From positions 1-46,265 of the IMG/VR virus record IMGVR_UViG_3300047561_000454: a DNA stretch of 46,265 nucleotides. One strand, given 5' to 3'. Shown one piece after another: positions 1 through 46,265 of this stretch. Origin of the DNA: a virus. Taxonomy: Duplodnaviria; Caudoviricetes. The position numbers and the translations under genes were made by a program. Positions within the stretch are counted from its first letter, which is position 1. The number at the start of each line of letters is the position of its first letter. A model generated the notes under the pieces. The model was not told the DNA's origin. It searched no databases and worked only from the letters and a program-made list of their open reading frames with translations.

Positions 1-41
1 CCACTCTGTTACTTGTTGCCCTGTCGAAACTAGTCTCCCCC
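1..41 (-). ncRNA. ssrA: tmRNA coding piece, 5' part (permuted two-piece tmRNA; continues beyond the left window edge)
   Basis: Minus strand from 41 reads GGGGGAG-ACTAGTTTCGAC-AGGGCAACAAG, the typical tmRNA 5' end (acceptor strand, D-loop ending UCGAC, P2). GGGGGAG pairs with CTCCTCC-ACCA at 217-207 and includes the Ala identity pair G3.U70. The tag frame lies outside the window. Confidence 0.9.
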
Positions 42-44
42 ATC

Positions 45-208
45 ATAAGAAAACTTAATATACTGTCAATGTTAACGCACTCCACCACAAGCGTAAACCA
101 TATACAGTTCCTGCTTTTCCATATTTTTCACGGAATGGATACAAGCCTGGAGTTAGTCCTGTTTTCTTGTGGAAATTGATTTGCATTTTCATTTCAAACT
201 TTCTTATG
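45..208 (-). repeat. Inverted repeat closing the tmRNA intervening segment
   Basis: CAUAAGAAAGUUUGA (208-194) pairs with UUAAGUUUUCUUAUG (58-44), 15 bp including G.U pairs. Confidence 0.8.
55..192 (-). CDS. 45-aa hypothetical protein inside the tmRNA intervening segment (MKMQINFHKKTGLTPGLYPFREKYGKAGTVYGLRLWWSALTLTVY)
   Basis: Hand-translated, ATG at 192 to TAA at 57-55. Fills 138 of the 165 nt between the CCA end and G1. No clear Shine-Dalgarno sequence. Confidence 0.55.
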   Translation of the reverse strand: MKMQINFHKKTGLTPGLYPFREKYGKAGTVYGLRLWWSALTLTVY

Positions 209-369
209 GTGGAGGAGGGGGAATTCGCATCCCCGTCCAGAACACTTTTCTCTTTGCTTCATACAGCAATAAAAAACACTATACGGTCTATCTGCACTTT
301 TAGGTTTCCCTAGAGTAATCTGGTGTACCAGCCCTGAGATTTGATATTATCTAATCTTCTATAGTGCTA
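207..369 (-). ncRNA. ssrA: tmRNA acceptor piece (3' tRNA-like half with encoded CCA), located upstream of the 5' half (circular permutation)
   Basis: Minus strand reads GTGTTCTG-GAC-GGGGA-TGCGAAT-TCCCC-CTCCTCC-A-CCA (ends at 207): P2 strand, GAC linker, T arm, acceptor strand. UGUUCUG pairs with CAGGGCA of the coding piece. The 5' boundary is inferred from the ATAAATA motif at 381-375 and is uncertain. Confidence 0.88.
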
Positions 370-374
370 ACTAC

Positions 375-381
375 TATTTAT
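375..381 (-). promoter_or_regulatory. T4-type late promoter-like motif (ATAAATA) upstream of the tmRNA
   Basis: TGATAAATAG overlaps the stop codon of the 47-aa ORF, a few nt before the structured RNA begins. Confidence 0.55.
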
Positions 382-524
382 CACCAAGTTTTCTTAGCGA
401 TCCAATGTTGTATCTCTTGTATTTTCCACGCTAGTCCCCATGGCAGTGTGAACCATATCTTGTTACCACTCGGAGTATACATGGTCTTACCATCATTGTC
501 AACACCCATCAATCCTATAAACAT
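381..524 (-). CDS. 47-aa Trp-rich hypothetical protein (MFIGLMGVDNDGKTMYTPSGNKIWFTLPWGLAWKIQEIQHWIAKKTW)
   Basis: Hand-translated. Strong RBS (TAAGGAG-aagat-ATG) and an upstream ATAAATA at 550-544. It fills the gap between the 1227-aa gene and the tmRNA. Confidence 0.75.
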   Translation of the reverse strand: MFIGLMGVDNDGKTMYTPSGNKIWFTLPWGLAWKIQEIQHWIAKKTW

Positions 525-533
525 ATCTTCTCC

Positions 534-3500
534 TTAAGATTTATATTTATTCTGGTAGTAAGTTCTTAACCAACCCCAATCATAACTCAATCGTAATTTA
601 TCAAAATCACCATTGACTTCTTCATAGTATTCTATAGCATGTCGAGCACCTTGTAAACTGTATTGGAAAAACTCACCTAACCCAACATTTAACCAAGCAT
701 CCAATCTCTTGTCATTTTCTGTTGTACTAGATGCTTTAAGTTTAATGCATTCACGGAACGCAGTACGCCAAGTATCCCATTCACTACTGTTATACATACC
801 TATACCACTATTAGCCGAAACAACTTCATGTTCGCTGTCCATAGTAAAGTCTAGTCCATTGCCAAAGTTAGCTAATGTCAACTTCTTGTTATTAGCAACG
901 ATGGCTTGGTGACCATACACTAGTCCATTCACTGGGTTGGTAGCATGAAAGATATAGTGTTTTGGTATTTGTAATCTATCTGGTTGCCAATTGAAATCAA
1001 ACTTAGATGCTACTTTTAATTTAGCATTAACTAAAAAATACCATGATGTATTACTACTATTTGCAGCAGCATGTTGACTTTTCACACGACCATCTACGCC
1101 GTCTATTCTAGTTACTTTGTTAGGCAATACTTGTGTTATCTTTAATAAATGTTCGTAGTTTTTGTCTGCACCAGCTTCACCGTTGCTGAAAAATATAATG
1201 TCTAGTGGATTAGATTCTATGAGTTTATTACTTGAAATGATGTATGGATAATCATATAATTCTTTCTTTACATAGTGTTTAGCTTCTTTTGGAACAATGA
1301 TTTGCGTTCCACCTTTGCTAGCAATAGTAATGTTTTTAGTCTTATTGCTCCATATATTCATTGGTTCGGCATCAATTGTATTGAGATTCTTATTATCTTC
1401 AGTTACAAATACAGCATATGGGAAATTAAACTCAGTATTAATACTAGTTACATGGCTATCACTTTCTGTAACAATTACTGGAGCAGGCAATCGTTTGACT
1501 CTCTGATTTTGATTGAAGTTAATTTTATTGTAATCTTCTAAAGTTTTCATATCAGTTATCAATGTCCGAAGTTTGTTAACGTCAATAAAAAACGTATCTC
1601 CAAACTTTTGCTTATCGCTGGGAAACACATGTAATTGTTCTTTAGCAAACGGGTCACAGATATAAGTAAAATCAAAATCACTATAATCACAAATAGTACT
1701 AACTACCCAGATATGATGTTCTTTTTTAGTAGGTAGAATCTCAACTATCTTTTTGAACGTTTTAAAATAATCTTGTTCATACTTAATAACTACTTTACCT
1801 TCAGTATCAGATAAGTTACCGTGGTCAATGTAAATGATATCATATAAAATATTAGTTGCTTTAGCCCGTCGTTGTTTAACAAAATTTAAATTAGAAAGAT
1901 GTTCAATAATCTTAATATATTTTGTATCTTCTGAAAATGTTTCTTTGTTAATCATGTACGTGTTTCCCCAATGGCTCCATTGAGTTCCAAAAACATGTAC
2001 CATTTTAGTTTGCCATGGGCTAGGATAAAAATCAAATAGAAAATCACTATAGTCTAACTCGCTGTTTAATACCCAAAATAACTTAGTTTCTGACTTGATG
2101 ATGCAGCGGTTGATGGTTTCTACCCAACTATTTAAATAACGTGTTTTTTGTAATTGGGGATAACGTTTTTTTAGTATACTAAATCTAAGCATACTTTCAT
2201 CATTACCTTTATCAATGAAAAACATACTTAGGTTACTATCAACTTCTATTAATTTTTCTTCAATATAATTAAATTCACGATGACCTAAATTATACATTGG
2301 TCCATTGATATAATAAGTTTGCGTATTTTTACTATATTCATTACCAAATATATTTACATGCCTGAAGTTTTCTTCATTTGGTCTCCAATTAAAATCAAAC
2401 TTATCATAATTTAAATCAGGATTGATAGCCCAAAATACTTCACTCGGGTGTTCGTTAATTAAATCTTCAATCGTTGTTTTGATTTTATAACGATTTACTA
2501 TGATATTTTTAGCATCTTCAGTTCTTTCCATATAGACTACATCTACTGCATCGGGTACAGTATATCTAGGACCATTGTCGGCCCATTGGTATATTTGAGG
2601 TGAACTATGTGGGTTGGGTCTCCAACTAAAATCAAATGTTTTGTAATCTTCTTTATTAAAAACTGTCCAACGTGTCATATCTGATTTAGGGATAGCAACA
2701 GGATAATCTAAATATTTTCTAACTTCTGCCCCCGGTACATGATATTCAATAGTTGGTTCAGTTTTACTGTCATTCCATTTATTACCAAATACATAAATCA
2801 TAGGTGGCTCATGTAAATTAGGGTCAGGTCTCCATCTATAATCAAAACTATTTCTTTCTACTGGAATTAATTGTTTCCATCTGTCCCATTCAGGTTCTAA
2901 CTCAACAATATCCATGTATTTGTATTCAGTTGCCCCTGGCACACAATACTCTATTGTAGGTTTTTCTTCTGATGAATGAAATTTGTTACCCCATACATAA
3001 ATGTAAGGAGGTTCATGTAGATTAGGATCAGGTCTCCAACTGAAATCAAATATGGTTCTATCTACTAAAATATATTCTTTCCACCTATCCCATTCAGGTT
3101 CTAACTCAACAATATCCATATATTTGTATTCAGTTGCTCCTGGTACAATATATTCTAGTGTAGGTTTTACTTCAGCAGGATCATACTTATTACCCCATAC
3201 ATAGATATACGGCGGTTCATTTAAGTTAGGATCAGGTCTCCAACTGAAATCAAATGTGGTTCTATCTACTAAAATATATTCTTTCCACCTATCCCATTCA
3301 GGTTCTAAATCAACAACTCCCATATATTTGTATTCAGTTGCACCAGTTGCAACGTATTCTATCGTAGGTTTTACTTCAGCAGGATCATACTTATTACCCC
3401 ATACATAGATATATGCAGGTTCACGTGGGTCAGGTCTCCATGCTAAATCAAATTTAGTTTTATCTACTTTTATAGTTTCTTTCCATTTGTTTAGTTCCGG

Positions 3501-4217
3501 TAACACTGGCAGCAAATCAGTCATGTATTTTGTATCCGTTGCCCCTGGCATATGATACTCTAACGTAGATTTTAATTTAGCATCAATATATTTGTTTCCC
3601 CAAATATAATTCATAGGAGGTTCTAATGGGTCAGGTCTCCAAGACATATCAAATTTATTTTTGTCTACTTCTTGTACTTCTACCCATCGTTCCGTATATG
3701 GTATTAATTCAACAATAATATCCATATACTTTATTGTTGTTGCCCCATGCACATGATATTCTAAACATGACTGTAGTTCTACGGGAAAGAATTTACAACC
3801 CCATGCATATACAAAAGGAGGATCCGATGGATCTGGATGCCAACTGAAATCAAATTTAGTTTCGTCAACTAAATCTAATAGTACCCAATTTTCATTTTTT
3901 AAGTTTTTGCGTTTAACTGTATCAACATCAGCACGATAGATTATTATTTCGCTATACTGTTTAGGGCATAACCAGGTTCCGCTATCTTTTTGATGTTGAC
4001 TAGGCCATACATTGTTATGTTCTTCTGCCCATACATCTTCGTCAGGTAAAAATTCAAAATCAAAGTCCCAATCAAAACCACGATAATCACAGTATTCGTT
4101 AATTATCCAAAAATTATCAGTGGTACATTGGTTTCTAGCATCTTCTATTGAAGTTGCGAATCTTTCTCTTGGGTGAACATTGGGTTTTTTACCGTAATAA
4201 AATACATCTCTTAGCAT
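534..4217 (-). CDS. Large repeat protein with a C-terminal glycosyltransferase-like (GT-A-type) domain
   Basis: The C-terminus (DIIFFSNGE..RIDGVDGRVKSQHAAA..WYFLVNAK..TWRTAFRECIKL) aligns by eye with the 14784-15737 protein. It is preceded by about 11 copies of an FDFxWxP..[HY]V[WF] module. Confidence 0.75.
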   Translation of the reverse strand: MLRDVFYYGKKPNVHPRERFATSIEDARNQCTTDNFWIINEYCDYRGFDWDFDFEFLPDEDVWAEEHNNVWPSQHQKDSGTWLCPKQYSEIIIYRADVDTVKRKNLKNENWVLLDLVDETKFDFSWHPDPSDPPFVYAWGCKFFPVELQSCLEYHVHGATTIKYMDIIVELIPYTERWVEVQEVDKNKFDMSWRPDPLEPPMNYIWGNKYIDAKLKSTLEYHMPGATDTKYMTDLLPVLPELNKWKETIKVDKTKFDLAWRPDPREPAYIYVWGNKYDPAEVKPTIEYVATGATEYKYMGVVDLEPEWDRWKEYILVDRTTFDFSWRPDPNLNEPPYIYVWGNKYDPAEVKPTLEYIVPGATEYKYMDIVELEPEWDRWKEYILVDRTIFDFSWRPDPNLHEPPYIYVWGNKFHSSEEKPTIEYCVPGATEYKYMDIVELEPEWDRWKQLIPVERNSFDYRWRPDPNLHEPPMIYVFGNKWNDSKTEPTIEYHVPGAEVRKYLDYPVAIPKSDMTRWTVFNKEDYKTFDFSWRPNPHSSPQIYQWADNGPRYTVPDAVDVVYMERTEDAKNIIVNRYKIKTTIEDLINEHPSEVFWAINPDLNYDKFDFNWRPNEENFRHVNIFGNEYSKNTQTYYINGPMYNLGHREFNYIEEKLIEVDSNLSMFFIDKGNDESMLRFSILKKRYPQLQKTRYLNSWVETINRCIIKSETKLFWVLNSELDYSDFLFDFYPSPWQTKMVHVFGTQWSHWGNTYMINKETFSEDTKYIKIIEHLSNLNFVKQRRAKATNILYDIIYIDHGNLSDTEGKVVIKYEQDYFKTFKKIVEILPTKKEHHIWVVSTICDYSDFDFTYICDPFAKEQLHVFPSDKQKFGDTFFIDVNKLRTLITDMKTLEDYNKINFNQNQRVKRLPAPVIVTESDSHVTSINTEFNFPYAVFVTEDNKNLNTIDAEPMNIWSNKTKNITIASKGGTQIIVPKEAKHYVKKELYDYPYIISSNKLIESNPLDIIFFSNGEAGADKNYEHLLKITQVLPNKVTRIDGVDGRVKSQHAAANSSNTSWYFLVNAKLKVASKFDFNWQPDRLQIPKHYIFHATNPVNGLVYGHQAIVANNKKLTLANFGNGLDFTMDSEHEVVSANSGIGMYNSSEWDTWRTAFRECIKLKASSTTENDKRLDAWLNVGLGEFFQYSLQGARHAIEYYEEVNGDFDKLRLSYDWGWLRTYYQNKYKS
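2520..3890 (-). repeat. Seven tandem ~66-70-aa repeats (FDFSWRPDP..PPYIYVWGNK..PTIEY.VPGATEYKYM)
   Basis: Repeats are visible in the protein. At DNA level, near-identical copies have a 204-nt period (ggatcaggtctccaactgaaatcaaat at 3025 and 3229). Confidence 0.92.
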
Positions 4218-4240
4218 GTATTTACTTATGACTTAATTAA

Positions 4241-4777
4241 TTATTTAAAATATAACTCTGGATATTCTACTAACACATGCACTCCACCTTGTTCATATGC
4301 ATTAATATAGCTGTCTAGTATTGAGGTATAGTCAGTTAAATCATAGAATGTAATGTTTGGACATAATGATTTGAATTCATTGATGTAATTACCTTTATGC
4401 TGATGCCCGGGATCCAATGGAGTATCTGCACCTTTGCCTAATCTGATTAGTATATTTGCTTTCTGTCCAGTCATCAATTCATACTTGTCAACATGATTCA
4501 CAAACTGATTAGTAGCAGAGACAATAAAATCCCATCTTGGATAAAATGATATGACAGTTTTTCCTGTCATTGCCATTCCTAAACTCATGCCCATTTGAGT
4601 TTCTTCCATAACTGGAACTTCAATCATCTTATCTTTAGAAACATTTATGAGCGTAGTACTCATGGGATTACCTGCATAGACAATCTGTTGACCTATAAAG
4701 ACAGTATTATCTTTGTTACCAAGAAAGGTCATCGCATTGATTAACGAATCTTTATATGGTGATGGCTGTGAAATCAT
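4241..4777 (-). CDS. ThDP-dependent enzyme, E1-beta/transketolase pyrimidine-binding domain only
   Basis: Motifs VFIGQ, IEVPVMEETQMGMSLGMAMTG (catalytic Glu), DFIVSATNQFVNH, GHQH. It lacks the C-terminal domain of a normal E1 beta. Confidence 0.85.
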   Translation of the reverse strand: MISQPSPYKDSLINAMTFLGNKDNTVFIGQQIVYAGNPMSTTLINVSKDKMIEVPVMEETQMGMSLGMAMTGKTVISFYPRWDFIVSATNQFVNHVDKYELMTGQKANILIRLGKGADTPLDPGHQHKGNYINEFKSLCPNITFYDLTDYTSILDSYINAYEQGGVHVLVEYPELYFK

Positions 4778-4779
4778 TT

Positions 4780-5394
4780 TTAAGTATGTCCTTTAAAATC
4801 TAATATATCATATTCTTTTGTAACTTTCATACTCCATATGGAACTATGAGATTCATCAAAACTATTAATGGGTGTTTCATATATCGCAGATAGCTTGTCT
4901 GCATTTAATGTAACATCGGAATATTCCTTACGATAATCATGTCCGGCTATTATACCCCCAATTTTAACAAATTTTGCAAAATGTGAAATTATTTCCCAAT
5001 CCATTGGATTTTTATGCAGTGCATCGACAAATAATAAATCTATAGGATCTCCGTTATAATTAGTTTCGTCAGGGGCGGTTCCTCTCAGAGGAAATACATT
5101 ATTAAAATCTTTAGTATTTTTCTGAAATTCTTCCCATGCATTATATACATGTCCACTGACAGGTGCACTAGGAGTATCAAGCGTGTGCGTATCTATATAA
5201 TTTTCATAAAATATATCACTGCAATATATTTTTACACTAGCATGACAAGACATTGCCCATGCAACAGTACTTCTACCAAATAAACTACCAATTTCTAATA
5301 TAGTTCCATTTTCAGGAACTAGTGTTGATAGTTCATTGATAGACTCTAAATCTGCAGGAGTCATCCATCCTAGAATAGTATCATCATACAGCAT
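4780..5394 (-). CDS. Class I SAM-dependent methyltransferase (Methyltransf_24-like)
   Basis: Motifs ILEIGSLFGRST, IDLLFVDALH, GGIIAGHDY. Confidence 0.88.
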   Translation of the reverse strand: MLYDDTILGWMTPADLESINELSTLVPENGTILEIGSLFGRSTVAWAMSCHASVKIYCSDIFYENYIDTHTLDTPSAPVSGHVYNAWEEFQKNTKDFNNVFPLRGTAPDETNYNGDPIDLLFVDALHKNPMDWEIISHFAKFVKIGGIIAGHDYRKEYSDVTLNADKLSAIYETPINSFDESHSSIWSMKVTKEYDILDFKGHT

Positions 5395-5815
5395 CGTTAT
5401 CTTCCGAATCAGTCCAACTTATTTCCCAATCTTTCCATTCAGCAGCTAAACAATCAACTTTATAATCTTTGCGTCCCCCGATTACTTCTTGAATTTTATT
5501 TTTCGCTGTATTGCGAATTCCATTTAATCCATGTGTTAACTCTAAGTTATTCCCATCTTTAATACCCCGACGATAATTCGATTCATTGTGCCAAATATGA
5601 AGATTTATTTGAGATACAACTACAATAGCACGGATAGTATTAGCATCCAAAACTGCTTTATTTTCTTCTAAAATTATTTGCAAGTCATGTACAATGTCAT
5701 CAATTTCTTTGCTATATTCTTGCTTGTGTTCTGGTATAAACACTTCTTTTAATTGTACAATGCTCAATCGATCTATCAATTCTGATAGTGTTTGTAAATA
5801 TCTTCTTTGTTTCAT
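5384..5815 (-). CDS. All-helical hypothetical protein, DUF6165-like
   Basis: The pattern LSELIDRLSIVQLK ... INLHIWHNE ... NGIRNTAKNKI resembles DUF6165 (recalled). Overlaps both neighbouring genes. Confidence 0.6.
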   Translation of the reverse strand: MKQRRYLQTLSELIDRLSIVQLKEVFIPEHKQEYSKEIDDIVHDLQIILEENKAVLDANTIRAIVVVSQINLHIWHNESNYRRGIKDGNNLELTHGLNGIRNTAKNKIQEVIGGRKDYKVDCLAAEWKDWEISWTDSEDNDAV

Positions 5816-6750
5816 AGGTTTGTAAAATTTCTATTGTTAAGTGTGATAACAAATTGATAGGCCTCTATCAACTGTTTAATCCCATAATCTAAATCGTATT
5901 TAGGACTCCAGCCTAAACTCTCAATCTTTTCGTTTGAAACTATATAGTTTCGTTTATCAAAATCTTCCTTAAACTCATCTTGCTTAATTACAAGATTTGG
6001 TACATGTTTTTTTATCTTTTCTGCTAGTTCTAATTTGCTTAGATTAGCAGTAGATAATCCAACATTGAACGCTTGCCCTTTGCAACGATCATAGTTTTCA
6101 ATCATAAATCTAAATGTTTGTGCTATGTCCTGCACATGTATATAGTTTCGTTTGAAGTGTGCCTCAAATAAAACTAGATATCCATCAGTAATACTTTTGT
6201 ACACAAAGTCATTGACCAATAAATCCTGACGCATTCTTGGGCTAACTCCAAACACAGTAGCTAATCGTAATGCTATACCATTACCATTACCTAGTACGCT
6301 ATCTTCAGCATCACACTTAGTTTTTGCATATAGACTCAATGGTTTAAATGGACTATCTTCCGTGATGATTGTATCACTTGACCCATATTGACTGTTGGTA
6401 TTTGGTATGATTAATTTTTGATCGTTACGCAATACTTTTACTATGTTATCTATGTGGTTGAAGTTAACATCTACCGCTAGTTCTGGGTTTGCTTTGCAAG
6501 CAGGCATACCCACAATAGCCGCCAATGGTATTATTACATCATGTTCACTAACCAGTTTAAGTAGTAAATCAGTATTACGAACATCACCTAATTGAAACTT
6601 AAAATTCTCACGCTTAAAGAGATGCAGTAGTGATAGCTGTTTGAAGTTTAAATTATCTAATACAGTAACGGTATAATCGTTGTCTAATAGATGTTCAGCT
6701 AATGTTGAGCCAAGGTAACCGGCGCCGCCGGTTATGAGTACTTTGTTCAT
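5812..6750 (-). CDS. NAD-dependent NDP-sugar SDR, Campylobacter Cj1427-like C4-dehydrogenase (WcaG family)
   Basis: GGAGYLG and YAKTK motifs, plus IIPLAAIVG.P.C, PNTNS, RLATVFG.SPRMR.DLLVNDF, LFE.HF.RNYIHV, GLS.ANL, matching my recollection of Cj1427 along the full length. Confidence 0.85.
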   Translation of the reverse strand: MNKVLITGGAGYLGSTLAEHLLDNDYTVTVLDNLNFKQLSLLHLFKRENFKFQLGDVRNTDLLLKLVSEHDVIIPLAAIVGMPACKANPELAVDVNFNHIDNIVKVLRNDQKLIIPNTNSQYGSSDTIITEDSPFKPLSLYAKTKCDAEDSVLGNGNGIALRLATVFGVSPRMRQDLLVNDFVYKSITDGYLVLFEAHFKRNYIHVQDIAQTFRFMIENYDRCKGQAFNVGLSTANLSKLELAEKIKKHVPNLVIKQDEFKEDFDKRNYIVSNEKIESLGWSPKYDLDYGIKQLIEAYQFVITLNNRNFTNL

Positions 6751-7739
6751 GGTTTGCTATTTGGATCAAATTGATGTTTATTGTCACGATACCATTTAAT
6801 AGTATCTTTCAGTGCTTCTTTGATTTCACGCTTTGGTTTCCATCCTAGGTCATTAATTTTTTTGCTAGAAATCAATCGTATAGGAATCATGGGTGCTCTG
6901 TTATTCACATACTCAACTGGATTTGTATTGTTGTCTATTTCTTTCATCCAACTTAATAATTCATTTACGCTGAACCCTTGACCATAGCATACATTATAAA
7001 TATCATACTTGTCTACATGAGTGGCAACATATACGATTCCTTCTGCCATATCGTCTGCATGTAGTATGTCACGAATTTCTGTACCGTCACCCCATACTGG
7101 GATTGGGTTAAGTCCGTCTGCCACTTTTCTAATATTTGCGGGAGTAACATGGCACTTTTCAAAATCAAACTTATCATTAGGACCAAACGCATTTGAAGGA
7201 CGAATGATGATACATTGCATAGGATCGTGAATCTGATTGCTAAAGAAATCACACATCATTTCACCAAAACGTTTCATTGCACCCACTGCTTTGTAAACCG
7301 GAACCAATGGTAAATTCATAAACTCTGGATCTTCAACTGCGTAAGTTTCTCCTAAATCTCCATTGACATTTGCTGTACTAATAAAGACAAATTTACGAAC
7401 TTTATTAATCCATGCTTGCTCCATTAGATTGGTGTTCATTGCAACATTAGGAGTGACATGTAATAATGGATTATATTTGGTATCTAGTGCATTACTCGTA
7501 TTAGCCGCACCATGTATAACTACATCTATTCCCTCAGTAATAGTTTTACAAAAATCAGCACTACTAAGATCACCTTTAACTAATTCTATTGTTTCACAAC
7601 CATCAAAGTCATTACGCAACTCTCTTTGTAATGAAGATGCTCTTAGGTTAGTAAATCCTTGTTGATATAAAACACGCAATATGTTAGAGCCAATGAATCC
7701 ACTCGCACCTGTTACTAAAATTCTGTCAGTTTTTTTCAT
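6747..7739 (-). CDS. GDP-fucose synthase (Fcl)-like extended SDR with a non-canonical active site
   Basis: GASGFIG, RPSNAFGPNDKFD..CHV.PA.IRK, VWGDGTEIRD. The YxxxK position reads VGAMK. Confidence 0.8.
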   Translation of the reverse strand: MKKTDRILVTGASGFIGSNILRVLYQQGFTNLRASSLQRELRNDFDGCETIELVKGDLSSADFCKTITEGIDVVIHGAANTSNALDTKYNPLLHVTPNVAMNTNLMEQAWINKVRKFVFISTANVNGDLGETYAVEDPEFMNLPLVPVYKAVGAMKRFGEMMCDFFSNQIHDPMQCIIIRPSNAFGPNDKFDFEKCHVTPANIRKVADGLNPIPVWGDGTEIRDILHADDMAEGIVYVATHVDKYDIYNVCYGQGFSVNELLSWMKEIDNNTNPVEYVNNRAPMIPIRLISSKKINDLGWKPKREIKEALKDTIKWYRDNKHQFDPNSKP

Positions 7740-8722
7740 TTATTTAACCTTGATTGATATGCTAAGATAGTTTGTTTGATTCCATCTTTTAATGTAGTGT
7801 TAGGAAGTATGCCATACTTCTGTTGTCTATCTGGACTCAAGCAACGTATGGGATCCCCATTTGTTTTTGTCTCATCCCATACTATATTCTTTTTGATTCC
7901 AGAAATTTCTTCGTATGAATCTATGATTGCTTCGATAGTTTCTTTGATAGAAACTGCGGTTCCGCATCCAAAGTTTATAATGTCTCTAACCTCTTTTTTA
8001 ACTACGTCAATACTTGCTTGTGCGACATCATCGCCAAATACAAAGTCTCTGCGGGCAGAACCATTCCCCCAACATACCATGTCATTGCTTTCTACATTGA
8101 ATAGTTTCCAAATGTTTGAACTGATTACAGTTGCGTCTTGTGCAAAGTTATCATTTAGTCCATATATGTTTGATGGACGAATAACTGTCCAATTGTCCCA
8201 ACCGTACTGAACTTTTAATGATTCTAATGTTGCTTCACCCATACGCTTAGTCCAGCCGGGATACCAATCGTTCTGACTTGGGGTAGTTTTCCATACGTCA
8301 TCTTCATACATCATTTCTACAGGTTGATATACGCCAACGCTAGATAGATACACGAACCAGTCTACTTTAGCATCGAACGCTGCTTTGATCATGTTTGTGT
8401 TAAACATCAACATTGGGAACAGATAATCACAGGGTTGCTTACTAGAACGTGCAGGAGAACCTTTCACACCTGCAATGTGTAATACAACATCAATCTTATT
8501 ATCTTTGAATATAGCTTCGCAATTATGCAGATAGATTAAATCAGTCTTTAAGATAACTATGTTGTTTGGATATTTGTTTTGTAATTGAGTTAAATTATCC
8601 CCTATTACAATATCAACAGCATATACTTTGGATGCACCCTCTAATACGCATTTTTCAACAGTTGGTAGTCCAACTAGACCGTTTGCGCCGGTCACTAATA
8701 TCGTTTTGTTTTGTAGTTTCAT
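7736..8722 (-). CDS. Second Fcl-like extended SDR with a non-canonical active site
   Basis: GANGLVG, LSSVGVY, RPSNIYG.NDNF, WGNGSARRDFVF, INFGCG. The YxxxK position reads PGWTK. Confidence 0.8.
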   Translation of the reverse strand: MKLQNKTILVTGANGLVGLPTVEKCVLEGASKVYAVDIVIGDNLTQLQNKYPNNIVILKTDLIYLHNCEAIFKDNKIDVVLHIAGVKGSPARSSKQPCDYLFPMLMFNTNMIKAAFDAKVDWFVYLSSVGVYQPVEMMYEDDVWKTTPSQNDWYPGWTKRMGEATLESLKVQYGWDNWTVIRPSNIYGLNDNFAQDATVISSNIWKLFNVESNDMVCWGNGSARRDFVFGDDVAQASIDVVKKEVRDIINFGCGTAVSIKETIEAIIDSYEEISGIKKNIVWDETKTNGDPIRCLSPDRQQKYGILPNTTLKDGIKQTILAYQSRLNK

Positions 8723-8729
8723 ATTGTAT

Positions 8730-10136
8730 TTAAGAAGTTTGTGTTGTGTAGAATTTTTTTATGTCGCTAAATGCATTTTCAAATGGATTTATAATAGAAA
8801 ATGTTTTAAGTTGCGTTTGGTTATGTAGTAATATATCTTTTATAGAATAATACCATTGATGTATTTCTTCTATGGGTCTTTCATTTATTTTTTGTATTTC
8901 TTTTTCTATCATTTTAAATCTAGCTATAGGATCTTTCTCATCATCGTATGACTCATCAATGTATGGGTGAAATGTTTTAAATCCTAATTTTCTTAATTTC
9001 TTCAATGCATCAAAACAACCAATATAGATAAAAGGTTGTAAATTGAGTATAGGATGAAAAGTTTTTTCCGAAAAGAAAATTCCTTCTGACATTGAATTAC
9101 CTAAACTAGTTTCTGATGTTATATGTATATAAGAATTTTCATAGAATTCTTTCTTATTATTATCTGTAGGGAATCCTCTTTTTTGTTCAGCAGTCAAATG
9201 ATGCGTATCTAACTCATATGGGATCATTTTATATATTTGTTCAGCATATATAGAAGATTCTTCATAGTCACCAGTATACTTTACTAAATTTTTAGTTAAA
9301 GAATTAATATCTAAACTAGGGTTTAAAAAACTAAAATAACTATCACTCAACAGATTATGTTTAAGTGCTAGGTACGCTAACCAATAACGATGTGCCCTCA
9401 TTGTTCTATTCCAACACAAAAACTTCTTTGGTCTTACTATATTTAAATTTAAATCAGTTTCATTTACTGCATCTGATATGTATAACAATCCACTAAAATA
9501 TGGGAAATAATTTAATCTTTCTCCTGCTTGCTGAAGTAATAAATTACCATATGTCATTTTAATTTTATTTTTTGGATAAAATTTGTAGTATTCTTGAAAA
9601 TTGTTTCCACCTATTATAATAATATTTGAGCCATCTATTCCGTAACTACTAAAATATTTTTCTACTTCATCGATAGTTTCAGTATTGTACAATGGTTCAT
9701 GTATCAAATTTATAAGTAATTTTACTTTTCCTGATTTAAGTTTGTCTAGTACCCTAGTATCGATTGTATCTACAAATGTATAGTTATAAGTTACCCCGTC
9801 AACTGTTAAGGTTATTGGCCCTATGAAATCGGTTAATCCGGTACCTACTTCAATGGGAAATAAGTATATAGATTCATCATCTTGAATCTCATCGATTGTT
9901 ATAATATTTTCATTATCAAAATGCTTAGTATAATATCCTAAGAAATTTGAATGTCTGAAAAAAGAACTCCATTTTTGATCCGTGTTTACAGATGTTATTT
10001 CTTTTCGTATGGAGTCTATTGTTCTATTCTCGCTTGAAAATTTCTGTATATAAGAAATTACAGCAGGATGAACTCCATTCAATAGATATTGATTGCCATA
10101 TTTGTTGTTGTAAATTATTTTTAGAATACTACCCAT
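8730..10136 (-). CDS. Putative glycosyltransferase (GT-B; C-terminal motif reminiscent of GT10)
   Basis: KKFLCWNRTMRAHR, NSYIHITSETS..FFSEKTFHPI..QPFIYIG, LGFKTFHPYIDESYD. Paralog of 11954-13381. Confidence 0.6.
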   Translation of the reverse strand: MGSILKIIYNNKYGNQYLLNGVHPAVISYIQKFSSENRTIDSIRKEITSVNTDQKWSSFFRHSNFLGYYTKHFDNENIITIDEIQDDESIYLFPIEVGTGLTDFIGPITLTVDGVTYNYTFVDTIDTRVLDKLKSGKVKLLINLIHEPLYNTETIDEVEKYFSSYGIDGSNIIIIGGNNFQEYYKFYPKNKIKMTYGNLLLQQAGERLNYFPYFSGLLYISDAVNETDLNLNIVRPKKFLCWNRTMRAHRYWLAYLALKHNLLSDSYFSFLNPSLDINSLTKNLVKYTGDYEESSIYAEQIYKMIPYELDTHHLTAEQKRGFPTDNNKKEFYENSYIHITSETSLGNSMSEGIFFSEKTFHPILNLQPFIYIGCFDALKKLRKLGFKTFHPYIDESYDDEKDPIARFKMIEKEIQKINERPIEEIHQWYYSIKDILLHNQTQLKTFSIINPFENAFSDIKKFYTTQTS

Positions 10137-10747
10137 TTTCCTGATCCATAGTGAGGGTATTTTGATTTATAATTATAATGTATTACATCATCTGGAATAT
10201 CTCTTTTTTTATTCCATGTGGCATCAGTTGGAGTATAAGTGGATACTCCATTATCTTCTACTACAAAATATAATGGCAAATCAAAATTTCTAGCATACTT
10301 ATGTACTTCATAAAATATGCCGCTTTCAAAACTCATGTCACCAATAAAGCACCAAACTTTATCAGTACCATTGTCTTTTTTTATAGACTGTGCTACTCCT
10401 AAAGCAACAGATAATGTTCCACCTACTATCGCAGAAGAATAGAATTTCTCATCAACTTTGCATATGTTTATAGACCTGCCCTTAAGTACTTCACTTTCTA
10501 CAAACTCGCTTGATACCCCTTTTAATAGTGCATGGTAATGTGAGCGCCATGTAGAAAATACCCAATCAGTAGTACTGATCCTTTTGAATATTTCAATAAG
10601 TTGTTTTTCATTTCCGTTAGACAAGTGTATGGGTCCGCGAATCTTTGCACCTTCCCAATGTGAAACCATCAATTCTTCGAATTTGATTAGTTCATCTTCA
10701 GTGTAAAGTGATTCTCTTTTAATTGGATATTGTTCTAAATTTATCAT
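10121..10747 (-). CDS. ThDP-dependent enzyme, minimal E1-alpha-like subunit
   Basis: GPIHLSNGNE, STWRSHYHAL, SAIVGG, and the ThDP-binding motif GDMSFESG...VVEDN. Only 208 aa. Confidence 0.88.
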   Translation of the reverse strand: MINLEQYPIKRESLYTEDELIKFEELMVSHWEGAKIRGPIHLSNGNEKQLIEIFKRISTTDWVFSTWRSHYHALLKGVSSEFVESEVLKGRSINICKVDEKFYSSAIVGGTLSVALGVAQSIKKDNGTDKVWCFIGDMSFESGIFYEVHKYARNFDLPLYFVVEDNGVSTYTPTDATWNKKRDIPDDVIHYNYKSKYPHYGSGKWVVF

Positions 10748-11289
10748 CTATCTCTTTCTTGTAGTGTGGGTGAATTAGTGGGCCATTCAATATTGAATTT
10801 AGGGTCATTCCATTTAATCACGCCTTGTTTATTTTCATCAACATACGCACCGCTGTAAAATAAATTATAATGAAATATGCAATCGGTCAATGCATAATGT
10901 CCGTTTGCAAACCCTGGCGGAACTAGTACTTGGTCTCTAGTTTTCTCAGAGATTACATAAGATTCCCATCTGCCAAACGTATCTGAATTTGGTCGCATAT
11001 CTAATACGACTAGGTATATATCCCCAACTAGTGCCTGTACTAGTTTGTACGTCTTGTCATCATAGTGCAATCCACGCAGTACATTTTTATATGATTTGGA
11101 AAATCTACCATGTACTACAGTATCGTTAGATAATAAATCATTAACTGGATGAGTTTCACTATGATAAGTTGTGAATATCTCTCCCCTAAATTCTCTGTAT
11201 ACAGAAGGTGAATATACCGGAACATCTTGTCCAAATGTTTTTAAGTGAGAGACTTCTACATCGTCCCATGTGTTGTTTTTATAGTTCAT
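10744..11289 (-). CDS. rmlC: RmlC-family NDP-4-keto-sugar 3,5-epimerase, Cj1430-like
   Basis: FRGEIF, NVLRGLHY..TYKLV, DMRPNS.TFG.W, VPPGFANGHY, WNDP.FNIEWP. The GFAHG His is replaced by Asn, as I recall for the Campylobacter heptose epimerase. Confidence 0.85.
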   Translation of the reverse strand: MNYKNNTWDDVEVSHLKTFGQDVPVYSPSVYREFRGEIFTTYHSETHPVNDLLSNDTVVHGRFSKSYKNVLRGLHYDDKTYKLVQALVGDIYLVVLDMRPNSDTFGRWESYVISEKTRDQVLVPPGFANGHYALTDCIFHYNLFYSGAYVDENKQGVIKWNDPKFNIEWPTNSPTLQERDR

Positions 11290-11939
11290 TGTGGAATATA
11301 TGGTGTGATTTCAAAATCGTTTTGACAGTAAAGCGCATCTGAATTATTGTCCGGTGGGCCATATACCATATAATACCCCATATCTTTCATTAGTTGATTG
11401 AACTCCTCAGAGGAAGTATTTGAATCATAACAATTAAATGCACCAACTTCTGCCCAGATACATTTTGGTTTATATTCTCCGATATTCTGAAATACTTTTA
11501 ATTCAGCCCCTTCAACATCTATATGTATAAAATCAGGCGTTACATTGTGTTCTTTGCAGAATGTTTCTAATCTAATACTATCAATCGTCATTGGATCCCC
11601 GTATACTTGTTCATGTAATTCAGTATGAAAATCAAATGGTCTAAATATGCTGCCAGAGTAAGGATAATTTTTTCCATGTTCAGTTAAGCAAGGATGAAAA
11701 ATAGTAGTTCCATCGGTGTCGCATACTGCTACTTTAAAATAGTTAATATCAAATTGTGTGGAATTTTTTTCATTTCTTTCATGCCAATAATCAAATGCTT
11801 CAAAAGCATATAGTTTAACATTGGGCATCAAACGTCTTAATAGTTTTGATACTTCCATATCAGCAGCACCAATATCAAACAAAACAAAGTTTTCTTTGTT
11901 AAAGTTTTCTTTAACCCATTCTAAATTAAGTTGTGTCAT
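11286..11939 (-). CDS. FkbM-family methyltransferase
   Basis: Motifs LFDIGAA, YAFEAF, AVCDTDG, IRLETF, PDFIHIDVEGAELKV. Confidence 0.88.
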   Translation of the reverse strand: MTQLNLEWVKENFNKENFVLFDIGAADMEVSKLLRRLMPNVKLYAFEAFDYWHERNEKNSTQFDINYFKVAVCDTDGTTIFHPCLTEHGKNYPYSGSIFRPFDFHTELHEQVYGDPMTIDSIRLETFCKEHNVTPDFIHIDVEGAELKVFQNIGEYKPKCIWAEVGAFNCYDSNTSSEEFNQLMKDMGYYMVYGPPDNNSDALYCQNDFEITPYIPQ

Positions 11940-11953
11940 TATGAATTTATTTA

Positions 11954-13381
11954 TTAACTAATTCGGTCATGCAAGTATTTTATTAACTCGGGACCTTTTG
12001 GTTCATGTTTGTAAATCTCTAGTATATGATTATGATTATGGATTAGAATATCTTCCATCTGCCAAAACCATTCATGTATTTGTTCTTTGCTCATACTGCA
12101 TAATCTATTAATTTCTTTAACAATCATATTCATTCTTGTTGCCTCAGAGGGTTCATTATCATAACTCTCGTCAATAAATGGGTGAAACGTTTTGAATCCT
12201 AAACTTTGTAATAATGCTAATGCACCTGGATATGCTACAAAAAAGAATGGTTGAAAGTTTACAATAGGTTTAAAAACTTTTTCGGTTAATGATTTGTATT
12301 CTGTATTAACAATCATTTCAGTGCATATATAAAAATATGAATTTTTATGTGCTTCTGCTTGTTGGTCAGTCCATGCACTTACGTCTGCGTGAGTGATACC
12401 TTCTTCTGATTCTAAAGTTTTTGGAAGTTTTACAGTCTGATCAATTAGATCAGTATTTAAATTCCATTGATATTTTTCATTAAATCCAGCTACTTCCCAA
12501 TCTTTAATTTTAAATTTTGTTAAGCATGACCAATCACCTTTCGTTAATAGATTATCTGACGCTAATTTATATAGCAAGGCTTTTCTGTGCGGCCTTATGT
12601 TACGTATTTTAAATAAAAAATGATTCTTCCTAAGAATATTTTTTGTATCTTTAAAGGTAGATATGTCAAGTCGCGCTGGATAAGACGATTGATTGTAGTG
12701 CCAAGATGCAGCGCACATGACATATGGCCAATTTTTTACTTCTAATCTTCTTTCTTCTTCCTTAAACCAAGATTCGTACATTTCTTTTGCATTAAAACTG
12801 TTAAATGCTAATATTACTTGTTCTTTTGGAATCCCACTAAGTCGTAGACATTCATGCAAATTTATGTAATTTTCTTTTTCAACAAAATTTTCTTGACCAA
12901 AATCAATAAAGATTATTGAATTTCTTTGCTGTGCATCTTGTAATGCCTCCATGGACATATGTTTCCAAAAATATTCTCCGTTTAATTTATTTCCAATATT
13001 CAAATTTACACCTATAAATTCTTCAATGTATGGTGTTATTTTTATAGGATATATATATTTTTTATAAGTTATTGACGCATCAAACTGCATATTTTGTTTA
13101 CCAAAATACAAAGAATTTTCTTTAATTAAAAAGTCAGCATACCACGGCGCATTGAGGTGAGTACCATTATGCCGAATGCTAGTTGTCCATCTACCTAAAT
13201 TATTATCAAACATATGTTGTGGGATAGTACTTGCACCTACATCAGTATAACAATTCTGTTTTTCTCTGTTAGAATATAATGTATGTAAATAATTTATTAT
13301 ACCATATTCATTATTCAATGCATTTGGTAATATAAAATTAGGAAATACGTAATCGTAAAAAAAAGGTAATTCGTATGGCAT
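11954..13381 (-). CDS. Putative glycosyltransferase, paralog of 8730-10136
   Basis: NHFLFKIRNIRPHR, NSYFYICTE..SLTEKVFKPI..QPFF, LGFKTFHPFIDESYD. Confidence 0.6.
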   Translation of the reverse strand: MPYELPFFYDYVFPNFILPNALNNEYGIINYLHTLYSNREKQNCYTDVGASTIPQHMFDNNLGRWTTSIRHNGTHLNAPWYADFLIKENSLYFGKQNMQFDASITYKKYIYPIKITPYIEEFIGVNLNIGNKLNGEYFWKHMSMEALQDAQQRNSIIFIDFGQENFVEKENYINLHECLRLSGIPKEQVILAFNSFNAKEMYESWFKEEERRLEVKNWPYVMCAASWHYNQSSYPARLDISTFKDTKNILRKNHFLFKIRNIRPHRKALLYKLASDNLLTKGDWSCLTKFKIKDWEVAGFNEKYQWNLNTDLIDQTVKLPKTLESEEGITHADVSAWTDQQAEAHKNSYFYICTEMIVNTEYKSLTEKVFKPIVNFQPFFFVAYPGALALLQSLGFKTFHPFIDESYDNEPSEATRMNMIVKEINRLCSMSKEQIHEWFWQMEDILIHNHNHILEIYKHEPKGPELIKYLHDRIS

Positions 13382-13384
13382 ATT

Positions 13385-14782
13385 TTATAATGATTTACAC
13401 ATAGTATAGAAATCACCCAATTCAGGAAAAGTTTCTAAAAAATTAGTTCCGCGACGGCGATCATGCTCATCTACAAAGATTGCAAAATCTTTTCTATTAC
13501 AAGTTGTATGCTCATTTTCATTGAATCCATCTTTAACTAGATTATATATTCTTTTTAATTTGTCTGCTTCATTCTCAAAGAATCCTTTATTAGCAGTAGC
13601 AGACCACCCTTTATATTCTAGATTTCTATACATATGCGTAACTTGATCATATATTAGTTGTACTAAATCTTTATTAAGTATGAACACCGATTGATGATGA
13701 GGGAATCTTAGATAAGGTATATCTAGTAATAACGGATTTTTTCTATCTTCACTACCACTGTACATTTTCTTGAACTCTAATACATCGTCTAAGAATTTAG
13801 TATAAGAAGTAATACTCAAAGCATTATAAGTGCTCATTATTGTAAATTGCATTTCTGGTACTTCACGATATGCTTTATGCAGGTTAGACAACCACATGTC
13901 ATAGTCCATACCAAATCTGATATATTCTGACTGTTTCCCATGTGCCTCCGCGCTAGTGAACAATTTGAAGTTTTTCAACTTCTTCTCAGTCATAATTATT
14001 TTGACTTTTTCTAAGAACTTGTCAAATATCTCTGGTGGAGGATTCATATTAGTATTGATACTTACCTCTAAATTAGGATTAGGATTTTCAATAATGTAAT
14101 CTAAAACTTTGAAAGTATTCTTATTAAGTAATGGCTCGCCGCCGGTTATCCTAAAATGCTGTAAATTGTTATACATCTTAGGCCACCATTCCCAGAATGC
14201 ATCAACATATGGATTCTCATCTTTGTTTGGAATCGGCATCATGCTCTGTGATTCTAACCAACCTAAATTATTGAATTTATGTGTAGTTGGATATGCACCA
14301 TATCTTTCAATCTCTTCCATCCACTGACTACTAATATGCGGAGCACAATAGCTGCATTTAAAATTACACACATTTCCAAAACTAACTTCTACATAACTAG
14401 GATCTACATTGTCATCCCATGGTTTAGAAACGATGTCATTAATATAGGGTAATGCCCACTTGGTATCACTACTCTTGTATACTCGGTCGCTAATGCTATC
14501 GCCTTGGTCTTCTACTTTCCAACAATAGTCACATTCACTTGGGCGCACGCCTTCAAGCATTAACTTTCTTTGCTGTTTTTTGAATTGTGAATTGTGCAAT
14601 GCAGTTGGATTAGATTTAATCTCGTCTAATGGCACTACATGCGTGGCAGGGTGATGACAACTATGTGTATGCCCGTTCTGCAAATGCATAGTTACTTGTT
14701 TCCATTTAGCTACGCAAAAGCTAGGGCTTACTGCATCTAGTTTAGCTTTTACACTTGCTATGTGTGTTTGATATTGATCCAT
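13385..14782 (-). CDS. Radical SAM protein with an N-terminal twitch/SPASM-like domain
   Basis: CxxxCxxC motif (CNFKCSYC) and TGGEPLL. The N-terminal region has CVAKW..SCHHP..CDYCW. Confidence 0.9.
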   Translation of the reverse strand: MDQYQTHIASVKAKLDAVSPSFCVAKWKQVTMHLQNGHTHSCHHPATHVVPLDEIKSNPTALHNSQFKKQQRKLMLEGVRPSECDYCWKVEDQGDSISDRVYKSSDTKWALPYINDIVSKPWDDNVDPSYVEVSFGNVCNFKCSYCAPHISSQWMEEIERYGAYPTTHKFNNLGWLESQSMMPIPNKDENPYVDAFWEWWPKMYNNLQHFRITGGEPLLNKNTFKVLDYIIENPNPNLEVSINTNMNPPPEIFDKFLEKVKIIMTEKKLKNFKLFTSAEAHGKQSEYIRFGMDYDMWLSNLHKAYREVPEMQFTIMSTYNALSITSYTKFLDDVLEFKKMYSGSEDRKNPLLLDIPYLRFPHHQSVFILNKDLVQLIYDQVTHMYRNLEYKGWSATANKGFFENEADKLKRIYNLVKDGFNENEHTTCNRKDFAIFVDEHDRRRGTNFLETFPELGDFYTMCKSL

Positions 14783-14783
14783 G

Positions 14784-15737
14784 TTACCAACCTTCTATTT
14801 TTCTTATTACGTCCATCTCAGTTACTAATGGCCCCAGATTACGAAAATCTGCTTTATAATGTCTCTTAAAGAATTTACTTTGTCCACGGTCTAATGTACA
14901 CATAGGTAACCCAAGTTTGTCGTGTAATGATGCACCTAATAGTGTTGCTTCACGGTGTGGATCTCTATTGTATTCTTGTTCTTCCCACATTGTTATATAG
15001 TTGTCAAACCATTGAACATTTGTATGTTCCCAATTAGACAACATAGTCATATATGTTCCCAATCGTGCGCCATAGATAGCCCACATGCCATTCTCAACAT
15101 CTGCACCCACATTGTGCCAGATAGTCAAGTTGTTCATGTTACGCATAGCTACCATTTCTTTGAACATTTCAATATCAGGTTTTCCACCTTTGTACAAACA
15201 CATCTTGACCCCTTCACGGAATCCAGCACGCCATGCTTGAAATGGGGTATAGTTAGGATGTGTCGTTGAATAACAATCGTGCATAGACCAGTATAAGTTA
15301 TCTGTGCTGTCTAAACAGAAGTCAGCGATTCGTGCTACATCACCTTCAGTTTGATTCTCATGTGTTTTCATCTCACGCACATAAGTCTTTGTCCAGCTGC
15401 TCATCCCACCGTTACCATATTGTAGTCCGTTGATGCTATTGATTGCTTTCCATCGAAACTGTGCTTGATGGAATCGTTCGTCTTTATCAGTAAAGTCTAA
15501 TTGCATATTGAAGAAACTTTCTTCTGGCATATTATCACCGTCAATTAGAATAAATCGTTCGGTGTCACTGGCTAGTCCTGCTGCTTTGTGTGCAGCATCA
15601 CTACCTTTTACTCCGTCAACTCGTTTAGCCCATGGTACCATGTTCTTAATCTTAAGCCAGAATTCTTCTTTTTGTGGCTCGTCATAGCTTAGGTAGATGC
15701 AATCTAAATCTGCTACATCAACAATTTCATAACTCAT
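14784..15737 (-). CDS. Glycosyltransferase-like protein (GT-A, DxD motif)
   Basis: DCIYLSYDEP, RVDGVKGSDAAHKAA, FILIDGDN, YGNGG, AWRAGFREGVKM. Confidence 0.72.
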   Translation of the reverse strand: MSYEIVDVADLDCIYLSYDEPQKEEFWLKIKNMVPWAKRVDGVKGSDAAHKAAGLASDTERFILIDGDNMPEESFFNMQLDFTDKDERFHQAQFRWKAINSINGLQYGNGGMSSWTKTYVREMKTHENQTEGDVARIADFCLDSTDNLYWSMHDCYSTTHPNYTPFQAWRAGFREGVKMCLYKGGKPDIEMFKEMVAMRNMNNLTIWHNVGADVENGMWAIYGARLGTYMTMLSNWEHTNVQWFDNYITMWEEQEYNRDPHREATLLGASLHDKLGLPMCTLDRGQSKFFKRHYKADFRNLGPLVTEMDVIRKIEGW

Positions 15738-16062
15738 ATGTTTTCAATTTCCATTTGGTATGTTTTTCGTTATTATCTACTACGATGCTTATGTCATCAA
15801 AGCTACACGCAATACCTTCACTATCATTTGGCATTAGTTTATGAACCACTGATTCTGCTTTGAATCTTGAAACCTTGCCATCGATAACTCTAACATCAGG
15901 TCTAGCTTCAGCGAATGTCATTGCATCTATTACAATATAGTTACCTTCAAACGACTTATCACCAGTGTAACATATCACTTTTCCGTGTTCATCATAATAC
16001 AATCTGAATTCGGGTGGTATTAATTTAGGTGCTTCCCAAATAATAACATGTTCTTCGCTCAT
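15727..16062 (-). CDS. Hypothetical protein
   Basis: 111-aa ORF overlapping both neighbours in the operon. Confidence 0.75.
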   Translation of the reverse strand: MSEEHVIIWEAPKLIPPEFRLYYDEHGKVICYTGDKSFEGNYIVIDAMTFAEARPDVRVIDGKVSRFKAESVVHKLMPNDSEGIACSFDDISIVVDNNEKHTKWKLKTYEL

Positions 16063-16814
16063 AGTATTATCTTATCACAAAAATTCTTCACATGATAGTG
16101 AAATGGGTACTGCTGTGGCACAGTTTGAACTCTAATCTGATCAAGCAAACATTCATATATAAAAGTATCTGTCCAGTTTTCAGTTGGAGTTCCATTGATG
16201 TATTGTTTCATATGAACCATGCTCATCTCAGTAAAAGTAGGTAATGTAGTTTTTTCTACCCCTATAATATGACACGCTAGTGCATAAACCCAATCAGTTG
16301 TTGCTATTTCATCTGGATTGCATTTTAATATTTTCTTGTATTCTTCCCAATTTTCAAAAATCTCTCTCACCAGTAAAAAGAAATACTCAGCACTTTTTGA
16401 TTTCTTGAAATAAGTTATAGAGTTGTATACATCTGGTAATTTATTATCATCAATGAATCTACGATAGAATCGTATATCTGATATTTCTTGCTTAAAATTT
16501 CTTATTGTATTTGAAACTACAACATCTTGGTCTTTAAGAACATTCCACCAATGATCAATATTGCGAGGAATGTACATATCAGCTTCTAACTTAATTGTAT
16601 AATCATATGGACTTGCTTCATATACTTGCCAATCATTGATAAGTTTCCAGTTACTATCAGTTGCCAAGTCACCATAGGGCAGCATGTCAGTAGTGATGAT
16701 AGTTATGTTGGCATCTGGCATCACTCTCAATATGCTTTTACGCAATACGTCAGCACAATTAGTATAGCTTGTACTGTCAGTATCTTGAGCCATTATAACG
16801 AATCCTTTATTCAC
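16059..16814 (-). CDS. Glycosyltransferase-like protein (GT8/nucleotide-diphospho-sugar transferase-like)
   Basis: KGFVIMAQ, SPYDYTIKLEADM (ExD), YNSITYFKKS, TDWVYALA. Paralog of 16807-17613. Confidence 0.72.
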   Translation of the reverse strand: MNKGFVIMAQDTDSTSYTNCADVLRKSILRVMPDANITIITTDMLPYGDLATDSNWKLINDWQVYEASPYDYTIKLEADMYIPRNIDHWWNVLKDQDVVVSNTIRNFKQEISDIRFYRRFIDDNKLPDVYNSITYFKKSKSAEYFFLLVREIFENWEEYKKILKCNPDEIATTDWVYALACHIIGVEKTTLPTFTEMSMVHMKQYINGTPTENWTDTFIYECLLDQIRVQTVPQQYPFHYHVKNFCDKIIL

Positions 16815-17613
16815 TTATCAGCTCCATAAAGTTTTCTTTGTTCATAACATGAAAGTCCATATCTTTTATGTTAATATATTCTTTGCGAATCTTGCCTCTT
16901 TGCCAATTGTCAAACATTACAGTATATTCTGTGTTATATTCGTCATCAGTGTTTTTATAAACGCTAGTATTCTTACCCACATGCAACAAGTTCCATGGTA
17001 TAACATCTTCTATTGGTGTAGTATGTCCATTGACTATTCTAGTTGCTAGTGTTAGTCCATAGTCATTTCTGAAAGTTGCAGATATAAATCCATGTATGTT
17101 TGCATAGTGTTCAAAGTTATTCTGTACCATTTCTAAGCAATTGAATATTTGTTTTGCTCTTTTTGTTTTCTTAAACATGACTATAGTAGCCCACAACGTA
17201 TTAAAACTATATACACTTAACATTTCCTGTGCAGCACCAGGATGCATCAGAAAACTAGTGTTATCATGGCAGCAAAAGTCTGTAGGTAAATCAAAAGTCT
17301 TTAATAGTTTATCTGAGTTGACCATGTAATCAGTATCTAATAAAATAGTCTCATCATACGGACTAAACTGATATGCACGATATCTGCCTTTATTGTACCA
17401 TACTCCCCAATCTCTTTTGTTAGTTTTATCAGCAGTAGCTATAACAATGTTATCAAATTGGTATGATTGTTTAACTGGCAATGATTCACTATCTGTCACT
17501 AATGTTACAGGTAGCCCCAAAAAGTGATTTATGCGTTTAGCAGTTACTACTGCCATTTCGTAGTAGTTATATTTTGGGTTGTTGAATGCAAAAAGTAATG
17601 CCCCTCTATTCAT
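16807..17613 (-). CDS. Glycosyltransferase-like protein (GT8/nucleotide-diphospho-sugar transferase-like)
   Basis: RGALLFAFNN, SPYDETILLDTD (DxD), WATIVMFKK, FRNDY, HVMNK. Confidence 0.75.
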   Translation of the reverse strand: MNRGALLFAFNNPKYNYYEMAVVTAKRINHFLGLPVTLVTDSESLPVKQSYQFDNIVIATADKTNKRDWGVWYNKGRYRAYQFSPYDETILLDTDYMVNSDKLLKTFDLPTDFCCHDNTSFLMHPGAAQEMLSVYSFNTLWATIVMFKKTKRAKQIFNCLEMVQNNFEHYANIHGFISATFRNDYGLTLATRIVNGHTTPIEDVIPWNLLHVGKNTSVYKNTDDEYNTEYTVMFDNWQRGKIRKEYINIKDMDFHVMNKENFMELISE

Positions 17614-17915
17614 CTTTTACTTTCTAACTCTTTCCATTCTTTATACCACTCTAGCATTATTTGATTGTATGTTGCCTTAAGCAACACAAGTAGTTTATCA
17701 CGATTTACTTGTACAGGATTGTTAAATGTGTCTATCAAAATAACAAAATTATCATCCATGACACTTAAAAAAGTAATGGTGTGTAAGTCAGCTTTCCAAA
17801 GGCCACTTTGGTCAGCTACGATCAATTTACTATCGTATTTGTCTTTTAGATATGCTTTGGCTGAGTTATGATTGAAGCGGGCTTTAGCTTCACTGATTAA
17901 TGATGTTGTATCCAT
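17610..17915 (-). CDS. Hypothetical phage protein
   Basis: 101 aa, AGGAG RBS, upstream CTAAATA at 17936-17931, ATGA-coupled to the next gene. Confidence 0.8.
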   Translation of the reverse strand: MDTTSLISEAKARFNHNSAKAYLKDKYDSKLIVADQSGLWKADLHTITFLSVMDDNFVILIDTFNNPVQVNRDKLLVLLKATYNQIMLEWYKEWKELESKR

Positions 17916-17930
17916 GTGTACTCCTAAGAG

Positions 17931-17937
17931 TATTTAG
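17931..17937 (-). promoter_or_regulatory. Late promoter-like CTAAATA at the head of the glycosylation block
   Basis: ATCTAAATACTC-TTAGGAG-tacac-ATG. Confidence 0.5.
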
Positions 17938-17962
17938 ATGGATACGACAAGTTTGATAAAAA

Positions 17963-18916
17963 TTATGCGCCGGTTGCCGAACCAGTAATTGAAATAGTTC
18001 CCCAAGTGTTGGCTAGGTAAGTAGTTTCGGGTGCTTGTACAGTCACTGTGGTGCTTGAACCGGTTCCTACGGTTAATCCATCTGGAATTTCATCCCAAAT
18101 TGTAAATAACGTGATGACACTTCCTGTATCTCCGTTTACACCTTGTGTGCCATTGCTTTTAGCAATAACACGAATAAAGGTACTCAAGTATCCTGAAGGG
18201 CCAGTAGATGCTAGTTGAGTAAAGATATTTGCATTACTAGTAGTCAATGCAAAATATCCATTATTTGGTAATATAGTTGGGGTGTTTCCGCCACCGCCTA
18301 TTTTAGTAACACCATTAAATGAAACACTGGAGATAGTTATACTTCCCGAAGAAGGAGAACTTAATACTACAGTACCTACATTGCTAGCTAAATTATTGAA
18401 TAATAGATTAATACCAGCTGTGCTATTAGCGTGGGCACATGTTACTTTTAATTGTCCGCCTGCATTAAAGAAATATCTTGCTGCATTACCATTTGCAAAA
18501 GTTACAGTATGCGTAAATGTAGCTGCTTGTGTCCAAGTAGTACCAAGAGTTGCAGTATTAGCAACAGTAGAGCCTTGTGTGGCTGCATTTAATCTGGGTG
18601 CATATATGGTTGTTAAATTTGTAGGGATAGCTGACAAGTAAGTTATTGTACCACCGGCTGCCGGGGCAGTAACTGTGGTAATTGAAGTGCCTTGATGTGA
18701 TGCACTATTTGCTGTTTTGTTAACTAAGTTAGCCCAATCTGCTGCGTAAACTTGTGTACCTACTGTTACATTTCCTAAAGCAGTTTGTCCATATCCAGCA
18801 GTTGTTCCACCGGTGGCCCACACTGTGTTCAATGTTCCACTACTAGTTACTGGATCTCCACCTACTAATGCGTTATAATCTGCTGCTGCTATGTTTCCGT
18901 ATTGTGCGTAAGCCAT
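17963..18916 (-). CDS. Virion structural (tail/fibre-associated) protein
   Basis: Thr/Gly/Ala-rich, ARYFFNAGG motif, lies directly after the tail fibre gene, TAAGGA RBS. Confidence 0.7.
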   Translation of the reverse strand: MAYAQYGNIAAADYNALVGGDPVTSSGTLNTVWATGGTTAGYGQTALGNVTVGTQVYAADWANLVNKTANSASHQGTSITTVTAPAAGGTITYLSAIPTNLTTIYAPRLNAATQGSTVANTATLGTTWTQAATFTHTVTFANGNAARYFFNAGGQLKVTCAHANSTAGINLLFNNLASNVGTVVLSSPSSGSITISSVSFNGVTKIGGGGNTPTILPNNGYFALTTSNANIFTQLASTGPSGYLSTFIRVIAKSNGTQGVNGDTGSVITLFTIWDEIPDGLTVGTGSSTTVTVQAPETTYLANTWGTISITGSATGA

Positions 18917-18925
18917 TTTTATTCC

Positions 18926-20173
18926 TTATCTTGATACAGTAACAATTGCTAATACTGTTCCAATACTAGAATCAGTTTTATTTTCTAGTGAACGTCCAAT
19001 GACATTAAATGCTGTTGCTTCGCCTGGCTTAGCTGCTCGTGCGATACCTTCACCTGCACTAACTAAACGATCATTCTTTTTAACTGTTCCTGTAACTTTA
19101 ACTTTAACACGTCCTGTCATAGCGACCGGTGGGTGAGTGGTATCATCGCCTGCACCTGAATTCATTAAGTAAGCAGCAGTATTTGAAATGACACCAAATA
19201 TATCTTCGCTTAGTTCGTACTTAACGCTAGTTATTTCTTTTTCACCGCCTAACTCAACTACTGTGCCTGCATCATAATATGCATCAGCTTCAAATCGTTC
19301 TGCTAAGTCAGCATATGTTGCTTGTAATCTACTACCGGATGTTAATGTCCAATTGCCAGTTAATTGTCCTGCTGTGGAATTTGCGCCTGTAGTTATATTT
19401 GCCGTTGAAACACTAGAAGGAGCAATAACTCCTGTAAATTGCGAAACTGAATTTGCTCCAGTTAGATAATCAAATACATTTGCATTGTTATATGTACCAG
19501 CAAAACTGATAGTTGTACCGTTTGCATACATGTATCTATCTGTTTTAATACCATATGTGTTGCCATTGTTGTTGATTACAATATTACCAGCGTTAACATA
19601 AAGTCCGGTTCCTGCTATAGTATTAGCAGTTCCAGTTCCATTTAAAGTCCAAGTACCAGTGATATTACCACCAGTGCTTGCAGCACCAGTTGTGATATTT
19701 GCAGTATTTAATGTACCAATGTTGCCAGTTGTCACATTAGCATTGGCTATTGTTGCATTTGCTGTTATTGTAGCTAAACGAACTGTCATTGTGTCACCGA
19801 CTAATGCATTAGTCGCATTGATATTATTTGCTACTAAGTTTCCAGTGACGGTTACTGCACCAAAGGTAGTTGTTCCGCCGCTTGCAGTAGAAGTTAGTGC
19901 TAACCAGCTGCTAGCTGTAGTTGTTCCGTCTGCTGGACAAACATACATTGTGTTGCTGTTTGTGTTCCACCATAATTGACCTGCTAATGGGTTGGCCGGA
20001 GGACTAGCATTGGCAAAACTTTCTAGTTGGTGAACAAAGTTTGTATCTAAATATTGTCCGTAACCAGCATAATTCCTGCCTGGAAGTTGTAAGGACGTAC
20101 TGCTAGTATTGATAGTACCATCAGCAATGGTTGTCAGTACTTGTCCATTACTTTTTACTATTGTATATGCCAT
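18926..20173 (-). CDS. Tail fibre-like protein with a C-terminal intramolecular-chaperone/peptidase G2-like domain
   Basis: N-terminal STSLQLPGRNYAGYGQ..NFVHQLESFA..P.NPLAGQLWW anchor, beta-rich shaft, and C-terminal YADLAERFEAD..PVAMTGRVKVKV..DRLVS. Confidence 0.75.
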   Translation of the reverse strand: MAYTIVKSNGQVLTTIADGTINTSSTSLQLPGRNYAGYGQYLDTNFVHQLESFANASPPANPLAGQLWWNTNSNTMYVCPADGTTTASSWLALTSTASGGTTTFGAVTVTGNLVANNINATNALVGDTMTVRLATITANATIANANVTTGNIGTLNTANITTGAASTGGNITGTWTLNGTGTANTIAGTGLYVNAGNIVINNNGNTYGIKTDRYMYANGTTISFAGTYNNANVFDYLTGANSVSQFTGVIAPSSVSTANITTGANSTAGQLTGNWTLTSGSRLQATYADLAERFEADAYYDAGTVVELGGEKEITSVKYELSEDIFGVISNTAAYLMNSGAGDDTTHPPVAMTGRVKVKVTGTVKKNDRLVSAGEGIARAAKPGEATAFNVIGRSLENKTDSSIGTVLAIVTVSR

Positions 20174-20196
20174 GTTAAAATTGCTCCGTTATCTGT

Positions 20197-20203
20197 TATT
20201 TAT
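20197..20203 (-). promoter_or_regulatory. Late promoter-like ATAAATA
   Basis: AAGATAAATAAC in the gap before the tail fibre gene. Confidence 0.55.
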
Positions 20204-20204
20204 C

Positions 20205-20825
20205 TTAAATTGTTACTAAGTTTGTCAAACTTTGAATTCTAACTGTGTAATCAATCTGAATTTGTCTGTTTAAACTTTTTTGTACTGGGTGAAATATTAC
20301 ATGAGTCAATAGTCTTGTAAGAACATTTCCATTAACGTCAGTTCCGTTGTTCCCAAGTAGTCCTAATTCGTCAAAAACATAGGAACTGTCAGTTTGGGTA
20401 CTGTTATCAAATGCTGCTTGTCCTGCAGGCTCGCCGTAATCTAGTAAACATTGTACTAATATATCAGTATAAACTTTACCGGTTGTGTGATTTACAGTCA
20501 TTTTATTGCGTGTAGGATCTAGGTTAAAAACACTAGTATCATCTACGATTTTAGTGTATGTTTGATTGTATAACGCAGCATTTTGTCCCATGACGTTTGG
20601 CGGAAGATAGGTAATAATTCCAGTATCAGAAACACTTGCTCCGCCGTTTCCAAACGCCATTTCGTAAATTTCTCCGTAACCACGACTGCTTAATGTTTCA
20701 GCAATAGCTATTGACATATTTTCGTAATTAATAGCATTTTTCTTATCTACGAAAATTTCCCCGTTATTAGGGTCATAGATTTTCAAAAATCCTTCTATTT
20801 TGTATGTTAGTGTTATTACTGACAT
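20205..20825 (-). CDS. Virion structural/baseplate-associated protein
   Basis: KNAINYEN, MAFGNGG, FDELGL, LLTHVIFHPVQKSLNR.IQIDYTVRI; located in the baseplate module. Confidence 0.72.
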   Translation of the reverse strand: MSVITLTYKIEGFLKIYDPNNGEIFVDKKNAINYENMSIAIAETLSSRGYGEIYEMAFGNGGASVSDTGIITYLPPNVMGQNAALYNQTYTKIVDDTSVFNLDPTRNKMTVNHTTGKVYTDILVQCLLDYGEPAGQAAFDNSTQTDSSYVFDELGLLGNNGTDVNGNVLTRLLTHVIFHPVQKSLNRQIQIDYTVRIQSLTNLVTI

Positions 20826-20980
20826 TAATTATCACCTCTTATTTGTACTAATACTTCTTTAGTATTTGGATCCGTTATCTTTACGCTGGAAGAAAAGTAA
20901 AAACCACCGTGTTCATTGGGTTTATTTTCCTGTTTTTCCGACGGTTGTTTTTCTTTGTTTTCTTCCATTTTTTCGTTCAT
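20825..20980 (-). CDS. 51-aa hypothetical protein missed by the ORF track (MNEKMEENKEKQPSEKQENKPNEHGGFYFSSSVKITDPNTKEVLVQIRGDN)
   Basis: Hand-translated. Its stop overlaps the next start (TAATG), ATAAATA lies 4 nt upstream of the ATG, and it fills the intergenic gap exactly. Confidence 0.82.
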   Translation of the reverse strand: MNEKMEENKEKQPSEKQENKPNEHGGFYFSSSVKITDPNTKEVLVQIRGDN

Positions 20981-20984
20981 ATAT

Positions 20985-20991
20985 TATTTAT
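20985..20991 (-). promoter_or_regulatory. Late promoter-like ATAAATA
   Basis: AAGATAAATA-ATAT-ATG before the 51-aa ORF. Confidence 0.55.
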
Positions 20992-20993
20992 CT

Positions 20994-23900
20994 TTAAGTT
21001 ATGTTCGTTCTTAAGAATATTGCACCTTGGGTATCTGCAATTTGCAATGGATCTCCGTCCACTATATCATAGATTCCCGGGATTGGATTCCAGGTCTCAG
21101 AGTACAATACATCTGACATTCTGTTGCTAGGAATCAAGCCAAACGCTTCAGAATATACTGGAATGTATGTTTGCATTCCGGTTCCATTGGCTCCTCTAGT
21201 AAGCTGAGATACTGAATTTGTTACTATATCACACTCGTTAAATCCAATCTGTTCCCCATTAATATATAGCAATCTACCTTCAAGAGTGGCAATAGTTAAT
21301 GAATCACCTACTGAAATCCCTGTAGGTTGAATTTCTAATACAGGAGCAGTATCTACTAAGGTCACAACAAAATTACTACTAGACACGTATAATCCAGTGG
21401 TATTATTAAGTACTGAAATGTGACATATAACATTCTTATTAGAAATTAACCCAATACTGAATACACCGTCAACTAATGCAGGAGCTGTCACATTTTGAAC
21501 TACTGAATCAGTAACTCTAGTAGCATCATTTAAGTAAATTGTATCTTGTAAAATTTCCAACGGAGATATTAACCAAGTTCTAGTTTGATGATTAGCCCTG
21601 TAAACTACTCCGTCGCCCTGTTGAGATACATTCAATAGATATGTTTCTTCATTTGGAGATGCTGTTGGCATCATACTTGTAATAATAACTTCATCACCCG
21701 TTACAATTTGAGCTAAAATACTTAAATTATTATATAAATTTAATTTCAATGAACTCGACGGTACTCTGTATCCATTAATAGTTACCCATAATCTATCTAC
21801 ATTAACTTGTTCATATTGAGTTACAAAGATAGAACCAGTTGCGTCTACTAACTGAACTTCTTCTTGGAAGGGGAATGGAGTCTCACTAATAGTAAATTCT
21901 TGCAATCCACTAGCAATACCTGTACCAGTACCAGACCCACTAGCTGTAAATATACCTCCTACTACTGGACTACCTGTAATCCAATCATACGCAGATGCGA
22001 TTGCTTGCCAATCTGTAGTTCCCAAACTATCTATCTCATATTGATTACCTACAATGAAGTTACCAGCAGATATTTCTGGTCTAACTGCAAATATATAATA
22101 CTTATGTTTAGCTAGAATATTACCCAATATGTTTGTGCCTTCGCTAGCTGCGTATTGAGTAAAATATACAGGAGTATTTGGTATTAAAATATCAGTACTA
22201 TCAACTGTTATTCTATTTCCATTGTCATCTGTGCTAGTTGCAAAAGTATTTGATATTGTGAATAAACCATCTGTCCATATATAACCTCCGCCACCATAAC
22301 TACTAATAGTAGTTACTGGATAGTTAACTGCATTTAATGCTGGATTGTATGGTTGTGTATATAATTCAAATTGCGTAGTTGAAATTGGTCTAACGTAATA
22401 AAGATTATTATTTAATTGTGCTGACCCAAGAACTCCATCAATGCGAACTATTGAATTTAATTCAAAATTTGGATTTATACTAGTGGTTACTATTACTGCA
22501 CTAGAACCATCTGCATATCCAAATAATGTAGTAGCTACTGCTGCTGTAGTAACAGTAGGAGATGCACTAAATTGATCTTGTATGGTAAAAGCGTAAGCTA
22601 TATTAGGATTAGTTGTTATTGCGCTAACTGTGTAGTTTGTTCCTATAGTACTAATGCCATTAACTGTGGTTGAAACTGCTGTTCCACTGCCTGATCCAAT
22701 TCCACTCGCAGTGAAGATTCCACCTACTACTGGATTTCCAAATATCCAATTGTATGTAGTTGCAATTGATTGCCAATCGGTATTACCTAAACTAGTTATA
22801 CAATATTGTTCAGTGACTGTAAACGAACCGGCATTGGTATTAGTAGTTTTAAACTGTATAGATTCCCCAACACTTAAGTTAAGTGAAGGGTCTGATGCGC
22901 TAATTAATGCGTTTGCTAATTTTGCTGTACCATCACCAGCCCCTACAGTAACTGCGGTAAACAAGTTACCTACAGCGTAGGTTACTCCAGCTGTTCCGGC
23001 AGCAGTATTCCAGTCTGTCGTGGTACCTAACGATACAATGCTATATTGGTTAGTTGTTGTAAATGCACCTGCGGTAACAACTGTAGCTGATCCAGCTTGT
23101 GTGCTAGTAATACCAATAGTAGCACTAGTAGGTGTAATAACATTGTTTATATTTGTTATAGCTGCTACTGTAAATCCATTAACAGATGCTGTCATTGAAC
23201 CTGAAGTTGTGGCTAGTACCGGAGAAGTTCCGCCTACTGTATCAGATACTGTAAATGTTGTAGAATTAATAATTGATGTGACATAATAAGTTGCCCCAGC
23301 TGCTAGGCCGGACCCTGAAATAACAGTGCCAAAGACTAATGGATAATTAATTGACAATATACTTGTGTCTGCTGTTGTTAGCCAATATTTTGCTTCATCA
23401 AAATCACTTTGATCAAATCCAACTATTGCAGTTCCAGTTCCACTGCCTACCCCAGTTGCAGTAAAGCTAGCTAGGTATGTTGTCCCCGTGCCTGTTCCAA
23501 CTGCTTGTGCAGTAAATAGTACATTTTGTGCGGCGGACGCAGTTATTGTAGTACTTGCAACCGTTTGAGTAGCACTTACTGTATATGTACCAACGCCGCC
23601 GGATCCTGTTAAGAATCCAGTAATAGTTGTTCCAACAGTAACTCCGGTACCAGATAGAACTTGATTAATAGTTAAAATGTGTGCAGATGCAGTTCCTGTT
23701 CCAACACCTACAGCTTCACAATAAAATGTAGAACCGATCGCATAAACTACTCCAGTTGTCCCTGCAATAGTATTCCATTGTGCTTGTGTAGTTGTTCCCA
23801 ATGCTAAAATTTCATAGTTAATTCCAACTACAAATGCTGTAGCAACGGTAGATGTTAATGATTTAGTAACAGTTAACACCCCAGTTAAAACACCGTTAAT

Positions 23901-26900
23901 TGTTTGATTTGCTATACTGCCTGTCACAGTACCAGTTGCACCAACAGCAGTCCAATTTGTTGTCCCTGTTGCATTGACAACATATTGATTTCCTGCCACT
24001 AAACTAGTAGCTGCAACCACACTAGCTCCGATGCTTGTCCAAGTTGTAGTACCAATTGATTGTATTACATAAGGTTGACCTATTACAAAATTACCAGCAG
24101 TAACAAGTTGATCAAAATTAAATACACTAGCAGTGGTATTAGTTACTGTTATACTAGTAAACTCAGTGCCAGGAGTTCCAGTGATACCGTATTGTGTACT
24201 AAAGTACTGACGGTCAGTTGAATTATATGAAGTAACTGCTATACTAGAGTTAGCTGCTGGAGGTGAGTTAAACAGTATTGAGTCAGTATCGCTACTTATT
24301 GTGTAGACGCTATTTGTTTGGCGCAACCCGTTAACTTCAACAATTGCATTAGTTGGATTTAAATCACCAACATAATAATCTAATGCAAACGATGACGTAG
24401 AACCATTACCCACAAATTGTTGAGTCTGCGGCAAGGTGTATCCATATTGTGTAGGTTGTGTTTGTCCTAAGAATGAGTATGCTAGATAATCTACTGTATT
24501 GTCGTAGTCGGCTGCAAATATTATAGAAGCAGTAATTCCATTATCTGCAATTACAATTGAGTAATCATTTGATATAAATTCTGCACTACCAGTTCCGTTT
24601 GATAATTCAAATACTGGTCCGCCTACCGTTTCGGATATAGTGAATTCGTTAGCATCATATATAATTTTGATATAATATGTTTGATGATGAACTATTCCAC
24701 CAAATATTGTAGCACTAAAAACTATAGGAGTATTTACAATAAGTCCACTAGTAGTGATTGTTGTTATGGTATTGGTTGATGCTTTTGTTCTTAATACAGT
24801 AGCACTATAGCCTAATACTAATAAATTACCATTGTGATACACTGCCGGCGGTGACCAAGCTGCACCTAACCCTGTTTGAATAATTGCTTGCATAAGTCCA
24901 GATGCAGCAGACAATGTGAATATAGTTCCGGCAGTTCCAGTAGATGAATTATATGTAGCTGATATAGTAATTCTATTAGTTTGATATCCAATAGATTTTA
25001 CATAATATGTTTGATCTTCAACTATATTTCCAAATACGTTGCCGCTGAAAGTGATTGCCCCATTTAGAACAAAATTATCTACATTATCGCATTGTAATGT
25101 ATCATTAATATTATTAGTTGATAATATAGATGCAGTTACGGGACTAGTAGTAGGTTTGATTAATCCAGATCCTTGATATATACCTGCGCTAAAATTCGCA
25201 TTCACATAAATTTCATTAAATCCAGTGACTTCATTATATCTTATAGGATCTGTTTCAGTGTTTGCTTTTACTAGTTGATCACCGTTACCCACTTCGTATA
25301 CATCAATTCTTAGTGTATCATATGTTGTTGATGACACATATGTTATAGGTTCAGCTAGAGTTACAATTTTGTTAATCCAATCAATTTGATAATCAGAACC
25401 TAATACCAGTGTAGTGCTTAATTCAGTAGTATAATCTATTAAAAATACACTTAATTGAATAGGAGTATTTACTGCATTGATAAAACTATATTCAGTTTGC
25501 GTTCCGGATGTTGGAGATAGTTCTAATGAAACTACATTATAACCAATATTTTGATATATTGTTTGATCCCAATTTGTACCTGGTCTAGTATTAACAATCA
25601 TGGTAATGTTGTCAGCTACTACACCAGCAACTAATTCTTCAGGTCCATATCCTGATTCAAACGAATCACCTTGAACATTGTATATTGATTCGGGAGTATT
25701 AACATAATTGTCAAGCGTCCAAGTTGTACTGTCAGTACTACGCAACACAGTGTTATTATATCCTACAACAGTCAATGTTCCTGATACATTTTCAGAATAA
25801 CTATCATATAGATTTTCAGTAACATTGGATGTTTGTTGGGTCCATGTGATACCATTTGTTGGCGAAGTAAGTATAACACCGTTGTCACCCACTGCTATAA
25901 ATTTACTTAAGTATATACTCCATGTGACATTATTTAAATTAGTAGCTACTGGTGAAGTTTGTGGGAACCATATTGTACCATTGAAACTAGTATATATAAT
26001 TCCATTGTCCCCTACTATCACAATAGTTTGATTATTTCCTGTGATGCTGTTTAATGAGAAAGTTGTATCAGAGAATGCTACTTGATTCCAAGTTAATCCG
26101 TCTACACTAGAATATATTATTCCAATATTAGTAGGAGTAGCTGTTCCACCAGATGCTGTTTGCCCTAAACCAACTGCAATAAAACCAGTGAAGCCAGCAG
26201 TACTTACATATGCAACACCATTGAATTCATTAGTAAATCCATTAGTAAATGTAAATGTTTCATCCCAAAGATATGGTACATTGTCATTAGGCTGAGTTAA
26301 TGAAGTGATAATACTACTTCCAACTGCAACTGTAGCAATATTAGAATATGTTACACGATTTAATGTTACCCCTGAAGAACTCAATAATATTGGATCAGTT
26401 GAATTATATATTGAGGTTGCAGCCCAATTAATACCGTCATCACTTGTTAATATAGGAGTTGCTGTATTATTTGAAGAAAGTATGAATTTCCCTGCTGTGT
26501 CACCAGTATAAATTATAGAAGTTATATTAATTGGAGTATTTGATAACCTATTGATAGTCCAATTTGAACCAGTATTAGTATTAATTGAAGAATACTCACT
26601 AGTATTTGTTGCTATAAAATATGTTGATCCTTTAAAGGTTATTGATTGTCCATTAAGTCCAGTTGGATAGAATGTTTGGTCTGTTAATACAGTGTTTAAG
26701 GTAAATTCATCAGCCGGTGCAAATGAATTACCTAAATAAGTACTGTTTGGATATGTTATTCCAGTGACTAATTGAGCAAGGTCAATACCTGGCATATTAA
26801 CAGTAGGTTGATAGTAACCCATAATTCTATCTAATGCGTTTAAGTTTCTATTGTCAGGTGTTAATAATTCCCATTTGCCAATAATAAATTCATTATCGTT

Positions 26901-29900
26901 GTTACTAATGATACATTCATATACACGATTATTAAACTTAACTATACTAGGACTAAAGAAGAATGGCTCTGGCAGTAATGCATAGTCACCCGAAGAAGCC
27001 ATTGTCATTGATCCTGAATCGTCACTTAATGATACCAATGAACTTAATAAACTTGGCAATGTAGATATTCTTACAGTAGTTGAAGTTGGCTTATCATATA
27101 TATAATACGTAAGTCCTAAATCAATACTCCCAAATACTGTTCCAGTGAATACCACTGGTTCATTGACATTGAAACTAGCAGAACTCGTGACAGTAATTCT
27201 GTCAGTTGATGCCACAGTTTGAGTTGCAGTAGTAGATGTTATTCCACTATACGCAAAATTTTGTCCAGTTACTGGAGCTGTTAATTCTGGATTAGAGTAA
27301 ACAGCTACTTGATTTGATGATATGACTTCAAGATAATATTGTTCAACTACACCTGCAGGAGTTCCTACGCAAACTGCTGAGGTGATTCCGCCAATGGTGT
27401 CAATAGTTAATGCAGTCAATGTTAAATCATTTGCAGGGGTAGTTCCACCGATACTAGAACCTGCGATAGTTACAGTATTGTCAACTGCATATCCTTGACC
27501 AGCACTAGTAATTATAATTCTATATCCACCTAATATGTAACTTACATCAAAGTTAGGGTCAGTAACCACTTCTTGTACCATTGTTACTTGTGTTTCTAAT
27601 ACATAATGTGTGCCAGAACCAGTTGTAGTAGTTTTAATTGTTACCCCGCCCACAACATACGCTAAATTAAAACTGTTTCCAACTTTATTAGCAACATAGT
27701 AAGTAGTAAATACGTTGAACGGTGCAGGAAGAGTACCAGTGCTACTAAGAACAACTGCTGTTCCATCAGGGAAAGCCAAACCATTTACTACAGTAATAGT
27801 AGCAGCAGATGGGGTAGAAGCGTTAGTAATAGTACCAACCTGTATAGAATTTAATAAACTATCTACAACTGTTACATACCCTTCTCCACTCATCGTCATT
27901 ACTCCACTGTCAGTGGTAACGTTATATACTGTACCAAACAATTGTTCTTCTGATATAGTAAATCTACCTGTATTTGCAGGAGGACTATCATCTATAGAGA
28001 ATACATAGTATACTAGATTTAGTAATACTCCACCAATCGAACCGCCACTAAAATAAATTGGCATACCAACATACAATACATCGGTCAAATTAGGATTTGA
28101 TGACAACGGTACAGATAACCAATTTGTACCTGTTGTAGTATTTGTTATGGTTAGTGCAGTAGTACCTGTTCCTGTAACAGTATAAGGTCCACCTGTTGTA
28201 GTTAATCCACCTATATCATTTTCTACGTTAAATTCAAGACCATTATATATGTTGGCTAGACCACCACTAAAATTAGAAACACAGATTCTATTTACAGTTG
28301 CTAAGGTAGCCGATATGCTTCTAGTCAATAAGTTAGAAATAATTCCTGATAATCCACTATATTGTTGAGAAGTTTGATATAATGTAAATTGCTGTCCAGT
28401 AATTTGCCCAGGGCTTACTGGTATATTAACATTCAGTGTAAGTGACCCTGACCCATTAATTAGTTGTACTGCGTTTGCTTGACTGTTAAGAGTACATGAA
28501 CCAGTATCATTAGTTAAAATTACTGCTTCACCGTTCACTGAAGATGATATAGAGAAAGATGTTCCGTTTGTAAATTTCTCTCTTACATAGTAAGTTGCAC
28601 CTGCAACTATATTACCAAACGTAGTACCAGTAAATATGATAGGTTCATTTACAGTTAGCCCTTGCGTAGATTCACAAGTTATTGAATTATTGCTACTTGA
28701 TGTAGCAGTAACGTCAAACATCAACGGCAAATCATCTGTTGCAGACATTGTAAATGTTTCTAAATCAATTACTGTTAATACATAATATATTTTGTTTTCT
28801 ACTATATTCCCAAACGATTCGTTATTTCCTTCGGAGTTAGTTACGAAGAACAAAGGCATTTTTGTATAGAAACCAACAGTACCATTTTGTCCAGTTGGAG
28901 TTAGTAGTACTGTTACATTGTTTGTTATGCTAGTAGTCGCAACTGCGTTTCTTAATCCGGTATAGTTAATAGTAAGTATAGCTTGATTTGTTAGTTGACC
29001 AACATATAAAATTAATCCTGCTGTGACAACAGTAGCTGTATTCTGTGCAAAAACTGCACCTGGAACACCATTGTCATCAACCGTAGCAGATATAGTAAAA
29101 CCAGTATCTTCTAGCAATGCAGCAGTGCCTGTGCCAGAACTTGTAGATTTTGAAATAACAACATCACCTACTGCATATGTAATACCTACTGTGTCTGCTA
29201 CTAAATTCCAATTTGTTGTACCTAACACTGTAATTACATAGTTATATCCTATATCAAGATTAGAAGAAGAAACGTTAGTTGAGTTTGGTAATTGTACTAA
29301 TGATTTTACATAGTAAGTAGTGCCATCGACTAAAGTAGTACCAATTGTAGACCCTACAAATTTAACTGGCATTCCTATATAAAAACCAATTGTAGAACCA
29401 ATATTGCCGGCGATTGCTGCACCACCTATACTAGGATTAATTTTGATTGCATTTTGATACGCTGTAGTAGAATAACTAGAACTAAAAGTTTGCACAGTAT
29501 TTCTAGTTCTAGATGACCAAGTTAATGTTTGTTGATTTTCTGCATCTAAAATTTCAAAAGTTGCTCCGGCAGCACTAGCTAATATAGAATCAATAGAAGG
29601 ATATTCATTAAACAATTTTATAGATGAAGCTGCTATTCGATTACTATTATTTAAATCCCCTGCATAGAAAGATCCATATACTGAACCCGGTGCCCAATCA
29701 ATAACTTGAGAATTATATGTGGTTCTATCAAATCTCAATGTTATGACATTTTCTCTTATTGGCATTGAATTTGAAATACAGTATCCAATAGCACCTATGC
29801 TAAAATTCTGAGTTCCTGTTCCAGAGTTGCCAAACACTACCCTACTGTGATTTTGAATTGCTTCTTGATACATGGTATAAAGAGCAAAAACCGGCGATGG

Positions 29901-32900
29901 TGTAATTTCTAACAAGTTTACATAATATGCTTGCCCTTCAACTAATCCTTCAATTGGTGTTGAATTAGAACCAACTGTATATACTATTACATCGCCAGTT
30001 TGTAGGTCATATGCAGTGTTTATACCGATAGTGTTATCTAATGCATTTACCTGACTACTATCAATTGATAAAATATAAGCTGGATCGATAACAATTTTAG
30101 GTAGTACTGCATAGCCAGATCCTGGATTAATTACTTCAACTCCAATCACAGTTCCTAAACTCATTATTGCTTCTAGTTGAGCAGGTACCCTTGGTTCTGG
30201 GAATATTGTAGTATCGATGTATGCAGTTATCTTTGGAGGGTTCAAGTAATTTCTACCCGTACTAAGAATAATCACAGAAGGAAGATCCATAAAGATATAT
30301 TCTCCAGGAAAATGTATACTTATGGCAGTACCATTTCTCCCGCGTGAAAGACCAGTTAATTGACTACTTAATAAATCTTTTCCACTATATCCTATTTGTT
30401 CTTCACCGATCGTTATTGTTCCATTTATAGGAAATCCATAAATGTTATCAACATAACAGTATGTTGTATTCAATGAAAGATATGAGTCTAATACGCCAAT
30501 CTGATAATTTTTTTGTCCAATATAAGATTGAGTTTCGTCTACAAATATACCTAAACTTAATCCGTAATTATTATACCATTCAATGTATGCATTACTATCC
30601 CATATAGAACTTGTAGGTGGATATTGATACTCATTATCACCACCATTATAAACTAATTGAGGAGTTACAAACTCGCCAATATTTGAATTCCATTGTGCAG
30701 GTAAGTCAAAGTCTGTTATGTCTCCTTCAAACAAATCAGTACGAGTATATTTAAATATAAATTCTTTTATAACTACGCGGTAAGGTTTAATTTCATTGAG
30801 ATATCCTTCCAAGAATAATTGATTATCAGAACGGAATACTTCTATCGGTAACAATTCACGAATAGTGTGGGCAACATCTAAGAATGAAGTTTTGTTTAAC
30901 CATGTTAGATAATTTTGGCTTTCGATGGTTTCACTTTGAATATATTCAAATAATAAGATTAAACTTTTATTTCTAAAAATTAATAATTCATTTGTATAAA
31001 TTTCTTCATTTAACGCACGAACAATATATCTTGTTTCGGTAGACGGGTATGAATCGAAAGGAGTTGTATCAAAGAAATTATCACCAAACCCTAATCTAGC
31101 ACTAGGGTAATCCCATAGTACAGATGAAAATTCTATTGTACCATTATCTAACCCTATTCGTGTCCATGATCCGTCTGCACCATATATATAAGTTTCTCCG
31201 TTTCCAGCACCATTGGACAATACTTTTACAATCGTTCCTGATTCCACTGTTAGAGTAGATAAATCAGCATACAAAGGAACTTGTATTGCTGCTTTAGTAT
31301 TATTACTGTATCCAATCGCCCACCAATTTATATAATTCCAATATTGAGTAGTATCAAACGACTCACCTGTTTCATTTAAAAACACCGGATTTCTAATTTC
31401 AGTAATTGGAAACTCTGCTAGTACTGTATTAGCATATTGTAAGTAATTCTTCAATGCACCAAATCTGTTGTAAAAGAAACCTTGTCTTGGTCTAGCTAAT
31501 ATACCGGTTTGAACTGCTTTTGGTAGCAATGGATCAGGTACAACACTGCCAGCATTGTCAACACCACACATACTATCAAGCATTCTGTTATATAAACCAA
31601 TTGGTTGTTCAATGCCCACAGCACCACGATATTGATAGCTAGCACCAGAGCCCGGTGTGCCTGGTAAGAAGTCATCAGCATAGTTAGCACGTATTAAGCT
31701 ATATTGTTCATGCGGAACATCATCATTAGCTCCAGTGGCATATCCAATATTTAAAACAGTGTCGTTTGCATTAATAAATGCAAACGAATTATATATTGCA
31801 TACACGCTTGGTAATAGTGGTGCAAAATAACTTATTCCAGTCGATTGTGGAAATATTATATAATATTCTAAAACAGTGTCAGATAAAGTTTTTCCTATTT
31901 TTTCAAAAATAATATTAGTGTTTCTTGCCCAGAAATAATATATAGGTGTCACTAAACCTTCAGCATTTATTATTCCGCGAATAGTATAATTATCTATGTT
32001 ATACGGAACTCCGGGGCCTGTGTATTGTGATGGAGGAACATTACTGCTTATCCATGAATACACAGCTACATCACTTCCTGGAAAAACTCGTCCCCACCAT
32101 TGACTGTTATATGATACATCATTTTGATGATAATTCATAAATTTAGTATTAGAAGTATCGAACCATAATTGTCCTAGATGTTCACTTCCCCATACTATTC
32201 CGCCTTGTGTGTTAGTTGGACTATTGTATCCAGCTGGATCATTATTTGAAGTAACATCAATGTTTTCTGCAACTGCGCCTAATAATTTTCCTTGCAATGG
32301 ATCAATATAATCTAGATTTTCCAATGTGTTATTAGTCAACGCACTAAACAATTGAATATTGAATATACCATTGATATCTACAATAGGTGCTGAACTTCTA
32401 TATACAGCCCAATCTGGGGTACTACTTTGACTTACATAAGTTATAACTTGTCCATTGTATCCCGTATTTGGAACAAAGTTAGGGGTACCAATTGTTACAT
32501 GATTGCTATTGAAATCTAATGCTGTGCCAAAATTTGGTTGAGCCCCATAGTTTATGTCTAATGAGTTTGTGCTTTGTGCATATACAAAATTACCTGTATT
32601 ATCTATGTTTTCGTTGTATGCTGATATATAATCAAACATATAAACAGCACCTGCATTAGTGAAAATGTCTATCCACTGAGTGGCATTATTATCGAATACA
32701 GTATCATTGTCTAATTCATCGTCAGTAAAATCAAATGTTGTTGCACTGTAACGTGACCCTGTAGGAGCACTTGCAATGAATGATCCACTGTAAGATTTAT
32801 CAAATTTTACTACAGTGCCAAATTGTGTTCTACCATCAAGGTGCGGACACATTATCTTTTGTGTTCTATTGTATATAGTTATACCTAATTCACTTAAAGT

Positions 32901-35900
32901 AGCGGTATCAACTACTGTCAATGATAATTTATTACCAGCTGTTCCAATGGTAGTATCGACCAACGATATTACTAATTTTTCATTAAGTGTTGTTGCATAC
33001 ACATTTGGTATCGAAACGATATTTATACTAGCGGCAGAAGTGGTAGCGTTGCCAATTGGTAAAGTTACACTAAATCCATTAATTAAAATAATTCTAGGAG
33101 TTGTGATGTTACACGTAGTATCACCTACGACTATGCCATATTTTTCTCCTGCATTTGTATATCTATGTACTGCACCTTCGTAGTTTTTATCACTTAACTC
33201 ATATGGTGCGCCAATTAATATTTCATTTGCATATCGGTTGACATCTACACTTGTACCAAATTCTACCCCTACTCTTGGAGTTTCTTGATTGGTCAATGTT
33301 TGAGTTAATACAAAATTACTACCACTTACATTAACTAAATCGCCGGCATTTATTGTTAAGGTTTGTGTACTAAACAAATATAATGAAGATCCAATAACAG
33401 CATAGGTATTATCATTCAATCGTGTTCCATTAACTGATACAAACAACGGGGTAGTTTGCACCGTGACTGTCATACTACCAGAAGCAGTTACCAAATCAAT
33501 TGGCGCTGTTGCATCCCGAGTTAAAGCAATTCTGAATGTAGTACTAGTTGGTTTATCATAAACATAATATACAGTAGACGCTGCAATTGCACCTGAAGAT
33601 ATTAATGTACCAGAAAATACCACTGGATCATTTACACTAAACCCTGTGCTACTAGAAACAGTAATCCTATCTGTAGTACTATTGGTAGCAGTAGCAGTTT
33701 GTGTAACTGTAGTTGGTGTCCACGCTAATGGAAGTACTACTGGTATGAATGGTTGATTATTTGTAGGTGAAATATAGTTTTGTACAGTTCTACTAAAGAT
33801 ATAAGTGTAACCATAATTTTGAGTATTTGCATCATAATCTTCATAAGGAGTACCTATAACCACAGTATCACCATAATAATCAGTTGCAATAGAATAACCA
33901 AATGTGTCTCCGCTAACTAACCCAGCTACAGTAATTCTAGTAGAATATTCATATAAATCTGTTAGTGCAGACTTGCGATAGACATAAACATAATTATTAT
34001 CTATGTCAGAAATATACAACCAATTTTGATCGCCGGACAACGCAGTTGAAGTACCCCAAGTTGTCACTCCCCCCGGCGCTGTTATTGTTTGATACAAGTT
34101 TAATGTATTTGTTAGAGTAGTGCTAATTAGTTGATAAATGTAAACATTTGGTGAACCAGTTGGTTCTGATATCACAAATAAATCATCAATGTATGAGATA
34201 CTTGAACCAAATGACGTTCCATGTGCTATAGATTGAATTGCAGTATATGAATTAGTATCAGAATAATATCTATATCTATATACTATTCCGGCAGAACTAT
34301 CTGCTATCAAATATCCCAATGTGTCAGTATATGCCACAGCACTACCAAATGTTTGACTTCCTAACTCTGTTATTTCATTTGTGTATTGATAGTTTAAACT
34401 TTTGCGGTAAACAGCCCAACCTCCATCATTATTTGTGTCTACCCATACTTTAAGTTTATTAAATTCATTATCTAATAATGGTAGATTGATAATTTCAGGT
34501 GCAGTAGCTACACGTTGATTTTGCATTCTAAAACCAACCCCCTGACCAGTTAAACTAGTTATGTTAGGGTCTAGTGATAGATTAATGATAACTCTCTGTG
34601 TATCAACTACTGCTGCAACGACATAATAATTATCTATAGCAGCATCAAAATTAACCACTGCAAAAATTTGGTAAGCTGTTAAATTATGTGCTTGATTAAA
34701 TCTAATTGTTACTGTGCCATTCAGATTATTTTGTGCTGAGATTACAGAACCTAAACTGGCAGGAGTATAAACTTTCCAATCTGATAGATAATTTGCTAAC
34801 CAAGTATAGTCACGAACATAAAATTCAGTTATTGGTATTGTAGTTCCAACTGAATTCTGTGCAGTTGCTAAACCAGAATAATAATAGCTAGCCATTTTAA
34901 CATCATCAAAATTAACATAGCCTGCTGTAGGATATAATTCCGAAGGTTGAGTATAAGATATAGTAGGTAGTATATCAACATTGTTTATTGGTCTACCATA
35001 ATTGAATACGCTATATATAGGTACTTGTTGTTGAACTCCATCAATAGCAATTCCATTAGTCAATCCTACAATACTAGGATTACCAGTTAAATCAGTTTGA
35101 TCTAATTTAAATTGAATAAAGTTATTATTCAATATTCCGCCAAAGTCCCCTGACTTTATAGCCCAATTTTCATATAGTTCATAATCAATGCCGCCTTGCG
35201 CTAAAGTTGCACCTTTAAAGGCACTAGCAGCATTTAATGTACCTTTATCTTTAATCATGTTCTTGTAAACATTAACTTGTGTGATATCAGACAAATCAGC
35301 TAATGCCATATAGTCTCTAGGACGATATCCAATTAAACTAAAACTTAGTAAGTCCGCATCACTTTCTAAGTTAGCTTTGCTTACATCATAGTATAATGTA
35401 CTTTCATAAGAACGAGTTTGGCTATTAGGCAACAGTCCTTTTTGTATTTGCTCATAATCGGTTTCTAACCAATCTTGTTCGTCAAATATTTCTTTTGCTT
35501 GCACTATAGTTATTGCAGTCCAGTATCTATTTTTGTATTTTACAATTGAACCTTGAGTATATTTTACTTCTCTAGTCCACTCGACAATGTTATCTTGATT
35601 TAGTATGAACCCATATGCATCTACAGTTCCGTTCCACTCAGCGGTTTTTGTACCACGTACAAAAATACGATTTTGTCTTAATCCAGTAATTAAATTATAA
35701 ATTACATCGTTAAACAATGTTAAGTTATTAAATACAACACCATGTTCAATATTACTAATATTAAATTGACCATATGATATAGTGTCACCTTCATTTAACG
35801 CAGTTACACTAAATGCGGTTCCGTCACGTACCACAGACATATCAGTGCCTGATATAGGGTATAGGCTTTGATTCAAAATAAAATTAAACTGTTGCAATGT

Positions 35901-38900
35901 TAGTGGTTGAACTATATAACTTTCTTTGTTTATTGCTAATATTTTTGCAGCCGGATTGATAGAAGTAATACTACCGTTTGCCCAACCAGTTTGTGCCCAA
36001 TACAAAAACTCTGCAACCATTTGATTCCAGGTAATTGGAATACCGTTTTCTATTTCATCAAATATAACACCTTTTTGTATTAAATATTCACCATAGCTAA
36101 CTAAAAATTGTGATACTTGTTGAACTGTATAGAATTCTGTTCCATATGGAACTGTCACTGTCCTATCATAAAAGTCTGTTGCTACTCTAACAGTAAGATT
36201 ATCGACGGTGATTATTTCAATTGCTGGATTTGGTTTGGGTGCTAACACTTTAAAATATGCATTAGTTTGACTATTTCCAAATACTTTAAATCCGCGATCA
36301 GTAATCTGTACCACAACACTGCTATAAACTATTCTATCAAATGGTTGATTTTCATACAACAATACTTGATAACTTTCATCAGGGATTAATAGTGAACTGT
36401 TATTGCTGTTAGCAGAACTTTTTTCTACATAGAATTTCAACAAATTCTTATCACTGAATCCAGCTAAACGATATACTAATCTTACATCTAAATTGTCTAA
36501 CAATAAAGTTACATTAGCAGTAGCATCAACTCCAACTTGTTTTTCATAATCAATAATCCAGTTAATATAGCTGGTAGCAGGTGTTCCAGAACCGTAAATT
36601 GGTATTTCACTGATGATTAAATGATCTCTATTGTTTACTAGGAATTGATTAAATTCAGCATTATATTTGTAATTATCTACGTCTACCCCTAGATTGAAGA
36701 AGTCGGCAGGTTTAGTAATAGCCAATATACGCATTAAATCAAATGGCCATGTACTGCTTCTGCGATAGCTGAATTCAGCAGGACCAACATCACCCACAAC
36801 CCAGTCACGCTGGAATGCATTTTCATCATATGCCCCCACAATAGAAATCAATGGTGATACTAAATCTCCATTACTATCTACTGGGATGATTTTTAATAAT
36901 TCTGGTCGAGCATAATTGGATTTTATATAAGAATTCCCATTATTCCAGACTAACCCTTCAGCTAAATCTGTCCAAAGAACTAAGTTTTCACTAGTATATG
37001 GTGCAGCACCATATCTAGTTTCCCACCATGTTGGCTTATTAGTAATCCCTAACATTTCCCATGGAGTTTGATCTGGAGTTGAAGTGTCGTAATAGTATAA
37101 GTACAATCCTCTAAAATATCCTTGTTCAATTGGTTGACGATTTATTTTGTTGCCACTATCAACATAGTTATAACTAAATTGATTGTTCTTGTTGTAGAAT
37201 TGAGTCTTGTAATCAATTCTATTTGATCCTACCCAATTTAAGAAAGATTCACTATATATTTGTAAAAACTCATCATAGGTGTAATCTGTTTCTCTAAAGA
37301 AACCTGGAATAATTACGCCTTCGTAAGAACCAGCCGGAACTGTTTCGCTTAATTTTAAATTGTTGTAAATACGAGTTTCGTACTCTAATAACACTTGGTC
37401 TCTGAAATCAACTAATCTATTTGTCGCTGGATCATAGTTTCCATATAATTTAGTAAATGATCCATCGTGTCCTGCAATAAAATACGTCTCAGGATTATAT
37501 GCAGTATCTAATACAACTGCAGGAATAGTCGCTGGATATAAACCTAATTTAGTAGGAGTGTTAGGGGCATAGCTACCATAAGTTTGATTATATTCATTTA
37601 CTGTAATTTGATCATTTGGTTGTAAATCAGTGGTAACAGTTAACGTAGGCCCATCTATACTTAAAGTGTAATCAACTTCTTTTATCAATTGAATTTGCTT
37701 TTCACCGCGTGTTAGATATACTAGTACACTATTGTAATTTGCTGTAGCAAAATTATATATTTGACTTAATGGGTAGACACTAGTGTCTAATGAGTTGGCA
37801 AAAGAATATGTATTAGTAACATATGGGGCTTTTGTTGGGAGCATATCGCTCCAGAAAAAAGGTTGATCATTACTACGTGCAGCATTCATTTGAATTATCG
37901 CATCATCAAGCATTTGAGCAGGAGTCAACATTGTGCTATAGCTAGAATTATTAACTGTATCAATCAATAGATTTTTAAAGGTAATATACTGTCTACTATT
38001 ATATAATAATGCATCAATAATATCGTGTTTTTGATTTCGTAAAAATACGCCCGGTAATACAAGTGAAGCACTGTTCTGTATTATTCTATTACCCCATGGA
38101 ACTAAATTACCTAAATCACGATAATTATTTGACCCAAATACTTCTCCTGTCGTGTTTGGATTGTTGAAGAAAATACTTTGATATTGACCGCGAATGTCAC
38201 CAATGTTGGCGGTAGTTATATCTTCATTGAAAGGGTTATTGTTTAAATTATTGGGAATTTGATAATACGCGGTGTTACTTACTTGATCACTTAGTATTAA
38301 AATTTGTACTACTGTTTCAACTGCATCAATAACGGAAATATTAACAGTGGTTGTTGTATCAGTGACTGTTACTGTAAATTCACTTAGTAAATACTTATTA
38401 TTAATGAAAACTTGTACTGTAGGCCAATTTGTTTTAGTTGAACTCATTGGAGCAATGTCACAGGTAAAAGAATAGACAGGCGCTAGTGCAGTCCAATCAA
38501 ATTCAAATATTTGATATTGTACACTAGGTGATACCGTGGTTTGCCAACCTAACTCTCTTACATATGTTAAACGATCTGTGTAATTATAAACATATCCGGT
38601 GCTAACATTTTGCGTTACCGCAGTAGTACCATCGACATAATTAAAAGTATCTAAATTTAAAGAGATATCAAAACTAATATCTCCAATATTATCAATTGAA
38701 CTATAACGAATAGGAAAACCCAAATATGTATCATCAACGCCTGAACCTATGCCATATCTAAATAATGTACTTCCAGTAAATGATGTGCTGGTATAAACCA
38801 TTGGGTCGCCAAAACTTACTCCGTTTTCATCAAATATATCAAATTTTGGGGGCTGATTTAATGTTGTTTTTTGTTGTCCTTCTTCCCAAATAGAACCGTC

Positions 38901-41378
38901 AAAATAATAATCTTTACCTATATTATAGTAACCCCTATAAACAGCAGTTTGTTCTTCAGGTAATACCAAACCATCAGCTGCCTCAAATAAAGTAATTAAC
39001 GGAGTGCCTTGAAATTCTGTAGTAGAAAATCTTGCTATGTATATTTTATTTCTTACACTTAATGTAGTGTCTGCTGAAAATACTATTCTTGCACCATCAA
39101 AAAGTGCGTAATTATCTAATGGGGTATCAGCAGTAACTACAGATGCAACCGAAGTACCTGTTATGATAGATTGATTATACCAAGTAACAGTGATAACTGT
39201 ATCAGTCCCGACAGTTGACACATTACTAACCAATGTAATTGAAGGCAACACTTCAGATGAATCTGTTATATATTGATTAAGTTCAAATAAACCTGAAACT
39301 CCGCTGGTAGGTACTGTTATGGTAGTAGAGTATGGATATACTGAGGTAGTCATTGTTCCACTAGCACTAGTGAGAACAAATTCTGAACCTCCTTTAATGG
39401 TAGATATTGTGATACTGTTGGATTGAATGGCAGTTATAAAATATGTGGTACCAGAAACAATACCACCAAATACAGTTCCACCAAAACTTATAGTATCATT
39501 TATATACAATCCTGTAGTGCTACTTAGAATAATTTGATTAGTTATTGCGCTAGTTATCGTAGCTGTCCTACTGGTAACTGGACCAGTTACCGGTGCGATC
39601 ACAGCATTGTATGTTGTCCATCCTGCTACGTCCGGATAATAACTAGATTGTCCTGCTACATAAGTAAATGCATCAGTAGTTCGTGTATCAAAAAAGTCTA
39701 CCGGATTTTTACCTACTGTACCAGAATCAAATAATCTTAGATTTGGATAAAATTCAATTATTGGCCTTTTTGCTTTATTATTATCAGTTGCGTAAAGAGT
39801 TACTAATGAAGGGGTATTGTTGTATTCGGCGGAAGCCTTAATAACATCTATGTGAAACCAACGATTGCTTCTTGACCAAGCATTTCTATTAATCGAGTTT
39901 CTGGCAATAGTAATGTAATCTGGGTAAACAGGCACATATAAACTAGAATCATAATTTCCAATATCATATGGGGTTGTGTCAAATGGGGTGTATTCCCCTG
40001 CAGCAAACAATCCAGGTGACACTAAGTTGGTTACAGAAAGCAATTCAATGCCAGTGCCTACACCTTCAACATAGTATTCTGTGTTGTTATATGTGTTTGG
40101 GAATATGTTTCCTTGAAATATAACCTTTAGTCCGTTTGTGAATACTACACCATTTGGAGAAGTATATTGTGTTTTGCCTAATATATCTGTTATTACATTG
40201 ATTTGACTGGAACTATTATTTTCAACTAATTTTATAATACCCACTCTAGTTGATATTGTTCCATCTTGGTAATACAAAGTATCTAGAATTGGACTATTGT
40301 ATGGTTCTTTTTCGATGTACCCTAACGCATTTCTGTAAAAATTATTGTTTATCCACTCAACTCCATATAATACAGTTATTCTTTGCTCATTTGGAATAGC
40401 ATCACCTAATGTCAGTGATATGACAGGATTATTAGTTGCACCAGTCAACGTAATTTGATAGAAATTAGTTGCAGTAGCTAAATCATTTTCACCAGTGTTG
40501 TAAAACATTAGTGTCAATCCATCCAGTGAGGTGATGCTATCAATGCCACCTATATCATTTACATATGCACCTTGAACTTGACTATAAGGTAAAGTAGAAA
40601 CTACGTCTACTGTATTATCGCCAGAAAAAATATAATCAGCTAATGCATTTTTTTGTGGTACTGTAAATGTGATAGTTCCAATTGATTCACCGTTATTAGT
40701 AACCCCATATACATCACGAGTTTGTAAATTGGTTTGTGTTGGACTATATCCAGTAATACCCGGAGTACCTTGTATCCAAAATTCAGTATCTTGATTTACA
40801 ATAAAAGTGTAAGTTCCACCGCGAATTAGTGTTAATGTTGGGTTGACTGAAGAACCATTTAACGATTCAGATCGTATTACATAATCAGCTGGGCGCGATT
40901 CCACTACGTATATAGCTTCTGTATAAACTGCACTAGGTTGTACGGTCACACGTTCAGGACCAGTTGGTAACCAATAATATTGATTGTAGTTTATTATTTT
41001 ATCTAGATCAGTAAAAGAGTCCCATGAATAGATTTGACTACTGAACAGTCTGCTGTTGTTATCTGTTATGCCGCCTCGCAAATTCAATGCATCTACGATA
41101 CCCGGATAGCTAATGAAATCTTTTGCAGTAGTATCGTTTTCTTTTAAGAATACAACACCCGGATCTAATTGATAATCAGTTCTAATTTTTGTAGGTTCAG
41201 TTACATAATAATCATTGGCATTAATACCATATCCAAATTTACTACCAATATACCCTTCAATTCTTTCAGTATTAGGTTGAGCAACTAATTGGTCTAGTGT
41301 TGCTGCTAAAAACTGAGCGTTGGTTGTGGTTTTGAATATTTCTGGTAGAAAATCTAATGTTCTAATTCTTGTTGCCAT
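20994..41378 (-). CDS. Giant (6794 aa) baseplate wedge/fibre-like virion structural protein
   Basis: Follows the gp6-like gene. Contains FG-GAP-like propeller repeats (FGYSIA..VVIGTP), BNR-like repeats ([16 protein letters not shown]), many ~70-aa beta repeats (ITV..T.GL.VN.PVVF.G..FG.I..G.TYYV..FTIS) and inserted SLGTTDW modules. Confidence 0.85.
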
Positions 41379-41405
41379 TTTAAAAATCTTTTAGTTATAT
41401 ATTAC

Positions 41406-44400
41406 TTATGCTATTTGCAATTCAGCAGGTGTCAACGCTGCAATTACTAATACATCATTTGAAGTTGCTGCGTTTACAAAAATCTCATACGGTAAACATT
41501 TAATCTCATATAAATCTCCAAATTTCATTGTTGGGTCATTGGGCACTAATACACATGAACTAACATATTCACCAATTTGGGTGTGTATGTATGCACTCAA
41601 TTCACTGAAGTAAAAAGTATCCCCAAAGTCCCAATTATTAATGCTAAAATAATTATTCATAGCAGTTAAAGTAGCAGTACGTATTTCACTATCGCTTGCA
41701 TTAGTTGCAGAATTTTTAATTACTTTAATTGTTCCTCGCAACGCAGGAGCAGCCTTATCACCAAACAATGGTTTAAACACCACACTGTTCAATATAGCAT
41801 TGTCAGTTAGCATTTTGTAATTTTGAATTTCACTATATTCAGTTGTTAAATCATTAATCGTCGGGCGAGTTGGTATTGGAACTGTGCCAGTCGTGTCCTG
41901 TATCCAATTTTGATATTCAGTATAATAGGCTTGATTGACTACATACAAGTCAATAATATTAGTTGTGGCAGGATCAATGCGTGTAGTATTATTGCTGTTA
42001 TGGCGATATTGAAATTGTAATCCTTGGCGGCCCGGTTGCATACTATATTGAGGTTGTTCTACTAGATTATAATAAGGCGTTGTTATATTTGGATCTTGAA
42101 CTGTTATATAAAATACATCTTCAGAATATGCATAAAATAATTGTCCTTCTGCATAATCATATTTTACCACATCAATATCGGATGCTGTTGCATATTGATA
42201 CGAAACTGTGCTGCTAGAAATTAATTGATAACGTATTAAATTAATAGCGTCTTGAAGTTCTTCAAAAAATGTATATATTCCAATATTAGTATTACCAGTT
42301 ACATAGCCGGTTACTTCATAAAAGAAATCAGGATTATCTACTAGTGTTCTATTGTTTACATCTATACTAGCAACTTGAACTTCAAAATCATTGATGTATC
42401 CATCACTTTCAACCGTTTGCCCAATGACAGTACCTTTAACTGGTTTAGCCAATGGATAATTAGAATTTGGTTGAGTGTTAGTAGCTAATACATTTACAAA
42501 ATCTTGTAATATAATTCCAGACAAAGGATCGTATACTAATTTACCAGCTTCATAGGTAAATCTAGTATCAGCTACACTACCAAAATAATAATTCAATGAT
42601 TTGTAAGTGACAGTGTATCTATTGTATCCAGTACTAGTAAATTTTACAAAATACTCAGGTTGAGATGTAGGGTCTACACTCCATCTATCTTGCGCTATGG
42701 TTAATGAATTATCAAATACTAAAGTAAAATTTTGTTGTAATTCTAATCTAATGATACATTCATTAGTTACAGCATTAGGTAAAGTATTTTGAAACGCAGG
42801 TATTACTGTGGTAATAATTGCACCTTCGGGCACATAACTATTCAATGTGACTGGACCAGTTCCATTTGCAAATTGTCCTAATCCATTATTATATCCGTCG
42901 CCAATTACATTCAATACAGTAGTCCAAATGTAAGTTATATTTGATGGACCAGCAACACCGTATACTAATCTATTGTTACTGTCAAAATAATAACTATCCG
43001 GCGCTATAAATTTTATCAACGCACCTTTAGTCAAATATTTTAAATTATAAGTTGAATATGTCCCAACTGGAACTGGGGTGTCATTACCATTTATTAAATC
43101 ATAAAAATAACCAGTTGAACTGTTTGCATCCACTGTGCTGGTATGCCAATATACTAAATTATCATCCGAACTAATTGTGGTGTTATATCTAGGATAATTT
43201 TGAACGTAATATTGTAGAGACTTATTATCGCCTAGTATATTAGACAATGTGTCATTCAAAAAAGTTTGTATATCACTAAGATTAGTAATGTTTAGTAATG
43301 CATACCCATCAGTATTATCTAACCAGATGCCACCGTCATTTGCATAACTGTTAGTACTACTATATTTTCCAGTTGGGTCAAGCAAATCTAAATTTTTACT
43401 TACGCCAACACTACTACGGTTAATTGCTTTACTTTTAATGATTGAACTGTACAGAGTATACGGAAAGTTATTGTAATCTTCTCCATTAACCATACGATTT
43501 TGAGTGTAGTACCGACTTGGCGCTCTTTGTTTGATATCAGCTAATGTTTCTCTAGCCTGTGCGTTTGTGACAGGGGTTTGCAAAGATAACCCAATTATCA
43601 ATGTCTCTACTCTTCCAACTCTACTAACATAATTCATTGTAACAGTAAGATTTTGAATTTGTGTGGGTTGAATAGTGTATGTCAATGCGTTGCCTGCACG
43701 AACATATGCTCTAAAATTACCAACCGGAATCTCACTGAATACTCCGTCACCAAATACATAACTAACTTGATCATTGGATCTGCTATTTACAGAAAATATT
43801 TGTCTAACACTATTTTGTGATTGTAGATATGCGTTTGCATAAATGTTATCTACTTTAATCCATAGACCAAACGTGCCATTAGTTTGACTTATTTGATATA
43901 ACCAAGTATCAGTATCATTGACACCTTGAATTAGACCAATGTCAAGTACTTGATTTGAAATCTGATTCTGGTATGCAAAATCAAAATTTTGTAATACCCC
44001 TTGCTTAAAATAAAAGAAGAATCCTGTATTTGGGCTACCGTAACCTAATTTATCATTACGATATAGCATATTGAATTGATTGGTAGGTGCAGGAGGTATT
44101 TCATATACATAATCTTCACCTACTGTACTAACGCTACATAACTCAAAATTCATATTCATCCCATTGACAGTAGCTGAAAATGGTACTACCGGACTAGTTC
44201 CAGCTGGAATTTGCAATGTATATTCATCTGTTTTTATTCCTAAAATTTGTGCAGAATTTGCAGGGAGACCTACTCTTTGCGTGTTTACTAATGCTGCATT
44301 AATAATGGTATTATATTGTTCTAACCAATTTGGATTAGCTGGGTCATTCCATAGTATAGGAGTATTTGCTAGATTGAATCCATTCAAATCAGTAAGATTT

Positions 44401-44780
44401 TGAGTGGTTCTCACACTTGTTACTTTCAAATACCCTTCTGCTGTTAAGTTTCGTTTAGGAGTATAGCTTACTAGATTAGCTAATTTAATAACACTATCTC
44501 TACGTTCAGCAGTGTCGATAAAGTTTTCACGGGTATTTAAATCGTTACGGAAAGCAAGACCTTGTCCCATAAACGCCATAACATCAAGTAATGCAATAAA
44601 TTCTGAACTTTCAATATAATCATTGAACGTTTCAGGGTAGTATATAGTTAGATAGTCTATGAAACTTTTGCGTAGTGTCTCATAGTCGTAACTACGAAAA
44701 TTTGCTTGTTGGAAAGTTTGATAAATGGTTTTCCAGTCATTTACCCCAAATATTGATGATTGTCTTGAACTTGTAGCCAT
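41406..44780 (-). CDS. Baseplate wedge subunit, T4 gp6-like
   Basis: FNDYIESSEFIALLDVMAF, ENFIDTAERRDSVIKLANLVSYTPKR, FGDGVFSEIP, QNRMVNGEDY; adjacent to the gp25-like gene. Confidence 0.88.
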   Translation of the reverse strand: MATSSRQSSIFGVNDWKTIYQTFQQANFRSYDYETLRKSFIDYLTIYYPETFNDYIESSEFIALLDVMAFMGQGLAFRNDLNTRENFIDTAERRDSVIKLANLVSYTPKRNLTAEGYLKVTSVRTTQNLTDLNGFNLANTPILWNDPANPNWLEQYNTIINAALVNTQRVGLPANSAQILGIKTDEYTLQIPAGTSPVVPFSATVNGMNMNFELCSVSTVGEDYVYEIPPAPTNQFNMLYRNDKLGYGSPNTGFFFYFKQGVLQNFDFAYQNQISNQVLDIGLIQGVNDTDTWLYQISQTNGTFGLWIKVDNIYANAYLQSQNSVRQIFSVNSRSNDQVSYVFGDGVFSEIPVGNFRAYVRAGNALTYTIQPTQIQNLTVTMNYVSRVGRVETLIIGLSLQTPVTNAQARETLADIKQRAPSRYYTQNRMVNGEDYNNFPYTLYSSIIKSKAINRSSVGVSKNLDLLDPTGKYSSTNSYANDGGIWLDNTDGYALLNITNLSDIQTFLNDTLSNILGDNKSLQYYVQNYPRYNTTISSDDNLVYWHTSTVDANSSTGYFYDLINGNDTPVPVGTYSTYNLKYLTKGALIKFIAPDSYYFDSNNRLVYGVAGPSNITYIWTTVLNVIGDGYNNGLGQFANGTGPVTLNSYVPEGAIITTVIPAFQNTLPNAVTNECIIRLELQQNFTLVFDNSLTIAQDRWSVDPTSQPEYFVKFTSTGYNRYTVTYKSLNYYFGSVADTRFTYEAGKLVYDPLSGIILQDFVNVLATNTQPNSNYPLAKPVKGTVIGQTVESDGYINDFEVQVASIDVNNRTLVDNPDFFYEVTGYVTGNTNIGIYTFFEELQDAINLIRYQLISSSTVSYQYATASDIDVVKYDYAEGQLFYAYSEDVFYITVQDPNITTPYYNLVEQPQYSMQPGRQGLQFQYRHNSNNTTRIDPATTNIIDLYVVNQAYYTEYQNWIQDTTGTVPIPTRPTINDLTTEYSEIQNYKMLTDNAILNSVVFKPLFGDKAAPALRGTIKVIKNSATNASDSEIRTATLTAMNNYFSINNWDFGDTFYFSELSAYIHTQIGEYVSSCVLVPNDPTMKFGDLYEIKCLPYEIFVNAATSNDVLVIAALTPAELQIA

Positions 44781-44797
44781 AAGTATTCTCTTTTAAG

Positions 44798-44804
44798 TAT
44801 TTAT
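44798..44804 (-). promoter_or_regulatory. Late promoter-like ATAAATA
   Basis: TGATAAATACTT before the gp6-like gene. Confidence 0.55.
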
Positions 44805-44831
44805 CATACTTGAAACCATGGGTTTTTAAGG

Positions 44832-45281
44832 TTATTGTATAGAAGCAGTATTAGTCGCATTATTAAAAAATACATTTAATAACTGTGCTTGATTAAAAGG
44901 AGACACTGCTAGTTCTAATTCTATTAATATTCCGTTTTCTTGGGGAAATGCTCTTACTGAGTTTAATACTAATCTTGGATCTAAATTAGCTACTCTACGT
45001 ATTTCAGTTTCCAATTGAAACTGAACATCTGCTGTATTTGGCTCAAAAACAAAAGACCAAAGAGTGGTGCCATACCCAGGTTGACCTACTTTTTCACCTT
45101 GATGTATGTTTAATGCATTTACCAAATCTTGTAGCACCAATGAGATATCAACTAGCATAAATTTATTACCAATATTGACAGGGTCAACTAATGAACCTGT
45201 CCCGCCCGCAGGACCAGTAGGCAAATTAGTTGACCTAGGTTTGTTTGCTGATATCGTGCTAAATCCAACGTATGAGGGCAT
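44832..45281 (-). CDS. Baseplate wedge/sheath initiator, T4 gp25-like
   Basis: LVLQDLVNALNIHQGEKVGQPGYGTTLWSFVFEP..EIRRVANLDPRL. Confidence 0.9.
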   Translation of the reverse strand: MPSYVGFSTISANKPRSTNLPTGPAGGTGSLVDPVNIGNKFMLVDISLVLQDLVNALNIHQGEKVGQPGYGTTLWSFVFEPNTADVQFQLETEIRRVANLDPRLVLNSVRAFPQENGILIELELAVSPFNQAQLLNVFFNNATNTASIQ

Positions 45282-45286
45282 GATTA

Positions 45287-45293
45287 TATTTAT
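45287..45293 (-). promoter_or_regulatory. Late promoter-like ATAAATA
   Basis: CATAAATA-TAATC-ATG before the gp25-like gene. Confidence 0.55.
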
Positions 45294-46264
45294 GCTTGTA
45301 AGTCTGGAGCAGGTTCTCCAGTAACTAAAGTATATTGTTTTCTTTGTAATTCTACTATTTTTTTATCTAAATCTTCCAAATCTTTTTGTGCTGATACTGA
45401 TGCAATATTAAAAGTTTCTATTTGCGGATCACCCTGTGGTAATCTTTGTTTAGCTTCTGATGCTCTATATTTTGCATTTCCTGCAGCTTTTGAAACATCC
45501 CATCGTTTATCTTTTAATGATGCTATTTCTTTTATGACCGCATCTTGTTCTGCTAAAGCTGTACTGTCTGTATTAATATTATTTGGCGTTGGGGGCACTC
45601 CGGAGAAGTTTGGTACTTGAATTTTATTACTACCTAGCATAGAATTAATCTGAGAGGTTAATTGACTTCTATCAACTGTACCTGTTGAAACTGTTGGTAA
45701 TTTAACTGGAGAAGAACCGCCTGAATTCATAGCATTAACACTAGCTGTTAATGATGCGGCAGCCGACGGAGATAACCCGCTAGTAGCTAATGCAGACAGT
45801 GGCACTTTTTTAGTTTTTTCTATATTTTGTGTTATTGCAGTACTTTCTGGACTTATTGATGATACATCACTGTTAACTGTTCTTCTCAATGTACCTGCTG
45901 ATAATGAAGCAACTGTACTTGCCGCAGCAGTTGGTTTTGATATATTATTCATTGCAACCGCAGATGCGTTCCTGATTACTGCTCCCCATGGGGCAAGTCC
46001 TGGAATTGAACTTACAGAGTTGACTGCCATATTACCAATAGTTTTAACGTTTACTGGAGTTCCTGTTGCCACTGCACCAATAGTTACCGCTGCAATCGCA
46101 GATAGTCCACCGGGCAATGCTCCTACCCCACTGCCACCGCCATTTCTTCTATTTGTTGGACTTCCAGCACTTATTGCAGCATTGATACTTGAAGTAACTA
46201 ATGCACTTACTTGACCGGGAGTTACTTTCTTTCCGGCAGATACAGTTGCAGTTAATCCAATACT
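45290..46264 (-). CDS. C-terminal part of a Ser/Thr/Ala-rich protein with a coiled-coil tail (5'-truncated by the window edge)
   Basis: The frame stays open from the track's TTG start at 46117 to the window end (SIGLTATVSAGKKVTPGQ...), so the true start is outside the window. Confidence 0.8.
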   Translation of the reverse strand, partial: SIGLTATVSAGKKVTPGQVSALVTSSINAAISAGSPTNRRNGGGSGVGALPGGLSAIAAVTIGAVATGTPVNVKTIGNMAVNSVSSIPGLAPWGAVIRNASAVAMNNISKPTAAASTVASLSAGTLRRTVNSDVSSISPESTAITQNIEKTKKVPLSALATSGLSPSAAASLTASVNAMNSGGSSPVKLPTVSTGTVDRSQLTSQINSMLGSNKIQVPNFSGVPPTPNNINTDSTALAEQDAVIKEIASLKDKRWDVSKAAGNAKYRASEAKQRLPQGDPQIETFNIASVSAQKDLEDLDKKIVELQRKQYTLVTGEPAPDLQA

Positions 46265-46265
46265 T

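Follow-up and report, generated by a model that had tools for sequence, protein, structure and literature searches.

Evidence that the spacer of a permuted tmRNA in an uncultured jumbo phage is an exchangeable slot for small protein genes

In two-piece tmRNAs, processing is carried out by RNase P together with 3' trimming. Phage tmRNAs of this kind are already known and account for 53 of the 133 phage tmRNA structures of Buchholz et al. (PMC9004378), and the tmRNA pieces are cut by tRNA-processing enzymes (PMC11915505). Nawrocki et al. described a tRNA-Ala gene in one tmRNA spacer and a repetitive element in another, and homing endonuclease genes occur in group I introns of tmRNA (PMC11915505). 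In a different stable RNA, the 23S rRNA spacer of Coxiella encodes the protein S23p, which is apparently not made in vivo (PMC4990558); general background to the subject is given in PMC3978253. Spacer open reading frames (ORFs) are unmentioned in the accessible portions of PMC11915505 and PMC9004378, the word "intervening" is absent from those of PMC9004378, and the available part of the PMC11915505 supplement has no entry on IVS, intervening, or phage. No description of protein genes in tmRNA spacers was found in the literature searched, with subscription journals and bioRxiv supplements lying outside its coverage.

The window, which is the whole 46,265-nt virus contig that was analyzed, encodes a baseplate wedge and virion genes. 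Its neighboring regions match IMG/VR contigs of up to 361 kb, and it is therefore taken to be a fragment of an uncultured jumbo phage. At the end of the contig, on the minus strand, the Rfam family tmRNA_permuted (RF04321) covers positions 268..1 (-) with 63.8 bits against a cutoff of 47, its 3' side being clipped by the contig end, while the beta_tmRNA match was weaker (37.9 bits) and fell under its own cutoff of 84. ARAGORN called zero tmRNA genes on the window, probably because the tag-coding part is absent from it; only 41 nt remain from G1, and the tag frame is lost past the contig end. The closest relatives among the matches listed carry the tags ANDEQFALAA (L029) and ANDSQFALAA (L004), and the tmRNA flanks of L029 are 98% identical to those of the window. 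The acceptor (3') piece was placed at 207..268 (-) from the RF04321 match, the sequence, and the flank identity with L029, and it includes the T arm (234-218, -) and the acceptor 3' strand (217-211, -). The coding (5') piece begins at G1 (position 41) and occupies 1..41 (-), as judged from the sequence and Rfam; its acceptor 5' strand (41-35) pairs with 217-211 at seven of seven positions, with a G3.U70 pair, and is matched at the other end by discriminator A210 and an encoded CCA at 209-207. The T loop is uninterrupted, and no intron family was matched in the Rfam search. The order of acceptor piece, spacer, and coding piece, the G3.U70 pair, the encoded CCA, and a spacer that is presumably not part of the mature RNA are all shared with permuted tmRNAs (RF04321, RF01850). 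On these sequence grounds, the window tmRNA is a genuine permuted (two-piece) tmRNA gene, and it carries a new kind of spacer content.

The spacer occupies positions 206-42 (-) and is 165 nt long. Its first 13 nt (206-194) pair with 58-46 at all 13 positions, including three G.U pairs; two more pairs, between the CA of CCA and 45-44, bring the stem to ~15 bp in total (13 + 2). The helix is extended by pairing of ACCA with the final four spacer bases, UGAU, with one mismatch. The 5' arm (194..206, -) was assigned from this pairing and from a 20-nt identity with another phage spacer, L148, and overlaps the ribosome-binding region of the ORF; the 3' arm (58-46) together with the ACCA-pairing UGAU (45-42) forms the leader before G1 (42..58, -), all 17 nt of which are identical in L148. 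The energy of the arm duplex is -7.9 kcal/mol, and the fold of the entire spacer is only modestly better than that of shuffled sequences (z, -1.88). Across 218 spacer clusters among the matches listed, stem positions 2-10 were paired in 91-100%, compared with 42-86% when partners were swapped, several pair types were seen at each of these positions, and TGAT formed the terminal spacer bases in 196 of the 218. This alignment evidence showed that the spacer stem extends the acceptor helix and is kept by covariation. The generality of the stem makes it a feature of the tmRNA locus; because TGAT pairs with the CCA region, a TGA stop comes free of charge.

Cellular permuted tmRNAs have short non-coding spacers, whereas those of the phages are closed by a stem in fixed register and in many cases encode a protein under selection. 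In the cellular baseline, the median spacer length was 30 nt and an ORF of at least 20 codons was present in 0 of 33 loci (33 of 34 loci parsed, mostly Alphaproteobacteria, the best 30 of 40 minus one, plus a few others). The longest cellular match outside this 34-locus set has a spacer of ~83 nt with no ATG-led frame. A betaproteobacterial baseline was set aside, since its two strong permuted tmRNAs in 121 genomes were too few, as was a pattern scan of a genome collection, in which nearly all of 120 loci were chance matches and two passed a loose T-arm filter. The single real permuted tmRNA from that scan has a 166-nt spacer lacking an ORF.

The window spacer contains a 45-aa cargo gene at 55..192 (-), running from ATG 192 to TAA 57-55 with its stop inside the 3' arm, as supported by the ORF itself, its homologs, and a structural model. 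The spacer length, the ~15-bp stem, and the start and stop positions given in an earlier sequence-only reading of this DNA are thus all present, and the 45-aa peptide is encoded as quoted there. In 20,000 shuffles of the window spacer alone, the chance of an ATG in the first 25 nt opening a frame to the 3' arm was 0.022, and that of a complete ORF of at least 45 codons was 0.007. Six close homologs of the peptide were found, and among representatives of 50% clusters there were 33 matches, three of which were discounted as long repetitive proteins that look spurious, leaving ~30 credible homolog clusters. A codon model on 12 sequences gave an omega of 0.133. Between the window and free-standing copies, dN/dS was 0.12-0.25 in 10 of 11 pairs, the eleventh being saturated, and the free-standing homologs are 72-76% identical to the window at the nucleotide level, with differences mostly at third codon positions. 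AlphaFold on 32 sequences predicted a four-strand antiparallel beta meander (pLDDT, 95.9), superseding a helical first model from seven sequences (pLDDT, 65). Collectively, homology, codon-level selection, and predicted fold indicate that the window ORF is a genuine protein-coding gene of a conserved, unnamed phage family, as the earlier reading had proposed.

The gene was free-standing in all 17 homolog loci with DNA, with tmRNA absent around it (the 17 include one contig twice, and Rfam was run on 16, leaving out the duplicate). These copies either have other small genes as neighbors or precede what is probably the gene for a terminase small subunit; they have at least seven distinct upstream junctions and are without the spacer arms. 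Sequence searches of Pfam, PHROG, and PDB gave no match for the window peptide, and the Atlas returned solely unnamed clusters, at 0.89. Fold searches with the peptide model found nothing at an E value of 0.001 or better (best Z, 4.8), and these matches are uninformative because the four-strand meander is a generic fold. The annotated phage collection held no meaningful DNA match to the locus and no protein match to the peptide, and the family was absent from eight further related records, most of them incomplete. Most likely the small product is dispensable and has an accessory or host-interaction role, like those encoded in phage small-gene arrays. Two proteins, P0001 and P0002, are nearly identical to the window peptide, and their frames stay open. 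P0002 is 93% identical to it, and its C-terminal residues match an L148-type tmRNA read in frame, which, at the protein level, implies a second in-slot copy of the window's gene; no in-slot DNA homolog of the window ORF was present among the spacer loci examined. The window branch is short, and its two private changes are both non-synonymous, though conservative.

In related loci, near-identical arms were shown to enclose many unrelated predicted genes. The first 20 and last 17 spacer bases of L148 are the same as those of the window and enclose an unrelated 38-aa ORF, and in L029 a different 60-aa ORF lies between the flanks that are 98% identical to the window tmRNA. An arm scan, together with the window and L148, yielded 104 matches, 97 of which follow a T arm; 17 of these 97 were without the second half, and the rest represent 60 distinct spacers with the window-type 5' arm. 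An arm-to-arm ORF was found in 56 of the 60, in 29 protein families, and the remaining four contain two ORFs each. Of the 56, 38 have their stop at the TGA of TGAT and 10 at the window's position. More broadly, viral permuted-tmRNA scans, relatives' loci, and the window together yielded at least 476 parsed loci, at least 298 distinct spacers, and at least 154 clusters, which are kin, so that counts overstate independence. Among the matches listed, 54 of 123 clusters with 100- to 200-nt spacers have an arm-to-arm ATG frame, compared with 5.5 expected from shuffles and six in the antisense control on the same clusters. The cargo is sense-oriented, starts 9-17 nt past the CCA, and mostly stops in the 3' arm; it ranges from ~30 to 134 aa (first parse, among the matches listed), and thioredoxin is one of its families.

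Cargo was also found in more than one setting. In G012 the window's gene is free-standing and the genome's own permuted tmRNA, with other cargo, lies 3.1 kb away, and the same cargo was seen in different tmRNA types. The 376-nt spacer of L613 is a tandem of two complete arm-to-arm cassettes, both with arms of their own and both matching spacers found singly elsewhere (L550 and L640 types); in the first, the ORF no longer has its own stop and continues into the second arm. Taken together, these comparisons give good support to the view that the window spacer is an exchangeable slot for cargo genes. The earlier suggestion that the spacer serves as a landing site for such genes is thereby borne out by L148, L029, and the 29 families in the same arms. 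The sequence-based checks proposed in that reading also came out favorably: related permuted tmRNA spacers contain ORFs well beyond the shuffled expectation (54 of 123 long clusters), unrelated ORFs are swapped between identical arms, codon-level conservation is seen both in the family (omega, 0.133) and in other cargo in the slot (pN/pS, 0.20), and the peptide has homologs.

Several further spacers are recorded here in their own right. The L148-type tmRNA is an abundant phage tmRNA (~660 stretches) with acceptor strands GGGCCUG / CAGGUCC, and it fell outside the patterns of the first scan. The permuted tmRNA of L083 combines acceptor strands from different types, so that full pairing is impossible, and its cargo matches that of G012; it is likely a recombinant or a chimeric assembly. 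The spacers of L196, L218, and L228 contain non-coding cargo with tRNA-like T arms, and L196 also has a D-arm-like stretch; Rfam and ARAGORN call no tRNA in these three. A cultured phage also has such a spacer: in the Methylophilales phage Melnitz (MZ577097.1; L891, 581-722), a 142-nt spacer contains a Shine-Dalgarno-led 54-aa ORF that resembles the L354 family, lies inside the annotated tmRNA without a CDS annotation, and has a frame that reads into the coding piece.

The slot resembles the intervening sequences of 23S rRNA that encode S23p in that an ORF lies in a stem-closed segment excised from a stable-RNA precursor. In those sequences, the host RNA is 23S rRNA, excision is by RNase III within the helix, and a single family is present, which is decaying in Coxiella (PMC4990558). 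Unlike them, the phage slot holds at least 29 unrelated families under purifying selection, and its stem arms give the start and stop signals; the host RNA is tmRNA, and the window peptide has no Pfam match. Endonuclease genes in tmRNA group I introns are likewise nested in a tmRNA gene and removed on maturation, within a self-splicing ribozyme that sits in the T loop, and there the gene serves intron mobility (PMC11915505). In contrast, the window has an intact T loop and no intron match, its pieces are not expected to be ligated, slot cargo such as thioredoxin is unrelated to mobility, and the 45-aa ORF has neither a Pfam nor a PHROG match. Integrons combine a fixed expression platform with exchangeable single-gene cassettes. 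The phage slot is similar in having a fixed platform and swappable single genes, sometimes in tandem (L613); unlike integrons, it has a single-copy arm motif and carries its translation signals within an RNA-processing stem. Five genomes of 300-364 kb each have a single arm-plus-start motif, with no dispersed repeat, and two arm pairs in tandem are found only in L613. We know of no integrase or attC-type repeat for the phage tmRNA slot. The window feature thus belongs to none of the S23p, intron, or integron families.

Substitution patterns showed that cargo genes are, overall, under purifying selection while in the slot. In 16 disjoint pairs from the arm-selected set, pN/pS was 0.203 in frame, compared with 1.27 and 1.59 out of frame, and a second in-slot set, drawn from the matches listed and without an off-frame control, gave 0.198. 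The exceptions are two families with pN/pS above 1, on 6-7 differences, and the L148 family, which shares the weak arm of the window and has one synonymous and three non-synonymous differences. Of the translation signals, the ribosome-binding site usually comes from the 5' arm and the stop codon from the 3' arm. Among clusters of at least 80 nt, chosen on the acceptor stem only from 120 of the ~660 stretches, an ORF was present in 24 of 25 whose first 16 nt include a Shine-Dalgarno core and in 3 of 17 that lack one. The Shine-Dalgarno sequence is strong in 57 of the 60 window-arm relatives and weak in the window, with a pairing energy of -1.2 kcal/mol compared with -6.0 kcal/mol for the common arm; a core Shine-Dalgarno is found in only 7 of 24 other window genes, so that weak sites are usual for this phage. 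In 35 of 79 ORF-bearing long spacers among the matches listed, the stop lies inside the tmRNA 5' strand, past the expected RNase P cut. Eight RNA runs (assembled contigs, small word shares) covered relatives' flanks only and left the ORF interior (57-196) uncovered, which is neutral either way.

Two arrangements of spacer ORFs were observed in addition. L294, L331, L424, L441, and their relatives form a spacer family of at least 71 distinct sequences, in which a membrane-peptide ORF is conserved, and in L294-type spacers a short overlapping upstream ORF, placed before the membrane-peptide ORF, uses the Shine-Dalgarno sequence of the arm; the overlap suggests translational coupling. In L259, the frame of the spacer ORF continues across the tmRNA 5' part and into the tag ANDESYALAA; an unprocessed transcript would therefore yield a self-tagged protein.

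We consider it reasonably probable that the slot holds a conserved 45-residue gene whose unprocessed transcript is translated briefly, before the stem closes and the spacer is excised. One transcript would then likely serve as both tmRNA precursor and short-lived messenger. It would be made from an upstream promoter, either a sigma70-like match at 502-474 or a TAAATA motif at 380. The 5' arm and start codon would emerge first and unpaired, so that ribosomes could load co-transcriptionally; as soon as the 3' arm has been transcribed, the stem would hide the ribosome-binding site and complete the tRNA-like substrate, and translation and maturation would compete. Host RNase P would cleave at G1 and 3' trimming would free the CCA, leaving a freed hairpin that would be poorly translatable and degraded. 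In folding predictions, which describe equilibrium and not kinetics, the mean unpaired probability of the Shine-Dalgarno positions in 47 spacers was 0.60 in the nascent RNA, 0.07 in the full precursor, and 0.21 in the released spacer; the corresponding values for the window were 0.52, 0.02, and 0.04. Ribosomes would mask the CCA when at the start codon and unwind the stem when at the stop; from this, together with these models, we infer translation of the cargo and its competition with maturation. The cargo would cost the tmRNA nothing because the spacer is discarded. New cargo may enter by rare recombination at short common words, ATGAAA at the start and TAAG at the stop, and captured cargo would persist when the arms express it. 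Capture at shared words is the weakest step of this scheme; the microhomologies are short and could be coincidence. A bolder version is possible, if on the doubtful side: aquatic jumbo phages may use the discarded spacer as a gene-trial cassette, in which the stem supplies ribosome-binding site and stop, the expression pulse is set by ribosome loading versus RNase P, cargo translation throttles tmRNA maturation, non-stop products are tagged by the released tmRNA, and arm-to-arm units move as modules, as the tandem cassettes suggest.

The sequence-only reading had instead taken the translated form to be a stable, hairpin-bounded mini-mRNA freed by processing, with protein output tracking tmRNA maturation. 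The window start and stop both lie within the excised piece, a terminal stem could protect it, and an arm duplex of only -7.9 kcal/mol would fit such a form. However, the ribosome-binding region is predicted to stay paired once released (0.04 in the window, compared with 0.52 in the nascent RNA; mean released value, 0.21), the 35 of 79 ORFs (among the matches listed) that stop past the RNase P site would become non-stop messages, and the Coxiella 23S spacer is rapidly degraded after excision (PMC4990558). With the ribosome-binding site buried and stops past the RNase P cut, translation of the nascent or unprocessed transcript is likelier than that of a released mini-mRNA, which we regard as quite unlikely. 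A greater though still low probability attaches to a real slot in which the window copy is a silent recent passenger, conserved while free-standing and now barely translated. The weak Shine-Dalgarno sequence, the short window branch, the lack of an in-slot DNA homolog of this ORF among the spacer loci examined, the one synonymous to three non-synonymous changes of the L148 family with the same arm, and the S23p precedent in Coxiella (PMC4990558) would all fit such a copy. Against this, the window ORF is intact and keeps the frame set by the start and stop of the arm, weak sites are usual in this phage, slot cargo is selected overall, and the near-identical P0001 and P0002 stay open, the latter, as inferred from its protein, in a different tmRNA type.

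Movement of the cassettes might also be ascribed to a dedicated, integron-like capture system, based on a recombinase or on reverse-transcribed excised spacers, that transfers them from arm to arm. Exact arm-to-arm boundaries in 29 families, the two complete cassettes of L613, the recurrence of AAGTTT at both ends, and the presence of the same cargo in different tmRNA types point this way, but all five large genomes compared have a single copy of the arm motif, free-standing copies lack arms, and ordinary phage recombination with selection accounts for the pattern; such a system is improbable in our judgment. That the window ORF arose by chance, as an open frame in an AT-rich spacer, has a negligible probability. 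The single-locus probability of 0.007-0.022 and the lack of a Pfam, PHROG, or PDB match leave some room for it when the window is taken alone, whereas free-standing homologous genes with an omega of 0.13 and a confident predicted fold refute it, and with these comparative data the chance reading is removed.

Under the preferred reading, in which a brief translation of the unprocessed transcript precedes excision, a segment treated as non-coding becomes a common and overlooked source of phage genes. This suggests a simple route by which large phages could gain and express small genes at no cost to the retained RNA, and a mode of control in which one transcript chooses between message and maturation. 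It also bears on why phages carry tmRNA, part of whose usefulness may come from the expression slot.

Just upstream of the tmRNA, comparison with relatives identified an optional stem-closed element of ~99 nt at 270..368 (-) (joint at 269-368 in relatives). The element is common to L063, L003, and L120 and is missing in L029 and in the contigs of the RNA runs; two two-sided changes were found in its closing stem, Rfam gave no match for it, and it is probably on the same transcript as the tmRNA. Beyond it, at 381..524 (-), relatives' loci delimit a 47-aa ORF, the 3' end of which is found ahead of the tmRNA in several of them; the ORF had no match in a PHROG search, contains the sigma70-like promoter match at 502-474 (11/12), and ends at the TAAATA motif (380). 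Another sigma70-like match (11/12) at 69-42 (-) overlaps the ORF end and the 3' arm of the spacer. It was rejected as a promoter dedicated to the coding piece, because transcripts from it would begin within the acceptor strand. Apart from the spacer finding, the window also encodes a 1227-aa protein with Trp/Tyr/Pro-rich repeats at 534-4217 (-) and a 6794-aa protein at 20994-41378 (-).
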